A stretch of 64,000 nt of DNA, taken from the sequence record MT446411.1; one strand, 5' to 3'. The notes beneath the pieces are model-generated. The model was given only the letters and a program-made list of their open reading frames with translations. It had not been told where the DNA came from and did not search any database. A program made the translations under genes and the position numbers. This document shows positions 1 through 64,000 of the stretch, piece by piece; position 1 is the first letter of the stretch; every line of letters starts with the position of its first letter. This DNA comes from Escherichia virus TH40.

Positions 1-70
1 CATTTTGTACGTTATGTGCAAAACCACCTACTGCACGAGCTTGACTATTAAAAGTTTTAGGACCGTTCAT
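1..70 (-). CDS. hypothetical protein, N-terminal fragment (gene continues beyond window start)
   Basis: ATG at 68-70 on reverse strand preceded by GAGGAAAATATT RBS and an early-type promoter (98-127); reading frame open to position 1. Confidence 0.3.
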   Translation of the reverse strand, partial: MNGPKTFNSQARAVGGFAHNVQN

Positions 71-97
71 AATATTTTCCTCATTGATTGTGGGACC

Positions 98-127
98 ATT
101 ATGTCATAGCCCCATTTGGTTGTACAC
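98..127 (-). promoter_or_regulatory. early sigma70-type promoter (-35 GTGTAC, 18-nt spacer, -10 CATAAT)
   Basis: Reverse-strand reading GTGTAC-N18-CATAAT followed by RBS and ATG at 70. Confidence 0.45.
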
Positions 128-129
128 AC

Positions 130-1089
130 TTATTTTGAAAAAGGACGAATTAAATGTTGGTTAGCCTTGAAACGTTTAACATAGTCTTCGCGACCCAGGG
201 TGTTGTACATATTCACTACTTCCTGGTAATGTTCCCAGGCATACTCACGAAACCATCCAGAAGTAATGGAGGTGCAGACTTTTTCCAGAGCAATATGGAA
301 GCTCACGGATGGAGAGATACTAAACTCGTTAGGAACCTGCGAACGCTCCAGAGCGAGCACACATGCTTCTTCATAAACCCCTGCCAGTTTAATAACATCA
401 GGGAGTGCTTCAAATTTTTCACGCGAGGTCATGACTTCCGAATCATCCTTCATATAGAACTTATATGCAGGCTTATCAGCAAGCGCCACGGCCTCGTGGA
501 TGGAGTCATGGTCAAGGGTATAGATTGTATCATTAAAGAAAGTTTTCTTGCCCACGTCTAGTTTAGGGTGGCTATATGACAGTGTTTCTGCCTGACGTTG
601 TAACATAATTTTCTGCAGTTCATCATTAAGAACAACACCCTTATTACGAAGGTAATTAATATGGCTCATGGTCTTCAGGAAGAATGGATTGTTCTTCAGG
701 TAACGATGAGACAATTTAATTGCCAGACAAATATCAGGGGTCGCCCAATAGAAACCTGTAAGACGGTCTTTCTTAATATGATTTTCAGCGTATTTCAAGA
801 GACGATAACTTGAGGTGAAATCTTCATCTTGAAGCTCACCAGTAATTTCTCGTACGTTGGTCAGGGCACGGACAATATAAGCTTCAAAATAGGTTTCTTT
901 GCCATTGTACATACATTTAAAAGCTTGGACATCAGGGTTATCCACAGGAACATGAGCACCGAACATACGTGCTTTAAAGTGGTTCCATGAGCCCTGGTCA
1001 GCGATGAAGTCCCAATCAGAGTTTTCAATTTTCTGACTTTCAATCAGACCAGCGTTATGTAATGCACGAGAACCAATAACTAACATCAT
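130..1089 (-). CDS. hypothetical protein (320 aa), N-terminal GS...DxD motif reminiscent of Pol-beta-type nucleotidyltransferase
   Basis: Long reverse ORF 130..1140; start moved to internal ATG-ATG at 1089 which has GAGGAAAATATT RBS; N-terminus MMLVIGSRALHNAG...DWDFIAD. Confidence 0.5.
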   Translation of the reverse strand: MMLVIGSRALHNAGLIESQKIENSDWDFIADQGSWNHFKARMFGAHVPVDNPDVQAFKCMYNGKETYFEAYIVRALTNVREITGELQDEDFTSSYRLLKYAENHIKKDRLTGFYWATPDICLAIKLSHRYLKNNPFFLKTMSHINYLRNKGVVLNDELQKIMLQRQAETLSYSHPKLDVGKKTFFNDTIYTLDHDSIHEAVALADKPAYKFYMKDDSEVMTSREKFEALPDVIKLAGVYEEACVLALERSQVPNEFSISPSVSFHIALEKVCTSITSGWFREYAWEHYQEVVNMYNTLGREDYVKRFKANQHLIRPFSK

Positions 1090-1108
1090 AATATTTTCCT
1101 CAGATAAC

Positions 1109-1339
1109 TTAAATTTCAGCAGCAGAGATATTAGATTCATCTATCATCTCGGAGGCGGACCCCTTAACGATAGGAACCAATTTGCCATAGAGGTCTTCAT
1201 TATAAGGGTCGTTGATACAGTGCGCATCTTCAAAACGAACACCGTAATCAGACTTCTTATAAACGAGACCGTAAATCTTTGTAAACTTAGCGCGACTAAT
1301 TTTTACGGGCTCATCAGCCATTGGAGCATAATACCACAT
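1109..1339 (-). CDS. hypothetical small protein (76 aa)
   Basis: Reverse ORF with GAGGAAAATATT RBS, early-type promoter upstream at 1368-1397. Confidence 0.45.
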   Translation of the reverse strand: MWYYAPMADEPVKISRAKFTKIYGLVYKKSDYGVRFEDAHCINDPYNEDLYGKLVPIVKGSASEMIDESNISAAEI

Positions 1340-1367
1340 AATATTTTCCTCATTAGTTGACGAGATA

Positions 1368-1397
1368 ATGATACTACGTTTCTTTAGGCTTGTACAC
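1368..1397 (-). promoter_or_regulatory. early sigma70-type promoter (-35 GTGTAC, -10 TATCAT)
   Basis: GTGTAC-N18-TATCAT on reverse strand upstream of 1109..1339. Confidence 0.4.
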
Positions 1398-1442
1398 TAA
1401 ATTTCTGCGCATAAGTCCTCCTATCACATCCTTGTGATTAAA

Positions 1443-1670
1443 TTATTTTCCTAACGAAATACGAGTAGGTTTTTTACCGAAATATTCTTCATAGGAACCA
1501 TCTAAACGGCCCGCTTTAGACCGACAGTACGAATCATACTTTTTGTAATAAGTCAACTCTGTATTGTAACGTGGATGTCTATCAGCCATAATAATACTTA
1601 ACGGCCAACCTTTGGCGTAATCACGAAGACCATTTATTTTACGAATATATCTTTTCTTTAATTTTAACAT
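1443..1670 (-). CDS. hypothetical basic small protein (75 aa)
   Basis: Reverse ORF in co-oriented array; start overlaps upstream gene stop. Confidence 0.4.
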   Translation of the reverse strand: MLKLKKRYIRKINGLRDYAKGWPLSIIMADRHPRYNTELTYYKKYDSYCRSKAGRLDGSYEEYFGKKPTRISLGK

Positions 1671-1888
1671 GAGCTCGGATACCAGATTTTACCATCCGGG
1701 TGAGCAACAAAGGTGCGTCCAGCTTCTTCACCATAACAAGAGCTATTCAACCAGTCTTCAAGACGAACTTCACCATCATAATCGTCGAGCTCAATACCGA
1801 AATCTTGGGCAGAAGCCATATCTTTAACTTTCTTATACAGCGCAGCCAGTTCAAGAGCTGCTTTTTCTAATTCATTAATATCAGACAT
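1664..1888 (-). CDS. small acidic protein, diverged member of tandem paralogue family (C-terminus ...WYPSSC)
   Basis: Reverse ORF; N-terminal helical segment and C-terminal Ser-rich Cys end resemble the three neighbouring paralogues. Confidence 0.5.
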   Translation of the reverse strand: MSDINELEKAALELAALYKKVKDMASAQDFGIELDDYDGEVRLEDWLNSSCYGEEAGRTFVAHPDGKIWYPSSC

Positions 1889-1897
1889 TTTTATTCC

Positions 1898-2095
1898 TTA
1901 GCATTCGTAAGAGGAGGACACCCAAGAGGTACCACTAATAGTAATACAACCGTTATAAAGCGTGATATGTCGTTCTAGGTCACGAACACCGTCGATATAG
2001 ATATCAGCTTCTTCTCGTTCTTCTTTACAAATCTGGATAACGTTTTCAATAGCTGCGGCTGCAGTACGGATTGCACAATCTAATTCACGAGACAT
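1898..2095 (-). CDS. small protein, tandem paralogue family member (C-terminus SWVSSSYEC)
   Basis: Reverse ORF; 3' end DNA near-identical to 2105 and 2396 genes (plus strand ...AGAGGAGGACACCCA...). Confidence 0.55.
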   Translation of the reverse strand: MSRELDCAIRTAAAAIENVIQICKEEREEADIYIDGVRDLERHITLYNGCITISGTSWVSSSYEC

Positions 2096-2104
2096 AATAA
2101 TTCC

Positions 2105-2386
2105 TTAACATTCAGAAGAGGAGGACACCCAACCACCTTTTTCCAGGTCAGTTGTATAGTCATGTTGGTTAACGATAGCGTATTGGGCTTCACCGTAGTT
2201 TTCCCAATGAGCAAGGTCAGCTTTCAGGGCGCCAGGAGAATAATAGTCACCGCCCATACCGCGAGCAGGGTATATATTAAAATGAGTCTCATATTTGTTT
2301 GCAATTTCCTCGGCACGACGAATAGCTTTATGGATATCATTTACTGCGTTGGCCAGTTCTTTATTTTTACTGTAATCGTTCATCAT
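2105..2386 (-). CDS. small protein, tandem paralogue family member (C-terminus GWVSSSSEC)
   Basis: Reverse ORF; conserved C-terminal motif and conserved 3' DNA. Confidence 0.55.
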   Translation of the reverse strand: MMNDYSKNKELANAVNDIHKAIRRAEEIANKYETHFNIYPARGMGGDYYSPGALKADLAHWENYGEAQYAIVNQHDYTTDLEKGGWVSSSSEC

Positions 2387-2395
2387 ACCATTTCC

Positions 2396-2686
2396 TTAAC
2401 ACATCTCAGAAGAGGAGACCCAAGCACCAACGGTAACAACACCATTTTCAACCCGACCGCCATTGGCTTCAATATGATGGGTAAACCATTCAGAGCATTC
2501 ATAACCAACTGGATGATATGTACGGCCGGTGCCGTAATCACCAGTGCTGAATTCGATACCATATTCATCTGCGATTTCTTCACAGTGTTTTTCAATTTCA
2601 GAGGTCTTATTTAGAAGAGAATAGATAGCTTTTTCTGCAGATTTCTCATCATAATACTTGGGGATAGCAATTTCAATTTTATTCAT
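2396..2686 (-). CDS. small protein, tandem paralogue family member (C-terminus AWVSSSEMC)
   Basis: Reverse ORF; conserved C-terminal motif and conserved 3' DNA. Confidence 0.55.
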   Translation of the reverse strand: MNKIEIAIPKYYDEKSAEKAIYSLLNKTSEIEKHCEEIADEYGIEFSTGDYGTGRTYHPVGYECSEWFTHHIEANGGRVENGVVTVGAWVSSSEMC

Positions 2687-3036
2687 GATTTACATTCCTT
2701 AATAAAGGTTTCAAGGTCATTACGTTTTGTTTTGTCTAGGAACTTATTATACTCAGCCATTGCTGAAGCATATCTCTTATATATGGGAGCATTCAAGGCG
2801 TTTGTATAACAGATATCATACACAACCGGGATAAAATAGGCCACAACAGCCGGAGCAATTATCATAAAGAAGCCCATCTCAATAGGCATGACTCCCTCGA
2901 TTGCAGCCATAACCGTGGTCATTACCAGACCAACCAGACCACCGAGCATGGCAGTGACAATCCCTAATAATAAATTGGCACCAATATCATATTCAGCCAA
3001 TTGATAAACATGTGATGCAAGACTAGGCCGTTCCAT
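2683..3036 (-). CDS. small membrane protein (two predicted TM helices)
   Basis: Reverse ORF; start set at internal ATG 3036 with AAGGAGG RBS; hydrophobic stretches LLLGIVTAMLGGLVGLVMTTVMAAI and FFMIIAPAVVAYFIPVV. Confidence 0.5.
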   Translation of the reverse strand: MERPSLASHVYQLAEYDIGANLLLGIVTAMLGGLVGLVMTTVMAAIEGVMPIEMGFFMIIAPAVVAYFIPVVYDICYTNALNAPIYKRYASAMAEYNKFLDKTKRNDLETFIKECKS

Positions 3037-3400
3037 TACGAACCTCCTTAATAAATTCTTCGGCACATTTAATTTTGTGCTCTTCTTGTAGGGAAACACA
3101 TTTTTGTTCCCACTCTTTAACTCGTCCACGATATCCTTTATTCATATGATTTTGATGCCACACATTTATCAATATCATACACAAGACCGTAATAAAAGGA
3201 GCGGCGATTATTAGTGCCCAGGCAACTCCAACACTAATGATATCCATATCCCCACAAAGCACCATCATTATAACCCCAACAATGCATATAGACAGAGCCC
3301 CAAATGGAGGCATAAGGTCTTTATCAATTTTGTCTGCGTATACAAATTTTTCTGGTTTACTTGGTAGATATAGCGTTCGCATTTTGAGCCCCTTTAGCAT
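3023..3400 (-). CDS. small membrane protein (two predicted TM helices)
   Basis: Reverse ORF; likely start at 3400 or 3382 (AAGGGG RBS); hydrophobic segments ICIVGVIMMVLCG and AWALIIAAPFITVLCMILI. Confidence 0.45.
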   Translation of the reverse strand: MLKGLKMRTLYLPSKPEKFVYADKIDKDLMPPFGALSICIVGVIMMVLCGDMDIISVGVAWALIIAAPFITVLCMILINVWHQNHMNKGYRGRVKEWEQKCVSLQEEHKIKCAEEFIKEVRNGTA

Positions 3401-3911
3401 ATTCACGACATTCAGTAATAAAACGATTAAGCTTCCGTTGTTGTTTACGACTCTCTGATGTGTATTCAGCCGCCAAATCAAGAAGTTCAGCTTTATCATA
3501 ATTTTTAATATCAGCATAAGCTGGACGACGGTCAACCATTCCAAAGTGGTCACCATTTTCTAACATCAAATAACATACCAAATGGTCATCATCATCCGCA
3601 TCAATAAGTCGTTTATAATCGCTTGGGTCGTTTAATGCATACACTGAATAACGTAGTCCAGCGAATTCCACTCGTTGGATACCCAGATTTACGTCAATAA
3701 TTTCCAAGGCATCTGCAAAAGAAAGGTCTTCAGCTAAAGCAAAAATAAAAGGCAATTTTGTAGTATCACCACGGCTAGTTGTTCTTCTTAAGAAATCATT
3801 GGAATAACCTAGGTCACCACGGATTCTATAAAGAACTGTATTAGTTTCAGTGGCAAGACCACTACCGCCAAACCATTCTACATTTGATATAAGATTATCG
3901 TATGAAGTCAT
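3357..3911 (-). CDS. hypothetical protein (184 aa)
   Basis: Reverse ORF; start at 3911 with GGAGAGGAG RBS; hairpin 3921-3949 upstream. Confidence 0.5.
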   Translation of the reverse strand: MTSYDNLISNVEWFGGSGLATETNTVLYRIRGDLGYSNDFLRRTTSRGDTTKLPFIFALAEDLSFADALEIIDVNLGIQRVEFAGLRYSVYALNDPSDYKRLIDADDDDHLVCYLMLENGDHFGMVDRRPAYADIKNYDKAELLDLAAEYTSESRKQQRKLNRFITECREYAKGAQNANAISTK

Positions 3912-3920
3912 AATATTCTC

Positions 3921-3949
3921 CTCTCCCAATTAAGGGGGCAAAGCCCCCT
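3921..3949. terminator. GC hairpin GGGGGC-AAA-GCCCCC with T-run (plus-strand orientation)
   Basis: Stem-loop followed by TTTTAT on plus strand. Confidence 0.4.
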
Positions 3950-3955
3950 TTTATC

Positions 3956-4549
3956 TTACTTAAGTGAATTGATGTATTCTTCAATGTCAGCGGATGTGGT
4001 ATCCACACCGACCTGCGGGCCTTTGAAGGTTTCAACACGCATCAGAGTGTCTTCAATATCAATCTTAGTCAATGCAGCGATTTCAACAACATCATCTGCA
4101 GTCGCAATACCCAGGGCAGATACCTTACGAGTTTCGCGGATGTATTCCAGTTTAACAGCTAGTTCCTGACGAGAATCATCCAGCTCTTTAACTTTCAATT
4201 TAATTTCATTACGCATTTCAACATAATCATCTGCCTTCTTACGAAGTTGTTTAGCAGTGCGACGATACAGAAGACCCAGTTTAGCATGGACTTGCACATC
4301 TGCTCCATCAGCAATCAGTTTACGGATTTCACGCTCTTTTGAAGCAGCGAGCTGGTCTTTTTCATTCGCTAACTCGCGGATGCGTTTTTCTTCATTAACA
4401 GACTTAACGTGGGCAGTCTGGAGCTCAGTAATCTTGTCAATCAGGGTAGAAGCCGCTTTGGTATACTGGTCTTCAATAGACAGGTTTTGTGCCATTGCAG
4501 TACCCAGTTTGGAGCGGATGAATTCAACAAGTTTCTTTAAAGTATTCAT
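3956..4549 (-). CDS. hypothetical coiled-coil protein (197 aa)
   Basis: Reverse ORF rich in heptad-like charged/hydrophobic pattern; early-type promoter at 4592-4621. Confidence 0.55.
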
Positions 4550-4591
4550 GGTATTTCCTTCAGTTGGTTAATGTTTTATTATCCAGGGAAC

Positions 4592-4621
4592 ATACTATCA
4601 TGTTCCCGTTAAAGCGTACAC
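4592..4621 (-). promoter_or_regulatory. early promoter (-35 GTGTAC, -10 TAGTAT) with -10 embedded in palindrome GGGAACAT...ATGTTCCC
   Basis: GTGTAC-N18-TAGTAT on reverse strand; 22-bp inverted repeat 4586-4607. Confidence 0.45.
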
Positions 4622-4625
4622 TGAT

Positions 4626-4931
4626 TTAGATTTTATTTTCCTGCACACCATAATACAGTTCATCAGATACAATATTCAGGATGTGGCGAACATATTCATC
4701 ATGGTATTGACAGTCAAAATCAAATGCAACAGTAGTTTCCGCTTCACGAGTGAATTTAACTTGCACATTCAGGTGATTAGTAACGTGAGTTAATTTATCA
4801 GTAAAGAACTCTTTTGCTACCGCCTGCTGGACTTGCACTTTGAACTTGGTGTTGCGAATCATATTTTCAGCAGATGCGAAATTACCAGTTTTATCAAAGT
4901 CAACAAGCGCCAGGTTGATGATGAATTTCAT
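4626..4931 (-). CDS. hypothetical protein (101 aa)
   Basis: Reverse ORF with GGAGAA RBS and early-type promoter at 4971-5000. Confidence 0.5.
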   Translation of the reverse strand: MKFIINLALVDFDKTGNFASAENMIRNTKFKVQVQQAVAKEFFTDKLTHVTNHLNVQVKFTREAETTVAFDFDCQYHDEYVRHILNIVSDELYYGVQENKI

Positions 4932-4970
4932 TTTATTCTCCAGTTTTATTTGGTAACTCAGTATGGAATC

Positions 4971-5000
4971 ATTATGCCTTAAAGCAGGGGGCTTGTATAC
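4971..5000 (-). promoter_or_regulatory. early promoter (-35 GTATAC, -10 CATAAT) with conserved leader CCATACTGAGTTACC
   Basis: Reverse-strand GTATAC-N18-CATAAT; leader motif shared with 5486, 6003 and 43339 promoters. Confidence 0.5.
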
Positions 5001-5011
5001 CCCCTTTTGAA

Positions 5012-5443
5012 TTAAATTTCAAATTCTTTGCGGAAGTTGGAAGCATAAGATTGAACTGATGCTTTGTTGAATCCAAACTCACGCACAATCATATCAATAA
5101 CAGCTCTGCGAGCAGCACCATTAGACATATTAACAGTTTTGAACATATCATAGCATAAATCTTTGTTGCTCATACCGGAGCGTTTAGGTGCCTTACGCTC
5201 AGCTTTTGGTTCAGCTTTAGGAGTAGGTTTAACCTGTCCATCATTCAGACCTTTAAAAATTTTACCCGCCAGAGTTGCCAGTTTAGCAGCTTCGCCACGA
5301 GTGATACCAAATACTGCCGGGTTAAATGAAATACCTTCAGCTGTTAAACGTTTGAAGAACATACGCGCTGCGGATTGCGCTTCAGCTTCAGAAGAGTTGT
5401 TTAATGCCAGTTTAACGTACTTAATCAGTTTTGAAGTTTTCAT
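5012..5443 (-). CDS. hypothetical protein, paralogue A (C-terminal AARRAxID...VQSYASNFRK domain)
   Basis: Reverse ORF, start at internal ATG 5443; C-terminal 35 aa conserved with 5527..5952 product; promoter 5486-5514. Confidence 0.5.
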   Translation of the reverse strand: MKTSKLIKYVKLALNNSSEAEAQSAARMFFKRLTAEGISFNPAVFGITRGEAAKLATLAGKIFKGLNDGQVKPTPKAEPKAERKAPKRSGMSNKDLCYDMFKTVNMSNGAARRAVIDMIVREFGFNKASVQSYASNFRKEFEI

Positions 5444-5485
5444 TTTATTATCCCGTTTGTTTATTTGGTAACTCAGTATGGGATA

Positions 5486-5514
5486 ATTATACACTATCCC
5501 ACCTGGAAGTAAAA
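5486..5514 (-). promoter_or_regulatory. early promoter (-35 GTTTTAC, -10 TATAAT) with conserved leader
   Basis: Reverse-strand GTTTTAC-N17-TATAAT; -10 inside GGGATA...TATCCC palindrome. Confidence 0.5.
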
Positions 5515-5526
5515 CACTTTTCTCAA

Positions 5527-5952
5527 TTATTTTTGAGCTTTGCGGAAGTTAGAAGCATAAGACTGAACAACAGTCTTTTTGATATCATGGGTAGTAACCA
5601 GAACATCAATCAGAGCGCGGCGAGCTGCATTATCATTCATATCAATTTCTGCAAATGCCTGGAAGCAAATGTCACGGGCGTTACCAGATTTGGACTGGAT
5701 TTTTTCTTCTTTAACTTCTTCAATTGGGAATTCAATCATTTCAGCTTGGATTAATTCAATGATGGACTCTTTTGACTGTTTGGTGTTTACCTTCAGTTCA
5801 GAATTAAGGGACTTAGCGATGGCAACAATCTGGGTTGAAGTCAGATGGATAAGGGCATCTTCACGAATGCAGATTTCACATACTTCGTCAGCAACCATTT
5901 TGTTAGTGATGCGGGTAACAGAAAATGCAGAGGTCAGGGTCAGAAAGTTCAT
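5527..5952 (-). CDS. hypothetical protein, paralogue B (C-terminal AARRAxID...VQSYASNFRK domain)
   Basis: Reverse ORF with GGAGAA RBS; promoter 6003-6032. Confidence 0.5.
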   Translation of the reverse strand: MNFLTLTSAFSVTRITNKMVADEVCEICIREDALIHLTSTQIVAIAKSLNSELKVNTKQSKESIIELIQAEMIEFPIEEVKEEKIQSKSGNARDICFQAFAEIDMNDNAARRALIDVLVTTHDIKKTVVQSYASNFRKAQK

Positions 5953-6002
5953 TTTATTTCTCCAAAGTTTTTGTGATTCAGTGTGTAACTCAGTATGGAA
6001 TC

Positions 6003-6032
6003 ATTATGCACCCGGTCAATTCGGATGTACAC
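6003..6032 (-). promoter_or_regulatory. early promoter (-35 GTGTAC, -10 CATAAT) with conserved leader
   Basis: Reverse-strand GTGTAC-N18-CATAAT upstream of 5527..5952. Confidence 0.5.
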
Positions 6033-6079
6033 TACTTTTTGAAGAAATATTAAAAATAAACCCGCCGGAGCGGGTTTGA

Positions 6080-6634
6080 TTAGTTCTTATAAAAACGGAA
6101 GGGATTGATATGAAAGGCTAACATAGCTTTCGGGATAGGACGGGACAGAAGACTTTTTAGCTTCCAACCACAATACACGCGCAGATAAAAGGTGATTCCA
6201 CCAACTTTAAGATAAGGTACGGAAGCGAACACGCCCCATGCATTATCATTCCACATCCAGAGCCAGCCATGGTGAGCTTTATCCGGGGAGCCCGATTCAA
6301 CATCAGGATTACCTTTATAATGGAATTTAGAATCACAATCGCGGCCCAGCTTATGATAAGCAAAATTGTAGGCTTTGTTTCGCCAGAGCCAGGCCACTCG
6401 CTGGAAGTAAACGCCTAACGGCCATTTTCTGATTTTTTCCCAGCGTTTAACATGACCACGGTCGCCATCAATTGGGTTGTCGTATGTCATCATCCAGTCA
6501 AATCCAAACGGAAGCTTACCAGTCTTTTTGTTATGGAACGGCACTACAAATGGTGTAAGGATAACAGCCAGAATCATGGAGATAAAATCCAGTGGCACTA
6601 ACAGAATCCAGCTTAGATATTTTAAAAGTTTCAT
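6080..6634 (-). CDS. hypothetical protein with N-terminal membrane anchor, Trp-rich (184 aa)
   Basis: Reverse ORF; N-terminal hydrophobic helix; TATAAATA-like element and terminator hairpin upstream. Confidence 0.5.
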   Translation of the reverse strand: MKLLKYLSWILLVPLDFISMILAVILTPFVVPFHNKKTGKLPFGFDWMMTYDNPIDGDRGHVKRWEKIRKWPLGVYFQRVAWLWRNKAYNFAYHKLGRDCDSKFHYKGNPDVESGSPDKAHHGWLWMWNDNAWGVFASVPYLKVGGITFYLRVYCGWKLKSLLSRPIPKAMLAFHINPFRFYKN

Positions 6635-6668
6635 AAATTTCCTTAGTTATGGGTACGTTATATTTATA

Positions 6669-6695
6669 AAAAAGCCCCAACCTTTCGGAAGGGGC
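6669..6695 (-). terminator. hairpin AGCCCC...GGGGCT followed by T-run on reverse strand
   Basis: Stem plus TTTTTT downstream of 6734..7117 gene. Confidence 0.45.
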
Positions 6696-6733
6696 TATAC
6701 CTTGTCGGGGTTCCACCTGCAAGGCAAGTGTTC

Positions 6734-7117
6734 TTATCCGCGGGCGAATGCCATTGCAGCGCGTTCGTTGGCACGGTCAGTGATGTTCAAGAATTTATCA
6801 CGAGCGATTTCGATTGGAGCGCCAACCCAGTCAGCGGCTCCATTACCTGGAGATTGTTTAGGACGAACCATATAAGTTGAAACTTTGGAACCAGCTAGTT
6901 TAGCACCAGGTGCAGCGGCATTCTTAACGTCTTTAGCTTTGATACCAAAACCAGTTACAATGCCCCAAGAAACACCATTAACTGGTTTCTTGAACATAAC
7001 ACGGTCGCCAATTGAAACCCCAGCTTTTTCTGGAGCTACTAAAGAAAATTTACCGGCTTCAGTCAGTACGGATTCGGTGATGGTATTGCGATTTAAAAAT
7101 TCTGCATATGTAAGCAT
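6734..7117 (-). CDS. internal-protein-like protein with capsid targeting sequence-like N-terminus (MLTYAEFLNRNTITE)
   Basis: Reverse ORF; N-terminus resembles T4 IPI/IPII/IPIII capsid targeting sequence MKTYQEFIAE; TATAAATA late promoter at 7149-7156. Confidence 0.45.
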   Translation of the reverse strand: MLTYAEFLNRNTITESVLTEAGKFSLVAPEKAGVSIGDRVMFKKPVNGVSWGIVTGFGIKAKDVKNAAAPGAKLAGSKVSTYMVRPKQSPGNGAADWVGAPIEIARDKFLNITDRANERAAMAFARG

Positions 7118-7148
7118 TTTGTTTTTCCATTATTAGGGTTGTTGTTAA

Positions 7149-7156
7149 TATTTATA
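7149..7156 (-). promoter_or_regulatory. late promoter TATAAATA
   Basis: Exact TATAAATA on reverse strand about 30 nt upstream of 6734..7117 start. Confidence 0.45.
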
Positions 7157-7175
7157 TTCCATAGTACCGGATGCA

Positions 7176-7223
7176 CCACCCGCTCGGATTTCTCATACTA
7201 CCGGGCGCACCGCCCGCTCTGGA
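7176..7223. repeat. tandem direct repeat (about 24 bp x2) TACCGG(A/G)(T/C)GCACC(A/G)CCCGCTC(G/T)GGA, each forming a short GC hairpin
   Basis: Two adjacent near-identical units between the tRNA cluster and the 6734..7117 gene. Confidence 0.5.
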
Positions 7224-7358
7224 AAAACTCCGTAAAAGGTGCGCCGTTTCAGCTGTGATATAAGGGGCCATTAACAAAACATAAAGATTTATTAATGTCA
7301 GTCCTTAAACAGGGAACTTCAGTCCGACGACTTACCGGTAGCGACCCGGTTTCTTGTT

Positions 7359-7434
7359 TGGTCGAGACAGTAGGAATCGAACCTACGACCCAGGACTTAG
7401 AAGGTCCTTGCTCTTCCTTCTGAGCTATGCCTCG
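7359..7434 (-). tRNA. tRNA-Arg (anticodon UCU), CCA encoded
   Basis: Hand-folded cloverleaf: acceptor CGAGGCA/TGTCTCG, D stem GCTC/GAGC, anticodon stem AGGAC/GTCCT with loop CTTCTAA, T arm GTAGG-TTCGATT-CCTAC, discriminator A, CCA. Confidence 0.85.
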
Positions 7435-7442
7435 TGCTTGTT

Positions 7443-7567
7443 CATAGCGGGGTGGACTCGAACCACCAATATTAAGTCACTCATGCTCCAAGCATGCAGG
7501 GCACTTACCCCGGACGGAATCGAACCGCATCTACAATACCTATCGCCATGATAATTTAAAATAAGTT
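7443..7567 (-). ncRNA. tRNA-like stable RNA candidate (contains two T-arm-like hairpins, no canonical acceptor stem); position matches the T4 RNA C/RNA D species between tRNA-Ile and tRNA-Arg
   Basis: GGTGG-TTCGAGT-CCACC and GCGG-TTCGATT-CCGT hairpins on reverse strand; no 7-bp acceptor pairing could be found. Confidence 0.3.
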
Positions 7568-7641
7568 TGGTGGCCCTGGGTGGAATCGAACCACCATCCA
7601 GCGATTATGAGTCGCTCGCTTGACCGTCCAGCTACAGGGCC
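7568..7641 (-). tRNA. tRNA with CAU anticodon (Met, or Ile as in T4 convention), CCA encoded
   Basis: Hand-folded cloverleaf: acceptor GGCCCTG/CAGGGCC, anticodon stem AGCGA/TCGCT with loop CTCATAA, T arm GGTGG-TTCGATT-CCACC, discriminator A, CCA. Confidence 0.8.
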
Positions 7642-7719
7642 TTAATTCTATTATGAAAGGCTCTTTGAGGGAAGAACCTTTGGTAATAGAGGGTACTTAT
7701 TAATAATAACGCGTTTTTA

Positions 7720-8196
7720 TTAAAGCATATCAAGTGCTTTAACGTTCAGGATTTGGATTTCTTCTTCGATGATGTATAATTTCACCCACGAAACTACGCG
7801 TATAAAATCACTATCATATTCCACTGGCTCGCCCAGCAATTCCTGGAGAGAACACAATAATTCAAATTCCTGGTCATTGTCACCTTCAACCAGATTTTCA
7901 ATACAAAGTGTTTTGTTAATGAATTCAGGAGTTAATTGACCAGATTTTACACCAGATTCAATGTGTGCGATAATCAAGTCTTTAACTATGTCCCATTCTG
8001 AATTACCACATTTATTGCGGTTATTACAATGAGAGCCTTGAAAAAGTTCCAGGATATATTTGTACTGCTGGATTTCTTGTTCTTCTACACCAAATATTGT
8101 CTGGGTTTTATAGTTGTCACCATCATTTTCCAAGGTTTCAATTTCAATCACATAACCTTTAGGGATGGTCTGACCAAATTTAATATTCATAATCAA
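7720..8196 (-). CDS. hypothetical protein (158 aa)
   Basis: Reverse ORF, start overlaps upstream stop (ATGA). Confidence 0.5.
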   Translation of the reverse strand: MIMNIKFGQTIPKGYVIEIETLENDGDNYKTQTIFGVEEQEIQQYKYILELFQGSHCNNRNKCGNSEWDIVKDLIIAHIESGVKSGQLTPEFINKTLCIENLVEGDNDQEFELLCSLQELLGEPVEYDSDFIRVVSWVKLYIIEEEIQILNVKALDML

Positions 8197-8573
8197 CCTT
8201 CATCAACAATAGTATGGGTATTAGCATTAACAATCTGCCACCAGTCAAAACGGTTAGAACCATATTGAGGCTTATTCTCGTTTTCTTTAATGATATCACG
8301 CAGTTCATCTTCGGTAGCGGCTTTTGCGATTAGGTCTGCATAACCGCCACGGGGATAATAGTTATCGCCAGCAAAGAGTAAAAAGTTTGTTTTGATATTC
8401 TTGAATTCTTCAAGAGTAATAACCGTTCCAGATGGTTGAACAATATCTACGTAACTATATCCTAATTTCTGGGCATTATCTACCGCTTCAAGCAGGGTGT
8501 CATGTGCCCACCCAATTTGACATTCTGGTTTTTCAGATGGATTTGCCTGATAATCTGCATACACTTTATACAT
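8193..8573 (-). CDS. hypothetical protein (126 aa)
   Basis: Reverse ORF; start placed at internal ATG 8573 with AAAGGTGAG RBS immediately after stop of 8575..8760. Confidence 0.45.
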   Translation of the reverse strand: MYKVYADYQANPSEKPECQIGWAHDTLLEAVDNAQKLGYSYVDIVQPSGTVITLEEFKNIKTNFLLFAGDNYYPRGGYADLIAKAATEDELRDIIKENENKPQYGSNRFDWWQIVNANTHTIVDEG

Positions 8574-8574
8574 T

Positions 8575-8760
8575 TTACTCACCTTTAGAGATTTTATCCA
8601 TAACGAAAGAGATTGAACCAATTAAGAATGCAACTACTAAAGAGATTATATTCTCAGAAGTTGAAAGCATATTCAACATAAAGCCAGCAAACATGCTAAA
8701 ACCAAAAGCGGTAACAGCAACAAGGGCAGTAACATTTCTAATTAATTCGCAACGTTTCAT
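8575..8760 (-). CDS. small hydrophobic/membrane protein (61 aa)
   Basis: Reverse ORF with GAGGAGAA RBS and early-type promoter 8789-8818. Confidence 0.4.
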   Translation of the reverse strand: MKRCELIRNVTALVAVTAFGFSMFAGFMLNMLSTSENIISLVVAFLIGSISFVMDKISKGE

Positions 8761-8788
8761 TTTATTCTCCTCAGTAGTTAATGGGATA

Positions 8789-8818
8789 ATTATGCACTAT
8801 CCCATTCAAAAGTACACT
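8789..8818 (-). promoter_or_regulatory. early promoter (-35 GTGTAC, -10 CATAAT) within GGGATA...TATCCC palindrome
   Basis: Reverse-strand GTGTAC-N18-CATAAT upstream of 8575..8760. Confidence 0.45.
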
Positions 8819-9051
8819 TATTTTTTACGGAAAATTGATTTATACTGTTTAGCCCATTTCTCGATAACTTCTGCCGGACCCTGGATAACAAAATAGTCCC
8901 CAAACTCTTCACCGCCGAGCTGACCGTAATTATCTAAGGCGTCGCGGAGAGTTCCATAAGGCATTTCGCCCATTTTATCTTTCTTGCCGGTGTAAATGAA
9001 TTGCACTTTAACATCAGCAGTTTCATTAATAAATTCTTGATAAGTTTTCAT
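8818..9051 (-). CDS. internal-protein-like protein, N-terminal capsid targeting sequence MKTYQEFINE
   Basis: N-terminal 10 aa match T4 internal protein capsid targeting sequence (MKTYQEFIAE) known to be cleaved by gp21 after Glu; early promoter 9077-9106. Confidence 0.65.
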   Translation of the reverse strand: MKTYQEFINETADVKVQFIYTGKKDKMGEMPYGTLRDALDNYGQLGGEEFGDYFVIQGPAEVIEKWAKQYKSIFRKK

Positions 9052-9076
9052 GTTGTCTCCAGTAGTTGATGGGATA

Positions 9077-9106
9077 ATTATACTGCAGTTATCCCAGCGC
9101 GTATAC
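9077..9106 (-). promoter_or_regulatory. early promoter (-35 GTATAC, -10 TATAAT) within GGGATAA...TTATCCC palindrome
   Basis: Reverse-strand GTATAC-N18-TATAAT upstream of internal-protein-like gene 8818..9051. Confidence 0.5.
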
Positions 9107-9349
9107 TTATTTTAAGTCTTCCAGACGTTTTTTCATCTTGGTACCATTCTTAGCAATTTCGCCTGCATCAGAACAAAGAGCAAGGAGAGCTTTAACTTTA
9201 CCCTGGTCGCCTTTAAAAGATGATGCATCTACAGAATCAGCAAGTTCTTTGATGCGAGCAAACAGACGCTCTGCTTCAGCAAGGGCTTGACCAAGTTTAA
9301 CTTCCATACCATGAGAAGATTCATTAATAAATGTTTGATAAGTTTTCAT
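9107..9349 (-). CDS. internal-protein-like protein, N-terminal capsid targeting sequence MKTYQTFINE
   Basis: Capsid targeting sequence-like N-terminus; tandem with three similar genes. Confidence 0.65.
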   Translation of the reverse strand: MKTYQTFINESSHGMEVKLGQALAEAERLFARIKELADSVDASSFKGDQGKVKALLALCSDAGEIAKNGTKMKKRLEDLK

Positions 9350-9357
9350 TTGAAATC

Positions 9358-9630
9358 CTATTTTAGATAAATTGCGTATTTTTTATACCCAGCTGTCTCA
9401 TGGCGGAGACCCTTGTCATTGGCAAAACGCTCAATGTTATTAATTTGGTTCTGGTCAAGTTCTGAAATGTCAAACGCGAAAAAGTTGCGTTTGTTTCCAA
9501 TTGTTATATGGTCAGTTAAGTCAATGCTATACAGGTGATTGATATTGTCAATCATAGCTTTGACTGCTTTACTAATTTTTACTTCTTCATTCAGTTGGGA
9601 CTCGTTGAAAAGTTCATTAAAAGTTTTCAT
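9358..9630 (-). CDS. internal-protein-like protein, N-terminal capsid targeting sequence MKTFNELFNE
   Basis: Capsid targeting sequence-like N-terminus. Confidence 0.6.
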   Translation of the reverse strand: MKTFNELFNESQLNEEVKISKAVKAMIDNINHLYSIDLTDHITIGNKRNFFAFDISELDQNQINNIERFANDKGLRHETAGYKKYAIYLK

Positions 9631-9638
9631 AAGAAACC

Positions 9639-9971
9639 TTATTTATACAGTTTAGCTAGTTCTTTACGTCCGCGAGCAGACATAATGAATTGTTCATCAC
9701 CAATTTTGAAATAAGCCATGCCGCCGTCAACAGCGATACCAATTTCTTTAGTACCTTCTTTACCTTTCCACTTGCCACCAGATTTTAGGACAGCTTCAAC
9801 TGCAGCTTTGGAATATTTGGATGTTTGAAAACGTTCATTACCAATCTGAAAGAAAACACCATCTGCATTTTTGGATAAACCAAATTTCAGAGAGCCTTCA
9901 CTATCATCAATTGATTTAGTCTCATTGATGGCGGATTCGGCTAAAAACTCATTATAAGTCTTGATGTTCAT
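9639..9971 (-). CDS. internal-protein-like protein, N-terminal capsid targeting sequence M(N)IKTYNEFLAE
   Basis: Start at internal ATG 9971 (GGAG RBS); capsid targeting sequence-like N-terminus; promoter 10003-10033. Confidence 0.6.
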   Translation of the reverse strand: MNIKTYNEFLAESAINETKSIDDSEGSLKFGLSKNADGVFFQIGNERFQTSKYSKAAVEAVLKSGGKWKGKEGTKEIGIAVDGGMAYFKIGDEQFIMSARGRKELAKLYK

Positions 9972-10002
9972 TTTAACTCCGTTTGTTCGTTGGTGTAGGA
10001 AC

Positions 10003-10031
10003 ATAATACTGTGCCTACACTCATTTGTACA

Positions 10032-10033
<2 letters not shown>
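10003..10033 (-). promoter_or_regulatory. early promoter (-35 GTGTAC, -10 TATTAT)
   Basis: Reverse-strand GTGTAC-N18-TATTAT upstream of internal-protein-like gene array. Confidence 0.45.
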
Positions 10034-10722
<689 letters not shown>

Positions 10723-10723
<1 letters not shown>

Positions 10724-11400
10724 TATATTACCTTATTAATTTTATCAAAAAGTTCTTCGAGTGTGCCATCGTTTTTAATAACAATGTCACTAGCTAGTGG
10801 TGGAAGTCCAGCTTCCGTAATGTGTGTATCAGTAGAATGATTTGCTTCATCGCGTTCTACAAAGATTATTGTAGCACCCATCGCCCGAAGCGAATCAAGT
10901 TCGTTCTTTTGGCGAACATCAGGGACAACGTAATATTTATATCCAGAATAGAGGTTGTCAAGATAATCGCACGCAAAAGTTTTAATCCAAAACATGCTGT
11001 CGAACTCTGTACAAACGATGTCAGTTCCAAGGGTCTGCATGAAACGTCTAACTGTCCAGGGCTCAACATTATTTAGTGTGTGAAATTCAATGATTTTACG
11101 AACCATATCTGGATTCGGAAGGTCAAGATTATATTGTTGTTTTAACCATTCAAGAGCATCAACCAGAAGAATATAAGCTTCGGTATTGTTCATTATCAAG
11201 GTTTTTTCACGGTCATAACCTTGTCCATCAAAATTTTCCAGGGTCAAATTGTGTGGCAGGTCTTGACGAACCCACGCTTTATAAAGCGCTTCTTTAATTG
11301 GACCAGCAAGTTGCCACTTTGTTCCGTTTTGACTAATAACATAATCAGCGGTCGTATCTTTACCACTGCGTTTTTTACCCACAATCGCAATTAATTTCAT
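10723..11400 (-). CDS. 1: deoxynucleoside monophosphate kinase gp1
   Basis: P-loop VGKKRSGKDTTAD, ...MGATIIFVER...NDTHITEAGLP, matches T4 gp1. Confidence 0.85.
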
Positions 11401-11996
11401 ACGTTTCTCATAGATGGATGCATTGACTTAGACCTGATTTCCTGTTGCATTGCTGCATTACTATCAATCTGTGGTCTACCTTCTATTATTATACCATCAA
11501 TTTCTACAGCAAAAGACTTAAAGTTAAAAGTTGCTGTTGCGTTGATAGCAGGGTCAGAATCTTCTTTATATGAATACTGAATCTCTGACAGGTCGGACGG
11601 CCATGCTCCATAGTAATGGATTGACATGACAATTTTGTCCTTGTTGTTATCTAAGATATGAAGCGTGACCGCTTCGGGACGACCCTTTGGATGCCATGCC
11701 TTTGATTCGTGTGTGATGTAGTTATTAAGCGAGAGCATCCATTTATAGATATCAAGCCATGCTCTTAAGTCTTTGTCACACAGAAAGTTAACAATCAGCG
11801 GGTCGAATTCTATTGTACTACCAGGAAGGCTGGAGCGATTTATACCTTGCGTTCCGCCGGGGACATCTGTAACAGGAATGTGAACTCCTGGGAGGGTAAC
11901 GTCTTGAACGTTGAGTTTAAAAGTCTGTGTGAGGTTTGAGTCGCTTACCTCTAATATAAAGTTAGTCGTGTTAGTTTGATTATATAAACCTGACAT
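11397..11996 (-). CDS. 3: gp3 tail completion / sheath stabiliser (start uncertain)
   Basis: Position between genes 1 and 2 as in T4; start placed at internal ATG with AAGGTG RBS. Confidence 0.55.
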   Translation of the reverse strand: MSGLYNQTNTTNFILEVSDSNLTQTFKLNVQDVTLPGVHIPVTDVPGGTQGINRSSLPGSTIEFDPLIVNFLCDKDLRAWLDIYKWMLSLNNYITHESKAWHPKGRPEAVTLHILDNNKDKIVMSIHYYGAWPSDLSEIQYSYKEDSDPAINATATFNFKSFAVEIDGIIIEGRPQIDSNAAMQQEIRSKSMHPSMRNV

Positions 11997-12007
11997 AGTG
12001 CACCTTG

Positions 12008-12046
12008 TTTGCTTTAAACCAATCAGTGTTATAATGGTTCTAGACC
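12008..12046 (+). promoter_or_regulatory. MotA-box middle-type promoter (TTTGCTTTA, 13 nt, TATAAT) followed by GGTTCTAGACC, oriented antisense to gene 2
   Basis: Plus-strand TTTGCTTTA-N13-TATAAT-GGTTCTAGACC in the gene 3 / gene 2 intergenic gap. Confidence 0.4.
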
Positions 12047-12081
12047 TTTTGTCCTTACCAATAACACTGACCGATAATAGA

Positions 12082-12906
12082 TTATGAATTTCTCCATACT
12101 TTCTGGGAAGAGAATCTTTTGCCTTTCGACATGAACTGCTGAAGGGGGAGTAATACCACATTTGCCCAGTCGCTGGGCTTGATTTCAGTGATACTACCTT
12201 TTATATTACCAGGTATATATGCTTTAATCATCTGGTCAGCCCCTTTAAATCCCTTCACCTTTGACCAATCAATCTTCAGATGAGTCTTGTTTGTAATCGT
12301 AGGAGTATTAGCATATTGCTTAAGAAGTTCCTCAAGGAACTCTTGACGTGCCTTCGGTGGAATATAGTGCAAGTTCAAACCGTACATCAAATTATGCTTA
12401 CCTAGACCAAGATAAATGATTAACGGATATTTATCCCAGTATGGAAGAGTATCCTTATGCTTTGCATCATAGATATAAGCATAAAGTTTGCCTGGTTGAG
12501 GTTTAGCCGTTACGTGACCGCGAACTGATTTCTTAATTGTCTCTGCGAACCATCTGGCGGATTTGGTGTTGCTTGCAGCGCCTTCGTTAGCAATCTTATC
12601 TCTTATGCTCTTCCTAAAGCTATTCACCATTATCAGCTGGCGTTCCGCCTTCGTAAGTTTACCAGCAGGTTTCTTTTTGAGCTTAGATACTTTATAAGCA
12701 GTCTGAATTCTTGAATGATACCTCGACATGCTTTTGGTAAAGGTCGAATAGTTGATTCCTTTCTCTTCAGCAAACTTCTTCGAGGTCATTCCTTTTTCTT
12801 TTGCTGTATAAAATTCAACCCCTATCTCAACCCATTGTTGTTCGGATTTACTGGGTTTCGGACCTGGTTTATCTGCAGATTCATTGATAAATGTAAAAAT
12901 ACTCAT
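12082..12906 (-). CDS. 2: gp2 DNA end protector protein
   Basis: 274 aa from ATG overlapping gene 4 stop (ATGA coupling); basic; synteny 3-2-4. Confidence 0.65.
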
Positions 12907-13352
12907 CCTTTCCATCCTAATTTTTTCAGTGAGTTTTCAGTGATTATCCTGAACGTTATACCCATCTTATCCGCGGTAGCTTGCGCAGCTTTCCATTTGT
13001 CAGAGTTAACGCTCCAGGTGTACATCTCGTTAATAAATCTCTTTTTACTCGCGGCTGTATTATTAACCGGTTTGGTTGGAGGTCTTGTTTCTTTTAATGG
13101 CTTAACTTCAAAAAAGAACTGTTGTCCTGTATCAAACTTAACCCAGAAATCCATATAATATCTGCGCTTTTTCCCTTCAGCATTGCAGAAGTATGGAATA
13201 ATCACAGTCTCAGAGCCCCATTGAACAACGTTCGGATGGTTGTCGAGCCATCTCATCAACCAAGCCTCCCAGCTTGACCGGTATTGTATTTTCTTCCAGT
13301 CGCCCTTATATTTTTCTATATTAGTGGGCTTAAATTTCCCGGAGTATGCCAT
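12903..13352 (-). CDS. 4: gp4 head completion protein
   Basis: 149 aa, synteny adjacent to divergent gene 53. Confidence 0.7.
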
Positions 13353-13400
13353 ATAGCCTCCTAATAAATATTGATATACTTATTTATAAATGGAGGCTTT

Positions 13401-14003
13401 ATGCTTTTTTCATTTTTTAACCCAATTGATTATGATGCTAAAACAATCAGAAAAAACTCGGCATCATTAACGAAAGAAGATGTCTTAAGCATCCCAATGA
13501 CTGACATCTTCAGAAACTATCGTGCGTATTTTGATAAGGTTGCGGTTAATTATACACCGAAAACATATTACATCGCCGGAGCTCCGAGACCTGAAGAACT
13601 TGCATATCAGCTCTATGGTAATACTCAACTCTATTGGGTTCTCCTTATGCTTAATAATATCTATGACCCGTATTATGGTTGGATATGTTCACAAGAATCA
13701 TCATATCAGGCATCAATTCAACGCTATTCGAATATAGGTGGTAATCAGGTTCTTTATCATGTAAATGAAGATGGTGAAAAATTCTGGAATCTTGTTTCTT
13801 ATCCTGATAATCCATACACATGGTATGATAAAGGTGATAAGAACAAATTATACCCACAGTATGAAGGCCCATTAGCTGCAGTGGATATCTACGAAGATGC
13901 TATTCGCAAAAATGAATATAAACGAGAAATAAAGATAATCGACCCTAATGATATCGAATCATTTATTTCGGCATTAATCCGCGAGATGGAGAAGGCGCTA
14001 TGA
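13401..14003 (+). CDS. 53: gp53 baseplate wedge protein
   Basis: MLFSFFNPIDYDAKT...IPMTDIFRNY...YGWICSQE matches T4 gp53; GGAGG RBS. Confidence 0.85.
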   Translation: MLFSFFNPIDYDAKTIRKNSASLTKEDVLSIPMTDIFRNYRAYFDKVAVNYTPKTYYIAGAPRPEELAYQLYGNTQLYWVLLMLNNIYDPYYGWICSQESSYQASIQRYSNIGGNQVLYHVNEDGEKFWNLVSYPDNPYTWYDKGDKNKLYPQYEGPLAAVDIYEDAIRKNEYKREIKIIDPNDIESFISALIREMEKAL

Positions 14004-15742
14004 TTAATATGTCAGATAGTGTAAGTTGGTTCGTCGGTGTTGTCGAAGACCGAATGGACCCACTTCAACAAGGTCGTGTTCGTGTTCGGGTATGGGGTAT
14101 GCATCCATATGAGAAATCACAAGGGCCTGTAAAAGGTATCAGAACTGAAGACCTACCATGGATGTCCGTACTGATGCCAACATCATCTGCATCGGTTTCC
14201 GGTATTCAAACTGCCATGACTGGTATGGTACCAGGGACTCAGGTATATGGTCACTTTTTGGACAAGTGGAAGCTCAATGGATTAGTCCTTGGTACATATG
14301 GCTCAGCATCAAGACAGAAGGCAAACACAACAGAAGGTTTTAGTGACCCCACAGGGCAATATCCACTTTATGTGGGCAATGATGCTGCTGCGCTTAACCG
14401 AGGCGGTGAGGTCGGTTATGATGACACTTCAAACGTAATACAAGATGCAAACACTGATGTAGGTATTAATCCAGACGGGTTAGATTTAAGCCAAGTTAAG
14501 CCTGATGATAATCCTAATTTCACAATAGAAAACATGCTTCACCGCGATGAAGGTCTTCGTCTGAAAGTATATTGGGACACTGAAGGTTATCCTACTATAG
14601 GTATAGGACACTTAATTACACCACAACCTATTAGAGATATGAATCAGATAAACAAAATATTATCTAATCAAATAGGCCGTGAAGTTAAAGGTAACCCTGG
14701 TGCAATATCAATGGACGAGGCTTCTAAGTTATTCCAAGAAGACCTTAAAAAAGTCCAAAATGATATAGGTAGACATAGTGTTGTAGGTCCGGTTTACAAT
14801 AAAGAAAACCGTTCAAGACAAATGGCTCTTGAAAACATGGCTTTCCAAATGGGATTAGGTGGACTTGCTAAATTCCGTGGAATGCTTAGTGCAATGTTAA
14901 TAGGCGATTATAAAAAGGCATTTGAAGAAGCTCGCAATTCAGTATGGTTTAACCAAACTAAAGGACGTGCATCAAGGGTATCAATGATTATCCTCACCGG
15001 TAATATGGAATCATACGGTATTATGGCCCCAAAAGAAATGGAATTTAATGGGCGTTCTTATAGGATGATTCAAACCTTTGCAGCCCCTACAAATTCCGAC
15101 CCGGCCGACCCGTGGACTCCAGAAGATACGAGGATTCTGTTTAAAGAGCCAGAATCAAGTTACAAGGGCGAATATCCTTATGTGCAGACAATGCAAACTG
15201 AAGGCGGTCATATTCAGGAATTCGATAACACTCCAGGACAAGAACGTTATCGACTGATTCATCCGACCGGTTCCTATGAGGAAGTTGCACCAGATGGTCG
15301 TAAGACTTCGAAGACGGTAGCCGATGGCTATTATATGACCCAGGGCGATTCAAGCACTTATGTTGGTGGGAATAATAAAGTCAACGTTGGTGGTGATGAA
15401 ACCTATTACAATATGGCTAACGTTCGTCGTCAGACCGATGGAAACGAAACCATCCATATTCGTGGTAACGAAGAGAAAACTGTAGAAGGTAATGGAACAC
15501 TCAGAGTTAAAGGCAACGTTACTGTTATTGTTGAAGGAAATGCTGATGTTACTGTTAAGGGTGATGCGACTACCTTAGTAGAAGGTAATGAAACTCGCAC
15601 GACTAATGGTAATTTAAACTGGACTGTAAATGGTACCGTATCTTGGACTTGTGCAGGTGCTTGGTCCGAGACTATGGCTTCAATGAGTTCTATTACATCT
15701 AGTCAATATACTATTGATGGTTCGAGGATTGACATTGGCTAA
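14000..15742 (+). CDS. 5: gp5 baseplate hub / tail lysozyme (cell-puncturing device)
   Basis: 580 aa; lysozyme motif DTEGYPTIGIGHLI; C-terminal VxGxxxxxV beta-helix repeats. Confidence 0.92.
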   Translation: MINMSDSVSWFVGVVEDRMDPLQQGRVRVRVWGMHPYEKSQGPVKGIRTEDLPWMSVLMPTSSASVSGIQTAMTGMVPGTQVYGHFLDKWKLNGLVLGTYGSASRQKANTTEGFSDPTGQYPLYVGNDAAALNRGGEVGYDDTSNVIQDANTDVGINPDGLDLSQVKPDDNPNFTIENMLHRDEGLRLKVYWDTEGYPTIGIGHLITPQPIRDMNQINKILSNQIGREVKGNPGAISMDEASKLFQEDLKKVQNDIGRHSVVGPVYNKENRSRQMALENMAFQMGLGGLAKFRGMLSAMLIGDYKKAFEEARNSVWFNQTKGRASRVSMIILTGNMESYGIMAPKEMEFNGRSYRMIQTFAAPTNSDPADPWTPEDTRILFKEPESSYKGEYPYVQTMQTEGGHIQEFDNTPGQERYRLIHPTGSYEEVAPDGRKTSKTVADGYYMTQGDSSTYVGGNNKVNVGGDETYYNMANVRRQTDGNETIHIRGNEEKTVEGNGTLRVKGNVTVIVEGNADVTVKGDATTLVEGNETRTTNGNLNWTVNGTVSWTCAGAWSETMASMSSITSSQYTIDGSRIDIG

Positions 15743-15776
15743 TATACTTCCGATGAGCACTGACCTAGGAGACTCC

Positions 15777-16274
15777 ATGGAAGGAGCCTCAATCGATGTT
15801 ACGTTTACAGCTCAATTAGAAACAAACGAAACATTAGTCGAAATAAATATAACTGAATATGAGGCCACCCCTGGCGTTAATGTTGAGGGAAATCATCTTT
15901 ATGGTGTTTATGAATCCGTGTTCGGATTTGCAGATGATGCACTTAAATATCGGCTTAATGATGAATTTAAAACTGCTGGTTCATGGGAAGACCTTCCTAC
16001 CGATAAGAGTACTCAATTGTATCTCTGGAGGGCCCCATCGAGCCTCCAGAAGGTCTTTTCATACACGGTAACCCTAACCTATGATTTTCAAGAAGAGAGC
16101 TCTGGTGGAGACACAGGGAACTCTGGTGGCAGTAATAGCCGTACAGGTAATGAGACCGACCCACCTCCTGCTCCAGTAAGAAAGACAATGACAAAAGTTT
16201 ACACAAAAACTATCGTTGGCAACTGGTCAAGATGGGCCGATAAATTGCGTTCATACGTATACGCGAGGGATTAA
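15777..16274 (+). CDS. hypothetical protein in gene 5.1 position
   Basis: ORF between gene 5 and 5.4; start chosen at ATG with AGGAG RBS. Confidence 0.45.
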
Positions 16275-16567
16275 TGGCTGGATTAAGTTTTAATCAATGT
16301 GTTACAGCAGGCCACGAAGCATGGCCGCCGACTGTAATTAATGCAACTCAAGGTAAAGTATTCACCGGGGGAATTCCAGTATTAGTTGCCGGAGACCCTA
16401 TTACCGAGCATACCGAAATTAAAAAACCATATGAAACCCACGGCGGAGTAACACAACCGCGTACATCAAAGGTATTCGTTACCGGTAAGAAAGCTGTTCA
16501 AATGGCAGACCCGATTTCATGTGGTGATACTGTGGCTCAAGCCTCATCAAAAGTCTTTATAAAATAG
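16274..16567 (+). CDS. 5.4: gp5.4 PAAR-repeat spike tip protein
   Basis: 97 aa, MAGLSF...[23 protein letters not shown]... matches remembered T4 gp5.4. Confidence 0.75.
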
Positions 16568-16575
16568 GAAATAAA

Positions 16576-18522
16576 ATGGCTACTCCTACGAATTACCAAT
16601 TAACAAGAACCGTTAACGCTATCCCAAAAGTATTTGTGGGAGCTACGTTTGAAGAAATTAAAAAGAACATCATCGACTGGTTATCAAGCCAGGATGAATT
16701 TAAGGATTATGATTTCGTAGGTTCGCGAATGAATATCCTGATTGACATGCTTGCATATAATACATTGTATATGCAGCAGTTTGCTAATACAGCGGTTTAT
16801 GAATCATTTATCGGAACTGCAAACTTAAGGTCTTCAGTTGTTCAGGCTGCGCAGGATAATGGATATCTTCCATCTTCTCGCTCGGCTGCAAAGACTTCGG
16901 TTATGTTGACATGTTCTCATGCTCTACAACCATCGAATATTGAAATCCCACGAGGAACTAAATTCCTGGCTTATGCTCGTGATACATCAGCTGACCCTTA
17001 TGTTTTTGTTACCACGGAAAACGTTATCGCGGTTAAAGATATTAACAACCAATACCTTCCGATTGTATCTCTGGCACAGGGTCGTATTATTCGTACGGAA
17101 CTTTTATATGACCCGAAACAACCTATTCTTATCCGCGACCCGGATATTGACCGCAAAGAAGTTAAGTTATATGTGAATGGTGTTGAGTGGGATGACTGGA
17201 CGAACAAATCAATGGTTCACGCTGGTTCGACTTCCACCATATTTTATATGCGTGAAACAATTGATGGCTATACCGAATTTTTCTTCGGTGAAGGTGAATC
17301 CACCAAATCTGTGGCCGGTGGCGTTATGGAAGCCAACTATATTGGCGGTCTTAAACCTGTGCAAGATTCAACAATTGTTATTGAGTATCTTCGCACTTCC
17401 GGGGCAGATGCAAACGGCGCTGTTGATTTTAGTTATGCTGATACTTTGTCTTATATTACAGTGGATAAAATTACCGAAAACTATAATAACGACCCTGATT
17501 ATGTCGGTGCTGATGGTGGCGGTGACCCAGAAGATATCGAACGTATCCGTGAACTGGCTGTTGTTAAACGTGAAGCGCAGATGCGTGCTGTCACCGGAAC
17601 AGATTATGATACCTTCGTATCCGAAAGATTTGGGTCAATTGTACAAGCCGTGCAGACGTTTACAGACGCTAATAAACCTGGATATGCGTTTATATCAGTT
17701 AAGCCTAAATCGGGCTTGTATCTCACTGCAGTGCAGCGTGAGGACATCCAGAACTACCTTAGCGAGTTCAACGTATCAACAATTACACCATCGGTAATTT
17801 CTCCGGATTATTTGTTCCTTAAACATAATATCAAAGTGTCTTATGCGCTGAACAAATTGCAAGAATCTGAACAATGGTTGCAAGCACAAATCATTAATCA
17901 GATTGACCGTTATTATATTGATGAAGTTGAAATCTTTAACAGAAGTTTTGCTAAGTCAAAAATGCTTACATACGTGGATAATACCGACCATAGTATTCTT
18001 GGCTCGTCTGCAACCATTTCGATGGTGCGTGAAGTCCTGAACTTCTTTAAGACTCCGGAATCCGGCATTAAATACTATAACCAGTATGGCAACCGTTCAG
18101 TCGAATCAAGCGAATTTGAATTTGTTCCGACTACGGGTGAAGCCTATAACGTTCGCATTGTTGCAACTGATAAAGATTCTCGCGGTGATGGCAAAATGGT
18201 AATTGGTCCATTCCGTCCGGGTGATGTTATCGAAAACGTAAACATCCAGCCTTACCTACAAGATGACTTTAATAAAATGGAAGCTCCGGCTGACCAAACA
18301 GTTTATTACGCAATTGGCGAAATTGACTATTACTCTGACTATATTTTTTGGGATATCGCCGCGATTGGATTGACATCCGAGCGCTTTGAAGTTCAATCAA
18401 TCGAACTTTATGCAAGTCCCAACCAAGATAATATATACACGCAAGATGGTTCACTGATTGTATTTGAGAATGACCTTCGTCCGCAATATACAAAGATTGA
18501 CCTTGAACCGATTACACTATAA
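16576..18522 (+). CDS. 6: gp6 baseplate wedge protein
   Basis: 648 aa, synteny and size (T4 660 aa). Confidence 0.85.
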   Translation: MATPTNYQLTRTVNAIPKVFVGATFEEIKKNIIDWLSSQDEFKDYDFVGSRMNILIDMLAYNTLYMQQFANTAVYESFIGTANLRSSVVQAAQDNGYLPSSRSAAKTSVMLTCSHALQPSNIEIPRGTKFLAYARDTSADPYVFVTTENVIAVKDINNQYLPIVSLAQGRIIRTELLYDPKQPILIRDPDIDRKEVKLYVNGVEWDDWTNKSMVHAGSTSTIFYMRETIDGYTEFFFGEGESTKSVAGGVMEANYIGGLKPVQDSTIVIEYLRTSGADANGAVDFSYADTLSYITVDKITENYNNDPDYVGADGGGDPEDIERIRELAVVKREAQMRAVTGTDYDTFVSERFGSIVQAVQTFTDANKPGYAFISVKPKSGLYLTAVQREDIQNYLSEFNVSTITPSVISPDYLFLKHNIKVSYALNKLQESEQWLQAQIINQIDRYYIDEVEIFNRSFAKSKMLTYVDNTDHSILGSSATISMVREVLNFFKTPESGIKYYNQYGNRSVESSEFEFVPTTGEAYNVRIVATDKDSRGDGKMVIGPFRPGDVIENVNIQPYLQDDFNKMEAPADQTVYYAIGEIDYYSDYIFWDIAAIGLTSERFEVQSIELYASPNQDNIYTQDGSLIVFENDLRPQYTKIDLEPITL

Positions 18523-18541
18523 GCCTCTTCGGAGGCTTTTT
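18521..18541 (+). terminator. hairpin GCCTC-TTCG-GAGGC + TTTTT after gene 6
   Basis: Tetraloop stem-loop with U-run. Confidence 0.55.
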
Positions 18542-18550
18542 AAGGAAACC

Positions 18551-21500
18551 ATGATGAGTGTTAAAGCCCCTTATGTAACCAGCTTACGGATTGATAAACT
18601 ATCTGCTAACCAGGTTAGCATAAAATGGGATAATGTTGGCGCCAACTTTTATTATTTTGTTGAGATTGCTACGACAAAAGAAAATGGTGTTGCTATTCCA
18701 GAAGAAAATCTGTTATGGAGGAATTTAGGTTATACTCCAGACAATGAATGGTTCGAACAAAATTTTATTCGTCCAGTATCATTTTACAAAATGCGTGTTG
18801 CTGTTGCAGCAATGGGTTTTGAACAATCTGATTGGGTTTATACCGAAGAATTTGAAACCTTTGCAACTAACGCATATACATTTGAGCACATGCGTGAATT
18901 TACATTAACAAATAAATTCATCGAAGAAAAATTTACAAACAATAACCAAGCTTATATCAACTTTAATAATGATGCAATTATGGCATCGCTGATGTCTGAA
19001 GATTTTAGCTTTACTCCTGCGTATTCTCATTTGTCTTCAATTTCAAACTATGTATTAAAAGAAGACCAATACCACGAAATCCAGGGTAGCATTCAGCCGG
19101 TGTGTAACGATGTTAATCGTACGATGATTGCTGAACTCGGTGGCGTACTGTATTTGTTTGAACGATTCCAGACAACTGTCAAAGTCTCCAATGATAAAGG
19201 GCAGAACTGGTATTATGTAAAATTGTTTAATGACCGTATCGGTAACCCGGTATCGCGCACAATTTATTATCAATCAGATACGACAACTTATGTACTCGGG
19301 TATGACCGAATTTTTTACGGCCGCAAATCAAGTGACATAAGATGGTCTGCTGATGATATTCGATTCAGTTCCCAGGATATAACATTTGCAAAAATTGGTT
19401 CGGATATCAATCTTGGATTTGATATTGAAATATTTGGCACATACGCAAGACTTCCTGCTTATATCTCGACAATTGCCGAAGCAATCACTACGACCGATTC
19501 CATGATTTACGTTGCCGGGCGCGACCGCGTGTACAAAGCTAAATCTTCTGATGCTCCAATTGATAACGACCCCAACTCCCCAACATTCGGTGAAAAATTA
19601 TTTGAAGCTGGATATAGCACAATAAGTGGTAACCCAAAAGCTGTTTGTTATAAGATGGATGCAATTGATGGTGAAGTATTTGCATTAATCACGGGGGAAG
19701 TAAAAGAAGAGCGACAAGACCCGACTAAACCTGAAAACGTTGTCGATTCGTTATCTAAGGGCGTTTATAAATTAAATGCTGACACCGATACATGGACACG
19801 AGTTTTTGGTAACACAGAGGATGAACGTCGACGTATTGAACATGGTTACACAAGCATGTCAACCGACGGAATTGAACTTTTTATCAGTTCAAGTAACTTC
19901 CGTTATTCCGTAGAGCCGGATACTGAACTCCCTGCTAAGTATCCTGAAGAAGTTAATGAAGCAGTCAAATATGTGTATGACGAACAATGGATACATGACA
20001 AGCATTATTTGATGATGAGTTTTAGGTCGAATAAAGATTCAGGTTGGGAAGAGTTTAAACCTGGCCGTATGTCATATTACGCTGAACCGTTCTTTAACTG
20101 GTCTCGTCGTGATGATACTCGTTGTTGGATTACTACGTCAGACAGAGCTCTGGTTGTATATAATGACATGCTGTATCAAAAGATTATCGATACCTTTGGT
20201 GGTTCATCCCCTGAACGTATTGTACACGAATACTGGAATAAAGGTCAAGTAAAAGTTACTTCTCCTAACATCGAATTCAATGGCTTTAAAAAATACGCCT
20301 CGGGTATTATGTTACACAAAAATACTGGAGAGCTTATTGGCTATTTTGAATTTGACTATCGTAGGCGTGATGAAGTTAGATTAATCTGGAAACCGAAAGA
20401 AGTTATGTTCACTGCAGAATTACAGAACCAGGAACATGATATTCCATGGACACCAGATAATGACGAACAAGAGAAAGACCCAGACTTGCGTCCTCTTTTA
20501 ACAAAGATGGTTCCAGATAGTTATTTGCTCCAGGATAGCAACTTTGAAAAATTCTGTGAATATTATTTGCAGTTTATCAGTGATGGCTCTGGTACATATT
20601 ATAACAACCTTTTGAACTTAATTCGCAACCAGTACCCGCGCGAGGAAGATGCATGGGAATACCTTTGGAGCGAAATGTACAAAAGAAATATATATTTGTC
20701 AAAGACCAAGCGTGACGAAGTAGTTCGTTTCTTTGAAGCAAGACAGTCTGATTTTTGGGCCACTAAGGGTACTGAAGCATCCTATAAATTTTTGTTCAAA
20801 TTGTTATATAATGAAGACGTTGAAATCGATATTGAATCCAAGAACGGAACCGAGTATGACATAATCGTCGAATCTGATAACATCAGCGAAGATATTGTTG
20901 GACAAACAATTTACACACCAACTGGTCGCAGTAACGTTACTTATATGGAACGTGACTACAAACAGGGTAAATTGAGATGGCGTATCACGATTCATAACTT
21001 ACTTGGTCGCTTTATTGTTGGGCAAGAAATTAAATCCGAAAGGACTTCCTTTGAAGGTATGATTGTTCAGGGTGTTCGTGGGAAAGAATTACTTAGCAAC
21101 AACATCGATTATATCAACCGAAATCGTTCTTACTATGTAATGACCATTAAATCAAGTCTCCCAACATCTCGTTATCGTAATGACGTATTGCGATTTGTTC
21201 ATCCGGTTGGATTTGGATTCGTTGGAATTACATTATTGACAATGTTTGTTAATGCTGGTCTGTCATTAAAACATACCGAAACTATTATCAATAAACTGAA
21301 CAACTATCGTTGGTCGTCAGGTATTCCGTCAGAATGGTGCGACCGTATCGCAGTTATTGGGGCCGATGGAAACATTGAGCGTAGTCCTGTTACAGGTGAA
21401 GCGGTATATAATATTGCTCCTAATGCAGGTTTACCATTCCCATTACCAGCAGATTATGATGCCGAAAACGATTTTTCAGATTTTCATGGGACTCTCCCGT

Positions 21501-21649
21501 CTGAACGTCGTAAAAAATACAGTCCATTGTTTGACCAGTCTGCCGTGACTTTTGCTAACTGGCGCAATTTGGTTAATCAACGTCTTAAGGATGATATTGG
21601 TAATCCACGCGACCCGAAAGAACCCACACAGGTAAAGGTAAATGAATAA
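18551..21649 (+). CDS. 7: gp7 baseplate wedge initiator
   Basis: 1032 aa from ATGATG with AAGGAAA RBS, identical length to T4 gp7. Confidence 0.85.
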   Translation: MMSVKAPYVTSLRIDKLSANQVSIKWDNVGANFYYFVEIATTKENGVAIPEENLLWRNLGYTPDNEWFEQNFIRPVSFYKMRVAVAAMGFEQSDWVYTEEFETFATNAYTFEHMREFTLTNKFIEEKFTNNNQAYINFNNDAIMASLMSEDFSFTPAYSHLSSISNYVLKEDQYHEIQGSIQPVCNDVNRTMIAELGGVLYLFERFQTTVKVSNDKGQNWYYVKLFNDRIGNPVSRTIYYQSDTTTYVLGYDRIFYGRKSSDIRWSADDIRFSSQDITFAKIGSDINLGFDIEIFGTYARLPAYISTIAEAITTTDSMIYVAGRDRVYKAKSSDAPIDNDPNSPTFGEKLFEAGYSTISGNPKAVCYKMDAIDGEVFALITGEVKEERQDPTKPENVVDSLSKGVYKLNADTDTWTRVFGNTEDERRRIEHGYTSMSTDGIELFISSSNFRYSVEPDTELPAKYPEEVNEAVKYVYDEQWIHDKHYLMMSFRSNKDSGWEEFKPGRMSYYAEPFFNWSRRDDTRCWITTSDRALVVYNDMLYQKIIDTFGGSSPERIVHEYWNKGQVKVTSPNIEFNGFKKYASGIMLHKNTGELIGYFEFDYRRRDEVRLIWKPKEVMFTAELQNQEHDIPWTPDNDEQEKDPDLRPLLTKMVPDSYLLQDSNFEKFCEYYLQFISDGSGTYYNNLLNLIRNQYPREEDAWEYLWSEMYKRNIYLSKTKRDEVVRFFEARQSDFWATKGTEASYKFLFKLLYNEDVEIDIESKNGTEYDIIVESDNISEDIVGQTIYTPTGRSNVTYMERDYKQGKLRWRITIHNLLGRFIVGQEIKSERTSFEGMIVQGVRGKELLSNNIDYINRNRSYYVMTIKSSLPTSRYRNDVLRFVHPVGFGFVGITLLTMFVNAGLSLKHTETIINKLNNYRWSSGIPSEWCDRIAVIGADGNIERSPVTGEAVYNIAPNAGLPFPLPADYDAENDFSDFHGTLPSERRKKYSPLFDQSAVTFANWRNLVNQRLKDDIGNPRDPKEPTQVKVNE

Positions 21650-22646
21650 TTCATCTGTAGTTTATCGTTCGATAATTACCTCGAAATTTCGAACTGAAAA
21701 AATGTATAACTTTTATAAAATGATTGGTAACGAGCCTGACCAGAATACGATGTATGTAACATTCGGTCGTGCTGAACCCTGGGCTTCGAATGAGAATGAC
21801 CCGGGGTTCGCCCCTCCTTATCCGGTTGATACAGCACAAGGTGTTGAAGATACTTGGACCAATATGATGGGGGCAGTCAAAGTTTATAAATCAATGCTTG
21901 ATTGTGTTGTCCCACGTAAAGACTGGGGCGATATCAGATATCCTAATCCGCTTAACTTCCAGGTAGGGGAAATTGTTGTAGCTAACAGTGCTCCATATAA
22001 CCGAACTGATGTTGGTAAAGGTTGGATGGTTTATCGTTGCGTGGATGTTCCTGATGTTGGGACTTGCTCCATTTATTCCATTATCAATAAAGAAGAGTGC
22101 TTAAAACTCGGTGGTAAATGGACGGCAGAATATAACTCGACGAGAGCTCCAGCAGGGACTGGCGACACTGAAGGACGAGTTGATATGGGCGATGGTTATC
22201 TCTGGGAATATTTGTATGAGATTCCGCCTGATGTATCCATCAACCGTTGTACTAACGAATATATTGTTGTTCCATGGCCTGAAGAAATCGAAGAAGACCC
22301 GTCACGTTGGGGTTACAAAGACAATATCAGCTGGCAACAAGATGATTTCGGTTTAATATATAGAATCAAAGGATATACAATCAGATTTAAAGCATTTATG
22401 GATTCCATTTACTTCCCGGAATTCAGTCTCCCGGGAAACAAAGGCTTCCGACAGCTGTCGATTATATCCAACCCACTTGAAGTTAAAGTACATCCTAATG
22501 ACCCAAATATCAAAGCAATCAAAGAATACTACGATGCAATTGATTTGGACCGTCATTCTGGGGAAATGATTTATATGGAAAACCGCCCACCAATTATTCG
22601 TGCAATGGACCAGACAGAAGAAGTTAACATTATTTTTGAATTCTAA
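21642..22646 (+). CDS. 8: gp8 baseplate wedge protein
   Basis: 334 aa, same as T4 gp8; synteny. Confidence 0.85.
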   Translation: MNNSSVVYRSIITSKFRTEKMYNFYKMIGNEPDQNTMYVTFGRAEPWASNENDPGFAPPYPVDTAQGVEDTWTNMMGAVKVYKSMLDCVVPRKDWGDIRYPNPLNFQVGEIVVANSAPYNRTDVGKGWMVYRCVDVPDVGTCSIYSIINKEECLKLGGKWTAEYNSTRAPAGTGDTEGRVDMGDGYLWEYLYEIPPDVSINRCTNEYIVVPWPEEIEEDPSRWGYKDNISWQQDDFGLIYRIKGYTIRFKAFMDSIYFPEFSLPGNKGFRQLSIISNPLEVKVHPNDPNIKAIKEYYDAIDLDRHSGEMIYMENRPPIIRAMDQTEEVNIIFEF

Positions 22647-22649
22647 CTA

Positions 22650-22671
22650 GGGACCTTCGGGTCCCTTTTTT
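22650..22671 (+). terminator. hairpin GGGACC-TTCG-GGTCCC + TTTTTT after gene 8
   Basis: Perfect 6-bp stem, TTCG loop, T6. Confidence 0.65.
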
Positions 22672-22674
22672 ATT

Positions 22675-22682
22675 CTATAAAT
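22675..22682 (+). promoter_or_regulatory. late promoter TATAAATA (gene 9)
   Basis: Exact T4 late consensus after terminator hairpin, 28 nt upstream of ATG. Confidence 0.6.
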
Positions 22683-22710
22683 ATAGCTATATCAATAACG
22701 AGGCTTACCT

Positions 22711-23580
22711 ATGATTAATCAAACCCCAAAATTATTAGTAGACATCGGCGAGATTGGTAACGCCAGCACCGGTGATATTCTATATGAAGGCGGTCGTAAA
22801 CTGAACGTGGATTTAGACAGTTTGTATAATACATTTGGCGACCAGCGTCTGTACTCTGTGAACAATGGAGAAAACACCCAGGTCCTTCATGCGACTGGGT
22901 ACTATCAAAAAGCTACAAATATCATCGAATGGAACTCAACTGTTGCTCTCGGTTCTATGCGTGATGTCAATACTGCCGAAGGTGTTATCACCGCAAGAAT
23001 TGCAAAAGGTAAAGCAGGCGAAGGTGTTATCTTTATTAACTCCAATGGTTCATTATCTACCTCGATGCCTCTGGAAGTTGAACTACAAGGCACGGATTCA
23101 TTCCTGACCGCTGCAACGAACAAAATGAAATTTACTCAGCCTTATACAAAAATTACATTGTGGTGTATTGACGATGCTAACGGCGTAGGGACCTGGGACT
23201 ACAAAATTGAAAGTATGTTTGGTAACCAATCTGTATTGCTCGACAAAACATACAATATGAGCTCGGTTGTTCGTGATATTCCAATCGCTTACCGCGCAGA
23301 TTATAAAACTATCAAATTGATGCTGACAGCTATTTCAACAGACGAAACTAAATACAAAGCATCAGAAATGTTACTTTACATCGACCTTAAAGCCCGCAAG
23401 GTATATAGCACAGAATACGCTGTAATCAGACGTGGACAAGCTAACGACGATGATGAGATATATGCTATCGATTTTAGAATTGATAACCAGGACATCATAC
23501 AGGCGGCTATAAGCTCACCCACTGCCATGAAGCTCGCTATTAAAGTAATTTCCGCCCAAACAATCGGAGTACCGGTATAA
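22711..23580 (+). CDS. 9: gp9 baseplate wedge / long tail fibre socket
   Basis: 289 aa; late promoter TATAAATA at 22675-22682. Confidence 0.85.
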   Translation: MINQTPKLLVDIGEIGNASTGDILYEGGRKLNVDLDSLYNTFGDQRLYSVNNGENTQVLHATGYYQKATNIIEWNSTVALGSMRDVNTAEGVITARIAKGKAGEGVIFINSNGSLSTSMPLEVELQGTDSFLTAATNKMKFTQPYTKITLWCIDDANGVGTWDYKIESMFGNQSVLLDKTYNMSSVVRDIPIAYRADYKTIKLMLTAISTDETKYKASEMLLYIDLKARKVYSTEYAVIRRGQANDDDEIYAIDFRIDNQDIIQAAISSPTAMKLAIKVISAQTIGVPV

Positions 23581-25391
23581 TGAAACAGAATTTAAAAATT
23601 GGAAATATGGTTGATGATGGTACGGGTGATTACCTTCGTCTCGGCGGTCAAAAAATAAATAATAACTTTGATGACCTTTATTATCAGCTAGGGGACGGTG
23701 AAAATCCCCATGCAGCTGGTGCATGGAAAACTTGGACTACGCAAGAAGGTACCGAGTTGTCCGCTGTTATGGGCCGAAGCTATACCATCGATACATCAGC
23801 GGGTGCCGTTCGAGTCGTCCTTCCGAAAGGAACAACTCAAGAATACAATTATGTAATTCGCTTGCGTGATGTGTTTGCTACCTGGCAAATCAACCCGGTG
23901 ACAATTGTTCCTGCAGTCGGGGATACGATTAAAGGCTCACCGAATCCAGTAGAAATTAAACGCAACTTAGCCGACCTTGAACTTGTATATTGTTCACCAG
24001 GTCGTTGGGAATATATCGATAATAAACAAGTCGATAAAATTTCAAATAACGACGTTGCCACAGTTGCATCCCAACAGTTTATTGCCACCGAAGGACAAAC
24101 TGACTTTATCAATGTGTTTGGTGCTATTCCATATAGCGTATCGAACTTAGAAGTCAAACATCGTGGTAACGACCTGTTTTATGGTAAAGATGATATTTTT
24201 GACCCGGTGAATGCTGAATTTGGTTCCCCTGGTGCAAACCCTGGTGAAATCGTTGCGCTTGATGGTAAAAGCATCCGTCTGAAAATGCCATGTGCTGAAG
24301 GTGATACTGTTATCATCCGAACATTTAATGATGGTATTGCTCAATGGCGTAGTTCGTATAATCGTCGTGATATACTTGTTCGTAGTCAAGACAGGACCAA
24401 AGAAACAACAATTAATGGTTCTTTGATTGTTACAGATTTGGCAACCAAACACACCTTTACAATTGAAGAACTTGGTATTTCTCCGGGTAGCCCAATTAAC
24501 CCAAACGCATGTCAGGTATTCATTAACAGTATTTTACAACATCAGGCTGGTACTGCGGGAACTCCAGTATTTTATTGTGAAGGTGCACAAGGTTCTACTG
24601 CTGCAGAATGTAGTGCAAATGGTGGTAGCTGGTCTGAATCAAACCAGGATTATTTGCTGCAATTTGATGATGATAACCGTATCGAAGGCATTAGCATTTA
24701 CCGTGAATTTGAAGACGGTGATATTCTGTCGGTCATTTGGTACAATAACGATATCGGCACAACTATGACCATGGATGAAATCCGTGATGAGACTGATACT
24801 CTTTATGTTTCTCAGGGCAATACGTTGAGCCTAACCGGTCGTGTGCGTATTACAGATTTTGATAATCCGTTTGCACCAAACGTTGAACCAGTCGGTCTTC
24901 AGGAAGTTGTTCCATCTTCTGTTGGCGCTATCTTTGAATTATTCTATCCGGTCGGTACAATTTACGAAAATACGGTTAACCCAAATAACCCGGTTACTTA
25001 TATGGGATTTGGTTCATGGAAACGTTTGAAAGAACGTGTAATTGTTGCCTGGTCAGACGACCCTGCCTCAAACTTCCATACAAACAATAATGACCTGGAT
25101 TCTGGTGGTAACCCACAAGCGACAGCAGGTGGTACAGGTGGTAGCGTTGAAGTTCATATTAAAGATATAAACGTACCTAAACTTGAAACTGATGAGAAGG
25201 TTTTAGTTGTTGATGATAATGGCCCGATTGTTGTCGGTGGTTGTCAGGTAGACCCGGATGCACAAGGTCCAGCCTATACCAAATACAGAGAAGACAAAGC
25301 CACCATTAACCAGGCGCAAGACCCTCAAGCTCAACCGGTTTATACAATGCCTCCATATTTGATTGCTCATCGCTGGGTAAGGATTGCTTAA
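23580..25391 (+). CDS. 10: gp10 baseplate wedge / short tail fibre attachment
   Basis: 603 aa vs T4 602; synteny. Confidence 0.85.
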   Translation: MKQNLKIGNMVDDGTGDYLRLGGQKINNNFDDLYYQLGDGENPHAAGAWKTWTTQEGTELSAVMGRSYTIDTSAGAVRVVLPKGTTQEYNYVIRLRDVFATWQINPVTIVPAVGDTIKGSPNPVEIKRNLADLELVYCSPGRWEYIDNKQVDKISNNDVATVASQQFIATEGQTDFINVFGAIPYSVSNLEVKHRGNDLFYGKDDIFDPVNAEFGSPGANPGEIVALDGKSIRLKMPCAEGDTVIIRTFNDGIAQWRSSYNRRDILVRSQDRTKETTINGSLIVTDLATKHTFTIEELGISPGSPINPNACQVFINSILQHQAGTAGTPVFYCEGAQGSTAAECSANGGSWSESNQDYLLQFDDDNRIEGISIYREFEDGDILSVIWYNNDIGTTMTMDEIRDETDTLYVSQGNTLSLTGRVRITDFDNPFAPNVEPVGLQEVVPSSVGAIFELFYPVGTIYENTVNPNNPVTYMGFGSWKRLKERVIVAWSDDPASNFHTNNNDLDSGGNPQATAGGTGGSVEVHIKDINVPKLETDEKVLVVDDNGPIVVGGCQVDPDAQGPAYTKYREDKATINQAQDPQAQPVYTMPPYLIAHRWVRIA

Positions 25392-26056
25392 TGAAAACAT
25401 TAACGAATAAAAAGGCTGGAGTAATTTCCCGCCTTGCTAGTTGCTTAGAATTTCAAAATACATCAAAAAATATTACGGCTGTCATGGGTCAACGAGCAAT
25501 CGGCGGCCCATCTGCAACACAAACAACCGAGGGTATTTTTTATCCAACAGTTCAGAGCGCAATAGATGATATTGCGTTTCGATATGAGCTTCCGGTTGGC
25601 AGTGTAATTACTAATACGAATAACCTTTCTCCTGCGGCAATCAGTCAGTCGGATAAAATTAAATTTACCGGGTCTATTTCTGGTGCTGGAGTTGGTGATA
25701 CTGTTTTATTTTTCATTTTTGGTATTCCAGTTGAGGTTATTGTCGGGGATTCGGCTGTATTAGTTGCTTCCAAGGTTAACGATGCTTTGTTAGCGGCTGT
25801 TGCTGATAGTTTAATTGTGTCAAGCTCTGCAATTGATAGTGTAGACCAGTCTATATTAAATATTACATATAACGATTATCAAAACCATAATTTTGCACCT
25901 TTTGCTCAATATGGTTGTACGCTTAGCCAGACTATTATACAACAACCGCGCGGTGGTTATGGTTCCTGGGAATATCTTGGAACTTCAACCCAGACATTAT
26001 CAGGTGGCACAGCAGATGGCGCAATTTCACTTTACCATTATAAGCGAGTATCGTAA
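25391..26056 (+). CDS. 11: gp11 baseplate wedge / short tail fibre connector
   Basis: 221 aa vs T4 219; synteny. Confidence 0.85.
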   Translation: MKTLTNKKAGVISRLASCLEFQNTSKNITAVMGQRAIGGPSATQTTEGIFYPTVQSAIDDIAFRYELPVGSVITNTNNLSPAAISQSDKIKFTGSISGAGVGDTVLFFIFGIPVEVIVGDSAVLVASKVNDALLAAVADSLIVSSSAIDSVDQSILNITYNDYQNHNFAPFAQYGCTLSQTIIQQPRGGYGSWEYLGTSTQTLSGGTADGAISLYHYKRVS

Positions 26057-27606
26057 TGACAACGACTAACACGCTAAAACACATTAGCGATAAATCCGAA
26101 TATAAAACATTCGACCCGACGGGAACAGCTTTCCCGTCGACTGTTACCAACGTACAAGAGGCTTTAGGGTCTCTTAATAAAATTGCGTTAGATGGATATA
26201 TCCCAGCCTCATCCGAAACGACCGCAGGACTCATCAGGCTAGCCACCACACAAGAAGTTATTGATGGTATTAGTCCAGACTCTGCAGTTACTCCAGCGAC
26301 CTTAAAAGCTCGTTTAGACATTCCTACGCAAGCTACAGAAACTTATGTAGGTATTACCCGTTATGCAACCAATGCCGAAGCAATTGCCGGGACAGTAACC
26401 GATGCGGCTATTGTTCCATCTTCATTAAAAGCAACAATTGATGATGTTTTTACTGTTCGTGTTGGTACCGAAAATAATTTGGGTGTTCTTCGTATTAGTA
26501 CCGAGGATGCAGCTTTAGCTGGCACAGATGACACAACCGCTATGTCTCCGTTGAAAGTTGCTCTGGCAATTGGCAAAGCAACAGCGGCGCTTCCAACTTA
26601 TTCAACTGCCACACAAACTGTTTCTGGTTTAGTACGAATTGCTACAAATGCTGAAGTGCAAGCAGGAACCCTGGGTGACGGTGTAGCAATTTCTCCAGCA
26701 GGTTTAAATGCTCGTACAGCAACACAAGACCGCGCTGGGATTATTCGTCTTGGTAATCAGTCAGAGATTAATAACAGTGCTGATGGTGTTGCGGTAACTG
26801 GCGCAACTCTTAATGGTCGTGGAGCCACAACCGATAATCGCGGCGTCGTTAGATTAACTACTCAGGCTGGGGTTGCTCCTGGTGGTGATGGTGCCGGTGC
26901 ACTGGCTTGGAATGCTGATGTAATCAACACTCGTGGTGGTCAACGAATTAATGGAAGTCTTTTTTTAGATTATATTTCCACCGGCAATTTTGATTCCAAT
27001 ACAGCTCATATGGGCGGTCAATTACTTTCTACACAGCGTTATGCTTCTGAACGGGTTCCAGTTGGAACGGTGATGATGTTCGCAGGTGATAGTGCTCCTC
27101 CTGGCTGGATTATGTGTCACGGCGGCACCGTTAATGGTGACCAATTCCCTGACTATCGAAATACTGTTGGAACTCGTTTCGGTGGCGATTGGACCAACGT
27201 CGGTATTCCTGATATGCGTGGTTTGTTTGTTCGTGGTGCTGGTACCGGTGGACATATTCTGAATAACCGCGGTCAAGATGGTTATGGCAAAGACCGTTTG
27301 GGTGTTGGTTGTGATGGTTCATGGGTCGGTGGTGTACAAGCTCAGCAAATGTCATATCATAAACACGCGGGTGGTTGGGGTGAATACCAACGTAACGAAG
27401 CTCCATTTGGTGCATCAGTTTATCAAGGTTATCTAGGTACAAGAAAATATGCAGACTGGGATAACGCTTCATATTTTACTAACGATGGATTTGAACTCGG
27501 TGGCGGCAGAGATGCTTTAGGTACGTTAAACCGTGAAGGTCTTATTGGTTATGAAACTCGCCCATGGAATATGTCTTTAAACTATATTATCAAAATTCAT
27601 TACTAA
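26056..27606 (+). CDS. 12: gp12 short tail fibre
   Basis: 516 aa; repetitive Ala/Thr/Gly-rich fibre repeats; synteny. Confidence 0.85.
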   Translation: MTTTNTLKHISDKSEYKTFDPTGTAFPSTVTNVQEALGSLNKIALDGYIPASSETTAGLIRLATTQEVIDGISPDSAVTPATLKARLDIPTQATETYVGITRYATNAEAIAGTVTDAAIVPSSLKATIDDVFTVRVGTENNLGVLRISTEDAALAGTDDTTAMSPLKVALAIGKATAALPTYSTATQTVSGLVRIATNAEVQAGTLGDGVAISPAGLNARTATQDRAGIIRLGNQSEINNSADGVAVTGATLNGRGATTDNRGVVRLTTQAGVAPGGDGAGALAWNADVINTRGGQRINGSLFLDYISTGNFDSNTAHMGGQLLSTQRYASERVPVGTVMMFAGDSAPPGWIMCHGGTVNGDQFPDYRNTVGTRFGGDWTNVGIPDMRGLFVRGAGTGGHILNNRGQDGYGKDRLGVGCDGSWVGGVQAQQMSYHKHAGGWGEYQRNEAPFGASVYQGYLGTRKYADWDNASYFTNDGFELGGGRDALGTLNREGLIGYETRPWNMSLNYIIKIHY

Positions 27607-27614
27607 GGACCAAA

Positions 27615-29240
27615 ATGATTAATAAACTCAGTCTCAAAGAACTGCCGTATAGCATCGGTATTCCAGACGAAGGTCAACAGAGAATTCGTTGGATACAAAA
27701 CGGCGATTGTATGACTGCGGCCAGTACCAAATATGGTCATGATGGTAATTTGAACGCCGCTGCAGTTGGCGTTCAAACAAACGTAGATACACTCGACGAC
27801 AACTCAAATGCATCTAAAGAAAAAATAAACGAAATTATTGATAACGTCAATAATATTCAGGAAGCTTTGAATATAACAACTAACACGGAAGTTGTTAAAC
27901 AAATTGAAAAAAACCGTACAGATATTCTTGACCTTGATGAACGTCAATTTAATACCGAATTGTTATCAAGCGAAACATCTGAAGACCTTAAAAAGTTAAA
28001 AGAAGATGTTGGTGTTTATGACCCGTTAACCGATTCATATTATCGCACAGTTCGTAATGACCTCGTATGGATTAAAAATGAATTAGGCCAGTATGTTGAC
28101 CAAGATATAAATGGTCTCCAGGTTATCGGCAATCCGTCAAGAGGCATGAAACGTCGCATCATCGATAACAGTTCGGCTATTGTTGCCCATGGAGTTCGTA
28201 TTAAGACTCTTGAGGATAATTACCATGATTCTGATGTTGGTTCTCTTAACGTAAAAGTAATTAAAATTCGCGAAGAATTGGGTGAGTCGACTTTAGCAGT
28301 AGGTAAACCAGCTGTATTTGTTCGACTGAATACTCTTGACGACAAAGTAGTCGAAATTGACGAAGATATTGCCAATATTCAAGAAGATATCGGTTTTGGC
28401 ACCGGGCTTGCAATTACAACTCGCGTTGAAAATCTTGGTGGACGTGTTTCGGTCAATGAAACAGATATTGCGAATATCAAACCAAGACTCACTAAGGTTG
28501 AAGCTGATATCGGCACCGCTCTGGAACCATTAACAATTAATGGTCGAATCAGTGCTTTGCGTTCGGATGTTAATGGCTTACAGGTTGTTGTTGGCCAGGA
28601 TTCAAGCTCTGGTTTACGCGGAACCACTGCATGGCTTTCTCAGAGAATCGGTACAGAGCAATCTCCGGAGCCAAACACTATCACGTATAAGTTGAATGCG
28701 ACCACTACACTGGCTAACGAAACTGCATCAGGCCTTCAGGATGTACAGGCCGAAATCGGTACAAATAACACTGGTATGAAAGGCTCTATTTTGACTTTAA
28801 CTAGCCAGATGAATGGTACAAACCCTAACGGTGCTACCGTGGCTGAACGTGGTGTTCTTCCGGTTGTAATTAACTTGGATATGCTGATGGCGTCCAAGCT
28901 GAACGACGCACCATTGGACAATAAGTTATATGGTCGCAAGCAAGGAAACTGGGCTGAAATTATCGATACCAAAACCGAGATTGATGCAATTAAACTCGAT
29001 ACTGCAAAAATTGCACCATTAACCACTCGCGTGACAACCCTTGAAGGTACAGTAACTCCGCTCCCTGGTCGCCTGGATGTGGCCGAGGCGAAGATAACTA
29101 CTTTAGAAGGTAAAGTATCAGCCTTAGAAACAGAGCTCGCCAAAAGGCCTCCTGTCGCTCCTGCAGCTGATGGTCTCCCTTATGTGCTCGTTGATAATGC
29201 ATGGGTTCTTTTGTCTACATTCGTGACTGTTGGACCATAA
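27615..29240 (+). CDS. wac: fibritin (whisker/neck fibre) with C-terminal foldon-like motif
   Basis: Coiled-coil; SRIRWIQNG N-terminus and C-terminal ...GLPYVLVDNAWVLLSTFV resembling T4 foldon ...YVRKDGEWVLLSTFL. Confidence 0.8.
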   Translation: MINKLSLKELPYSIGIPDEGQQRIRWIQNGDCMTAASTKYGHDGNLNAAAVGVQTNVDTLDDNSNASKEKINEIIDNVNNIQEALNITTNTEVVKQIEKNRTDILDLDERQFNTELLSSETSEDLKKLKEDVGVYDPLTDSYYRTVRNDLVWIKNELGQYVDQDINGLQVIGNPSRGMKRRIIDNSSAIVAHGVRIKTLEDNYHDSDVGSLNVKVIKIREELGESTLAVGKPAVFVRLNTLDDKVVEIDEDIANIQEDIGFGTGLAITTRVENLGGRVSVNETDIANIKPRLTKVEADIGTALEPLTINGRISALRSDVNGLQVVVGQDSSSGLRGTTAWLSQRIGTEQSPEPNTITYKLNATTTLANETASGLQDVQAEIGTNNTGMKGSILTLTSQMNGTNPNGATVAERGVLPVVINLDMLMASKLNDAPLDNKLYGRKQGNWAEIIDTKTEIDAIKLDTAKIAPLTTRVTTLEGTVTPLPGRLDVAEAKITTLEGKVSALETELAKRPPVAPAADGLPYVLVDNAWVLLSTFVTVGP

Positions 29241-29241
29241 C

Positions 29242-29263
29242 AAAAGGGCTTCGGCCCTTTTTT
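29242..29263 (+). terminator. hairpin GGGC-TTCG-GCCC + TTTTTT after wac
   Basis: Stem-loop plus T-run. Confidence 0.6.
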
Positions 29264-29265
29264 CG

Positions 29266-29273
29266 TATAAATA
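29266..29273 (+). promoter_or_regulatory. late promoter TATAAATA (gene 13)
   Basis: Exact consensus directly after terminator hairpin. Confidence 0.6.
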
Positions 29274-29291
29274 CAGTAAAGAGGAAAACAT

Positions 29292-30230
29292 ATGGCAACT
29301 GAATCATACAACCCGAAACAATTAAAAGATGCAATCCTTCGACGTCTTGGTGCTCCAATTACGAATATCGAAGTTACGACCGAACAGGTCTATGATTGCA
29401 TCCAGCGTGCATTAGAATTATATGGTGAATATCATTATAATGGTTATAACAAAGGTTATCAGGCTTTTTATATCGGTCATGATGACGTTTCACAGCAGAA
29501 ATTTCGCGATGGCGTTTTCGATTTAAAAGGCCGTAATATTTTTGCAGTAACGCAGATTATTCGTACTAACGTCGGTTCATTAACTTCGATGGATGGTCAA
29601 GCTACATATCCATGGTTCACAGATTTTGTTCTAGGACTGGCCGGGATTAACGGTGGAATGGGTAGCTCATGTAACAGCTTTGGTCCAAATGCTTTTGGTG
29701 CAGACCTTGGTTATTTTACACAGCTTATGCAATATCGTTCAATGATGCAAGACCTGATGGTTCCGCTTCCGGATTACTGGTATAATGACGATACTGAACA
29801 ACTTAAAATTATGGGTAACTTCCGACAGGGAGATGTGATTGTAATTGAAGTTTATACCAAATCGTATAACGGCGTGGATTCAATGGTAGGCAATACAGCT
29901 GGATATGGTTTTGCTTCGGCCGATTGTGATAATCCGTGGAATGCTGGCGCACAGTGGGATAACCCGGCGCGCAGAATAAGCGGCATGAGAGCAGGTGAGG
30001 ACCTTGGACTTCAAGATGGCGCATACAACAACCGTTGGGTGAAAGACTATGCCACGGCGCTCGTTAAGGAAGTTAACGGCAACGTATTGGCTAAACACCA
30101 GGGGATGATGATGCCAGGTGGTACCACGGTTGATGGTGTTCGTTTAATTGAAGAAGCTCGTATGGAAAAAGAACGTCTTCGTGAGGAACTTGACCTGCTG
30201 GATGCACCGGCTGGAATACTAATTGGGTGA
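29292..30230 (+). CDS. 13: gp13 neck protein
   Basis: 312 aa vs T4 309; late promoter 29266-29273. Confidence 0.85.
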
Positions 30231-30233
30231 TTA

Positions 30234-30869
30234 ATGACTACTTACTATAGACTTTATGTATCAACATTTGAAACATCTAATGGGATAATGGTATATGGCG
30301 GTAAACGCCATTCACATTATGAAGATTCTAAAGCGGATAGTTATTTCGGTTCTGGTACTATTGTCAAGCGAGCTAAACAAAAATACGGAAGGAAATGTTT
30401 AGTCGACATTACATGGTCTAAACCTTTTGAATCGCCTGCCCTATTAAAAGAAGCCGAAGCCTTACTAGTCAGTGAGCTTTTAGAAAGTTTCGATAATTGT
30501 GCAAATTTACATCCAACAGGGGGAGGCGGACCAGAAGGTTATAGTTGTCCAGAAGATTCCCCTGCCTTTGGTAAAAAGAGAACAGCAGAATCAAGAAAAC
30601 GAATGTCAGACGCAGCAAAACAAAGGGAATGGTCAGAAGAAGGATTAAAACGTCGTAAAGAATCAACAGCTCGAATGTGGATTGATTTTAAGGACAGACA
30701 TCCAGATTTTTCTGATGATAAAAATCCGGCCGCGCGTAAAATTATTACCGGCGACCTAGAATTTTGTACCGGAAGAAAATGTGCAGAATATTATTCGATA
30801 ACACCGGCGACGGTCATTTACAGATGTAAAAGTACAGCCGAAAAATGGAAATTATGGAATTATGCGTAA
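30234..30869 (+). CDS. putative free-standing homing endonuclease (GIY-YIG-like N-terminus, NUMOD3-like motif)
   Basis: Extra gene between 13 and 14 (not present in T4); N-terminal YRLYV-x10-MVYGGKR; [18 protein letters not shown] resembles NUMOD3 repeat. Confidence 0.5.
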
Positions 30870-31650
30870 TTCTTATGATGCAAGCTTATTCGCTCGGCTC
30901 GAAGATGGAACCGGGTATGACAATACAAACTCGTCAGAGATACTCAACCAATATGTAAACTTTATGCATCATGAAAATACCCAGACTTTAGCAGATGCTA
31001 TTGTTGCTGAAAGTATTCAGATGCGCGGAATGTCTCTCTATTATATCCCAAGACAATTCGTTAAACCGGATTTATTATTCGGTGAAGACCTCCAGAGTAA
31101 ATTTGATAAAGCATGGAAATTTGCTGGATATCTGGATACGTTCGATGCATATCAGGGTGATGGTTCTATCTTTAGTAAATTCGGTATGACTGTGAACGAT
31201 GAAATTACAATATCGATTAACCCTAATCTGTTTAAACACCAATGTAACGGAACTGAACCTATCGCCGGGGATTTGATTTATTTCCCTCTTGATAACAGCC
31301 TGTTCGAAATTACATGGGTGCAACCTTATGACCCATTCTATCAGGTAGGTCAAAATGCTATCCGTAAAATCACCGCGAGCAAATACATTTACTCCGGGGA
31401 AGAACTTAAACCTGAATTGCAACGGAATGAAGGTATTAATATTTCAGAATTCAGCGAGCTCGATTTACAACCAATCCACAATATTGATGGCCTTACAGAT
31501 ATCAGCGATATCCCTTATGCTGAATCCAATGAGATTAACGCAGAAGCAGCTGAATATGTTAAACCATATTTTGTGCAGAATGGTCGTGGACTTGAGGCTC
31601 CACCTAAGGCAAAACAGGATAGCTTTGACGATAGTTTCTTTGATGAATAA
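30862..31650 (+). CDS. 14: gp14 neck protein
   Basis: 262 aa vs T4 256; synteny. Confidence 0.85.
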
Positions 31651-31693
31651 ATACATTTATTAATGCGCCCGAACTGGGCGCCTGGAGGTTACT

Positions 31694-32565
31694 TTGTTTG
31701 GGCATTTTTATAATTCGTCTCTGCGTCGCTATATCGTTTTAATGGGCGATTTATTTTCCCATGTACAAGTGGCCAGAACCAGAGAAGACACTGGACTTAA
31801 ATATATTAAGGTCCCTATTTCTTATGCTTCAAAAGAAAAATTCATGATGCAGCTTGGAAAATGGACCGCTATTCAGAATACACCGACTCCTGACATGTCA
31901 CCACAAGAACGTGCTGCTCAGAAGGCTAAAATCGAGACCGTATTGCCCCGTATGAACCTGCATATGGTTGACTTGATGTATAACGGGCAATATAAAACGG
32001 CTCTCCAGAATCACACACAGGCGCGATTTGCTAATAACGACCCTCGCAAGCAGATATCTCAATATTCTCCTGTACCGGTCAAAATGATTTTCGAGCTTGG
32101 AATATATACAAGGCATCAAGATGATATGTTCCAGATTATCGAACAAATCATGCCTTACTTCCAACCACATTTTAATACAACTATCACCGAACTTTACACG
32201 AATGAAATTACATTCGAACGTGATATAAGAATCGTATTGCAGTCAATTGCTATGGATGAGCAAATTGAAGGTGATGCAATGACTCGTCGTAGACTCGAAT
32301 GGTCCATTATGTTCGAAGTTAACGGTTGGTTATATCCACCGGTCAAGGAAGTAGCCGGGGAAATCCGTACTATCTATCTTGACTTCTTTGCAAATTCCAG
32401 AGAGCTTGCACCGGAGGGCAATTTCGAATCTGTTGACTCGGAAGCTGTTCCACGAGACGTCGACCAAGAAGACTGGCAAGGTGAATCTGTTCAAACATAT
32501 TCGCAGGATATTCCTGTACCGGTTGACCCAGCGCCGCCAGCCCCAAGAAAAAATAGGGTACCACT

Positions 32566-32569
<4 letters not shown>
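31694..32569 (+). CDS. 15: gp15 tail sheath stabiliser / tail terminator
   Basis: [13 protein letters not shown]...LMGDLFS...[11 protein letters not shown] matches T4 gp15; TTG start with GGAGG RBS. Confidence 0.9.
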
Positions 32570-34876
<2,307 letters not shown>

Positions 34877-34905
34877 AAGTAAAGCAAACTATTAGAGGAC
34901 TCAAA

Positions 34906-36885
34906 ATGGCTTTATTATCCCCGGGCATTGAGCTCAAAGAAACAACGGTACAAAGCACTGTTGTTCGTAACGCGACGGGTCGTGCGGCGCTGGTTGGTAA
35001 ATTCCAGTGGGGCCCAGCTTTCCAGGTAACTCAAATTACAAACGAAGTTGAACTTGTTGATTTGTTTGGTGGTCCGAATAATGAAACAGCAGATTACTTT
35101 ATGAGTGGGATGAACTTCCTGCAATATGGTAACGACCTCCGTACTGTACGTGTTGTTAACCGTGACGAAGCTAAAAACGCATCCCCTATTGCTGGCAATA
35201 TTGAAACTACCATCGTAACTGCTGGTACAAACTATGCTGTCGGTGATGTTATTCAGGTTAAACACAACCAGACTGTTGTTGAACCGGCTGGCCGTGTGAC
35301 CAAGGTCGACGTTGATGGTAAAATTCAGGCAATCTTTATTCCTACCGATAAGATTATTGCATTTGCCAAAACTATTAACCAGTATCCTAATTTAGGTAGT
35401 GCATGGACTGCAGAAGTTACGACCACTTCTTCCGGTGTATCTGGTACCATCACTGTTGGGAAAATTGTTACCGATTCTGGCATTCTGTTGACTGAAGCAG
35501 AAAACAGTGAAGAAGCAATTACTTCTCTGGAATTCCAGGCATCACTGGCAAAATATGCAATGCCGGGTGTTGTTGCTCTTTATCCAGGCGAAATCGGTTC
35601 GACTCTGGAAGTTGAAATCGTATCTAAAGCTGAATTTGAAAAAGGCGCAGCTGCAAATCTGAATATTTTCCCGGGCGGCGGAACGCGTGCTTCTGTGGCT
35701 CGTGCCGTGTTTAACTATGGCCCTCAGTCTGAAAACCAATATGCAATTATCGTTCGCCGCGATGGTGCAATCGTCGAAAACGTTGTTTTGTCTACCAAGC
35801 AGGGCGAAAAAGATGTTTACGGTAATAACATTTATCTGGATGACTACTTTGCAAAAGGTACTTCCAACTACATCTATGCAACATCTCGCAACTGGCCTGT
35901 AGGCTTCAGTGGTATCATCAATCTGTCTGGTGGTATTTCTGCAAACGATAAGATTACCGCTGGTGATTTGATGCAAGGTTGGGACCTGTTTGCTGACCGT
36001 GAAGCACTGCATATTAACCTGCTTATCGCTGGTGCAGTAGCTGGTGAAGGTGATGCGACCGCTTCCACTGTTCAGAAACACGTGGTTTCTATTGCTGACG
36101 AACGTCAGGATTGTCTGGCATTTATTTCCCCGCCGAAAGGTCTGTTGGTTAACGTTCCTCTGACCCGTGCAGTGGATAACCTGATTGACTGGCGTACAGG
36201 TGCTGGCGCATTTGATACTGATAACATGAATATCAGCACGACTTATGCAGCGATTGATGGCAACTATAAATATCAGTATGATAAATATAATGACGTTAAC
36301 CGTTGGGTTCCTCTGGCAGCTGATATGGCTGGTCTGTGTGCTCGTACTGATGATGTTTCTCAGCCTTGGATGTCTCCGGCTGGTTATAACCGCGGTCAGA
36401 TTCTGAACGTTCTGAAATTGGCTGTTGAACCACGTCAGACCCAACGTGACCGCATGTATCAAGAAGCTATCAACCCGGTTGTTGGTTTCGCAGGTGGTGA
36501 TGGTTTTGTTCTGTACGGTGATAAGACTGCAACTAAAGTTCCATCTCCGATGGACCATATTAACGTTCGTCGTCTTACGAATATGCTGAAGAAAAATATC
36601 GGTGATGCATCCAAATATAAACTGTTTGAGCTTAACGATAACTTCACTCGTGCATCATTCCGTATGGAAACTTCTCAATACTTGGATGGTATTCGTGCAC
36701 TTGGTGGCATTTATGAAGGTCGTGTAGTTTGTGATACTACTAACAACACCCCGTCGGTCATAGACCGAAATGAGTTTGTTGCTAGCATTTATTTTAAACC
36801 TGCGCGCAGCATCAACTACATCACTCTTAATTTCGTAGCCACTAGCACTGGTGCTGATTTTGATGAGCTGATTGGGCCACAATAA
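34906..36885 (+). CDS. 18: gp18 tail sheath protein
   Basis: 659 aa identical length to T4 gp18; MALLSPGIELKETTVQS; late promoter 34869-34876. Confidence 0.95.
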   Translation: MALLSPGIELKETTVQSTVVRNATGRAALVGKFQWGPAFQVTQITNEVELVDLFGGPNNETADYFMSGMNFLQYGNDLRTVRVVNRDEAKNASPIAGNIETTIVTAGTNYAVGDVIQVKHNQTVVEPAGRVTKVDVDGKIQAIFIPTDKIIAFAKTINQYPNLGSAWTAEVTTTSSGVSGTITVGKIVTDSGILLTEAENSEEAITSLEFQASLAKYAMPGVVALYPGEIGSTLEVEIVSKAEFEKGAAANLNIFPGGGTRASVARAVFNYGPQSENQYAIIVRRDGAIVENVVLSTKQGEKDVYGNNIYLDDYFAKGTSNYIYATSRNWPVGFSGIINLSGGISANDKITAGDLMQGWDLFADREALHINLLIAGAVAGEGDATASTVQKHVVSIADERQDCLAFISPPKGLLVNVPLTRAVDNLIDWRTGAGAFDTDNMNISTTYAAIDGNYKYQYDKYNDVNRWVPLAADMAGLCARTDDVSQPWMSPAGYNRGQILNVLKLAVEPRQTQRDRMYQEAINPVVGFAGGDGFVLYGDKTATKVPSPMDHINVRRLTNMLKKNIGDASKYKLFELNDNFTRASFRMETSQYLDGIRALGGIYEGRVVCDTTNNTPSVIDRNEFVASIYFKPARSINYITLNFVATSTGADFDELIGPQ

Positions 36886-37029
36886 TTATCATCGCTTAGA
36901 ATGAATTAATCAGTTAGAAACCGTAGAACCATTATACAGTGGTATAAATAAAAGCATAATCGGTTCTACGGGCTCCTGTGGTTGATTCTGGGAAGCCATT
37001 ATCTTGAGATGATGAATCATATTACCTAG

Positions 37030-37037
37030 TATAAATA
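37030..37037 (+). promoter_or_regulatory. late promoter TATAAATA (gene 19)
   Basis: Exact consensus; supports gp19 start at 37090. Confidence 0.6.
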
Positions 37038-37089
37038 CATGCATCAGGGACGCGTTCGCGCGACCTGTGTCTATAAAGAGGATTCCTTA

Positions 37090-37581
37090 ATGGAGTTGAC
37101 CGATATCACACGCGCTTTCGAATCCGGCGACTTTGCTCGCCCTAACCTGTTCGAAGTCGAAATCCCATTCCTGGGTAAAAACTTTGCTTTCCATTGTAAA
37201 GCAGCCCCGATGCCAGCAGGCATTGTAGAAAAAGTTCCTGTCGGCTACATGAACCGTAAAATCAACGTTGCGGGCGACCGTACATTTGATGACTGGACTA
37301 TTACGATTTATAACGACGATGCTCATAAAGTTCGTCAAGCAATTGTTGATTGGCAAAACCTGTGTCACGGTATGACTAACGAAATCACCGGTGCAGCTCC
37401 TGCTGATTATAAGAAAACCGCTACTGTCCGCCAGTTCCATCGTGATGGTAAGACCGTTACGAAAGAAGTTGTTATTACCGGCATGTGGCCAACCAACGTT
37501 GGGGAAGTCCAGATGGATTGGGACTCCAATAATGAGATTGAGACGTTCGAAGCAACGTTCGCAATTGACTGGTGGGAATAA
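37090..37581 (+). CDS. 19: gp19 tail tube protein
   Basis: 163 aa from internal ATG; ...TRAFESGDFARPNLFEVEI... matches T4 gp19; late promoter 37030-37037. Confidence 0.95.
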   Translation: MELTDITRAFESGDFARPNLFEVEIPFLGKNFAFHCKAAPMPAGIVEKVPVGYMNRKINVAGDRTFDDWTITIYNDDAHKVRQAIVDWQNLCHGMTNEITGAAPADYKKTATVRQFHRDGKTVTKEVVITGMWPTNVGEVQMDWDSNNEIETFEATFAIDWWE

Positions 37582-37582
37582 G

Positions 37583-37590
37583 TATAAATA
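37583..37590 (+). promoter_or_regulatory. late promoter TATAAATA (gene 20)
   Basis: Exact consensus followed by GAGGCTTCGGCCTC hairpin in leader. Confidence 0.55.
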
Positions 37591-37638
37591 AAGTTATTAT
37601 GAGGCTTCGGCCTCATTTCCCAAACTTCGGAGACTCTA

Positions 37639-39213
37639 ATGGCAGGTTTTAACACAATACTAAATTTTCTTAAGCCTTGGGCTAAAGAAGATGAACAAGA
37701 ATATAAGCAACAAGAAAAAAATAATTTAGAGTCAATGACCGGGCCGAAGTTTGACGATGGGGCTCGCGAAATTGAGTCACAAGAACAAAACGTCCCGTAT
37801 AATGCATTGATGCAACAGATGTTCGGGAGTAATGAACCTGAAGTAAAAAATACCAGGGAATTAATTGACACTTACCGCAACTTACTAAATAATTATGAAG
37901 TTGATAACGCGGTGCAAGAAATTGTGTCTGATGCTATCGTTTTTGAAGACGGTAAAGATGTTGTATCTCTTAACCTTGATGCTACCGAATTTAGTCAGAA
38001 AATTAAAGACCGAATCCTCGAAGAATTCTCGGAAGTTAATAACCTCCTTAATTTCGAGCGTAAAGGTTCTGACCACTTTAAACGTTGGTATGTGGATTCT
38101 CGAATTTTCTTCCACAAAATTATCAACCCAGCAAAACTTAAAGATGGGGTCCAAGAACTTCGTCGCCTTGACCCAAGACAAATCCAGTTCATCCGTGAAA
38201 TCGTTACACGCATGGAAAATGGTACAAAAATTGTCGACGGTTACAGAGAATATTTTGTATACGATACTGGCCATGAAAGTTATTGTGCCGATGGTCGTAT
38301 ATATGAAGCGGGTACTAAAATAAAAATTCCTCGTGCGGCGATTGTATATGCGCATTCTGGATTACTCGATTGCTGTGGTAAGAATATCATCGGATACTTA
38401 CAACGAGCAATTAAACCTGCAAACCAATTAAAACTATTAGAAGATGCTTTAGTCATTTATCGTATAACTCGTGCACCAGACCGCCGAGTCTTTTATATCG
38501 ATACCGGGAATATGCCGTCTCGTAAAGCAGCAGCACACATGCAACATATTATGAATACGATGAAAAACCGTGTCGTATATGATGCAACCACGGGTAAAAT
38601 CAAAAATCAACAGCACAACATGTCTATGACAGAAGACTATTGGTTGCAACGTCGTGATGGTAAAGCAGTCACCGAAGTTGATACTCTCCCGGGCGCGCAA
38701 GGCATGTCGGATATGGACGATGTTCGCTGGTTTAAGAACAACCTATATCAGGCTCTCCGAATTCCATTATCTCGTATCCCTAATGACCAAAACAGCGGCG
38801 TTATGTTTGATGCGGGCGCGACAATTACTCGCGATGAATTGAATTTCTCTAAATGGATTAGGCAGCTACAGAATAAATTTGAAGAAGTTTTCCTCGACCC
38901 GCTTAAAACCAACCTTATCCTGAAAAAAATTATTTCAGAAGAGGAATGGGAAAAGGAACTAAATAATATTAAAGTTACGTTCAACCGTGATAGCTATTTC
39001 ACTGAAATGAAAGACGCAGAAATCATGGAACGCAGAATCAATATGCTAACGATGGCTGAACCGTTTATCGGTAAATATATTTCGCATCAAACGGCTATGA
39101 AGGACTTCCTCCAGATGTCTGATGAAGAAATTAATCAAGAAGCTAAGCAAATTGAATTGGAGTCCAAAGAGGCTCGTTTCCAAAACCCTGAAGAAGAAGA
39201 AGAGGATTTCTAA
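37639..39213 (+). CDS. 20: gp20 portal vertex protein
   Basis: 524 aa identical length to T4 gp20; late promoter 37583-37590. Confidence 0.9.
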
Positions 39214-39467
39214 TGGATGATTTATTTGAAGCCATTAAATCAAACGACCTCGTAGCCGTTCGCAAATATTTTGCTGAAAACATTGGCCCAGTATGCGGTA
39301 GTTTGATTGAAGAACGTAAGATTGAAATTGCACGTTCCATCATGATTGAAGGCGAAGAGCCTAAAGAAGATGATGAAGACGGTAAAGCAGAAAAGAAAGA
39401 CAAAAAAGAATCTGATGACGCTGACGAAGGCGACGATGACGAAGATGATGATGAGGACGATGAATAA
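39213..39467 (+). CDS. 67: gp67 prohead core protein
   Basis: 84 aa acidic C-terminus, synteny 20-67-68-21. Confidence 0.7.
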
Positions 39468-39895
39468 TGTTTATTATCCCTGATGATTACGAATTAACTC
39501 TTGAAAACATTGAAAGTGTTTCCGAAGAAGCTCAGGGACAATTTGATTCATTATCTGAAGCCTTAGAAAAAGACGATATAAATATTATTGTAGAAAACAT
39601 GTTTGCAGCCGGTGAATATGAAAAAGCAACGGTTATCGGCGCGCTGAATGAAGGTGTTCAGCTTAACGAATTTATCGTTAAACATGTATCGTCTCGCGGC
39701 GAGTTAACCCGCACAAAAGACCTAGCTACTCGTAAGCGTAATGCTTTCCAAACAACTGGTCTTTCTAAAGCTAAACGTCGTCAAATTGCCCGTCTGGCTA
39801 CTAAAACAAAAAGAGCAAACCCATCTACGCAAATCAGAGCAGAGCGCAAGCGCAAAAAAGCTCGAGCTAAGCGTAAAGCATTCGGACTTGATTAA
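39467..39895 (+). CDS. 68: gp68 prohead core protein
   Basis: 142 aa vs T4 141, synteny. Confidence 0.7.
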
Positions 39896-40533
39896 TGGAA
39901 CAGAAACCAGAGTTACTAATTGAACACTGGGGTCAACCGGGCGAAATTAAAGATGGTGTACCGATGTTGGAATCTCATGACGGTTCCAGCAGCGGTTTAA
40001 AGCCAGGACTTTATATTGAAGGTATTTTCCTACAAGCTGAAGTTGTTAACCGTAATAAACGACTTTATCCTAAACATATTTTGGAAAAAGCCGTTGCTGA
40101 TTATATGACAGAACAGGTTGCTACTAAACAAGCTTTAGGAGAATTAAATCATCCGCCCCGTGCTAACGTCGACCCTATGCAAGCCGCTATTATTATTGAA
40201 GATATGTGGTGGAAAGGTAATGATGTATATGGCCGAGCGCGTATTATCGAAGGCGACCATGGCCCAGGTGATAAACTTGCTGCAAATATAAGAGCAGGTT
40301 GGATTCCAGGTGTATCTAGTCGTGGACTTGGTTCCTTGACTAAATCAGCAAAAGGTTATAGCATCGTTAATGAAGGTTTTAAATTGACGGTTGGAGTAGA
40401 TGCAGTATGGGGGCCAAGTGCTCCGGACGCTTGGGTCAAACCAAAGCAGATTACAGAATCACAAACGGCAGTTGCCGATACCAGTGCCGATGACGCCTTT
40501 ATGGCTCTCGCAGAGGCTTTAAAGACGTTATAA
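39895..40533 (+). CDS. 21: gp21 prohead core scaffold / protease
   Basis: 212 aa identical length to T4 gp21; synteny. Confidence 0.9.
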   Translation: MEQKPELLIEHWGQPGEIKDGVPMLESHDGSSSGLKPGLYIEGIFLQAEVVNRNKRLYPKHILEKAVADYMTEQVATKQALGELNHPPRANVDPMQAAIIIEDMWWKGNDVYGRARIIEGDHGPGDKLAANIRAGWIPGVSSRGLGSLTKSAKGYSIVNEGFKLTVGVDAVWGPSAPDAWVKPKQITESQTAVADTSADDAFMALAEALKTL

Positions 40534-40536
40534 ATA
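40529..40536 (+). promoter_or_regulatory. late promoter TATAAATA (gene 22)
   Basis: Exact consensus 30 nt upstream of ATG. Confidence 0.6.
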
Positions 40537-40565
40537 AATGTATATCTTAACAACAGGACTACAAA

Positions 40566-41384
40566 ATGCTTAAAGAACAACTCATTTCTGAAGCTCAGAA
40601 TATCGATGCTTCCGTTGCTCTCGATAGTATTTTCGAATCAGTTAATTTGTCCCCGGAAGCGAAAGCTACCTTCGGCACTGTATTCGAAGCTACCGTCAAG
40701 CAACACGCCATCAAACTGGCAGAATCTCACATTCACGCCATCGCTGAAAAAGCTGAAGAAGAAGTCGAAAAGAATAAAGAAGAAGCCGACGAAAAAGCAG
40801 AGAAAAAACTGAAAGAATCTGCAGCTAAATTCCTGGACCACGTTGCTAAAGAATGGCTCGCTGAAAATAAACTGGCTGTCGACCGTGGCATTAAAGCTGA
40901 CCTGTTCGAATCCATGTTCACCGGCATGAAAGAACTGTTCGTTGAGCACAACGTTGTTGTTCCAGAAGAATCTGTCGATGTTGTTGCAGAAATGCAGGAA
41001 GAACTGGCTGAACAGAAAGAAGAAACCGCTAATCTGTTCGAAGAAGTTGCTAAGCGTGATGCTTATATCAATTATGTCCAACGTGAAGTTGCGTTGACTG
41101 AAGCGACTAAAGACCTGACTGAATCTCAAAAAGAAAAAGTTGGTTCTCTGGTAGAAGGCATGGAATACTCTGATGCATTCGGTACCAAAATTGGCGTTAT
41201 CGTTGAAATGGTTAAAGGTCAGGTAGAACCCACCGACAAACCAATCACCGAAGCCGCTATAAATAAAAATGTAGACGATGCTGCGGCACTGAATTACATT
41301 TCAGAAGCAGTTGAAGAAAAAGGCGCCAAGCCTACCCTGTCCTTCGCGGACTTGTCTGCTCTCGCAGCATCACGAATTTCTTAA
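40566..41384 (+). CDS. 22: gp22 prohead core scaffolding protein
   Basis: 272 aa acidic coiled-coil; late promoter 40529-40536. Confidence 0.85.
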   Translation: MLKEQLISEAQNIDASVALDSIFESVNLSPEAKATFGTVFEATVKQHAIKLAESHIHAIAEKAEEEVEKNKEEADEKAEKKLKESAAKFLDHVAKEWLAENKLAVDRGIKADLFESMFTGMKELFVEHNVVVPEESVDVVAEMQEELAEQKEETANLFEEVAKRDAYINYVQREVALTEATKDLTESQKEKVGSLVEGMEYSDAFGTKIGVIVEMVKGQVEPTDKPITEAAINKNVDDAAALNYISEAVEEKGAKPTLSFADLSALAASRIS

Positions 41385-41405
41385 TTTAATAAGGTTATAC
41401 AACAC

Positions 41406-42965
41406 ATGAAAAAGAATGCATTAGTTCAAAAATGGTCCGCTCTGCTGGAAAACGAAGCTCTTCCGGAAATCGTTGGTGCTTCTAAACAAGCTATCATCGC
41501 TAAAATCTTTGAAAACCAGGAACAAGATATTCTGACCGCTCCTGAATACCGTGACGAAAAAATCTCCGAAGCATTTGGTTCTTTCCTGACCGAAGCTGAA
41601 ATCGGTGGTGACCATGGTTATGATGCTACCAATATCGCTGCTGGCCAGACCTCTGGTGCAGTAACTCAGATTGGGCCGGCAGTTATGGGTATGGTTCGTC
41701 GTGCTATCCCGCATCTGATTGCGTTTGATATTTGTGGCGTACAGCCTCTGAACAACCCGACTGGCCAGGTATTTGCCCTGCGTGCAGTTTACGGTAAAGA
41801 CCCTGTAGCTGCTGGTGCTAAAGAAGCTTTCCACCCGATGTATGCTCCAAATGCTATGTTCTCTGGTCAGGGCGCTGCTGAGGCTTTCGAAGCTCTGGCT
41901 GCAAGCAAAGTTCTTACCGTTGGTAAAATTTATTCTCACTTCTTCGAAGCAACCGGTGCCGCGCACTTCCAGGCTGTTGAAGCTGTAACCGTTGATGCTG
42001 CTGCTACTGATGCCGCTAAACTTGACGCCGAAGTTACCAAACTGCTCGAAGCTGGTAAGCTGGCCGAAATCGCTGAAGGTATGGCTACCTCTATCGCCGA
42101 ATTGCAGGAAGGCTTCAACGGTTCTACTGATAACCCGTGGAACGAAATGGGCTTCCGTATCGATAAACAAGTTATCGAAGCTAAATCCCGTCAGCTGAAA
42201 GCAAGTTACTCCATCGAACTGGCACAGGACCTGCGCGCTGTTCATGGTATGGATGCTGATGCCGAATTGAGTGGTATTCTGGCTACCGAAATTATGCTGG
42301 AAATCAACCGCGAAGTTATCGATTGGATTAACTACTCCGCACAGGTTGGTAAATCTGGTATGACCAACACCGTTGGCGCTAAAGCTGGTGTGTTTGACTT
42401 CCAGGACCCGATTGATATCCGTGGCGCTCGTTGGGCTGGTGAAAGCTTCAAAGCTTTACTGTTCCAGATTGATAAAGAAGCCGCTGAAATCGCTCGTCAG
42501 ACTGGCCGTGGTGCAGGTAACTTCATCATCGCTTCCCGTAACGTAGTTAACGTACTGGCTGCAGTTGATACCTCCGTATCTTATGCTGCTCAGGGTCTGG
42601 GTAAAGGTTTCAACGTTGACACCACTAAAGCTGTGTTCGCTGGTGTTCTGGGTGGCAAATACCGTGTATACATCGACCAGTATGCTCGTGCAGACTATTT
42701 CACCATCGGTTACAAAGGCGCTAACGAAATGGATGCTGGTATCTACTACGCACCATATGTTGCACTGACCCCGCTGCGTGGCTCTGACCCGAAAAACTTC
42801 CAGCCGGTTATGGGCTTCAAAACCCGTTACGGTATCGGTATTAACCCGTTCGCTGACCCGGTAGCTCAGGCTCCAACCAAGCGCATTCAGAACGGCATGC
42901 CGGACATCGTTAACAGCCTCGGCTTGAACGGTTACTTCCGCCGCGTATATGTTAAAGGAATTTAA
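41406..42965 (+). CDS. 23: gp23 major capsid protein
   Basis: 519 aa; strong codon bias; synteny. Confidence 0.95.
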   Translation: MKKNALVQKWSALLENEALPEIVGASKQAIIAKIFENQEQDILTAPEYRDEKISEAFGSFLTEAEIGGDHGYDATNIAAGQTSGAVTQIGPAVMGMVRRAIPHLIAFDICGVQPLNNPTGQVFALRAVYGKDPVAAGAKEAFHPMYAPNAMFSGQGAAEAFEALAASKVLTVGKIYSHFFEATGAAHFQAVEAVTVDAAATDAAKLDAEVTKLLEAGKLAEIAEGMATSIAELQEGFNGSTDNPWNEMGFRIDKQVIEAKSRQLKASYSIELAQDLRAVHGMDADAELSGILATEIMLEINREVIDWINYSAQVGKSGMTNTVGAKAGVFDFQDPIDIRGARWAGESFKALLFQIDKEAAEIARQTGRGAGNFIIASRNVVNVLAAVDTSVSYAAQGLGKGFNVDTTKAVFAGVLGGKYRVYIDQYARADYFTIGYKGANEMDAGIYYAPYVALTPLRGSDPKNFQPVMGFKTRYGIGINPFADPVAQAPTKRIQNGMPDIVNSLGLNGYFRRVYVKGI

Positions 42966-42984
42966 TCCTAGATTAAGTTAAATA

Positions 42985-43012
42985 AAAAGGGACCCTTGAG
43001 GTCCCTTTCTTG
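42985..43012. terminator. bidirectional hairpin GGGACC-CTTGA-GGTCCC flanked by A-run/T-run between gene 23 and reverse ORF
   Basis: Stem-loop with AAAAA upstream and TTTC downstream. Confidence 0.55.
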
Positions 43013-43015
43013 TTT

Positions 43016-43297
43016 TCATACCATACCATTTAAATGAACTTCTACCCGGCGCTTGATGAGGTCTCTGAAGTTAACATTGTTTTCTTGAAGTTTCAACCAG
43101 TTACCATTTTTATCTTTAGTGTGAGTAGAATAATTACCATTCCACCAGAAATCAGTGTCATATGCTAAGTTTTCATATTTTTTAACTAGTTTGTTCAGAG
43201 CATTACCATTAACACCATTTGGGTATTTGTTGACCAATGCAATAACTTCAATTTCCAATTTTTTAAAGGTGTTCAGAAGGAAAGTTGCTTTGTTCAT
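43016..43297 (-). CDS. hypothetical protein (93 aa) on opposite strand between genes 23 and 24
   Basis: Reverse ORF with GGAG RBS and early-type promoter 43339-43368 carrying the conserved leader motif. Confidence 0.45.
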   Translation of the reverse strand: MNKATFLLNTFKKLEIEVIALVNKYPNGVNGNALNKLVKKYENLAYDTDFWWNGNYSTHTKDKNGNWLKLQENNVNFRDLIKRRVEVHLNGMV

Positions 43298-43338
43298 TTT
43301 TAAACTCCAGGTTTTGTTTGTTAACTCAGTATGGAATC

Positions 43339-43368
43339 ATTATGTCTTATCTTAATCTGGTTGTAAAC
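43339..43368 (-). promoter_or_regulatory. early promoter (-35 GTTTAC, -10 CATAAT) with conserved leader, divergent from gene 24 late promoter
   Basis: Reverse-strand GTTTAC-N18-CATAAT followed by GATTCCATACTGAGTTAAC. Confidence 0.5.
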
Positions 43369-43374
43369 AACTTT

Positions 43375-43382
43375 TATAAATA
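43375..43382 (+). promoter_or_regulatory. late promoter TATAAATA (gene 24)
   Basis: Exact consensus 27 nt upstream of ATG. Confidence 0.6.
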
Positions 43383-43408
43383 AAGTATATCACAAAAGGA
43401 AAGCGCAA

Positions 43409-44689
43409 ATGGCAAAGATTAACAAATTACTGCGCGAGTCAACTATTACTACCAGCAACTCCTTGGGCCGCCCGAATCTTGTTGCTTTGACCCGCGCTAC
43501 GACTAAATTGATTTACCGCGATATCATCGCTGAACAACGTACTAACCAACCTGTTGCTGCACTGTATGGTGTTAAATATCTTACTCCTGATAATGAATTC
43601 AGTTTCCAGACGGGCGCTACTTATGGAGGCGAAGTCGGTTCTAAAGACCGCACAACTATTCCAGAATTAACTACAGCCACTCAGCCTGTGGCTAAAGGCG
43701 AATATGTAAAATACCAAAATATCGTTTACAAAGCTCTGGTTGATAATCCATTTGCATCGACCACAGAAACAGTGTTATCTGATGTTCTGCAAGAAGGTCT
43801 TATTGCATCGACTATTCGCCTTGTTCCTGATGCCGCACACACTGAAAAATTCGAAGCCGGTGATGTTGAAATTAGCAATGCTGTATTCCAGGTTAATAAA
43901 TGGAATGCTCCGGTTAAAACACGTAAATTGAAAACTGCATTAACTGTTGAACTTGCTCAGGATATGGAAGCAAATGGTTTTAACGCTCCTGCTTTCTTGG
44001 AAGACCTGCTTGCCACTATTATGGCAGATGAAATTAACAAAGATGTTCTTCAGTCTCTTATTACCGTTTCCAAGCGTTATAAAGTAACTGGCGTTTCTGA
44101 CAATGGCACCATCGATTTAACATATGATGCAGCTCCAGAAGGCGCACGTAAACTGTATGAACTGGTTTGCGAAATGAACTCCGAAATTCAGAAAACTACA
44201 TCTTATTCCGGTACCTTTGTTGTTGCCTCTAGCCGTGTTGCTGCTATGTTGGCCGGTTCTGGTTGGTTGAAACACAGACCAGAAGACGAACAGTGGCTCC
44301 CCGAAACAGCGTACGGTTATTTGATTAATGGCCTCCCTGTATTCTGTGATGTTAACAGTCCATTGGATTATGTAACTGTTGGTGTTAAAGAAAATTACGG
44401 CGGAAACGAAGTCGTAGGCTCAATTTTCTATGCTCCTTATACCGAAGGCCTGGACTTGGATGATGAAGAGCACGTTGGTGCGTTTAAGGTCATTGTGGAC
44501 CCAGACAGCTTGCAGCCATCTATCTCTCTGATGGTTCGTTACGCACTTTCAGCTAACCCGTACACCGTTGCTAAAGACGATAAAGAAGCTCGTATTATCG
44601 ATGCAACCAATATGGATTTAATGGCCGGTCAGAGCAATATGTCTTATCTGCTCGGTGTTAAACTTCCGCCAATCATTTATGAGGCGTAA
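43409..44689 (+). CDS. 24: gp24 head vertex protein
   Basis: 426 aa; MAKINKLLRESTITTSNSLGRPNLVALTRATTKLIY... matches T4 gp24; late promoter 43375-43382. Confidence 0.9.
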   Translation: MAKINKLLRESTITTSNSLGRPNLVALTRATTKLIYRDIIAEQRTNQPVAALYGVKYLTPDNEFSFQTGATYGGEVGSKDRTTIPELTTATQPVAKGEYVKYQNIVYKALVDNPFASTTETVLSDVLQEGLIASTIRLVPDAAHTEKFEAGDVEISNAVFQVNKWNAPVKTRKLKTALTVELAQDMEANGFNAPAFLEDLLATIMADEINKDVLQSLITVSKRYKVTGVSDNGTIDLTYDAAPEGARKLYELVCEMNSEIQKTTSYSGTFVVASSRVAAMLAGSGWLKHRPEDEQWLPETAYGYLINGLPVFCDVNSPLDYVTVGVKENYGGNEVVGSIFYAPYTEGLDLDDEEHVGAFKVIVDPDSLQPSISLMVRYALSANPYTVAKDDKEARIIDATNMDLMAGQSNMSYLLGVKLPPIIYEA

Positions 44690-45973
44690 ATGCAAAAGAT
44701 TAATGCACTAATTCACGAATCAACATTAACGGCGGCCAACCAGGTCGCCCGTCCTAATTTGCTTTCTTATACTCAGGCTACGAATAAACGAATTTTTAAA
44801 GCACTCGTGGCCGAACAGAAAACTACCCAGCCTGTTGCAGCCCTGTATGGTGTTCGTGTTCTGAACCCAGATGATAAAATGACTTATCTCGGTGGAGCAA
44901 CATTTGCAGGTCAGATTGGTATGTTCGAGCGTAAGAATATTCCAGAATTTACAAACAAAGACGAAGCTTATGCAGTCGGCGATATGTTCCAGTTTGAAAG
45001 TGTTGTGTTCAAAGTTTTGGAAGCATCCCCATTCGCCGGTACACTCGAAACTGATTTAGGTGAAGTTATTTCTGAAGCCATTGCTGCTGGGCATATAAGA
45101 ATGATGTCAGATGCTGCTTTCACTGATAAATTTGAAAAGGGGCATCCTGAAATTGCTGAAGCTGGTTTTCGTATCGATAAATGGCAGACTGAAGTTAAAT
45201 CCAGAAAGTTGAAAACTTCTTTAACTGTCGAGCTTGCCCAGGACCTGGAAGCAAACGGTTTTGATGCAACAGACTTCATCGATAATATTCTCGGCATTCA
45301 AATGGCAGAGGAAATTAATAAGGATGTATTGCAATCCCTTATTACTGTTAGTTCCCGCTTCAAGGTGCAAGGTGTTTCGGAAAAAGGTGTATTGAATCTT
45401 ACTGACCCGAAATATGATAATGCCCAGGACCGCGCACGAACCCTGTATTATTATATGTGTGAAATGAATTCTGCAGTTCAACGTCAGACTTCGTTTGCTG
45501 GTACATATGCAGTTGCTTCTTCCCGTTGTGCAGCTATTTTAGCCGCTTCTGGCTGGGTTGAGAAAAAGGAAGACCAGGATGAATTGGCCTATGGTGTTCT
45601 GAAGAACGGTTTGCCTCTTTACGCTGATATGAATAGTCCATGCGATTATGTTATTGTTGGTGTAAATGCGGATATGGGTGAAGGTCAGACGGTCGCATCT
45701 TTATATTATGCGCCTTATACGGAAGGACTTAGCGAAGTTGATGATGAGGGTGATACCTCGGTTGGGGAATTCAAGGTTATTGTTGACCCCGAAAGCTTAC
45801 AACCTACGGTTGCACTGTTAGCTCGTTATGCTTTGACTGCGAACCCTTACACCGTTGCTAAAGATGATAAAGAAGCTCGCCTTATTGATGGAGCTGATAT
45901 GGATAAGATGGCTAACCAAAGTCAATTGAGTTCTTATCTTGGTGTTAAACTTCCACCGCTGGAAAAAGAATAA
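44690..45973 (+). CDS. gp24 paralogue (second vertex-protein-like gene)
   Basis: 427 aa, clearly paralogous to preceding gene along full length but diverged; ATG directly follows stop of first copy. Confidence 0.85.
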   Translation: MQKINALIHESTLTAANQVARPNLLSYTQATNKRIFKALVAEQKTTQPVAALYGVRVLNPDDKMTYLGGATFAGQIGMFERKNIPEFTNKDEAYAVGDMFQFESVVFKVLEASPFAGTLETDLGEVISEAIAAGHIRMMSDAAFTDKFEKGHPEIAEAGFRIDKWQTEVKSRKLKTSLTVELAQDLEANGFDATDFIDNILGIQMAEEINKDVLQSLITVSSRFKVQGVSEKGVLNLTDPKYDNAQDRARTLYYYMCEMNSAVQRQTSFAGTYAVASSRCAAILAASGWVEKKEDQDELAYGVLKNGLPLYADMNSPCDYVIVGVNADMGEGQTVASLYYAPYTEGLSEVDDEGDTSVGEFKVIVDPESLQPTVALLARYALTANPYTVAKDDKEARLIDGADMDKMANQSQLSSYLGVKLPPLEKE

Positions 45974-45993
45974 GGGCCTTGCGGCCCTTTTTT
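45974..45993. terminator. hairpin GGGCC-TTGC-GGCCC + TTTTTT between gene 24 paralogue and rnlB
   Basis: Stem-loop plus T-run. Confidence 0.6.
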
Positions 45994-46999
45994 ATTCACT
46001 AATTAATGCAATCCATACATGTCTTAATGTTTCTTTTACATTTGCGATAAGTTGCTTTTTAACTTCAACAGGATTTTCTGTCTGGGTTAATTCAAGTCCT
46101 TCACGACCCGCTTCTTCCAGGATATCCTGGACAGTCAAACCCATTACCTTTCCAAAATCCTTAGGTGTTACTTCCCCAATCTTACTGATAACATTATTGA
46201 TACGGTTGACAGTCACATAATCAGTAAACTTCCATAAAACATCCAGGTCTTCCTGTGACAACACAACTGCAGCTTTAATAGGCTTATCAGACTTTTTCTT
46301 TTCACTGAATTTAGAGTTCTTGCATTTAATCGCTACGCGCTCACCGTTAGGTAACCATGCAGGAACATCAGGTTTTAATACAAATCCTTCAGCAGTGAAT
46401 ACTTTACCTTCCACCTTTGCATCAAAATCAGTGGTATTTGCTGTAGTCAATCCTGCGTTATCCACTGTAAAATTGTAATCAGGGACCACAGAATCCAGGT
46501 CATTAGGGAGCTTAATCAAGTCTTCAAAGCTACCTGTGGCCAGGCGTGGGGCAACTTTAAACTTATGAATAATACAAAAGGCTTCCATAAGTGTGTCAGT
46601 CAGGACGGATTCAGAGCCATCTTCCTTAGTAACGCGGATATCAAACACATAGAAATCTTTATCGCCGTAATCCACATTCTTCTGAATACCTGTACCAGCA
46701 AACTCGCCATAAATCTGGTAAGCCTGGTAATTAATATCCTGCAAAAGTTTCTGCACAGATTTAATAGAATCTGTGTAGTTCTTTAATACAATTTCATAAC
46801 CATAGAAATCTTCTGCAGGTAGAATAGGTCCAGTGCGTTTCGCGCATGTCACATTGTCTTGTTCAATGATTAATGAAAAGTTGGTACCATGAATTTTCTC
46901 ACGAGCTACCCATTCACCGCTGGTGAAGCCTTGCAGGCGAATCTTTTCAATGAACTTGTTATTATAGTGATTTTCAAGGCTGTTGTATTTCTTAAACAT
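45992..46999 (-). CDS. rnlB: RNA ligase 2 (Rnl2)
   Basis: [19 protein letters not shown]...[16 protein letters not shown] (KxHG nucleotidyl-transferase motif), 335 aa, matches T4 Rnl2. Confidence 0.95.
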
Positions 47000-47082
47000 A
47001 ATCTCTCACTTTTGATGTTATAAATATCATTATAAATTAGACCCGCTATACTTTCTTTCTCTGAAAGGAATTAATAGTCACA

Positions 47083-47124
47083 AAGGGTCTAGAACCATTA
47101 TACCGCATTTTTATTTGAAGCAAA
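47083..47124 (-). promoter_or_regulatory. MotA-box middle-type promoter (TTTGCTTCA, 13 nt, TATAAT) followed by GGTTCTAGACCC, upstream of rnlB
   Basis: Reverse-strand reading TTTGCTTCA-N13-TATAAT-GGTTCTAGACCC. Confidence 0.5.
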
Positions 47125-47129
47125 AAGGG

Positions 47130-47393
47130 TCAGAATTTTACATACAGCATTGGCTTGGATTCTTGCCAATCATAATTCCAGGTAAAAGATGTAAATTTTT
47201 CTGCTCGCAGAAATTCAGATATCTTTGCGCGGTTTCCTTCTTCATACTCTTTTTCAGAAACTGCCATATTAACAGCATCTTTGCCGTTCTCGGCGGCGGC
47301 AATAGCCACTTTGCGAAATATAGAAATAAAGTCATTTGCAACTTTATCTTGTGACTCTTTGTCTATTTGGCGTAGTTCTTCTGCGAATGTCAT
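47130..47393 (-). CDS. hypothetical protein (gene 24.2/24.3 region)
   Basis: Reverse ORF between hoc and rnlB. Confidence 0.45.
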   Translation of the reverse strand: MTFAEELRQIDKESQDKVANDFISIFRKVAIAAAENGKDAVNMAVSEKEYEEGNRAKISEFLRAEKFTSFTWNYDWQESKPMLYVKF

Positions 47394-47593
47394 TTCTTCA
47401 CCTTTTTGTTATTCAAACGTTTACGATAAACAATCTTTTCTTTCGCTTTAAATTTAGCTTTGGCTTGTTCTACATCAACCCAGGCCTTTGCCATCTCTTT
47501 AGCAGTCCCGCCTAATACCTTGGCGATTTCAATAAATGTCATGCCAGATTCATGCAGAAAATGTACTTTAACCTTATCCATAATGATTCTCAT
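47390..47593 (-). CDS. hypothetical small basic protein with HTH-like segment (gene 24.2/24.3 region)
   Basis: Reverse ORF; MTFIEIAKVLGGTAKEMAKAW helix-turn-helix-like. Confidence 0.45.
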   Translation of the reverse strand: MRIIMDKVKVHFLHESGMTFIEIAKVLGGTAKEMAKAWVDVEQAKAKFKAKEKIVYRKRLNNKKVKK

Positions 47594-47734
47594 GTTGAGT
47601 TAGTGAAGCTATCTTAACATGGAATTTTTAACTTGTAAACATGATTTTTATGCCAGATGAACAATTGTTATGGTATGACCACAAGGACTTACCGGAGAAG
47701 GGGCCCAGGCAATGTTTGCTCAGTACCATAAAAA

Positions 47735-47760
47735 TAAAGGGACCGAAGGTCCCTTTTTAA
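47735..47760. terminator. hairpin GGGACC-GAA-GGTCCC with flanking A/T runs after hoc
   Basis: Stem-loop flanked by AAA and TTTTT. Confidence 0.55.
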
Positions 47761-48894
47761 TTAATAAACGTAATCGTATATAATACCAGTTTCTAAAGCG
47801 GTGCGATGAATAACTCGACCATTACGAGATTCTTGTACATCAACCTCTGGATAGTCGGTAATCATTTTTTGAAGTGTGTATCGGTGCAAATAATACGGGC
47901 TATCCGGGTCATCAGTTTTCCAGTCTTGGCCGGCAAGAGTCATTTTCTGAATTTCATCCATAACCCACCAACCACACCAGATATAAGCTGAATTACGTAC
48001 TGGCAATGGGTGAATATATGGTAATTCGCCATCTGGAACTGGTGCGACTTTAGCCGTGACTGTTACATTACCAGTTTTGGTAACGGTTACAGGGTTATAA
48101 TCTGTAGCAGATACAACAACAGAAACTTCAATTAACTGGGAACCTTCGGCGCTTGTATCGATTGCTAAAGTATCCGTGGTACCAGCGACTGGTGAACCAT
48201 CTTTCTTCCAAGAATAGGCAAAAGTAGCACCGGCAGGCGCACCGGCTACAGTAGCTTTAAAAGAAGCCGGAGTTCCTGAAGGAACATTAATAGAGGTCGG
48301 TGCTAAAGTAACAGAAACACCCGACATAGTTTTCTTAACAAAAGTTACCGCAGCTCCTTTAGATGCGGTGCCATTATTATAATCGGGTGCAGAAACAGTA
48401 ACTTCACAGTTCAATGTATAATTTGCTTCTGCTGATTCGGTGACGGTAATAGTTTTACCAGTTTGACCTGCGATTACGCTAGTGTTACGTTTCCAAACGT
48501 AAGCGATTGTTGCACCAGAAGGAGCGCCTGTCACGTTAGCAGTAACAACTTGAGATTGCCCCACTTCTTTAGTAACAGAGGCAGGGTCTAAAGTCAATGT
48601 AATAGCAGGCATTGTTTTATTCTGGATAGTTAAAGTTGTCTCAGCCTCAGCAGTTTCCGGTTCACCGTCTGCCGGAGTGGTAGTTGCAACAACTTTAATA
48701 GTCTTACTGCCTGCTGGGCCAACAGCGACATAAGCCATTGCTGCAGTCACAGAAGATTGAGGAACGCCATCAACGGTCCATACAAATGATTCAACACCTT
48801 CAGCTGCAGCACCAGAGCCGGTTGCAGTGAAATTGGTTGTTGCTCCAATAACGGCCGTAGCCGCCAAAGGAGCAATAGCTACGGTATAAGCCAT
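47761..48894 (-). CDS. hoc: Hoc highly immunogenic outer capsid protein (Ig-like domains)
   Basis: 377 aa; ...TKTGNVTVTAKVAPVPDGELPYIHPLP...YIWCGWWVMDEIQKMT... matches T4 Hoc C-terminus. Confidence 0.9.
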   Translation of the reverse strand: MAYTVAIAPLAATAVIGATTNFTATGSGAAAEGVESFVWTVDGVPQSSVTAAMAYVAVGPAGSKTIKVVATTTPADGEPETAEAETTLTIQNKTMPAITLTLDPASVTKEVGQSQVVTANVTGAPSGATIAYVWKRNTSVIAGQTGKTITVTESAEANYTLNCEVTVSAPDYNNGTASKGAAVTFVKKTMSGVSVTLAPTSINVPSGTPASFKATVAGAPAGATFAYSWKKDGSPVAGTTDTLAIDTSAEGSQLIEVSVVVSATDYNPVTVTKTGNVTVTAKVAPVPDGELPYIHPLPVRNSAYIWCGWWVMDEIQKMTLAGQDWKTDDPDSPYYLHRYTLQKMITDYPEVDVQESRNGRVIHRTALETGIIYDYVY

Positions 48895-48903
48895 AATAAA
48901 CCC

Positions 48904-49569
48904 TTATTTTAAAGTGACAAAAGATGAGTTACGAGTTTCTCGTACTAGAACAGACCCATTACGATTGATGTAATAAATCAAACTGAATAGGGTTTGATGC
49001 GCGGTGGGATGTGGGAAAGCAGTTGGACGTTCTTTCCAATCCGGAGTCTCAGAAATCCACTGATAAATCCACCATGGAACAGTACAGAATCCAGGGTTCT
49101 TGCCAATAAGCATAAGATTTGGACTAAAGTTTTTTGGTAGAGCAAATACAGGTTTTTCAGATTCGATAACCTTAGCAACAGCTGCTTCGAACTTTTCTTC
49201 GATAAAAGGAACATCTTCTTCGACCAAAACAACTGGTTCTTTGATTTCAACAACTTCAACCTTTGCTTCGGTTGGAGCATCAAATAAGAGTTTAGCTTCT
49301 TCTTTAGCTGACTCATCGCCATCAAATTTAGCACCTGACAATTCATCGTCAGCATCAATAAGGTCGGTGATGCTCAGGCCTTCATTATCATCAGGCATAG
49401 GCATGTCAGCAAATGCTTTAAGTCCTGCTTCCAGGTCAGCCAACATATTATCAAAGGTTTTTGTTTTCTTAACATCAACGCCAAGTGATGCTGCATATTC
49501 GGCTAATTTTTCTTTGGCTTCTTTTTTCTCGAGGACACGAATTTCCTCAATGTAGTTCTTGTCAATCAT
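48904..49569 (-). CDS. inh: Inh-like inhibitor of prohead protease
   Basis: 221 aa, position between hoc and uvsW as in T4. Confidence 0.55.
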   Translation of the reverse strand: MIDKNYIEEIRVLEKKEAKEKLAEYAASLGVDVKKTKTFDNMLADLEAGLKAFADMPMPDDNEGLSITDLIDADDELSGAKFDGDESAKEEAKLLFDAPTEAKVEVVEIKEPVVLVEEDVPFIEEKFEAAVAKVIESEKPVFALPKNFSPNLMLIGKNPGFCTVPWWIYQWISETPDWKERPTAFPHPTAHQTLFSLIYYINRNGSVLVRETRNSSFVTLK

Positions 49570-49587
49570 GATGAACCTCGGTTAGTG

Positions 49588-49595
49588 TATAAATA
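49588..49595 (+). promoter_or_regulatory. late promoter TATAAATA (uvsW)
   Basis: Exact consensus 29 nt upstream of uvsW ATG. Confidence 0.55.
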
Positions 49596-49623
49596 TAGAT
49601 ATATTTATTACCTTGGAATCATC

Positions 49624-51123
49624 ATGGATATTAAAATCAACTTTCTAAATTTTAGTCACGTGCATGTTGAATGTGAAGATGGAATCTTCTACGAACTCCG
49701 TGATTACTTCAGCTTCGAAGCTGAAAACTATCGCTTCAATCCAAAATTCAAGCAGGGAGTTTGGGACGGACGAATCCGCCTCCTGGATTACAATCGTAAA
49801 TTACCATACGGTTTGGTTAATCAAATTAAAAAGTTCGCTGACCAGTTTGGCTATTCATTCTGGATTGACCCACAAATCACCGAGAAAGAAGAAATCTCTC
49901 GCGAAGAATTCGACAAATGGGTCGAGTCAAAAGAAATCTATTCAGGCAATACTAAGATAACGCCCCATTGGTATCAATCTGACGCCGTATATGATGGTCT
50001 GGTCAACAGAAGAAAGATTCTGAACTTACCTACGTCTGCAGGTAAAAGTCTCATCCAGGCGCTTCTGGCGCGATATTATCTCGAGAACTATGAAGGCAAG
50101 GTACTTATCCTTGTTCCTACAACCGCGCTTGTTGACCAGATGATTAATGACTTTGTTGATTATCGTCTGTTCCCTCGTGAAGCTTGTCTGGGTATTCGTT
50201 CTGGTACCAAACGCGATTCTGATGCGATGATTTATGTATCGACTTATCAGACGGCTGTAAAACAACCTAAAGAATGGTTTGAACAGTTTGGTCAGTTTAT
50301 GAATGACGAATGTCATATGGCTACAGGTAAATCAATTTCGACGGTTATCGAAGGCCTTACGAATTGTATGTTTAAATTTGGTTTGTCCGGTTCACTCCGT
50401 GACGGCAAAGCCAACCTTATGCAATATATGGGTCTGTTTGGTGATATCTTTAAACCAGTATCAACATCTAAATTGATGGAAGATGGTCAGGTCACTGACC
50501 TTAAAATAAATAGTATTTTCCTTCGTTACCCTGATGAATTTACCGTTAAAATGAAAGGTAAAACTTATCAGGATGAAATTAAGGTAATTACAAAAGCTAC
50601 ACGCCGAAATAAATGGGTAACAAATCTTGCTCTCAAGCTTGCTAAAAAAGATGAAAACGTCTTTTTGATGTTTAAGAATATCGAGCACGGTAAATCGATG
50701 TTTGAAATGCTTAAGGAAGCTGGTCATGAGAAAGTGTATTATGTTTCCGGGGAAGTTGATACCGAAACTCGTAATGCATTAAAGGTCATGGCAGAGAATG
50801 GAAAGGGAATTATCGTTGTAGCTTCATATGGCGTATTCTCGACGGGTATTTCCGTTAAAAACCTCCATCATATTATTTTCGCCCACCCGGTCAAGTCAAA
50901 GGTAATTGTACTCCAGACAATTGGTCGTGTGCTTCGAAAACATGAATCCAAATCACAAGCAAACGTTTTTGATATCGTGGATGATATGGGGGTTAAACCT
51001 AAATCGGTAAATGCTAAAAAGAAATATGTTCATTTGAACTTTGCCCTAAAACATGGTCTTGAACGTATACAACGATATGCTGATGAACGTTTTAACTATG
51101 TAATTAAACAGGTGGAAATTTGA
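49624..51123 (+). CDS. uvsW: UvsW DNA/RNA helicase (SF2)
   Basis: MDIKINFLNFSHVHVECEDG...; Walker A PTSAGKS, DECH box; late promoter 49588-49595. Confidence 0.9.
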   Translation: MDIKINFLNFSHVHVECEDGIFYELRDYFSFEAENYRFNPKFKQGVWDGRIRLLDYNRKLPYGLVNQIKKFADQFGYSFWIDPQITEKEEISREEFDKWVESKEIYSGNTKITPHWYQSDAVYDGLVNRRKILNLPTSAGKSLIQALLARYYLENYEGKVLILVPTTALVDQMINDFVDYRLFPREACLGIRSGTKRDSDAMIYVSTYQTAVKQPKEWFEQFGQFMNDECHMATGKSISTVIEGLTNCMFKFGLSGSLRDGKANLMQYMGLFGDIFKPVSTSKLMEDGQVTDLKINSIFLRYPDEFTVKMKGKTYQDEIKVITKATRRNKWVTNLALKLAKKDENVFLMFKNIEHGKSMFEMLKEAGHEKVYYVSGEVDTETRNALKVMAENGKGIIVVASYGVFSTGISVKNLHHIIFAHPVKSKVIVLQTIGRVLRKHESKSQANVFDIVDDMGVKPKSVNAKKKYVHLNFALKHGLERIQRYADERFNYVIKQVEI

Positions 51124-51815
51124 ATTATCAAAAAATATATGATGATTTAATTGGGAGTCGAAAGGCTTCCAAACCGATTGGATATACAGAATCTCACCAT
51201 ATCATTCCAGAATGTATGGGTGGGCCTGATACACAAGAAAACAGAGTCAACCTTACTCCGGAAGAACATTTCATTGCACATAAATTATTGGCCAAAATTC
51301 ATCCCAATCATTACGGTCTTATAAAGGCCGTCATTGCTATGGGTATGAGCTCTCGGACACACCAACGACAATTTAATAAATCGTATGGATGGGAGCGTAG
51401 ACAAATGTCAGTTCTTCAAACGGGTGAAGGTAATCCTTTTTATGGTAAGCACCATACTGAAGAACATAAAGAATATATGAGTCAATTATTGAAGGGTCGC
51501 AAAATAACTTGGGCTGATAAAATATCCGTGACAAAGAAAGCGAATCCGTATAAATACTCTCAAGCACAATGTCAAGCTATATCAGAAAGAAATAAAGGTG
51601 AAGGCAATTGGATGTATGGTAAATCACATACACCAGAAGCATCGAAGAAAATTTCAGATAAAGCGAAAGAACGTTATAAAGACCCGTCTAAAAATCCGGC
51701 AGCTAAAAAGGTTGTTATAGGTGGAGTTGAATATGGTTCAATGAAACAAGCTTCAGAAGCTACGGGGCTTTCTAAATATAAAATTAGAAATTTAATTAAA
51801 CAGGTGGAAATATAA
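51120..51815 (+). CDS. HNH homing endonuclease (free-standing), NUMOD-like repeats
   Basis: ESHHIIPECMGGPDTQENRVNLTPEEHFIAHK HNH motif; repeated GNxxYGKxHTxE modules; TTG start overlapping uvsW stop; flanked by 19-bp direct repeat. Confidence 0.75.
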   Translation: MNYQKIYDDLIGSRKASKPIGYTESHHIIPECMGGPDTQENRVNLTPEEHFIAHKLLAKIHPNHYGLIKAVIAMGMSSRTHQRQFNKSYGWERRQMSVLQTGEGNPFYGKHHTEEHKEYMSQLLKGRKITWADKISVTKKANPYKYSQAQCQAISERNKGEGNWMYGKSHTPEASKKISDKAKERYKDPSKNPAAKKVVIGGVEYGSMKQASEATGLSKYKIRNLIKQVEI

Positions 51816-52042
51816 TGAAATCCTTCGAAGAAATTATGTACGAAGCATCAATTGAAGGCTTTATGGCTAAGATTGGTTCCTGCCAGACCATAGACGGTCT
51901 GAAGGAGTTGGAAAGCTATTATAAAAAACGCAGTAAAGAAGCTGAACTAAAAGATTCCGATGATATCAGTGTTCGTGATGCTCTTGCCGGTAAACGCGCC
52001 GAGCTTGAGGATATGGACGATGATGAAGACGAAGATTTCTAA
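51815..52042 (+). CDS. uvsW.1: UvsW.1
   Basis: 75 aa acidic C-terminus; position after uvsW. Confidence 0.65.
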   Translation: MKSFEEIMYEASIEGFMAKIGSCQTIDGLKELESYYKKRSKEAELKDSDDISVRDALAGKRAELEDMDDDEDEDF

Positions 52043-52099
52043 ATAAAAAGGCCCCAACCAAAAGGAAGGGGCAAAACCAAAAATGGTTAACAACACTAG

Positions 52100-52267
52100 C
52101 TAAATTAAAAGTTGGGTCTCGTTCAGTTGCTCTTCTGTATTTTCCGTAACTGGCAAACTCTGAACATAATTATAACAGGCGCCCGGATGCACCGGACCTT
52201 GGTCTGTATCCACAACCAATGCAGAATCGATTGGAGTTTTACAGACAACACAAATCTTATCTGACAT
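52100..52267 (-). CDS. small Cys-containing protein (uvsY.-2 position)
   Basis: 55-aa reverse ORF read by eye (MSDKICVVCKTPIDS...); not in supplied ORF track because under 60 aa. Confidence 0.3.
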   Translation of the reverse strand: MSDKICVVCKTPIDSALVVDTDQGPVHPGACYNYVQSLPVTENTEEQLNETQLLI

Positions 52268-52406
52268 GATTGTCTCCTCAGTTAAACTTACATATCTATT
52301 TAGTGCTCTTCATAATAGCAGCACGAGCTTTCATCTCATTAACAATTTCAGTTATTCGGTTTGCAGAGATAACCATCTCGTCGAGAATCTTACTAATATT
52401 TTTCAT

Positions 52407-52640
52407 TTAATTTTCCTTAAAGTATCTCATACCAGTATCTATCCCCATATTGTGAGAATAGAACGCATCATCGATGTATCCTGCAAATTTACCTTTAACA
52501 TAGATAACATCTTCACCGCAAGGGTGGTCAGCGCAGATACGAATATCTGCACGATTCAATTTCCATTCCTTCATCATATACTTAATTTCTTCTTCGAACT
52601 CTTCGTCTTGGTTAAACGCATCGTCGATAGAATATCGCAT
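52407..52640 (-). CDS. UvsY.-1-like protein
   Basis: 77 aa reverse ORF immediately downstream of uvsY. Confidence 0.5.
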   Translation of the reverse strand: MRYSIDDAFNQDEEFEEEIKYMMKEWKLNRADIRICADHPCGEDVIYVKGKFAGYIDDAFYSHNMGIDTGMRYFKEN

Positions 52641-53074
52641 TATTTGCCTGCCTCGAATTGTCTTATTTCTAACATATGTTTAAGTGCGAAACTTCGCGAC
52701 TTAACACCATCTAATGCAGCGCTACAGAAGTCCTGGAGTAGTGCCCAATACTGAATTGAAGTATCAATCTTCAGTATGTTTGAATCTGCTGCCATGACTG
52801 TTTTCAATTCTGACTTCTCGTATACATCCATGCATACTTCTTCCCCAGGGTCACCTCTTCCCGTATAATGGTCTAGTCGTTTTTTCAGTGCAGTTTTCTT
52901 CTGAATCTCAAGACGCATTATTTCTTTCTTGCAGTTGGTATACAATCTCAACCATTTGCTATGCAACAAAACGTTGTTTTGTGTTTCATATTGAAGTTGC
53001 GTACCATCAATTTTTAAATCTGCATCTAACTCATCCTGAAAGACTTCTAACTTATATTCAATCTCTGTTTTCAT
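52640..53074 (-). CDS. uvsY: UvsY recombination mediator
   Basis: ...LQYETQNNVLLHSKWLRLY...LDHYTGRGD...ALKHMLEIRQFEAGK matches T4 UvsY; MotA-box middle promoter upstream. Confidence 0.9.
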   Translation of the reverse strand: MKTEIEYKLEVFQDELDADLKIDGTQLQYETQNNVLLHSKWLRLYTNCKKEIMRLEIQKKTALKKRLDHYTGRGDPGEEVCMDVYEKSELKTVMAADSNILKIDTSIQYWALLQDFCSAALDGVKSRSFALKHMLEIRQFEAGK

Positions 53075-53088
53075 AATGTATCCAATGT

Positions 53089-53129
53089 AAGGGTCTAGAA
53101 CCATTATACAGCCATAAAATTAAAGCATT
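53089..53129 (-). promoter_or_regulatory. MotA-box middle-type promoter (ATGCTTTA, 12 nt, TATAAT) followed by GGTTCTAGACCC, upstream of uvsY
   Basis: Reverse-strand reading ATGCTTTA-N12-TATAAT-GGTTCTAGACCC; T4 uvsY is known to have a middle promoter. Confidence 0.55.
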
Positions 53130-53517
53130 AACCGTTTTGACTTAGCTGAATCCTGATTTGTTCGAGGGTGTCAGGGTCATCAACAATGCTGAACTGAACC
53201 GTTACGATAATGGAGTTATCATCATACATAGGGACAACTGCAACCTGTAGATTGCTTATTCTTGGTTCGAAGTTCCGCACCGCGGAGACGATGTTGCGTT
53301 TAATGGTATCTGTAATTAACGGTGTGATATTCTCAAAAAGCTGATTACTTATATCACATCCAAATTCGGGCATAAAAGGCCGTGACCCTTTTCTTGTGGT
53401 GATTATTCCCAGAAGACTGTTCTTAACAGACCTTGCGCCAGTTACTTTAGCAACGTCTTTATCCCAACTTGTAGATAAGTCGGGAGATACATCGCTATAC
53501 ATTTTGTTTATATTCAT
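53128..53517 (-). CDS. 25: gp25 baseplate wedge protein (lysozyme-like fold)
   Basis: ...NSLLGIITTRKGSRPFMPEFGCDISNQLFEN... matches T4 gp25. Confidence 0.9.
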   Translation of the reverse strand: MNINKMYSDVSPDLSTSWDKDVAKVTGARSVKNSLLGIITTRKGSRPFMPEFGCDISNQLFENITPLITDTIKRNIVSAVRNFEPRISNLQVAVVPMYDDNSIIVTVQFSIVDDPDTLEQIRIQLSQNG

Positions 53518-54174
53518 TTACATAAACTTAAAGAATTCTTTAAGCCCCTTAATTACATGGACAGAATGCGCTCCGCACTCACAAGAGATAGGAATAGCCA
53601 TTTGGACCTGTGGCTTGAGAAGTTCTTCGGTTAGTGCATTTATATCATCGAGGGTAATTGCGTTGTATAGGTCCTCGATTTCGGCTTCATTTAAGTCATC
53701 AACAACGATGCGCTCGCCACCTTCCGTGATAATATATTCGATACAACAAGCAATCATTTTACCTTTATCGCCGTCTTCAAACAACCCAGGATAACGGAAT
53801 TTAATTTTAAATGCCCCGAAATCACGAATAACTTCAGACTCATCCACGATGCTTGCACGACTTATAGTCACAGGAATATCTTGTTCCTTTCCACATTCGC
53901 ATACCCATGTATGCTCGACATTAACAACCCCAAGACTATTTGCCCAGAGATTAATAAGAAGCAGCTCGGCTTCCTGTTTGTTTAACCCTTTAGCATCAGT
54001 GCATTTATTAAGCAGTTCAATTATTGCAGGTTCCATACGCTTTTCTAATTTTGCCTGAAGCAAATCTTTGTATTCGCGCAATGTAAAAGCCCTACAATTT
54101 ATAGTTTTATTTTTAATTTGGACAATAAATTCATAAGTCATAATTTGCTCCTTTACTGTATTTATAAATATCAA
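53518..54174 (-). CDS. 26: gp26 baseplate hub protein
   Basis: 218 aa vs T4 208, synteny 25-26 / 51. Confidence 0.65.
   Translation of the reverse strand: MIFINTVKEQIMTYEFIVQIKNKTINCRAFTLREYKDLLQAKLEKRMEPAIIELLNKCTDAKGLNKQEAELLLINLWANSLGVVNVEHTWVCECGKEQDIPVTISRASIVDESEVIRDFGAFKIKFRYPGLFEDGDKGKMIACCIEYIITEGGERIVVDDLNEAEIEDLYNAITLDDINALTEELLKPQVQMAIPISCECGAHSVHVIKGLKEFFKFM
54163..54170 (+). promoter_or_regulatory. late promoter TATAAATA (gene 51)
   Basis: Exact consensus 25 nt upstream of ATG. Confidence 0.5.
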
Positions 54175-54194
54175 TAAAGATAAAAGGGGATTCT

Positions 54195-54947
54195 ATGGCC
54201 AATATCGTAAGATGTGAAATGCCAGACGGAGTTCATCGTTTCAAACCGTTTACAGTCGCTGATTACCGTGATTTACTGCTTGTGCGAAACGACATGAACA
54301 ACAAACCCGTCGAAGAACAAAAACAATTATTAGACGAACTGTTGGAAGATTATTTTGGAGAGTATCCGAAAGCATGGAGACCATACATATTCTTGAAGGT
54401 ATTCACTTCCTCTATCGGTAAGACAAAAGTCCCGGTAGCGTTCGAATGTCAAAAATGTAAAAAGACAAAGCAGACTTTGTTTAATATGAGCCAAGGTCCA
54501 TTGACAAATCCAACAATGGAAACCGCGGGGATAAAAATACAATTTAAGTTCCCTGAAGTAGAATATAAAGATAAGTCGGAGCTTGTTCTAAACACCATCC
54601 AGACTGTCGAAGACTCAGAACAAAAATACAATTGGGAAGACCTTCCTGAAGAAACGAAGATGCAGGTTATTGATGCAATTGATATAGAGAGTCTCGAAGA
54701 GCTCCTTAAGAAAATGCATTCAGTTTATATTCCATTTACATATGGTTGCTGCGAAAAACACAAAACCGAATATACAGACTTGATTGATGTCTTTAAGCTT
54801 ATCCTTAACCCGGATGAAGTCTTTGTATTTTATCAAATTAACCACTTACTGGTAAAGAATCAATATACACTGGATAGCATCATGCACATGATTCCTATCG
54901 AACGAGGTATTGCTTTATCGTTAGTTGAGAAGGACTTGAAGAAATGA
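54195..54947 (+). CDS. 51: gp51 baseplate hub assembly protein
   Basis: 250 aa vs T4 249; late promoter 54163-54170. Confidence 0.7.
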
Positions 54948-56113
54948 CAGCTAAATCTATGCAGCGTGAAGGCTTTCCTAATATCAGCATACGCCTTTAC
55001 GAAGATTATGATGCCTGGCTCGAACACCGTTTTGTAGAACTGGCTGCAACATTTACAACCATGACCATGCGTGATTCCCTTTACGGAAGAAACGAAGGTC
55101 TATTGCAATTCTACGACACAAAGAACTTACATACAAAAATGAACGGTGAACAAATTATACAAGTCTCCGTTAAGAATGCCAACTCAGACCGAACCCAATC
55201 CAGAATATATGGAAGCAAACACTTTGCAGTTTCTGTGGATTCAAAAGGCGATAATATAATTACAATTCAGCTGGCTCCTATTCACGAAATTGAAGACCTG
55301 AAATTTAGTCGTATGTTTTACCCGAGTGTACAAGAAACATTAGTCGAAATGACCGGGGTAATTTATCAGGATAGACCGTTGCTTTCTCCACCAATAAACG
55401 GCATAAACGTTTATGCTCCTAACGTTCCATGGTGTGATTCGATGAACCGATATATGGAATTCATAAGGGAAGTTGGTCTGGCAGTAGAAACTGATAAATT
55501 TGTTTTTGTATGGGAAGATATTGATGGAATAAGTATCCAGGATTATGAATGGTTAACATCACAAGAGCCAATTAATTTCGTGGTGGGTGAACCTCGATTG
55601 GTCGGCCAGTTTGTACAAAACCTCGAGACTCCATTGGCCTTCGATTTTGAATGGTTAACAAAGGCGAACCAACACACAAGAAAACCATACGAAAACGCAA
55701 CCGTGTATGCGCATTCATTCCTTGACAAGAACGCAACCAGAATAACTTTTGGGGAAGGACAAAACAGCATTCTGGTATCTCGTTCAGGCGGCTATTCGGA
55801 TTATACATACCGAAACGGTTTCGAAGAAGCACAACGATTAATAACCATGTCTCAATATGATGGTTACGCGCATTGCAAAACATACGGGAACTTTGAATTA
55901 ACCCCGGGTGATAAGATAAATTTCTATGACCCGAAGAACCAATTCAAATATGATTTTTACGTAGACGAAGTTATTCATGAAGTGAGTAACAATACATCAA
56001 TTACAAACCTCTATATGTTTACCAATGGTAAGCCTATTGAAGTTGAAGAGCCACCAAAGGTTAAAAATGAACTTAAAACTGATTCTGCCGACGAAGAAAA
56101 TACAGCTGGGTGA
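54944..56113 (+). CDS. 27: gp27 baseplate hub protein
   Basis: 389 aa vs T4 391; synteny. Confidence 0.85.
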
Positions 56114-56585
56114 TAAAGAGATTCACATTCCTAAGCTGGGTCTTAAACATCACAATCTGATTAAAAACGAACCTAACCCATACGCTGCATTAAGAAAGAT
56201 TATGCAATCGATATTCCCTAATCTTACAGCAGCTGAATCCGACTTTGTATCTTTACATCTTCTGGAATTTAATGGTAAGCTAAAAGACAAACGTGTGATT
56301 GATGGGTTTACATATAAGCTGGATGATGTTTATATCTGTCAGTGCCTTGAATTCTCTTATCAAGGAAAAACATTTAAATTCCGCTCTAATAAACCGTATG
56401 AAGAATTCGGACCAGTTGACAATCTTCTGGAGACTCTTTATCTCGGGGAAGACGTTCCAGACTTTCTGGATATGCCTGCTTTTGTTGCTAAGTGGGCAGA
56501 CGATATCACAAGCACATTAGCAATCCCGGGACCGAATGGTCCTGTTAAGGGGTTACTGAAAATAATGGAACTCCTAAATGAATAA
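56067..56585 (+). CDS. 28: gp28 baseplate hub distal subunit
   Basis: 172 aa from internal ATG with AAGGTT RBS, overlaps end of gene 27. Confidence 0.6.
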
Positions 56586-58323
56586 GAACTCCGAACAAAC
56601 AAGCTTCAGACGCGGTGGACCGAATAAAAAGCTTATTGAAGAATTAGCACCACAAAGGAGGGCGGAAGCCCTCTCTGCCGAACAGAATGACGAACTATCG
56701 AATCTGAATACAACTCTTACAAATACTCAGGCCGCAACCGAACTTGTGTCGGAAGCTATTGAGGATAAGGGTAATCAGATTATCGAGAATATCCAAACCA
56801 ATAACGGAGTCCTCCAGGATATCAGTGCTGGGGTCGAACTGACGGCCGAAGCCACCGAGAAGACTCAACAAGGGATTAAAAACCTCACGGATATTCTCTC
56901 AGATAAACTCGACAAACTCAGCGCAATGATAAGTGGTAAACTAGGCGTCACGTCTCCTGTGGCTGGTTCTGAAAGCCTTAAACCTGTAGAGGATGCACTA
57001 CCAGAGCCTGAAGAGAATAAGCCCACGGCGAGCGTTCCAGAGCTCATACCGCCAGAAGAACAAAAGCCCGACGCTGACTTCATTCCAGAACCAGAACAAC
57101 CAAAAAACGATGCAGAAGGTAAAGAGACTAATACCTGGTCACTTGGCGATAAGCTTGACACCCTTTCGAAGATAACCGAAAAAGGATTTAAGGCATCGAT
57201 TTCTGTTGCTGACCGAATCTCCGGGATGCTGTTCAAATACACAATTACGGCCGCTGCTGAAGCAGCCAAGCTTATTGGTGGATTATTGCTGTTGGTATTT
57301 GGTATCGATGCGATACGAGTTTATTTTCAATATTTCATGAAGCAATTCGAAAAAGGATGGGCCGAATTTAATGACAAGTTCAAAGAATGGGGACCGTTAC
57401 TCGAAGGACTAATGACTTGGGCTAAGAATGCTGAAGCGATGTTTAGTGAAAGGAACTGGTTGGGATTAGCTGAAGCTATTATCCGTGGGATGGTCAACTT
57501 AACGAAGAACATGGCTCAACTTCTTATGCTTGGAATTTCGAAACTGATTTCAGCTATCTTAAGCAAAATCCCTGGAATGGGTGATTTAGCAGATAATGTG
57601 GAAGCCTCGGCTTTGATGTCTTATCAGCAAAATACAGGGGCAACTCTGGATGATGAAGACCAAACCAAGATAGCAAAATATCATGACAAACGTTCGGCCG
57701 AAGCAATGGAAGCTGCAGAGAAGATGAATAAGAAGTATAAGGATAAACCTGAACTAATTAATCAAGCCGAAAAATATGGTAACCTTACCAAGGAACAAGC
57801 TGACCAGCTTCGTGCGGGTGGTATTGACACAAGCTTCAGAGACCTTCCAGAAGAAGAACGTCTGGACTATTTCAAGAAGCGTGACAAAGCACAGGCTGAT
57901 ATTATTCGTTTGACCCAAACTGCTGACAACCTAATGAAGCCAGATGCGACCGATAAAAAGAATGCGCTGGAAATGAGAGCTAACATTGAAAAACAATTAG
58001 CTGACCCTGCTATGGCGAAAGGTGGAGCTCCGAAAGACTTGAATATGCGTGCTCTCCTGGAAAAACTTGATAAGTCTCTTGAGAAGTTCAAAGATGAACC
58101 GAAGGTTAAACCACCAGACATTAAGACTTCTCCAGATGCACAACAAGCTGCGAAGGTCGATGAAGGCATGAAGGCCAAAGAAAATAAATACAAGGATGCA
58201 CCGGCTCAGGCCCAAATTAACACAGTCAATAATATTCAGAAGACTTCCAGGACGCAATACAATATGCCTCCCCAAAGTTCAACCCCTGCCCCTGGCATGA
58301 GACAGGCTACGAGAATTAACTAA
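56578..58323 (+). CDS. 29: gp29 tail tape measure / baseplate hub protein
   Basis: 581 aa vs T4 590; coiled-coil rich. Confidence 0.8.
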   Translation: MNKNSEQTSFRRGGPNKKLIEELAPQRRAEALSAEQNDELSNLNTTLTNTQAATELVSEAIEDKGNQIIENIQTNNGVLQDISAGVELTAEATEKTQQGIKNLTDILSDKLDKLSAMISGKLGVTSPVAGSESLKPVEDALPEPEENKPTASVPELIPPEEQKPDADFIPEPEQPKNDAEGKETNTWSLGDKLDTLSKITEKGFKASISVADRISGMLFKYTITAAAEAAKLIGGLLLLVFGIDAIRVYFQYFMKQFEKGWAEFNDKFKEWGPLLEGLMTWAKNAEAMFSERNWLGLAEAIIRGMVNLTKNMAQLLMLGISKLISAILSKIPGMGDLADNVEASALMSYQQNTGATLDDEDQTKIAKYHDKRSAEAMEAAEKMNKKYKDKPELINQAEKYGNLTKEQADQLRAGGIDTSFRDLPEEERLDYFKKRDKAQADIIRLTQTADNLMKPDATDKKNALEMRANIEKQLADPAMAKGGAPKDLNMRALLEKLDKSLEKFKDEPKVKPPDIKTSPDAQQAAKVDEGMKAKENKYKDAPAQAQINTVNNIQKTSRTQYNMPPQSSTPAPGMRQATRIN

Positions 58324-58331
58324 GGAATAAT

Positions 58332-59426
58332 ATGAAAGTAAAAGAACTCGATATTGATATTGCGGGTTTGTTTAACGGAGGTTCTAAGACCTCCGCGGGG
58401 CAGTCAAAAGCTGCCCCGACTCAAGCTACTATTGTGGCGCAATATCCAGCAGAACGAGCTTCCGGTAATGATTCTTCAGATGATATGCGAGTTAATGACC
58501 TTTATAAAAATGGTCTGTTATTCACGGCATACAATTTCAGTTCAAGAACATCTCCGGAATTACGCTCAGATAGGTCAAGCCAATTGACTTCATTAAAGAA
58601 CGTTTCAAATGGTGCTTCATTTAACCCGGTTAAAAGTTTAACATCTTTTGCTAAATCGAAATTAACCGGGGCTGGCTCAACAGGTAAAAGTTTTGATTCA
58701 AATGCTGTTGCAAATATCCTGTTGCCTCGTTCGAAGTCTGATGTAGAATCCGTGTCGCATCGATTCAATGATGTTGGTGAATCTCTTATTACGAAAGGGG
58801 GTGGCTCAGCCACCGGTATTCTTAGTAACATTGCATCGACTGCAGTTTTCGGCGCACTCGAATCAGTTACAAACGGTGTAATGGCCGACCACGGTGAACA
58901 GATTTACACAACGGCAAGAAGCATGTACGCTGGCCCGGATAACAGGACAAAAGTTTACACATGGGAAATGACTCCACGTTCGGCCCAGGACTTAATCCAG
59001 ATAGTGAAGATATACGAGATTTTTAACTATTACTCCTATGGGGAAACTGGTAAAAGTTCGTTTGCTTCCGAGCTGAAAGAAAAAATCGATACATGGTATA
59101 AATCCACCTTCAAAAAGGAAGCAATCGATAACTTTGACGGCAAGTTGCTCGGTGAAGAGATAACAAGCTTCCTAACGAACGTTCTGGTGGTCTCTAACCC
59201 TACTATCTGGTATATCCGCAACTTCGGTGATACAAGCTCGTACGATGGTCGTGGGGAGCTATTTGGGCCATGTCAGATTCAGAGCATAAGATTTGATAAA
59301 TCTCCGGATGGTCATTTCGGCGGATTAGCTATTGCTCCTAACCTGCCATCGACTTTTGTACTTGAAATCACTTTCCGTGAAATCATTACGCTTAACCGTG
59401 GCTCATTATATGCGGAGGGTTTCTAA
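58332..59426 (+). CDS. 48: gp48 baseplate tail tube cap
   Basis: 364 aa identical length to T4 gp48. Confidence 0.85.
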   Translation: MKVKELDIDIAGLFNGGSKTSAGQSKAAPTQATIVAQYPAERASGNDSSDDMRVNDLYKNGLLFTAYNFSSRTSPELRSDRSSQLTSLKNVSNGASFNPVKSLTSFAKSKLTGAGSTGKSFDSNAVANILLPRSKSDVESVSHRFNDVGESLITKGGGSATGILSNIASTAVFGALESVTNGVMADHGEQIYTTARSMYAGPDNRTKVYTWEMTPRSAQDLIQIVKIYEIFNYYSYGETGKSSFASELKEKIDTWYKSTFKKEAIDNFDGKLLGEEITSFLTNVLVVSNPTIWYIRNFGDTSSYDGRGELFGPCQIQSIRFDKSPDGHFGGLAIAPNLPSTFVLEITFREIITLNRGSLYAEGF

Positions 59427-60385
59427 TGTTTACTTTACAAGAATTCCAAACGCAGGCGATTAATATCGACTTACAAAGGAATAACCTTTTTAGTGTGGTC
59501 TTCGCGACCACGCCTTCCTCCAAATCTCAGAATCTTCTGGACCAGTTTGGCGGCGCATTATTCAGCAACCTTCCTGTTAACTCAGATTGGTTTGGTTTAA
59601 CGCAAGGCGACTTAACTCAAGGGATAACAACTCTTGTTACTGCTGGGACACAAAAGCTTATTCGCAAATCAGGGATAAGCAAATATCTTATCGGGGCAAT
59701 GAGTAACCGTGTTGTGCAATCATTATTGGGGGAATTCGAGGTTGGTACTTACCTGCTTGATTTCTTTAATATGGCCTATCCAACGGCTGGTCTATTGGTC
59801 CACTCTGTTAAGCTTCCGGATAACACGTTGAACTACGAAATGGACCTCAACCATAACGCACCAAATATCAAGATAACAGGAAGAGAATATTCTCCATTGG
59901 TATTGAGCTTTAGAATGGATTCAGAGGCAGGGAACTACAGAGCATTTAACGATTGGGTTAACTCTGTGCAAGACCCAGTTACCCAGCTAAGGGCCTTGCC
60001 TGAAGACGTTGAAGCTGATATTCAGGTTAACCTTCACTCACGTAATGGATTGCCACATACGGTTGTTATGCTAACTGGTTGTGTTCCTGTAAGTGTATCA
60101 GCGCCTGAATTGAGTTATGAAGGGGATAATCAGATAGCTACATTTGATGTGACTTTTGCTTATCGCGTTATGTCAACTGGTGCGGTGGGAAGAGCTGCAG
60201 CATTGGAATGGTTGGAAGATAAGGTTATTAAAGGCGTATCTGGTATTAGTTCAGATAACAACTTGAACGCAGAAGTTGCCAAATTGAGTCGCTTGTCTGG
60301 TGCTCAATCTGGATTAACAAGCCTATACAATACGTTTACTGGTTCTGGGAGAACAGTCTCTGGTGGAAGTCAACGTATATTATAA
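59426..60385 (+). CDS. 54: gp54 baseplate tail tube initiator
   Basis: 319 aa vs T4 320. Confidence 0.85.
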   Translation: MFTLQEFQTQAINIDLQRNNLFSVVFATTPSSKSQNLLDQFGGALFSNLPVNSDWFGLTQGDLTQGITTLVTAGTQKLIRKSGISKYLIGAMSNRVVQSLLGEFEVGTYLLDFFNMAYPTAGLLVHSVKLPDNTLNYEMDLNHNAPNIKITGREYSPLVLSFRMDSEAGNYRAFNDWVNSVQDPVTQLRALPEDVEADIQVNLHSRNGLPHTVVMLTGCVPVSVSAPELSYEGDNQIATFDVTFAYRVMSTGAVGRAAALEWLEDKVIKGVSGISSDNNLNAEVAKLSRLSGAQSGLTSLYNTFTGSGRTVSGGSQRIL

Positions 60386-60387
60386 AA

Positions 60388-60412
60388 AGAAAGGGACCCG
60401 AAGGTCCCTTTT
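60388..60412. terminator. bidirectional hairpin GGGACC-CGAA-GGTCCC between gene 54 and reverse ORF
   Basis: Stem-loop flanked by AAAG and TTTTT. Confidence 0.6.
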
Positions 60413-60702
60413 TATTTGCGGAATGAAATGAAACCTGCTGCAGTCATAACAGCTTCTTTCTTAACAAATACTGTAATTGCAATTGGTGCTTCAGATTCAA
60501 GTTGTCCAGTTACTACACCATTAAAAATATTTTCTGTTTGTTCAGAATTTACAAAGTTTTCAACAGGGCGAAGGTCAAACTTCTTATCTTCGCCAAACAC
60601 GCGCCGCAGTTCATTACCCACCGCGCTGTCAAACTCTTCTGAAGCCGGGATAACATTCTCAACTACCAGTTCCTGACCATTAAAGCGAAAAGATGATTTC
60701 AT
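60412..60702 (-). CDS. hypothetical protein (alt-upstream region)
   Basis: Reverse ORF, start at internal ATG with GAGGAAAA RBS. Confidence 0.45.
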   Translation of the reverse strand: MKSSFRFNGQELVVENVIPASEEFDSAVGNELRRVFGEDKKFDLRPVENFVNSEQTENIFNGVVTGQLESEAPIAITVFVKKEAVMTAAGFISFRK

Positions 60703-60765
60703 TTTGTTTTCCTCATGTGCAATTGATATGAACATTGTATCGCACTTCCTTGTGCTTGTAAACCC

Positions 60766-62826
60766 CTACGAAAGGAATTTAGGAGGAATAGCTTCCAAAT
60801 TAATACAACTAGCAAGAATACCAAGACCTTGATTGACTTTCTTCGTTACACCAGAGGATGCAAACGATGCAAAGTCAACAGATTCTACTGGCTCTTCTGT
60901 TTCCTCGCCCTGATAAACGACAAGCTCACCAGTTTCCATCAACACATCACCATCATAGATAACTGCATTTTCATCCAGTTGGTCCGTAGTCTGGATATCA
61001 GCTTCCAGCATTTTGACGTTCGCGTTTCCTTGATACGAAGCATCAGTAATTTTGGTAATCTTAACTACAGTCCCACGAGGAAGAATAACTTCCTGCTCGG
61101 ACGGGTTGCTTGACAATTCCCCAGGAACAATTACGTTAATTAAGTCCGCCCCAGAAATTTTCCAACCAACATGCATCATTACATGGTCGCGGCGTGCATC
61201 CGGCATATCTGGTAAAACAATTTCGTCATCAGCCTGGAAAGATGTCCCATCACGATAGTCCTGATGAACTGCAGCCATAGCAACGTTCGCCACCCAGCCA
61301 CCAAAGATAATCGGTTTAAACGACGTTGATACATAGTTCCTGAAATAAAATAATTTAGATTTCTTAATTTTATCAAATGTAGGAACGTTTAAATATTGAC
61401 CACGCCAAAGAGTTGTATTAGGCGGCAACTTATGTCCAATTTCAAAGGCCGAATCCAATTCCTTAATTGTTTCGACAACTCTGTCTAGATTTAGGAATTC
61501 AGCTTCTTCTTCATAATATTTGCCCATCAAATAATTATTAATATCGGCATAGTTTGCTCCACAATAATCTGCAATTGCTTCTCGCTGGCCATAATGGAAA
61601 CGGTTGTCAGTATACCCTGCTGTAAAATTAAGAGTATTTTCTGATGCTTCTTCGGCAAAGTCTTTAACTGCAACACGAATGGCGCTTGTGTATTCTTTTT
61701 CCCAGAGCGAGGCTGCATAAGTGGCTGCATCCAGGTTGGGAGGAGCATCATTCATTTTTCTTTCGATAAATGCGGCTTTGCGAAGGTTAAGAATCTCTGC
61801 ACATGATTCCGCAAAAATCTGCATCTGCTTCATACTACCAACCGGAGCACGTTTAAGTTCACGGTGCATACGGTTAAAAATTGGGTCAGAGTCTTCAACA
61901 CGAATTTCTTCTTTCCAAACACCATTTGCTCGCATAGCCGTATCTGCTGCGCGCATACGAGCCATAGTATTCGTTTCGGAAGGTCGAACAAAAATTTCCA
62001 GTTCTTCATAATCATCGATAAGTTCTGCTGTAGCTGGTCGACTAAACTTAGCAGCTTCTGCATCAATTTCGTCCCAACCTTCTGGCACGGAATCCATTGG
62101 GGCGTACTGGGCTTGTGCAATAGCTCGGCGGCTGATTTTCGTTTTCTGTGCAACAGCAGCATCGGTCTTTTTGTTTGCTGCGTCAATCAGAATCTCGGCT
62201 GCAATTTCTTGTTTGGATACTTGTGTACCATTATCTTTATTGGTGAATACATCACCAACTTTAGTTTCGACTTTTTTATATTTCTCAGGGACTGGTGGCA
62301 TACCATCAACCGAAAGTAGGTCAACACCCCTTTTGTACATAATTACATAAGCGTTCTTTTTACCAAGGCCAGAAGCATTCGGAAGAACATGATAACGTCC
62401 GCTGGTTTTCATTTGAATCAGTCGATTCATAATACGAATAATAGCTTGGTCTTGTCCTTTCATCTTTTTGGATGGGAAACGGAACAAGACTACATCAGGT
62501 TTGCCTAGTTTAATGCTTTCCCAGACTGTAGTAAAAATCAAGTTAATTGCATCAAGAGGTTTTTCACCTAAACCGCCCTTCAGAGGAACAGCATGGCCAT
62601 GTGAAGTCCCGGATAACAGAAATACCTCGGCAATTGCATCGCCGCGTTTATATTGTTTAACTGTTTCTTTGCCCGTGAATTGCATCAAACGGGCCATAAG
62701 AGAATTGGTCCCAGGAACACCGAATTGCCAAACCTGTGGGACCTTGTATTTTGGATTCATATTAATGACAGGATAACCGAAGGCTTCGATATATTTGTCA
62801 AAGAGTTCATTTAATTGTTCAGACAT
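60766..62826 (-). CDS. alt: Alt ADP-ribosyltransferase (virion-packaged)
   Basis: 686 aa vs T4 682; position between gene 54 and ligase; reverse-strand TATAAATA late promoter at 62852-62859. Confidence 0.8.
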   Translation of the reverse strand: MSEQLNELFDKYIEAFGYPVINMNPKYKVPQVWQFGVPGTNSLMARLMQFTGKETVKQYKRGDAIAEVFLLSGTSHGHAVPLKGGLGEKPLDAINLIFTTVWESIKLGKPDVVLFRFPSKKMKGQDQAIIRIMNRLIQMKTSGRYHVLPNASGLGKKNAYVIMYKRGVDLLSVDGMPPVPEKYKKVETKVGDVFTNKDNGTQVSKQEIAAEILIDAANKKTDAAVAQKTKISRRAIAQAQYAPMDSVPEGWDEIDAEAAKFSRPATAELIDDYEELEIFVRPSETNTMARMRAADTAMRANGVWKEEIRVEDSDPIFNRMHRELKRAPVGSMKQMQIFAESCAEILNLRKAAFIERKMNDAPPNLDAATYAASLWEKEYTSAIRVAVKDFAEEASENTLNFTAGYTDNRFHYGQREAIADYCGANYADINNYLMGKYYEEEAEFLNLDRVVETIKELDSAFEIGHKLPPNTTLWRGQYLNVPTFDKIKKSKLFYFRNYVSTSFKPIIFGGWVANVAMAAVHQDYRDGTSFQADDEIVLPDMPDARRDHVMMHVGWKISGADLINVIVPGELSSNPSEQEVILPRGTVVKITKITDASYQGNANVKMLEADIQTTDQLDENAVIYDGDVLMETGELVVYQGEETEEPVESVDFASFASSGVTKKVNQGLGILASCINLEAIPPKFLS

Positions 62827-62851
62827 AATAGGTTCCTTATAAAATATGATG

Positions 62852-62859
62852 TATTTATA
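62852..62859 (-). promoter_or_regulatory. late promoter TATAAATA (alt)
   Basis: Reverse-strand TATAAATA between ligase terminator and alt start. Confidence 0.55.
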
Positions 62860-62861
62860 CT

Positions 62862-62884
62862 AAAAAAGGGCCGAAGCCCTTTTG
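62862..62884 (-). terminator. hairpin GGGC-CGAA-GCCC with T-run after DNA ligase
   Basis: Stem-loop, followed on reverse strand by late promoter for alt. Confidence 0.5.
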
Positions 62885-64000
62885 TTATTTTAACCCGGTC
62901 TTTGACCAGTCGCCAAATACATCTTCGAATGCGTCTGCATGGTCTTTATCGAAACGGAACCCTTTAATAATCGGCAGGAACAATGCAACCGTATTATCTT
63001 TACGAGTCTCGGAAGTCAACCAACCATTGCATTCACAGTCGGCAATCATTCCAACCAATTCACCTTTACGTGCTTTAACCATCAAGGCTTCACGGTCCAT
63101 TTCATGACGCTCCTCAATCGGAATAGTAACCCATTTTTTGGTTTTCTTATCTTTGACTTGAGTTGTGTCTTTAAAACCAGAACCACAGTTATTTGTAATC
63201 TTACCACAAGAAGAACGAAGCACCACACCGCCAATCTTATTCGGGTCTTTATCGTGCTCGTAATATCCAATGATTTCCATTGCAATGTCAATTACTTCTT
63301 TGAACTTATACAGGTTCTTTGAGCGCTTGTTTTCCCAAATCGATGCCATGTTTTTAAGGATAATACCTTCAAGACCTTCATCCACGTATTTCTTATAGAT
63401 AACTTTCGCTTCATCGAGATTGTTAACAACATGGTTTTCAATCAGAATCATGCGGTCAAAACCATGCAATACCACATTATCTGCAATCATCTTTTCCAGA
63501 ACAGCAAAACGCACATCATATTTCAGTGGATTGAGAATCTTAACATCAGAATAGACTTCAATCAGTGGAACATAATCCCAAACCTGGAATTTCATACAAG
63601 AAGCTTCTGCCGCAGAAATAGTTCCTTTCAATGATTTGTTTGCCATGCCATTTGAAAAGGTTCTTGATTCTGCAAATTCTTTTGCCTTGCTAAGCTCAGG
63701 CATATCGTCAAAAAGGAAGCCCAAACCGTCATTCTGGGGAGCTACTTTCTGCTCATGGTATACTAACTCGCCATCAATTAAAACGCCCTCAGGATGTCTC
63801 TCGCGCGCTTCACGGGTAGCTTCAATCAATTCCTTTTTAAGGAGGTCAAGCTTAAGGTATTCGTTACCAGCTCGGGATAGCAATCGAACATCATCCAACT
63901 CATCGCCACGAACTTCTGCAAAACACCGAGCACCATCGGCTTTCAATTGTGCAAATGCCGGGAACTTAATGTTCTTAGCAATACCGGCTTCATCATAAGA
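62885..64000 (-). CDS. 30: ATP-dependent DNA ligase gp30 (C-terminal 353 aa; N-terminus beyond window)
   Basis: KADGARCFAEVRGDELDDVRLLSRAGNEY (active-site KxDG) and downstream sequence match T4 DNA ligase. Confidence 0.95.
   Translation of the reverse strand, partial: SYDEAGIAKNIKFPAFAQLKADGARCFAEVRGDELDDVRLLSRAGNEYLKLDLLKKELIEATREARERHPEGVLIDGELVYHEQKVAPQNDGLGFLFDDMPELSKAKEFAESRTFSNGMANKSLKGTISAAEASCMKFQVWDYVPLIEVYSDVKILNPLKYDVRFAVLEKMIADNVVLHGFDRMILIENHVVNNLDEAKVIYKKYVDEGLEGIILKNMASIWENKRSKNLYKFKEVIDIAMEIIGYYEHDKDPNKIGGVVLRSSCGKITNNCGSGFKDTTQVKDKKTKKWVTIPIEERHEMDREALMVKARKGELVGMIADCECNGWLTSETRKDNTVALFLPIIKGFRFDKDHADAFEDVFGDWSKTGLK

Follow-up and report, generated by a model that had tools for sequence, protein, structure and literature searches.

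The locus described here raises a simple question: what are four consecutive minus-strand genes that open with one kind of leader and continue into four unrelated bodies? It lies in a 64-kb stretch of DNA, hereafter the window, which closely resembles phage vB_EcoM_VR26 (97.5% identity) and belongs to the genus Gaprivervirus. The four reading frames, here named A to D, are present where the first-pass annotation had placed them. They occupy the slot between 57B/Acb1 and trna.4, the same as that of T4 ipI, and this slot is one of the two positions of the internal protein (IP) locus in T-even genomes, the other being beside e/denV. In T4 the slot holds one cassette, whereas in this phage it holds four. 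The genes and their flanks are listed below, with a slash at the predicted cut.

8575–8760, minus strand: homologue of trna.4, the conserved flank on the right-hand side
8818–9051, minus strand: gene A, Ip6 family, 77 aa, leader MKTYQEFINE/T
9107–9349, minus strand: gene B, Ip5 family, 80 aa, leader MKTYQTFINE/S
9358–9630, minus strand: gene C, Ip9 family, 90 aa, leader MKTFNELFNE/S
9639–9971, minus strand: gene D, annotated 'hypothetical protein', 110 aa, leader MNIKTYNEFLAE/S
10032–10487, minus strand: 57B/Acb1, an anti-CBASS phosphodiesterase (PF23474, E = 1e-59), the conserved left flank

We consider it very likely that A–D are the internal protein cassettes that a T-even phage of the VR7/VR26 kind (Gaprivervirus) carries in its ipI slot. 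They resemble the T4 internal proteins in their slot, in the type of leader, in its [L/I]-x-E motif, in their small size and in the repeated early promoter/stem-loops around them. As in T4, the same phage also encodes a protease and a scaffold suited to such proteins, both within the window:

39895–40533, plus strand: gp21 prohead protease (Peptidase_S77, E = 6e-102), the enzyme expected to remove the leader
40566–41384, plus strand: gp22 scaffolding core protein (T4_CASP, E = 9e-91), the structure to which the leader putatively binds

The leader itself is distinctive. The pattern KT[YF]..[FL][ILFV].E has exactly four matches in the six-frame translation of the window (127,996 codons), and all of them are the N-termini of A–D; the expected count is 0.04, and 300 residue shuffles gave a maximum of one match. 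These N-termini had earlier been equated with MKTYQEFIAE, taken as the capsid targeting sequence (CTS) of all three T4 internal proteins. A–D do carry a leader of the T4 type, a class in which leaders span 10–19 residues, but MKTYQEFIAE is found in T4 IPII and IPIII only, and IPI starts MKTFKEFTSTTTPVSTITE. In the account that a review gives of the work of Mullaney and Black (PMC9026906), residues 4 and 7 of the CTS are critical for targeting, and residues 8 and 10 for processing; the cleavage rule for gp21 is L/I-x-E, and ten residues of the T4 leader suffice for the packaging of foreign proteins (PMC9026906). A, B and D keep Y4, F7, [I/L]8 and E10, with the register of D shifted by two residues (its targeting residues are Y6 and F9). 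The leader of C has F4, as does T4 IPI, together with L7 in place of F and F8 in place of I when compared with the T4 CTS, and it also departs from the MKTYQEFI.E of most Ip9 members. The predicted gp21 motif at the end of the leader reads INE in A and B, LAE in D, and FNE, a non-canonical form, in C. Given L7, F8 and this departure from L/I-x-E, the targeting or processing of C could be weaker. A second possible gp21 site is present in both C (LNE/E, ending at residue 15) and D (INE/T, ending at residue 17).

Past the leader, A–D show no significant pairwise similarity and the two folds that were predicted also differ, in agreement with the first-pass annotation, which had called the bodies unrelated. 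A, B and C each cover the whole of a PHROG profile labelled 'internal virion/head protein' (phrog_8111, E = 2.5e-51; phrog_3499, E = 2.3e-41; and phrog_7673, E = 3.3e-56, respectively), and in VR7/VR26 they are annotated as ip6, ip5 and ip9. A is identical to VR7 Ip6, and C is likewise identical to its VR7 counterpart; the closest homologue of B among those listed is from phage EAWsc9 (98.8% identity), and C shares 78% identity with the Ip9 of phage RB15. Repoila and co-workers reportedly described Ip5 (from RB51), Ip6 (from T6) and Ip9 (from RB15) in 1994 as polymorphic T-even internal proteins. In phage records the Ip6, Ip5 and Ip9 families are represented 245, 496 and 172 times, respectively. 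Pfam searches with A–D and their neighbours returned sub-threshold noise only, PDB sequence searches with A and D gave no match even at E = 10, and Rfam found two tRNAs and nothing further over positions 6500–10600. The bodies are under purifying selection, with dN/dS values of 0.06–0.17 in comparison with homologues that are close to saturated at synonymous sites.

A mechanism can be proposed by analogy with T4. The first 10–12 residues of each protein would be a CTS that binds the gp22-based scaffolding core during prohead assembly, as in T4 IPIII. The gp21 protease would cut after the Glu of [L/I]-x-E, leaving mature A–D of about 67, 70, 80 and 98 residues (7.5–10.7 kDa as predicted; mature T4 IPI has 76 residues, PMC3012670). 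Kept inside the head along with the DNA, the mature proteins would on infection be ejected into the host cell, where they would most likely act stoichiometrically before phage gene expression, each disabling one host defence. In the published view, too, proteins that vary behind a shared targeting signal are injected anti-defence proteins (PMC3012670, where it cites Repoila 1994; PMC12373910). The same proposal made for A–D in the first-pass annotation is supported by the slot, the PHROG families, the critical CTS residues and the presence of gp21 and gp22; packaging, cleavage, injection and the anti-defence function are what we infer from them. In the literature searched, on VR7-like phages and on Ip5, Ip6 and Ip9, neither proteomics of virions nor N-terminal data turned up for A–D.

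The packaged proteins could instead have a general role: they would mainly be filler or counter-ions associated with the DNA, or would bind it inside the head to assist condensation and ejection, and would not be specific effectors against host defences. We regard this as rather improbable. The A–D bodies are only weakly basic to neutral, with a pI of 7.8 for A, 8.8 for B, 6.8 for C and 9.3 for D as compared with 9.0–9.7 for T4 IPI–III; this counts against the internal protein reading, and the neutral C is ill suited to a filler role. Such a role also leaves unexplained why the bodies fall into 16 unrelated families, why these are polymorphic in presence and absence, and why each body is under strong purifying selection. 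Moreover, all three T4 IPs are specific inhibitors (PMC12373910).

If A–D are instead injected effectors, as we favour, their targets need not be those of T4. T4 Ip1, Ip2 and Ip3 each block a distinct GmrSD, a type IV nuclease (Silas 2025, PMC12373910). The bodies of A–D have no detectable sequence similarity to T4 IPI, IPII or IPIII, so that homology gives no guide to their targets; neither such homology nor demonstrated inhibition places A–D among the GmrSD inhibitors. Unlike T4, Gaprivervirus is without gene 42 (hmC synthase) and without glucosyltransferases (computed here; PMC8056088, PMC12115623), and the targets of A–D may therefore differ from the GmrSD enzymes directed at glc-hmC.

The composition of the slot varies between phages. 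Around 57B, the 29 loci compared hold 57 CTS ORFs from 16 body families, with 0–4 per slot, and Yersinia phage P8 has five CTS ORFs. Body families are present in one phage and absent from another that is nearly identical. The Ip5 body stands behind 10 leader residues in the window and behind a 15-residue, IPI-like leader in locus L008, the junction falling exactly at the predicted cut. Within the window, the leader-coding DNA of A and that of B are 86% identical over 43 nt. Three intergenic elements, each with a promoter-like sequence and a stem-loop, accompany the cassettes:

8761–8817, minus strand: promoter-like element and stem-loop upstream of trna.4, delimiting the cassette region on the right
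9052–9106, minus strand: promoter-like element and stem-loop upstream of A (GTATAC, 18-nt spacer, TATAAT; GGGATAA...TTATCCC)
9972–10031, minus strand: promoter-like element and stem-loop upstream of D (TGTACA, 17-nt spacer, TATTAT; GTGTAGG...CCTACAC)

These elements bracket D-C-B, A and trna.4. Modular cassettes of this type, shuffled among T4-like genomes, are said to have been described by Arbiol and co-workers in 2010. With a -35-like box, a spacer of 17–18 nt and a TAYWAT-type -10 box set in a hairpin, the three elements look, as judged from their sequences, like promoter-early stem-loops (PeSLs), which mediate modular shuffling in T4-like genomes (Comeau 2014, PMC4122927). The element upstream of A is a direct repeat of that upstream of trna.4 (repeat family D4, 86%), and the latter resembles the element upstream of trna.4 in T4; promoter/stem-loop repeats flank modules both here and around T4 ipI. 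The hairpins upstream of D (-14 kcal/mol, z = -2.5) and trna.4 (-13.9 kcal/mol, z = -2.7) stand out, while that upstream of A does no better than shuffled controls (z = -0.23). Cassettes would pass from phage to phage by recombination, with the leader-coding DNA they share and the repeated promoter/stem-loop elements as its sites.

Conservation of the leader at the DNA level also invites another reading, in which the shared N-terminus is no targeting signal in this phage but a 5' coding or translation-initiation module kept as the recombination substrate for cassette exchange, and part of the set, C and D above all, acts in the cytoplasm after ordinary expression. Early-type promoters stand in front of D and A, the C leader is atypical in residues 7 and 8, and that of D is longer by two residues, all of which would suit such a module. 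However, conservation tracks the amino acids of targeting and cleavage (Y4, F7, [I/L]8 and E10) even where the DNA differs, as it does between D and A; ten T4 leader residues are enough to package foreign proteins; and the distant relatives of D among 1.8 billion representatives start MKT[YF], two repeat proteins aside. We therefore give this reading very little weight. Chance or non-coding ORFs are ruled out by the dN/dS values together with conservation across genera, and recent tandem duplication is ruled out as the source of A–D by their unrelated bodies and by orthologues that occur elsewhere in different combinations.

Late expression of A–D would presumably start at a box within gene 1 (10934–10941) or at the early-type promoters, on the pattern of T4 ipI. 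No late promoter was found directly upstream of the array; the sole nearby TATAAATA (9640–9647) is made of the last codons of D and is too close to the ATG of C to serve it.

Gene D differs from A–C in being 'hypothetical' in every public record examined, and it is often called from an upstream ATG, which hides the CTS. Its family comprises 55 phage records from about ten host genera. A 121-aa protein would result from the in-frame ATG at 10004, as in VR7, VR26 and SP18, with the MKTY-like segment internal and D not an internal protein at all; the frame is indeed open from 10004, and several GenBank/RefSeq records annotate this form, while other records give the 110-aa one. However, the ATG at 10004 lacks a Shine-Dalgarno sequence and overlaps both the -10 box and the stem-loop, whereas the ATG at 9971 is preceded by GGAG at a distance of 6 nt. 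Furthermore, D homologues in phages of Edwardsiella, Salmonella, Serratia, Citrobacter and Pectobacterium start at MKTY, and among homologues an N-terminal extension occurs in a single metagenomic protein (P0011, 145 aa). The longer form is thus highly improbable.

For the 110-aa form, the model of the body (built from 11 sequences and of moderate confidence, pLDDT 75, pTM 0.62) predicts two β-β-β-β-α repeats, the arrangement expected of a Whirly/PUR-like fold. BLAST does not detect the internal repeat, which shows up only in the alignment of the family and in the model. Proteins with the Whirly, PUR-alpha, MRP1-MRP2 and SsgA fold, with which D shares 5–15% sequence identity, are mostly single-stranded nucleic-acid binders; SsgA and ErpC have a Whirly-type fold without nucleic-acid binding. 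A profile search with the D family against 1.84 billion representatives retrieved only seven proteins. Apart from two repeat proteins, one of 196 aa and one of 1952 aa, every sequence retrieved opens with a CTS, and no bacterial or cellular relative hinting at a function came to light.

It is conceivable, though we hold it unlikely, that D represents an unrecognised family of IPs, which the modelled fold would make injected nucleic-acid-binding proteins, and that the array, together with the candidate protein E described below, could in a genus lacking hmC synthase and glucosyltransferases target defences beyond the glc-hmC-specific GmrSD. If so, D might shield the entering genome or jam a nucleic-acid-sensing defence, unlike the nuclease-binding IPI*, and an array and E aimed past glc-hmC-specific GmrSD would widen the range of targets of injected phage proteins.

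Much of this is ordinary: earlier work has already described the locus, the families of A, B and C and the idea of injected effectors, and the window brings no new principle. What remains new is the D family, candidate E (6734–7117) and the question of targets in a genus without hmC synthase. Injected internal proteins are the earliest of the T-even anti-defence weapons, and only T4 Ip1, Ip2 and Ip3 have known targets. With members in 172–496 sequenced phages, therapeutic candidates included, the Ip5, Ip6 and Ip9 families are reasonable candidates for defence-inhibitor screens. The practical value of the window is limited to flagging D as a systematically mis-annotated or unannotated CTS family with a fold hypothesis, to flagging the orphan candidate E, and to drawing attention to the DNA modification of the genus that carries these cassettes.

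This candidate fifth protein lies apart from the array, next to a late promoter box:

6734–7117, minus strand: candidate CTS protein E (127 aa), with leader MLTYAEFLNRNTITE/SVLTE/A
7149–7156, minus strand: late promoter box of the T4 type, TATAAATA, which precedes the ATG of E by 31 nt

E, whose leader has L in place of K at residue 2, is an ORFan, present in 15 phage records that are all at least 99% identical. In other T4-like phages, the ORFs that occupy the corresponding position begin with MKTYNEFLNESVLTEA.

The four successive minus-strand ORFs that span 8818-9971 are, in our judgement with good confidence, best explained as a polymorphic array of internal head proteins (IPs) tagged with the capsid targeting sequence (CTS):

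8818-9051, minus strand: gene A (Ip6), 77 aa, N-terminus MKTYQEFINE
9107-9349, minus strand: gene B (Ip5), 80 aa, N-terminus MKTYQTFINE
9358-9630, minus strand: gene C (Ip9 family), 90 aa, N-terminus MKTFNELFNE
9639-9971, minus strand: gene D, 110 aa, N-terminus MNIKTYNEFLAE

The first-pass annotation had described four consecutive ORFs on this strand with CTS-like starts and mutually unrelated bodies, and both statements are correct: all four are present, and past the leader their bodies have no significant similarity among themselves or to T4 IPI, IPII or IPIII. It had also given all three T4 proteins the start MKTYQEFIAE, which in the T4 record opens IPII and IPIII but not IPI; the latter starts with MKTFKEFTSTTTPVSTITE, followed by A, and matures to a protein of 76 residues (PMC3012670). 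When the 64 kb window was scanned in six frames for KT[YF]..[FL][ILFV].E, the only four matches were the N-termini of A-D, a count far above chance (0.04 expected; residue shuffles gave at most one). A Shine-Dalgarno-like GGAG, AGGA or AAGG stands 6-7 nt before each of the four ATGs; just 8 nt separate D, C and B from one another, while the spacers before and after A measure 55 and 57 nt. All four genes are under strong purifying selection, with dN/dS against diverged homologues of 0.14-0.17 (A), 0.06 (B), 0.11 (C) and 0.17 (D), synonymous sites being near saturation.

According to a review of work from the Black laboratory, the first ten residues of IPIII are enough for packaging, CTS residues 4 and 7 are the most important for targeting and residues 8 and 10 are important for processing, with gp21 cleaving after the Glu of L/I-x-E (PMC9026906). 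Y4, F7, I8 and E10 are retained in the leaders of A and B, and the same residues are found in D shifted by two (Y6, F9, L10, E12). The leader of C is the least canonical, since it has F4 (shared with IPI), L7, F8 and E10. The window also encodes gp23 and the following genes:

39895-40533: gp21 protease (Peptidase_S77)
40566-41384: gp22 scaffold
43409-44689 and 44690-45973, plus strand: tandem pair of gp24-like vertex protein genes, 426 and 427 aa, both Gp23 family (E ~1e-97)
12082-12915, minus strand: homologue of gp2 (DNA end protector), start M(ERM)SIFTFINE|S
60766-62826, minus strand: Alt-like ADP-ribosyltransferase homologue, 686 aa, start MSEQLNELFDK

The [L/I]-x-E motif occurs at residues 61-63 of gp23, among other sites, and near the N-terminus of both gp24 copies (residues 8-10). 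Homology and synteny suggest how A-D would be packaged and cleaved and what they would do: they would be loaded onto the scaffold, then trimmed by gp21 and injected with the DNA, probably to act as single-target defence inhibitors. As for gp2, the T4 protein starts MAIFQIINE|S. Both gp2 N-termini end in a gp21-type I-N-E and look like the latter half of the CTS, a hint that gp2 may be targeted to the head or processed; in the homologue of the window, the true start may lie three codons downstream of the annotated one. The Alt-like homologue has Lys in place of the Glu that ends the T4 Alt leader (MELITELFDE). Hence, its N-terminal processing site may differ, and is possibly LNE ending at residue 7.

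A, B and C matched whole PHROG profiles that are all labelled internal virion/head protein (A, phrog_8111, E 2.5e-51; B, phrog_3499, E 2.3e-41; C, phrog_7673, E 3.3e-56). Members of the three families were found by tblastn in 245, 496 and 172 of 50,697 phage records, respectively, mainly T-even phages of Escherichia, Shigella and Yersinia. C shares 78% identity with the 'Ip9' protein of phage RB15 (old UniProt entry Q38376); most other Ip9 members carry the leader MKTYQEFI.E. Remote B homologues (49% identity) adjoin the endolysin gene, the other IP locus. Along its entire length the window shares 97.5% identity with Escherichia phage vB_EcoM_VR26 (Gaprivervirus, Tevenvirinae), and its coverage reaches at least 80% in 17 phage records. 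Each of the four protein sequences is present letter for letter in public databases; VR26 annotates A as ip6, B as ip5, C as ip9 and D as 'hypothetical protein, similar to VR7 gp156'. Silas et al. 2025 (PMC12373910) count at least 10 Ips identified via their signal sequence and show that three of T4, Ip1, Ip2 and Ip3, block three distinct type IV restriction enzymes of the GmrSD type and do not cross-protect. Given this work and the annotation in close relatives, the locus is of an already known kind, and the first-pass reading of injected effectors is the textbook view. The remaining value lies in the unannotated, putatively Whirly-like D family, an orphan candidate (E) and the targets in a genus that lacks hmC synthase.

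The array is flanked by trna.4/trna.3 on one side and on the other by 57B:

10032-10487, minus strand: 57B, anti-CBASS Acb1 phosphodiesterase family (PF23474, E 1e-59)

Thus, the IP array directly adjoins a known counter-defence gene, which several RefSeq records still label 'RNA ligase'. Past 57B lie 57A, gene 1, gene 3 and gene 2; past trna.4/trna.3 lie tRNA-Met and tRNA-Arg. Since the T4 reference genome has a single gene, ipI, between 57B and trna.4, the array fills the classical ipI slot. Directly 3' of tRNA-Arg, 7238-7354 (minus strand) matches T4 rnaD, the stable 'species 2' RNA, at 85% over 118 nt, with no call by ARAGORN or Rfam. Between tRNA-Arg and tRNA-Met, 7435-7567 (minus strand) holds T-arm-like repeats (GGGTGGACTCGAACCACCA at 7450-7468, a similar copy at 7508-7526) in which neither program called a tRNA; these may be remnants of tRNA genes, or small RNAs that resemble tRNAs.

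To this window we added 28 loci around 57B homologues from IMG/VR, and the set was scanned for CTS ORFs. It contains 57, in 16 unrelated body families, with between 0 and 4 per 57B-proximal slot, in varying combinations. B is absent from VR25 and gives way to a different cassette of 92 aa in VR20, while Yersinia phage P8 carries as many as five cassettes. Four genes are thus near the top of the range, but such an array is not unique and not the largest. The Ip5 body SSHGMEVKLG follows the 10-residue leader MKTYQTFINE in the window (9107-9349) and the 15-residue IPI-like leader MKTFKEFAAKTTITE in another phage locus, L008 (5529-5786), the leader/body junction falling exactly at the predicted cleavage site. 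This comparison indicates that the leaders themselves are swapped as modules, joined at that site. A and B are 86% identical in DNA across their first 43 nt. Furthermore, three intergenic elements, 5' of D, of A and of trna.4, share one layout, in which a 17-18 nt spacer links a -35-like box to a TATAAT, TATTAT or CATAAT box within a hairpin, and two are direct repeats. Like repeated elements bracket T4 ipI, and those of the window correspond to PeSL elements, which are proposed drivers of modular shuffling (PMC4122927).

The 55 records with D include phages of Edwardsiella, Citrobacter, Serratia, Pectobacterium, Salmonella, Klebsiella and Kosakonia; the gene adjoins 57B in some phages and the endolysin gene in others. 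Among the records examined it is labelled hypothetical throughout, save for one 'profilin'. Many records begin it at an upstream ATG (121 aa), which buries the leader; we rejected this start in favour of 9971 because the upstream ATG lacks a ribosome-binding site and overlaps both the -10 box and the hairpin, and because homologues in other genera begin with MKTY. Just seven relatives came from a profile search against 1.84 billion representative proteins. Given that the three distant small ones (102-111 aa) all open with MKT[YF]K.FL.E, the family appears restricted to CTS-bearing phage proteins. We assign D with moderate confidence to a Whirly/PUR-like fold class, no function being implied; members of this fold are mostly single-stranded nucleic acid binders. 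Its two halves also align in sequence, as (V/A)YF(Q/K)IG.E.F..S. Against BFVD, D found one homologue and only weak matches besides, including a phage protein that bears the name 'Whirly transcription factor' (TM-score 0.54, Foldseek E 0.08).

A possible fifth CTS protein, a candidate only, lies outside the array:

6734-7117, minus strand: E, 127 aa, start MLTYAEFLNRNTITESVLTEAGKF, with a degenerate long CTS-like leader MLTYAEFLNRNTITESVLTEA
7149-7156, minus strand: T4 late-promoter box TATAAATA, 31 nt 5' of E

Larger ORFs starting with MKTYNEFLNESVLTEA lie about 3-4 kb downstream of 57B in other T4-like phages, and this like position marks the E region as a second CTS slot. Position 2 of the leader is L rather than K, and position 10 is R; as in the long IPI leader, the cut would have to fall farther in, after the Glu of ITE (residue 15) or of LTE (residue 20). 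E matched no Pfam or PHROG family, and its occurrence is limited to 15 Gaprivervirus-like records, with identity of at least 99% throughout. Its GC content is 45-48%, versus 35-39% in the IP array.

With regard to possible targets, VR26 has no β-gt/gene 42 or α-gt at their T4 positions, the region between gp47 and gp55 included; at 23748-24251 of its record, β-gt/42 is replaced by a 167-aa protein without a Pfam match. Two published comparisons find that Gaprivervirus lacks hmC synthase but keeps dCTPase, DenA, DenB and Alc, and both infer an unknown base modification (PMC8056088, PMC12115623). Hence, the glc-hmC-directed enzymes blocked by T4 IPs may not be what these cassettes face in this phage and its host, although the Ip5, Ip6 and Ip9 families are also present in hmC phages.

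Follow-up and report, generated by a model that had tools for sequence, protein, structure and literature searches.

Bulk hybridisation defined in T4 an "anti-late RNA" that is complementary to late messages, precedes late transcription, and requires phage protein synthesis; it is said, in work attributed to Notani in 1973 and to Frederick and Snyder in 1977, to be under delayed-early control. RNA of this kind is the predicted product of a MotA-dependent antisense promoter in a late operon. The middle promoters of T4 are characterized by a Mot box and a -10 element, for which the consensus and a box/-10 spacing rule of 12 +/- 1 bp are available (PMC2988021). According to the T4 record and a review of T4 replication, oriF is the uvsY middle promoter, the transcript of which forms an R-loop primer, and oriG is a middle promoter inside late gene 34 that fires opposite to that gene. 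A Mot promoter lying antisense within a late region thus has a precedent. A further described system is that of the PeSL/PmSL promoter-stem-loop cassettes of T4-like phages (Arbiol 2010; Comeau 2014), PmSL being the version with a Mot box.

The window, that is, the whole 64-kb stretch of DNA analysed here, belongs to a T4-like phage of the VR7/SP18 group (Gaprivervirus), which the region matches at 93-98% identity. In the VR7 annotation, genes 4, 2, 3, 1, 57A, and 57B lie in this order on the minus strand, with genes 53 and 5 on the plus strand. The locus under study is a short cassette in the 84-nt gap between the start of gene 3 (11997) and the stop codon of gene 2 (12082-12084). Its features and those of related sites are collected in Table 1.

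A putative middle promoter in the gene 3/gene 2 gap

An earlier note had read positions 12008-12046 as a Mot box, 13 nt, TATAAT, and a leader, all on the plus strand. The letters match this reading exactly, and a recount places the motif on the plus strand, not the reverse strand. Read directly from the sequence, the box TTTGCTTTA fits (a/t)(a/t)TGCTT(t/c)A; against the 10-nt Mot consensus (a/t)(a/t)(a/t)TGCTTtA the 9-nt form is exact, and the tenth, upstream base is G, not A/T. The 13-nt spacer, AACCAATCAGTGT, is inside the 12 +/- 1 rule. It ends in TGT (12027-12029), which gives the TATAAT at 12030-12035 a TGn extended -10, and GGTTCTAGACC lies directly 3′ of the latter. The mapped T4 PuvsY transcript starts at the A that follows TATAAT and 6 nt, from which the +1 of the cassette is predicted to be A 12042.

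Two sister copies, which the same note had placed near rnlB and uvsY, were both found on the minus strand, at 47124-47086 and 53129-53092. What had been called their "identical leader" is indeed the same GGTTCTAGACC in all three, although it really consists of the discriminator plus the first few transcribed bases. The cassette in the gene 2/3 gap is more than a chance motif: the 17-mer TATAATGGTTCTAGACC has 3 matches in the window versus 0.15 expected (the same count with 3 mismatches allowed), and TGCTTYA-N11-13-TATAAT has 4 versus 0.03 expected, the gap copy being the sole match on the plus strand. The 17-mer is likewise found exactly 3 times in each of the genomes of VR20, VR25, and VR26. 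Neither the MotA gene nor the AsiA gene is present within the 64-kb window. A late promoter (TATAAATA) for gene 3 was also sought on the minus strand of the gap, and there is none in the sequence.

At the gene 2 end, the gap is closed by the conserved block GATAATAGATTA, which is kept in the window, in the L021/L026 lineages, in T4 (as GATAATAGAATTA), and in RB69. Homing-endonuclease genes begin right after a block of this type in VR7, L020, L025, RB33, and a51; the block is a recurrent boundary for homing-endonuclease insertions.

Table 1. Features of the gene 3/gene 2 region in the window, and related sites in the window and in T4.
Genome	Feature	Position	Strand	Remarks
Window	Gene 3 (tail completion and sheath stabiliser)	11397..11997	minus	Ribosome site between start codon and Mot box
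Window	MotA (Mot) box TTTGCTTTA	12008..12016	plus	Sequence; consensus PMC2988021; distance kept in ten lineages
Window	Spacer AACCAATCAGTGT	12017..12029	plus	13 nt
Window	Extended -10, TGT-TATAAT	12027..12035	plus	Sequence; TATAAT invariant in 10/10 lineages
Window	Discriminator and initial transcribed box GGTTCTAGACC	12036..12046	plus	Identical in all three window copies
Window	Long imperfect inverted repeat, gene 2/gene 3 intercistronic RNA	12018..12075	minus	Encloses complement of -10
Window	Conserved block GATAATAGATTA	12073..12084		Abuts gene 2 stop (TTA 12082-12084, complement of TAA)
Window	Gene 2 (DNA end protector)	12082..12915	minus	First gene that the predicted transcript crosses antisense
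Window	Terminator-like hairpin GCCCAGTCGCTGGGC, then TTGATTTCA	12164..12187	plus	About 123 nt past predicted start
Window	Gene 4 (head completion)	12903..13352	minus	Second gene that the predicted transcript crosses antisense
Window	rnlB paralog: TTTGCTTCA, 13 nt, TATAAT, GGTTCTAGACC	47086..47124	minus	Sense orientation, 24.2/rnlB gap
Window	uvsY promoter paralog: AATGCTTTA, 12 nt, TATAAT, GGTTCTAGACC	53092..53129	minus	Equivalent to T4 PuvsY (oriF promoter)
T4	TATAATG..TCTAAG.CC family	11,885	plus	Unlisted, srd/modA gap
T4	TATAATG..TCTAAG.CC family	53,337	minus	PnrdC.7
T4	TATAATG..TCTAAG.CC family	75,988	plus	Unlisted, gene 3/2 gap
T4	TATAATG..TCTAAG.CC family	115,383	minus	PuvsY

Conservation, sister copies, and the link to MotA

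Sequences spanning the junction of genes 2 and 3 were gathered from 15 viral contigs plus annotated genomes. The element is retained in ten independent lineages, namely the window's group, the Dhakavirus-like L021, L026, Serratia phage CBH8 (L029), L030, the Acinetobacter-like contig L032, T4, RB69, Karamvirus PG7, and Acinetobacter phage AC4, over which the identity of gp3 ranges from 100% down to about 46%. All ten possess a Mot-type box, a spacer of 12-14 nt, and TATAATGG, pointing away from gene 3; the box has the form nGCT(T/A)nA, with GCTTTC in PG7. In an alignment anchored on the -10, TATAATGG is present in 10/10 lineages and its columns are the best conserved of the region, above the adjoining 5′ coding sequence of gene 3. 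The consensus runs TATAATGGTTyTA through the predicted start, the GG after the -10 being invariant and the T-A at the predicted start occurring in nine of the ten lineages. By this comparison the cassette is kept in nearly every T4 relative having MotA, T4 included. Jiaodavirus encodes MotA, yet its genes 2 and 3 abut and the gap is gone, which indicates that the element is dispensable. Bragavirus has a different repeat at the junction, and in Aeromonas phage 31 the gap is annotated as a dispersed repeat. Part of the sequence conservation could reflect gene conversion with PuvsY, as well as minus-strand constraints in the form of a hairpin and the gene 3 translation start region. Position, strand, and spacing in the ten lineages, together with paralogy, bear out the earlier claim of a MotA-box middle-type promoter structure antisense to genes 2 and 4, and the promoter reading is strongly supported by comparison.

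MotA homologs are encoded by Tequatro-, Mosig-, Karam-, Winkler-, Dhaka-like, Gapriver-, Jiaoda-, and Aeromonas 44RR-like viruses and by Acinetobacter phages; that of phage DK-13, which belongs to the window's genus, shows about 33% identity to T4 MotA. None was listed in the homolog look-up for Krisch-, Pseudoteven-, or Slopekviruses, in agreement with Nolan et al. 2006. Mot-type boxes at the gene 2/3 junction are confined to the MotA-encoding groups. In the MotA-less Slopekvirus KpnM1, the sigma70 promoters TTGACC-17-TATAAT and TTGAAT-17-TATAAT are found in the same place and orientation, where they precede an ORF that lies between genes 2 and 3 in the opposite orientation. Krischvirus and Pseudotevenvirus also have an oppositely oriented ORF at this point, and these ORFs of the MotA-less genera are mutually unrelated. 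Judged from this distribution, a putative prereplicative promoter directed away from gene 3 is deeply conserved in synteny. It takes the Mot form only in phages that have MotA, and at the junction of the T-even group the conserved putative promoter serves no ORF.

For the T4 ortholog, the T4 genome was assembled and the 58 mapped middle promoters were taken from Hinton 2010, all of which align to the minus strand. The T4 gap reads AATGCTTTA, 13 nt, TGG-TATAAT, GGGTCTAAGTCC, with a predicted start at ~76,000 on the plus strand; it is 3.4 kb from the annotated position of oriE and points toward it. Throughout the T4 genome, WWTGCTTYA-N11-13-TATAAT matches only six sites. Four of these, all on the minus strand, are known from mapping to be active: P45.2, P1, PuvsY, and P34i. 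The remaining two, at ~76,000 (gene 3/2 gap) and ~11,897 (srd/modA gap), are on the plus strand and are absent from the 58 mapped promoters. The ortholog could have stayed off the mapped list either because it is antisense and hence was never probed, or because it was probed and is silent. These two plus-strand copies have in common a longer tail consisting of TCTAAGTCC, TTCCATT, and ATAGATTA, which ends at the stop codon of the upstream minus-strand gene. The srd/modA site is the same cassette in the same antisense orientation as the gene 2/3 copy, from which it differs in facing the early genes modA, which is toxic, and modB, whereas the latter faces late genes. It is also kept in RB69; an exact-motif equivalent was not found in the VR7-group genomes, each with 3 copies of the 17-mer.

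The sister copy in the 24.2/rnlB gap is present in RB69 and CBH8 too, and a comparison of this gap across lineages revealed no cassette in T4 or PG7. Each genome has 3-4 near-identical copies, two of the positions being fixed and the others lineage-specific. The bases after the -10 are those of the genome's own PuvsY in the window, T4, RB69, and PG7, with a partial match in the L021 group, and in CBH8 the gap copy is closer to the rnlB-upstream copy than to PuvsY (Table 2). Such within-genome clustering is seen in 6 lineages, and lineage-specific changes are common to copies that lie tens of kilobases apart in one genome. As the post -10 bases follow either the own PuvsY or, in CBH8, the rnlB-upstream copy, the cassettes appear to evolve in concert, the cause being either gene conversion or common selection.

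Table 2. Bases following the -10 in cassette copies of the same genome.
Lineage	Gene 3/2 gap	Own PuvsY	rnlB-upstream
Window	GGTTCTAGACC	GGTTCTAGACC	GGTTCTAGACC
RB69	GGTTTTAGGTC	GGTTTTAGGTC	GAATCTAGGTT
PG7	GGTTTTGAGTTC	GGTTTTGAGTTC	none
T4	GGGTCTAAGTCC	GAATCTAAGTCC	none
L021 group	AGTGTATAATGGTCCTAGGTC	AGTGTATAATGGTCCTATGGT	
CBH8	GGTTTCAGGTCC	GGGTTTACGGG	GGTTTCCAGCCC

T4 PuvsY/oriF, like the gap copy, has a Mot box, a spacer of 12-13 nt, TATAAT, and the same lineage-specific box after the -10; the two are identical over 17-20 nt in the window, and T4 has TGGTATAATGnnTCTAAGTCC at both sites. PuvsY is a mapped promoter that runs in the sense direction into a ribosome site and the uvsY ORF, whereas the gap copy has no ORF, is antisense to late genes, and is unmapped. 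T4 P34i/oriG (ori34), which reads TTTGCTTCA, 13 nt, TATAAT, GGTCCCAG, resembles the gap element in being antisense in a late region. By comparison it is mapped, is a proven origin, and lies inside the coding sequence of gene 34, whereas the gap element is intergenic and overlaps a late-mRNA hairpin.

This hairpin, on the minus strand, has a predicted energy of -27.9 kcal/mol in the window (z = -3.6), and the late-mRNA strand also folds in RB69 (z = -3.75), PG7 (z = -2.0), and T4 (z = -1.3). In the latter three phages, both arms come after the predicted start, from +4 to +7 onward. The stem sequences vary by lineage with some compensatory change, the covariation support being modest, and the consensus fold across lineages is poor, the VR7-group stem being out of register with the others. 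The hairpin is treated here as a putative separate late-mRNA element that overlaps the promoter.

Predicted transcript and competing explanations

The plus-strand transcript predicted from ~12042 would run for ~1.3 kb antisense across genes 2 and 4 before reaching gene 53, whose start is near 13371; the length of the path given in the earlier note agrees with these gene coordinates. From the start site to gene 53, no plus-strand ORF is common to the window and T4. The candidates for a hidden coding gene downstream, plus-strand ORFs of 41 and 147 aa in the window and of 45 and 61 aa in T4, are without similarity and were rejected. A search of 11700-13500 on both strands against Rfam 15 gave no match to a known RNA family up to E = 1, and a structured plus-strand RNA from the start site was dismissed for the window lineage, where the sequence is unstructured (z = +1.3). 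A terminator scan found no defined 3′ end for the antisense RNA. The hairpin at 12164-12187 could, as a weak candidate, mark where a short antisense RNA ends: terminator-like hairpins are no more numerous than in shuffled sequences, the equivalent position satisfies terminator criteria in only 3/8 lineages (window, L026, and PG7), and gp2 coding constrains the segment.

Our preferred explanation, which we hold to be moderately probable, is that the cassette is a MotA/AsiA-dependent middle promoter of the PuvsY family whose non-coding product runs antisense to genes 2 and 4 and most likely has an anti-late role. AsiA-remodelled sigma70 polymerase, with MotA on the box, would initiate at about A 12042 on the plus strand, and the RNA would be complementary to the gene 2/gene 3 intercistronic region and, further on, to genes 2 and 4. 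Such a prereplicative "anti-late" transcript could counter expression of the late 4-2-3 gene unit from the minus strand at the wrong time: convergent transcription might interfere with it, or the RNA might pair with read-through or early-late mRNA. Since gp2 binds DNA ends, its mistimed expression is plausibly harmful. Early leftward transcripts from the oriE region, reportedly described by Vaiskunaite in 1999, could extend into genes 4-2-3. The promoter anatomy, the conservation of position, strand, and spacing, the paralogy with PuvsY, and the link to MotA are shown here; firing in vivo and any role of the RNA are inferred.

The earlier note had offered two outcomes for the transcript, an antisense RNA or a route to the expression of genes 53 and 5. 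The non-coding antisense outcome is favoured, given that no plus-strand ORF is conserved over the 1.3 kb, and a middle-time route to genes 53, 5, and downstream genes is very improbable indeed. Apart from the geometry, gene 53 being the next sense-strand gene about 1.33 kb on, it has nothing in its support. The polymerase would need to traverse 1.3 kb of antisense sequence that is untranslated and contains no conserved ORF, and Rho termination typically acts on untranslated RNA, which makes read-through to gene 53 unlikely. In Slopek- and Krischviruses, moreover, the short ORF served by the equivalent promoter converges on gene 2 and not on gene 53. Both 53 and 5 are structural genes of the late class, and we know of no early need for them. 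The antisense RNA might also act in replication, the cassette being an element of the oriF/oriG type from which a persistent R-loop would prime the leading strand rightward, toward the gene 4/53 divergence and the oriE region. The closest paralog is the oriF promoter in most lineages checked, oriG also has a Mot promoter that lies antisense within a late gene and reads TATAATGG, and the gene 2/3 cassette would supply the middle-mode promoter that R-loop origins have within their ~100-bp minimal origin. Nevertheless, we regard this role as rather improbable. Downstream AT content, purine bias, and duplex stability do not separate proven origins from ordinary middle promoters; over positions +1 to +60 the T4 ortholog is 68% A+T, an ordinary value, and oriF and oriG are not outliers either, so that the search for a DNA unwinding element by composition or stability was uninformative. 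The match in distance between cassette copies and origins is post hoc, and the PnrdC.7 copy is directed away from oriC. Plasmid screens for autonomous replication in T4 reportedly recovered only ori(uvsY) and ori(34).

A further explanation is that the plus-strand promoter is silent or irrelevant, the gap being kept for minus-strand reasons and its promoter-like appearance passively held by gene conversion of the PuvsY type. The stable hairpin in the window, RB69, PG7, and T4, with its compensatory changes, is consistent with this, as are the location of the Mot box just upstream of the gene 3 ribosome site, the evident concerted evolution among the copies, and the absence of the T4 ortholog from the mapped promoters. 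We consider this explanation unlikely, for the arms of the hairpin move relative to TATAATGG from lineage to lineage while TATAATGG, the box, and the spacing stay fixed, so that the hairpin cannot explain the promoter-like conservation. Nor does a hairpin require a perfect sigma70 -10, a GG discriminator, or a Mot box at 12-14 nt; the MotA-less phages have another promoter type in the same spot and direction; and constant orientation and position over ten lineages are not expected from passive conversion. The number and dispersal of the copies suggest yet another view, in which a mobile or recombinogenic cassette of the PeSL/PmSL kind provides dispersed homology for modular exchange and marks an insertion slot, and yields no useful RNA. 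PeSL/PmSL elements, like the gap element, are short multi-copy units of promoter and stem-loop near indels, and the PmSL concept is already published; here there are 3 copies per VR7-group genome and 4 in T4, all but two positions being lineage-specific, and homing-endonuclease genes are recurrently inserted at the cassette edge (VR7, L025, RB33, a51, and AC4). Unrelated oppositely oriented ORFs fill the gene 2/3 slot in other genera, and the dispersed-repeat annotation in Aeromonas phage 31 also agrees with such a view. We find it highly doubtful all the same. In a PeSL the stem-loop is upstream of the promoter, a ribosome site with its start codon and ORF follows, and the whole lies in a hyperplastic region, whereas the repeat of the gap element spans the -10 (window group) or lies past the start (T4, RB69, and PG7), no ORF follows, and the surroundings are a conserved core region; two defining traits of a PeSL are thus absent. 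The position and orientation at gene 2/3 are stable over deep divergence, unlike those of a shuffling element. A mobile cassette would also be compatible with an active promoter.

Significance for T4-like phages

The gene 2/3 element is unannotated in NC_000866, in AF158101, and in the records listed among 504 T4-group genomes with the element, and a literature search turned up no report of a MotA promoter lying antisense there. The Hinton-lab text on motA-amber RNA-seq gives no locus-level antisense data; a 2024-26 preprint on T4 dRNA-seq reports 150 start sites, 22 of which are antisense (GEO GSE255091). According to a 2010 review, T4 had by then no characterised regulatory RNA of the antisense or trans-acting kind. 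The cassette is new, or at least uncatalogued, as an individual putative promoter, MotA middle promoters as a class being already known.

A wider proposal, to which we attach little probability, is that among the uvsY-type cassettes the gene 2/3 and srd/modA copies are dedicated non-coding units, either R-loop primers for oriE and oriA or sources of anti-late and anti-early RNA. If they were primers for these two poorly understood origins, the statement that there is no middle promoter near oriE would be contradicted. If they were RNA sources, they would be MotA-dependent and would enforce the temporal shut-off of gp2 and ModA. Should the gene 2/3 promoter prove silent, it would still be a useful case of a consensus promoter held by gene conversion and opposite-strand constraints.

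T4 is a textbook model for middle transcription and for origin firing, and its promoter catalogue is regarded as almost complete. The cassette is conserved from T4 to Acinetobacter phages, has a perfect consensus in its T4 ortholog, serves no gene, changes in step with the oriF promoter, and is uncatalogued. If the preferred explanation is true, it would add a class of deliberately antisense middle transcripts, give a concrete locus for the old bulk observation of "anti-late RNA," and raise the question of whether origins beyond oriF and oriG use middle-promoter R-loops.

Members of the cassette family outside the gap

A second perfect Mot-type site absent from the 58 mapped T4 middle promoters (Hinton 2010) is found in the srd/modA gap of T4, where the layout is AATGCTTTA, 12 nt, TATAAT and GAATCTAAGTCCTTCCATTATAGATTA. 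Its post -10 box is exactly that of PuvsY, the oriF promoter that belongs to the same family of near-identical cassettes. Transcription from this predicted promoter would run antisense into modA and modB, both of them early genes; RB69 carries a copy at the same place.

Within the window, the paralogous cassette upstream of rnlB (copy 2) lies in the 130 nt that separate gene 24.2 from rnlB, a gap which also holds a cassette in RB69 and CBH8. In T4 this gap is only 9 nt; the mapped T4 promoter PrnlB is located within 24.2 and has no homology to copy 2. A fourth Mot-type promoter, recognized by its sequence motif (TGCTTCA, 12 nt, TATAAT, AAGTTCCTAGAC), is sited in the e.x region among hypothetical genes; it is sense-oriented, with a ribosome site and ATG downstream, and its TTCCTAGAC resembles the cassette-family box with a two-base shift.

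The MotA homolog of the Gaprivervirus phage DK-13 shares only about 33% identity with T4 MotA; despite this, nothing sets the window's Mot boxes apart from the consensus of T4.

Features in the window and in the loci compared
Feature	Location	Strand	Remarks
Mot-type site	T4 NC_000866 11,862-11,910 (L049)	+	srd/modA gap
Mot-type site	RB69 L063 4089-4130	+	srd/modA
Copy 2 gap	window 47000-47129		24.2/rnlB
Fourth Mot-type promoter	window 2746-2770	-	e.x region
MotA homolog	DK-13 L062 301-909		
Cassettes and P34i	T4 L049-L052: 11.9, 53.3, 76.0, 115.4, 153.0 kb		
Active origins	T4: A 16.8, C about 59, E 79.4, F 115.3, G 152.9 kb		
31repeatA_3	Aeromonas phage 31 L045 789-859	opposite gene 3	annotated repeat_region; gene 2/gene 3 gap
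Late-mRNA hairpin	window 12018-12075	-	
Late-mRNA hairpin	T4 L050 25968-26015	-	
Late-mRNA hairpin	RB69 L044 784-831	+ in locus	
Late-mRNA hairpin	PG7 L053 611-648	+ in locus	
Tetraloop hairpin	L030 about 1470-1500	gene 3-carrying	between Mot box and gene 3 ribosome site

Position relative to T4 replication origins

Each T4 family cassette, together with P34i, lies no more than about 5.6 kb from one of the five active origins, a comparison made post hoc. The two plus-strand cassettes are oriented toward oriA and oriE; the PnrdC.7 cassette is oriented away from oriC.

Surroundings of the gene 2/gene 3 gap

In several genera, insertions of homing-endonuclease genes have repeatedly separated gene 2 from the gene 3/2 gap. 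The cases are VR7 (L001 2570-2585), L020, L025, the T4-group phages RB33 and a51, and AC4 (L056); the equivalent place in the window is 12073-12084. At the junctions read (VR7, L020 and L025), the conserved GATAATAGATTA block leads directly into the insert. Genes 2 and 3 share their strand with the endonuclease gene, so transcription from the Mot promoter would enter the latter in antisense.

In Aeromonas phage 31 the gap is annotated as a repeat similar to further copies in phages 31 and 44RR. A stem (TATCCTTTA...TAAAGGATA) encloses its TATAAT, and a Mot box is not evident in this gap.

Extra-stable hairpins, a kind classically described for T4 intercistronic regions, occur at two of the loci. 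A tetraloop hairpin (CAGGGC-UUCG-GCCCUG) is found at locus L030, and CBH8 has a related CAGGG...CCCUG stem in the same place. In every lineage examined (the window, T4, RB69 and PG7), the late RNA between genes 2 and 3 contains a stable hairpin, the register of which relative to the antisense promoter varies among lineages. In T4, RB69 and PG7 this hairpin would double as a stem-loop in the predicted antisense RNA, close to its 5′ end.

Follow-up and report, generated by a model that had tools for sequence, protein, structure and literature searches.

A Seg-type homing endonuclease gene, probably mobile, between neck genes 13 and 14 of Escherichia virus TH40

Results

We analyzed a 64,000-nt stretch of Escherichia virus TH40 (record MT446411.1; hereafter the window), in which an ATG-started ORF of 211 aa occupies 30234..30869 (+) between neck genes 13 and 14. 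An earlier note, drawn from the letters alone, had described an ORF inserted at this position, and profile matches confirm both neighbors: gene 13 (29292..30230, +), encoding a neck / head-tail adaptor protein, matches PHROG head-tail adaptor Ad2 at E 4e-42, and gene 14 (30862..31650, +), encoding a neck / head closure protein, matches Pfam T4_neck-protein at E 1e-101. Downstream of gene 14 lie gene 15 and then the terminase genes. The note had also held that the two neck genes are adjacent in T4, with which their T4 coordinates (93624-94553 for gene 13, 94555-95325 for gene 14) agree. The additional ORF is annotated here as a free-standing homing endonuclease gene; it matches PHROG_314 'homing endonuclease' at E 1.8e-29, and tblastn against GenBank phages recovers intact homologs from 66 phage records, including the 'segC' protein of Shigella phage SP18 (ADO19516). 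Across the whole ORF, dN/dS between the window allele and that of phage VR26 is 0.047 at dS 0.37, which places the protein under strong purifying selection. On this sequence evidence, the extra ORF is not a chance ORF.

At the 5' end of the insert, junction alignment places the gene 13 stop codon TGA (30228-30230) inside a Shine-Dalgarno-like GGGTGA, 3 nt before the endonuclease ATG (30225..30236, +), an arrangement that suggests translational coupling from gene 13 to the endonuclease. At the 3' end, the last endonuclease codons overlap the gene 14 start, as the earlier note had seen, by the 8 nt ATGCGTAA (30862..30869, +), and the gene 14 ATG is made of the Tyr codon of the C-terminal W-N-Y motif and the next base. 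The empty site reads GGGC-TAATG-GCTACTTATGAC; there the stop codon of gene 13 and the start codon of gene 14 overlap, and MATYD is the N-terminus of gp14. The endonucleases of VR26 and vB_EcoM_RZ (RZ) begin MATYY on this old gene 14 ATG, and the window copy begins MTTYY; since the MATY start is kept (MATYY in VR26 and RZ), the left junction falls after gene 14 codon 4. At the right junction, homology to the empty site resumes at CTTATGA, where gp14 begins MRNSYD instead of the native MATYD. Read from these alignments, the element has captured the translation start of gene 14 and supplied a replacement start.

The nearest T4-type late promoter motif able to drive a 13-endonuclease-14 transcript, TATAAATA, lies upstream of gene 13 (29266..29273, +). 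A promoter or terminator belonging to the endonuclease gene itself was rejected, there being no late-promoter motif within the insert, sigma-70-like matches only near chance level in the region and no terminator found in the region; RNA structure masking the start site was also rejected (z = -1.05). The endonuclease gene is probably expressed as a cassette without its own promoter, from the late transcript of gene 13 and with translational coupling to both neighbors. Across the whole window the late-promoter motif occurs 23 times against 4.9 expected. Up to ~13.4 kb the matches lie on the minus strand, and from 22.7 kb onward most lie on the plus strand, a pattern that fits the gene orientation of a T4-like structural region.

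The N-terminal half is predicted to form a Seg-type GIY-YIG catalytic domain (residues ~4-100; 30243..30533, +), with Y8 for GIY, Y21 and G23 for YIG, and R25, E75 and N91. The 'GIY' and 'YIG' tyrosines are normally about 10-13 residues apart and accompanied by a conserved glycine, a pattern that this protein shows. The strings from which the earlier note had argued are present, YRLYV at residues 5-9, MVYGGKR at residues 19-25 and the quoted C-terminal-half motif at residues 112-129. By BLASTP, the N-terminal ~95-125 residues match T4 SegC (E 4e-10, 30% identity), SegE (E 6e-8) and SegD (E 2e-7). An exhaustive profile search gave 7156 relatives at E<=1e-3, and residue conservation was scored on an alignment of 50 of these, in which Y8 (RLY), Y21 and G23 (VYGG), Y37, G39, S40, G41 and E75 are invariant (100%) and D35, K50, Y51, G52 and N91 (98%) nearly so. 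An AlphaFold2 model built from the family alignment is confident (mean pLDDT 92) and contains the three-stranded sheet flanked by helices that characterizes the GIY-YIG fold (beta-beta-alpha-beta-alpha core). Alignment of the family by hhalign with the single I-TevI sequence, itself verified against PDB chains, is weak (E 0.003, probability 10%) but in register, pairing Y21 with Y17, G23 with G19, and the catalytic metal-binding Glu and Asn, E75 and N91, with I-TevI E75 and N90.

Several searches gave no significant match for this domain: the Pfam GIY-YIG models PF01541 and PF19835 gave no match to the ORF at E<=1, NCBIfam TIGR01453 scored 17.9 bits, below its cut-off of 56, phmmer of the single ORF sequence against the PDB found nothing (I-TevI was reached by the family profile alone), and Foldseek with the full-length model found no GIY-YIG structures. 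Of the profiles that the earlier note had proposed to search, the GIY-YIG models are thus silent on the ORF itself, and in the family PF19835 (SegE_GIY-YIG) matches 5 of the 50 aligned relatives (best E 5.2e-7). Because pairwise, family-level and structural evidence concur, we do not take the Pfam and NCBIfam silence as refutation; the T4 Seg BLASTP matches, the conserved residues, the fold and PHROG_314 all support the note's assignment of the protein as a GIY-YIG homing endonuclease.

That note had also named the catalytic Arg and Glu as residues whose loss on alignment would count against it; the Glu is present (E75), and the equivalent of Arg27 is missing. By alignment, the ORF offers no equivalent of I-TevI Arg27 or of the helix that bears it: hhalign sets the non-conserved H28 opposite R27, and in the AlphaFold2 model residues 28-41 form a loop carrying DxYxGSG, the helix being absent. 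Position 25 is always basic among the 50 relatives (Arg in 27, His in 22, Lys in 1) and is Arg in the window protein. BLASTP alignments likewise place no Arg in the corresponding stretch of T4 SegC, SegD and SegE, yet a review table counts SegC and SegE among the active endonucleases, and we therefore read the absence of Arg27 as a trait of the Seg subfamily and not as inactivity.

The C-terminal half holds a NUMOD3-like motif below the Pfam threshold (residues 109-125; 30558..30608, +), followed by a second basic helix in the model (residues 135-151). For the NUMOD3 module suggested by the earlier note, Pfam NUMOD3 (PF07460) matches 11 of the 50 relatives (best E 2.3e-22), and support is weak for the window protein, which reaches 16.2 bits (E 0.01) against a cut-off of 20.4, residues 109-125 covering model positions 21-37 alone. 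Clearer than NUMOD3, and missed in that note, is a putative I-TevI-type helix-turn-helix DNA-binding domain at residues ~155-211 (30696..30866, +), homologous to I-TevI residues ~185-245. The close-family profile matches PDB entry 1i3j in this domain at E 2.5e-5, homologs score 21-26 bits on PF20987 (I-TevI_DNA-bd), and 1i3j is the top Foldseek match (probability 0.99). No zinc finger is found in the linker, where CxxC pairs are absent. With its catalytic domain, basic linker and helix-turn-helix, the window protein thus has the same architecture as I-TevI.

By tblastn, the protein is 100% identical, without any difference, in Shigella phage SP18, Escherichia phage pEC-M719-6WT.2 and Yersinia phage vB_YenM_P8, 99.5% identical in vB_EcoM_RZ and 96.2% identical in VR26, all five being Gaprivervirus within Tevenvirinae. 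Homologs of 48-59% identity occupy the 13/14 junction in Tequatrovirus F2, Krischvirus G5211, Slopekvirus phT4A and Klebsiella phage Prick1_ER44 (whose record has no genus assignment), and the same junction holds most of the other tblastn matches to the endonuclease. Throughout the four genera examined (window, F2, G5211, phT4A), the gene 14 ATG arises from the TAT Tyr codon of the C-terminal W-x-Y motif of the endonuclease together with the next G. The Krischvirus and Slopekvirus endonucleases have their own spacer and Shine-Dalgarno at the 5' end, not the MATY start. We take the 13/14-junction endonucleases to be a site-specialized lineage.

The protein belongs to a well-known kind and was already annotated as a homing endonuclease: the identical protein is so labeled in SP18, and same-junction homologs are annotated in dozens of genomes. 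The SP18 copy (GQ981382), from a genome whose analysis appeared in 2010, is labeled 'segC: homing endonuclease' with the note 'similar to SegC of phage Phi1', so its name comes from annotation transfer. No paper on this protein, or on an endonuclease lying between genes 13 and 14, turned up in literature searches. SP18 gp14 is annotated from an internal ATG (record 4731-5417; 687 bp, 228 aa), and the full gp14 ORF that overlaps the endonuclease stop is 262 aa in the window, pEC-M719, RZ and YenP8; the start given for SP18 gene 14 is probably wrong by 34 codons. The 'putative endonuclease' of VR26 (KP007362, 2085-2666; 193 aa) is also annotated from an internal ATG, and the deposited protein therefore lacks its first 18 residues, including the GIY tyrosine; its true start is the ATG that overlaps the stop codon of gene 13, giving an ORF of 211 aa (MATYYRLY...).

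Comparison of the 13/14 junction across T4-like phages, which the earlier note had recommended, separates filled from empty alleles among close relatives at a fixed site: megablast with the 13-14 region recovered the insert in 8 records, and about 24 Gaprivervirus records aligned in two pieces with the insert missing. All six copies of the endonuclease gene are intact. Carrier-specific tracts border the insert on both sides. Upstream, the 3' end of gene 13 (30210..30231, +) differs from empty-site phages by 9 substitutions and a 4-nt indel, a cluster that is fixed in carriers if VR26 is excluded. Downstream, gene 14 codons 6-30 (30879..30951, +), a candidate altered target region, hold 12 sites at which every carrier differs from every empty-site phage, and fixed differences of this kind are confined to this tract.

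The window and SP18 differ at 3 positions in 882 bp (30186-31067) versus 71 in the 844 bp immediately upstream (Fisher p 3.5e-19), and such near-identical cassettes sit in backbones that are 6-8% diverged. The closest backbone relative of the window is TH22, an empty-site phage, from which it differs at 14 positions in the 73 bp beside the insert versus about 1.8% further downstream (p 5e-10). A homing cassette whose flanks were co-converted, and are probably resistant to cleavage, would be expected to leave such a footprint. VR26 is a carrier, yet the 3' end of its gene 13 (30210-30231) is the empty-site version; because this flank and the dS of 0.37 set it apart, two allele lineages of the element, of VR26 type and SP18 type, occur in one genus. 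Elsewhere in gene 13 (29864-29889), 7-8 clustered substitutions split the window and TH22 from YenP8, SP18 and RZ; they have the look of a small patch of recombination with no connection to the endonuclease cassette. The wac / fibritin gene (27564-29240) is strongly mosaic, especially at 28200-28700, with about 95% identity to TH22, pEC-M719 and YenP8 and 45-58% to SP18, VR7, VR20, VR26 and MN01; the genes beside it are 92-99% identical.

Discussion

The window protein shares with T4 SegC, SegD and SegE the N-terminal pattern Y..YxGx(H/R)...DxYxGSG...KYG...E...N at 26-31% identity, and like theirs its gene is free-standing and not intron-borne. A review describes T4 segC, segF and segG as promoter-less cassettes in a host operon that overlap neighboring ORFs, and the window gene is alike in this. 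The T4 insertion sites are unlike 13/14, segC lying between 5.1 and 5.3, segD between 23 and 24, and segE between inh and uvsW. Orthology with T4 segC, as the SP18 label would imply, was rejected given the different locus and the length of T4 SegC, which at 140 aa, against 211 aa here, cannot carry the C-terminal helix-turn-helix. I-TevI of the T4 td intron (PDB 1ln0/1mk0, 1i3j/1t2t) shares the GIY-YIG domain, long linker and C-terminal helix-turn-helix, and its two domains are the top structural matches of the window protein's domains; it differs in being intron-encoded, in having a zinc finger in its linker and in carrying the R27 helix where the window protein has the DxYxGSG loop. The closest counterparts, SP18 segC, VR26, MX01, F2, G5211, phT4A and Klebsiella phages (48-100% identity), lie at this junction too and likewise overlap the start of gene 14.

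We consider it highly probable that the insert is a Seg-type free-standing homing endonuclease gene, combining a GIY-YIG domain, a NUMOD3-like linker and an I-TevI-type helix-turn-helix, that would home into empty 13/14 junctions. This reading draws on the identity of the domains, the conservation of catalytic residues, the presence or absence of the gene among close relatives, its cassette-like transfer together with flanking tracts, and purifying selection. The promoter-less gene would be carried and expressed on the late 13-14 transcript, and the basic NUMOD3-like linker would tether the nuclease domain to the helix-turn-helix domain. During mixed infection, the carrier's protein would bind the empty-junction DNA of a related phage and cut it near the gene 13/14 boundary; recombinational repair of this cut, with the carrier genome as template, would then copy in the endonuclease gene with short flanks, whose substitutions probably protect the carrier from self-cleavage.

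Were the gene instead a decayed or domesticated remnant, having kept DNA binding and lost cutting, it could be held in place by the gene 14 start codon within its 3' end, since making the gene 14 ATG from an endonuclease Tyr codon, as in all four genera examined, renders deletion costly; the missing Arg27 equivalent and the silent Pfam GIY-YIG models would fit such decay. We judge this very improbable, because 50 relatives show little or no variation at the two catalytic Tyr, the Glu and the Asn, the low dN/dS covers the whole ORF, and near-identical cassettes in diverged backbones argue for recent spread, while T4 SegC and SegE also lack the Arg in the aligned stretch and are nevertheless listed as active.

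An active endonuclease might alternatively owe its cassette pattern to ordinary recombination among co-infecting T4-like phages; T4 SegD is described in the literature as a Seg-type enzyme that cuts DNA yet does not home its own gene, and T4-like genomes are highly mosaic, as in wac, which is 57% identical to SP18 and 95% to other relatives. This too is very improbable in our estimation, as the shared tract is centered exactly on the insert and the substitutions specific to carriers crowd into the adjoining ~25 bp on one side and ~75 bp on the other, the expected signature of break-initiated co-conversion and target-site immunity.

More tentatively, this lineage of endonucleases may by now be structurally fixed in the neck operon: having taken gene 14's ribosome-binding site and first four codons (MATY), it would provide, through the Tyr codon of its functionally constrained W-x-Y motif, the sole start of the essential gene 14 in at least four genera, a possibility that we hold to be less likely than not. 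If true, gene 14 translation would depend on translation of a selfish gene, and the element would be hard to lose, in a relationship that is addiction-like rather than simple parasitism. Of minor note, and perhaps worth a short follow-up, are the start-codon capture and the conserved donation of a start to gene 14; as a discovery the locus carries little weight. It offers a natural example of probable Seg-type homing, with empty and filled alleles, two lineages, sharp flank tracts and, through the insertion, a rewired start for an essential structural gene. The 13/14 junction would thus be a convenient, uncharacterized system for mapping Seg target sites and co-conversion, and homing at this site would explain local mosaicism in the neck genes of therapy phages.

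Follow-up and report, generated by a model that had tools for sequence, protein, structure and literature searches.

Phage T4 carries a single gene 24 for its head vertex protein, located between gene 23 and rnlB, whereas Escherichia virus TH40 (MT446411.1) carries two gp24-type genes side by side in its head-gene cluster. The locus raises the questions of whether the second gene is a new acquisition, how old the pair is, and how a T4-type head might use two vertex proteins. The window analyzed here is a 64,000-nucleotide stretch of this record, in which the head genes are arranged in the order 20-67-68-21-22-23-(orf)-24A-24B. Gene 24A (43409..44689, plus strand) and gene 24B (44690..45973, plus strand) are intact gp24-type open reading frames of 426 and 427 amino acids, and the TAA stop codon of 24A (44687-44689) directly abuts the ATG of 24B. 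These coordinates confirmed the first-pass annotation of this DNA, which had described two full-length, back-to-back gp24-like reading frames and a single gene 24 in T4. Disabling mutations, which it had considered for the second copy, were absent from 24B, the reading frame being intact.

The two encoded proteins, henceforth referred to as A and B, are 55% identical with 75% positives over their full length by BLASTP (E = 1e-173), a similarity far beyond chance. Against T4 gp24, tblastn gave 69.6% identity for A and 55.2% for B. The earlier description of the first copy as the closer one to T4 gp24, and of the second as diverged over its whole length, was therefore correct. Gene 24A, named 24(1) in VR7, 24a in JS98 and “capsid vertex protein I” elsewhere, encodes a canonical T4-type vertex protein precursor, and gene 24B, correspondingly 24(2), 24b and “capsid vertex protein II”, encodes a protein from a distinct, deeply branching clade of gp24 paralogues. 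The C-terminal block YAL(S/T)ANPYTVAKDDKEAR, to which attention had been drawn as retained by the second copy, is indeed present in both proteins but does not link them in any special way. It is equally conserved in T4 gp24 and in other single-copy gp24s and thus reflects a family-wide constraint rather than a particular bond between A and B.

The initial reading of the duplication as unusual or new was not supported by comparison with existing records. The window comes from an isolate of Gaprivervirus-like type that shares 99% identity with vB_YenM_P8, UPEC07 and TH22; megablast identities were 99.2% to the Yersinia phage vB_YenM_P8, 92-94% to VR7, VR20, VR25 and VR26, and about 81% to JS98. 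The annotations under these matches read capsid vertex protein I/II, 24(1)/24(2) or 24a/24b, and the Melville genome paper states that the capsid vertex protein is duplicated in tandem in both S16 and Melville (PMC6486254). A tblastn census with a threshold of E<=1e-100 located 1,206 gp24 places in 1,089 records, corresponding to about 117 T4-like phage records with two gp24 genes. Members of Gaprivervirus, Dhakavirus, Gelderlandvirus, Kanagawavirus and Roskildevirus were confirmed to carry the pair, as were metagenomic contigs L015-L018 and L020, and the order gp23, A, B was observed in every confirmed pair-bearing genome and contig. Judged by these matches, the locus is the already annotated JS98/VR7-type 24a/24b module and is already known. 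With GenBank annotation of the pair dating back to JS98 and VR7, and with its mention in genome papers, nothing is added here as a discovery.

Both proteins were assigned to the gp24 family by several searches. Scores against PF07068 were 329.4 bits for A and 327.5 bits for B (cut-off 24.4), and PHROG 138 was matched with E = 1e-130 and 2e-123, respectively. Against the PDB, B matched T4 gp24 (1YUE/7VRT/7VS5) with E = 4.3e-148 over residues 1-424, and gp23 chains with E of about 2e-12 over residues 156-393 only. An AlphaFold2 model of B was of moderate confidence (pLDDT 64, pTM 0.65) and uncertain in the N-arm and in residues 165-186 and 330-377; Foldseek nonetheless ranked T4 gp24 chains 5vf3_a, 7vrt and 1yue first (E = 1e-36 to 5e-28, TM 0.43-0.48), followed by gp23. 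For the predicted fold of B, the 55% collinear identity to 1YUE is stronger evidence than the AlphaFold2 and Foldseek results. Taken together, these searches demonstrate that A and B are complete gp24-type proteins with an HK97-like fold and an insertion domain.

Features of a processed and maintained vertex protein were found in both copies. A predicted prohead-protease (gp21) site, LLRE|S in A and LIHE|S in B, would be cut after residue 10, and the cleavage motif [L/I]-x-E| near residue 10 is present in all 26 B-clade proteins and in 108 of 110 canonical proteins. The dN/dS ratio was 0.035-0.088 for A and 0.020-0.095 for B, with a value of 0.038 for T4 versus Mosigvirus. As estimated from these alignments, purifying selection on A and B is as strong as on single-copy gp24. 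The suggestion that the second gene might provide a bypass of gp24 dependence found no support, as both genes are strongly constrained and gp24 bypass in T4 arises from mutations in gp23 (PMC3012670, PMC9546572).

Co-transcription and translational coupling of the two genes were read from consensus signals. A bidirectional hairpin terminator after gene 23 (42984..43010), seen as terminator-like hairpins of 9-12 pairs on both strands, is predicted to set the 24A-24B unit apart from the gene 23 transcript. An exact match to the T4-type late promoter TATAAATA lies at 43375..43382 on the plus strand, 26 nt 5' of the 24A start codon; this motif is enriched in the window, with 23 matches versus 4.9 expected. 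A late promoter was found 25-28 nt 5' of the A-side gene in 7/7 pair-bearing loci examined. No TATAAATA was detected inside A or before B in the seven loci, including a scan of the last 200 nt of A with one mismatch allowed, and a separate promoter for B was rejected on this basis. Sigma-70-like matches in the 24A-24B region were rarer than the chance expectation. The match at 43375..43382 is thus, on promoter consensus, the sole late promoter for the pair.

A purine-rich ribosome-binding site for 24A, AAGGAAAG, was read from the sequence at 43396..43403 (plus strand), as was a GAGG Shine-Dalgarno for 24B at 44681..44684 (plus strand), located within the last codons of 24A and 5 nt before the ATG of 24B. 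The GAGG inside 24A, combined with the abutting stop and start codons, indicates translational coupling, and we infer that translation of B is coupled to that of A. Junctions of 0, +1, -1 or -4 nt separate A and B in all other pair-bearing loci. At the 3' end, a terminator scan of both strands identified a GC-rich hairpin, AAGGGCCTTGCGGCCCTT, with 7 pairs (5 of them G-C) followed by a T-run (45972..45989). This hairpin overlaps the stop codon of B and is predicted to be a bidirectional terminator shared by the 24A-24B unit and the downstream neighbor rnlB, a convergent gene at 45992-46999 on the minus strand. The two genes would thus share one late bicistronic mRNA, bounded by the TATAAATA promoter (43375) and this terminator (45972). 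Given a single late transcript and coupled translation, A and B would be made together, late, in every infection, both as capsid subunits. The A-then-B order, an abutting or overlapping junction and one upstream late promoter recur in 7-8 loci from different lineages. Codon usage was alike in the two genes (GC3 of 0.36 for A and 0.33 for B; RSCU correlation with gp23 of 0.67 and 0.55), and these similar values were uninformative as a guide to relative expression.

From family membership, constraint and expression signals, A and B most likely form an ancient and already known pair in which both members are functional capsid vertex proteins expressed together. An alternative in which B is not a vertex pentamer protein at all but a portal-adjacent capsomer, a prohead-only factor removed at maturation, or a host-defence decoy was considered highly improbable. 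B is collinear over its full length with gp24 and not with gp23 (E = 4e-148 vs 1e-12), it has kept the protease site, the shared late operon and the family-wide C-terminal block, and its level of constraint matches that of a structural lattice protein.

The age of the pair was addressed with neighbor-joining trees built on corrected distances. A grouped with the gp24 of T4, Mosigvirus and Karamvirus to the exclusion of B with 100% bootstrap support. In a 103-taxon tree the B clade was recovered in 100/100 bootstraps, the A-side superclade without B in 99/100, and a grouping of A-core with B in 0/100. The initial view, that the second copy arose from the first in this lineage and then diverged, was contradicted by the phylogeny. 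A recent lineage-specific tandem duplication, with the downstream copy diverging fast, would account for A and B being adjacent, on the same strand, near-equal in length and collinear throughout, and the long stem branch of B can mislead distance trees. Fast evolution of B, however, gives changes unique to B and not states shared by B and the outgroups, so that site patterns count against a recent origin: group-consensus derived states common to A and the T4 group, and missing from B and the outgroups, numbered 10-11, compared to 1-4 for A and B. In every genome A is nearer to T4 gp24 (70%) than to B (55%), and B-type genes adjoin A-side genes of widely differing clades (Roskildevirus and FBB1-like, a JD18-like backbone, and a PM2-like clade).

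DNA comparison of the two genes gave a concordant picture. Synonymous sites between A and B are saturated (pS 0.63-0.70), identity per 30-codon window is 49-73%, the longest exact common word is 17 nt, and no gene-conversion tracts were found between A and B by the 30-codon windows or the shared-word scan. A recent in-lineage duplication is, on the trees and site patterns, effectively refuted. A and B are instead, by the same phylogenetic evidence, an old and conserved paralogue pair and not a recent copy of gene 24. Gene conversion was also considered as the source of the shared C-terminal block and was rejected, given the 17-nt longest common word and the equal conservation of the block in T4.

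An old pair could nevertheless have been assembled by recombination, with B captured from another, now unsampled T4-like lineage, inserted beside the resident gene, and spread by homologous recombination through the conserved flanks, namely the 3' end of gene 24A and rnlB. Consistent with capture, B lies outside the whole A-side/T4 superclade and its branching point varies in bootstraps (19/100 with the Klebsiella/Tegunavirus group, 5/100 for A-side with B). Exchange of one member of the pair is suggested by contigs L016 and L018, in which the A-side genes are at a distance of 0.33 from other A-side genes and the B genes at only 0.22 from other B genes. In addition, L016, which has a JD18-like gp23 (94%), contains the pair, and the JD18-like phage RCIP0032 does not. 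Capture is considered unlikely, since no genome with a B-type gene as its sole vertex gene was found, every inspected record having two places, and a candidate donor is thus missing. The position, order and tight junction are also identical across all lineages, with the B-type gene directly 3' of the A-type gene in every locus examined, and distances among A-side genes co-vary with those among B-side genes (Mantel r = 0.71, p = 0.0002), which is the pattern expected if one old duplication was followed by vertical co-inheritance.

By these measures the pair is mostly co-inherited, and loss is the simplest explanation for its absence from T4-type phages. Two single-copy cases were evaluated separately. 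The gp24 of Klebsiella JD18-like phages is about 64% identical to A and to B alike, and was tested as an A/B chimera left by deletion within a pair. This was rejected because its middle section is only 65-75% identical to either copy, even when compared to A and B of the pair-bearing JD18-like contig L016; the pattern fits retained ancestral states. P0031, which forms a long branch near the B clade, was rejected as an intermediate or a B-only genome. It carries a single-copy gp24, and a second vertex gene is absent from its 3-kb contig.

The changes that distinguish B were then related to known subunit contacts. Eleven sites are fixed differently in the B clade, and 6/11 of them fall within residues 26-68 (Fisher p = 0.003), at positions 26, 32 and 34 of the N-arm and 56, 57 and 68 at the start of I-domain linker 1. 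In T4 numbering, L34/R34, Y57/V57 and T68/G68 tell the two proteins apart. Relative to T4 gp24, B also has an insertion of 3 aa near residue 240, a deletion of 4 aa near residue 295 and an insertion of 3 aa in the 348-359 loop. In T4 gp24, the segment 26-29 pairs with the I-domain linker of a neighboring subunit, and I-linker 1 forms intracapsomer contacts (PMC9546572). Since the model of B is too uncertain for contact mapping, the interface argument is built on the published T4 contacts. The location of B-fixed residues at the T4 intra-pentamer contact suggests an interface in B that is matched to itself and assembly of B into pentamers of its own, a suggestion drawn from the 11 sites and the contacts described in T4 and not from a model of the TH40 capsid. 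Such homopentamers would occupy some of the 11 non-portal vertices.

The vertices of the prolate head fall into three classes: a single apical, five distal-ring and five portal-proximal vertices. An arrangement in which A and B form separate homopentamers at distinct, geometrically non-equivalent classes is offered tentatively, as a possible but not a probable outcome. The same prolate head type is built with one gp24 in T4, Mosigvirus, Karamvirus and JD18-like phages. All 55 gp24* subunits of T4 adopt essentially one conformation whatever their vertex class (PMC9546572), and a structural requirement for specialized vertices is therefore not obvious. Virion proteomics, cryo-EM or genetics separating A and B of any pair-bearing phage were not found in the literature searched, which did not include the key JS98, VR7 and S16 papers. 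The specialized vertices proposed in the first-pass annotation would rank as a reasonable hypothesis.

Interchangeability offers a different explanation, in which A and B are equivalent or conditionally preferred according to temperature, host or chaperone, and mixing or substituting them provides robustness. The proteins are alike in size (45.4 and 45.7 kDa), charge (pI about 4.6) and domain layout, one gp24 suffices for T4-type heads, and several pair-bearing phages, including the VR7 group and vB_YenM_P8, have been described as low-temperature or psychrophilic (PMC11269248). This explanation was nonetheless judged doubtful. Redundant genes would not be expected to keep a dN/dS of 0.02-0.09 in both copies throughout five genera without a loss in any of them, and at identities of at least 80% A occurs in about 91 records and B in about 93. 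A single promoter and translational coupling speak against separate conditional regulation, and many pair-bearing phages, among them S16 and the Enterobacter and Erwinia phages, have no cold-adapted description.

Roughly one in ten sequenced T4-like phages retains two vertex proteins under strong constraint, where T4 manages with one. The present analysis sharpens the question that this poses: the pair appears old and mostly co-inherited, loss most simply accounts for its absence in T4-type phages, and B has changed at the intra-pentamer contact. Separate homopentamers at distinct vertex classes, if they form, would give a natural example of penton proteins specific to a position in the capsid of a tailed phage, and would also imply that T4 and its closest relatives were secondarily simplified to a single vertex protein. 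Occupation of different vertex classes by A and B would provide a useful model for how prolate capsids distinguish their vertices, and would bear on the engineering of capsids and on display in therapeutic phages of the JS98, S16 and VR7 types.

Comparison with known systems places the TH40 locus as follows. T4 gp24 (PDB 1YUE, 5VF3, 7VS5) shares the family, fold, length, protease site and genomic position seen in the window, and A, at 69.6% identity, is its direct counterpart. Where T4, Mosigvirus, Karamvirus and JD18-like phages possess a single gene, the window has a second, deeply diverged paralogue (55%) coupled downstream. The older gp23/gp24 split sets a precedent, in which an HK97-fold capsid gene was duplicated and then specialized for a capsomer type, with both genes adjacent among the late head genes (PMC3012670, PMC10580926), but gp23 and gp24 share only about 21% identity and are unlike in size and processing, compared to 55% identity and near-equal size for A and B. 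The closest counterparts are the JS98/VR7-type loci, in which gene 23 upstream, convergent rnlB downstream, the A-then-B order and the junction are as in the window. A is 97% identical to VR7 24(1) and 89% to JS98 24a, B is 98% identical to VR7 24(2) and 95% to JS98 24b, and the clade bootstraps are 100% for each. The A and B of the window are 85% and 84% identical, respectively, to those of the Gelderlandvirus phage SEA1. The pairs of JS98, VR7, VR20 and CGG4-1 (“vertex protein I/II”), and those of S16 and Melville, represent the same locus as the window, with nothing material different.

Two complete gp24-type genes, henceforth referred to as copy A (24A; 43409..44689, 426 aa) and copy B (24B; 44690..45973, 427 aa), were found on the plus strand, with the ATG of B following the TAA stop of A at once. 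Both products belong to PHROG 138 and matched PF07068 with 329 and 327 bits, respectively (cut-off 24.4). The proteins aligned over their entire length with 55% identity and 75% positives (BLASTP, E = 1e-173). These results bear out the first-pass annotation, which had described two back-to-back ORFs of these lengths, the second diverged throughout. Upstream of A is the T4 head cluster, comprising portal gene 20 and genes 67, 68, 21, 22 and 23 (gene 23 at 41406-42965), while downstream of B the minus strand carries the convergent rnlB, 24.2/24.3-like ORFs, hoc and inh.

Several features of this neighbourhood were recorded separately. A conserved 93-aa ORF (43016-43297, minus strand; PHROG 6003) lies between gene 23 and 24A and resembles JS98 orf173c and RB69ORF188c, whereas T4 carries the segD homing-endonuclease gene at this site. 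The hoc (head outer capsid) gene (47761-48894, minus strand) encodes 377 aa compared to 282 aa in its closest relative, Yersinia phage vB_YenM_P8; two BLASTP alignments offset by one repeat indicate one additional Ig-like repeat of ~95 aa, so Hoc domain number differs among isolates that are ~99% identical at the adjoining 24A-24B. The uvsW helicase ORF (49585-51123, plus strand) is listed with a GTG start and an odd N-terminal extension, MYKYRYIYYLGII; translation probably begins slightly further on, at the ATG of MDIKINF, which lies a few codons in and 3' of a TATAAATA octamer at 49588. A homing endonuclease is annotated between uvsW and uvsW.1 in the vB_YenM_P8 record.

The pair appears to be served by a single late promoter. 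An exact T4 late-promoter motif, TATAAATA, is located at 43375-43382 on the plus strand, 26 nt 5' of A, and no such motif was detected within A or before B, even with one mismatch allowed in the last 200 nt of A. B has a Shine-Dalgarno sequence, GAGG, 5 nt 5' of its ATG, within the last codons of A. Gene 23 is ended by a bidirectional terminator (42984-43010), and a GC-rich hairpin with a T-run (45972-45989) overlaps the B stop, placed to end both the 24A-24B and the convergent rnlB transcripts. All seven pair-bearing loci examined share this layout, in which a promoter lies 25-28 nt 5' of the A-side gene (the upstream partner of a B gene), B has none of its own and the two genes abut; it persists despite ~30% protein divergence among them. 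From these consensus signals, A and B would be transcribed as a bicistronic late mRNA with translation of B coupled to that of A, so that both proteins would be made together in every infection. Across the window the TATAAATA octamer occurs 23 times against 4.9 expected, and those in the head and tail gene block mostly lie close 5' of late genes, on the coding strand.

The two-vertex-gene arrangement is real, with intact ORFs, and has been annotated and published before. The 2.8-kb region was 99.2% identical to that of vB_YenM_P8, 98-99% to those of E. coli phages TH22, TH55, UPEC07 and ECML-359, 92-94% to Gaprivervirus VR7, VR20, VR25 and VR26, and ~81% to Dhakavirus JS98, Bp7, VR5 and IME281; a single match covered at least 80% of the two-gene query in 69 records. 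Depositors have named the genes 24(1) and 24(2) in VR7, 24a and 24b in JS98 and IME08, capsid vertex protein I/II in VR5, VR20, VR25 and VR26, and head vertex protein I/II in CGG4-1. A tblastn search (E<=1e-100) located 1,206 gp24 places in 1,089 records, which implies that ~117 phage records (~11% of T4-like records) carry two gp24 genes. Tandem pairs were seen in five ICTV genera: Gaprivervirus, Dhakavirus, Gelderlandvirus (SEA1, Proteus phage ABTNLPp2), Kanagawavirus (IME523, Kosakonia phage 305) and Roskildevirus (Erwinia phage Cronus). With this spread and the prior annotation, the gene pair was already known as a genomic feature. One vertex gene was found in T4, as previously noted, and in Mosigvirus PhAPEC2, Karamvirus Entb_43, the JD18-like Klebsiella phage RCIP0032 and representatives of Acinetobacter-phage, Aeromonas-phage, Krischvirus and Slopekvirus lineages. 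In Roskildevirus and FBB1-like phages, two more same-strand genes directly follow gene B, before rnlB (3827-5342 in Cronus; 2676-4506 in the FBB1-like metagenomic contig L015), and transcription of the vertex genes may extend further there, in a longer unit. The Cronus genes are annotated 'tail fiber protein' and 'putative structural protein', and the first of those in L015 has a faint collagen-like Pfam match (PF01391).

The first-pass annotation called the locus a tandem duplication of gene 24, which holds only in a remote sense. Copy A was 69-70% identical to T4 gp24, confirming their proximity, while B was 55-58% identical to both T4 gp24 and A in every genome compared; orthologues shared 83-97% (A) and 79-98% (B) identity. 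In a 19-taxon tree (neighbour-joining on Kimura-corrected distances, as were all trees, rather than maximum likelihood), the A and B clades each received 100% bootstrap support, as did a group of A with T4, Mosigvirus and Karamvirus gp24 that excluded B. A database search with B extended the B-type clade down to 66-69% identity and placed within it Erwinia phage FBB1, a phage that has an A-side vertex protein as well. In a tree of 103 thinned taxa, B-type proteins were monophyletic in 100/100 bootstraps and all A-side partners joined T4-type gp24, without B, in 99/100. A recent duplication of gene 24 predicts that close A orthologues group with B, which occurred in 0/100, and this reading is effectively refuted. 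A group-consensus site check, robust to rate differences, agreed with the trees: at 10-11 sites A and the T4 group have a derived state in common and B has the outgroup state, compared to 1-4 sites uniting A and B. Had B merely evolved fast following a recent duplication, changes confined to B would be expected instead.

In the 103-taxon tree, B had no firm branching point with respect to the JD18-like, Tegunavirus and Acinetobacter-phage lineages. Horizontal capture of B from an unsampled lineage is an unlikely origin, given that no genome was seen in which B is the only vertex gene. Five metagenomic contigs with distant B-types (L015, L016, L017, L018 and L020) all retain the order gp23, A-side gene, B gene, with A-side/B junctions of 0, +1, -1 or -4 nt. 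Pairwise distances among A-side genes track those among their B partners (Mantel r = 0.71, p = 0.0002; 13 pairs, six of them paired by equal contig size alone). Most simply, these sequences suggest that the pair arose once, long ago, was mainly co-inherited vertically and was subsequently lost in T4-type lineages. Some exchange of vertex genes also appears to have occurred. On the 80-kb metagenomic contig L016 (logan SRR22802695_265; 1067-5278), gp23 is 94% identical to that of RCIP0032, yet the A+B pair is present and its A-side gene shares just 69% identity with RCIP0032 gp24; phages that are fairly closely related thus seem to have exchanged or lost the vertex-gene module. A and B are an ancient, conserved and probably co-expressed pair of vertex-protein paralogues, an age that 'tandem duplication' understates.

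Both copies appear functional by every sequence criterion. Orthologue dN/dS (Nei-Gojobori) was 0.035-0.088 among A genes and 0.020-0.095 among B genes, the range of single-copy gp24 (0.038, T4 vs Mosigvirus). Synonymous sites are saturated between A and B, and no conversion tract was found between them (longest common DNA word, 17 nt). The best solved-structure match of B was T4 gp24 (1YUE/7VRT/7VS5; residues 1-424, E = 4e-148) compared to a core-only match to gp23 (~1e-12), and an AlphaFold2 model of moderate confidence (pLDDT 64) best matched T4 gp24 chains. A non-vertex role for B, which has no positive support, is very unlikely. Maturation of T4 gp24 removes its first 10 residues (PMC9546572), and a predicted prohead-protease site, [L/I]-x-E|S, lies ~10 residues from the N-terminus of A (LLRE|S) and B (LIHE|S), the motif being kept in 26/26 B-clade proteins. 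The shared C-terminal block noted earlier is present in both copies; it is conserved in all gp24s and so is not diagnostic of an A/B link.

Eleven positions are fixed differently between the 26 B-clade proteins and 110 canonical gp24s: A26S, T32N, L34R, K56R, Y57V, T68G, T204I, Y267F, K328N, E335Q and L415Y in T4 numbering. Six fall in residues 26-68, although the first 68 residues form 16% of the protein (Fisher p = 0.003). Sliding windows gave 44-64% identity between A and B over the N-terminal ~60 residues, compared to ~71-100% among canonical gp24s (A, T4 and a Klebsiella-phage protein). In the T4 capsid, residues 11-20 of mature gp24 (gp24*) extend onto the adjoining gp23 hexamer. Residues 26-29 pair in parallel beta fashion with an I-domain linker of the next gp24 subunit within one pentamer, and intracapsomer contacts stabilise I-linker 1 (~residues 60-81) (PMC9546572). 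Set against these contacts, which are those described for T4 and not a model of this phage, the B-specific changes would lie on both sides of an intra-pentamer contact. With a self-matched interface, B could form its own homopentamers at some of the 11 non-portal vertices; the analysis offers a hint of such an arrangement.

The non-portal vertices of a prolate head fall into three non-equivalent classes (1 apical, 5 + 5). That A and B are instead interchangeable or conditionally used subunits is improbable and hard to square with the strong constraint acting on each gene, with one shared promoter and with the lack of loss within pair-bearing genera (~91 records with A and ~93 with B at identities of at least 80%). 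Experimental localisation of either protein was absent from the accessible literature, which excluded the primary JS98, VR7 and S16 papers; the predicted mature proteins (45.4 and 45.7 kDa, with nearly equal pI) would be inseparable on ordinary gels. Against B homopentamers, all 55 gp24* subunits of T4 are alike in every vertex class (PMC9546572), and T4 builds the same head type with one gp24. The proposal that a second copy bypasses gp24 dependence likewise lacks support: T4 achieves bypass through A-domain point mutations of gp23 (PMC9546572; PMC3012670) and not through a second gp24.
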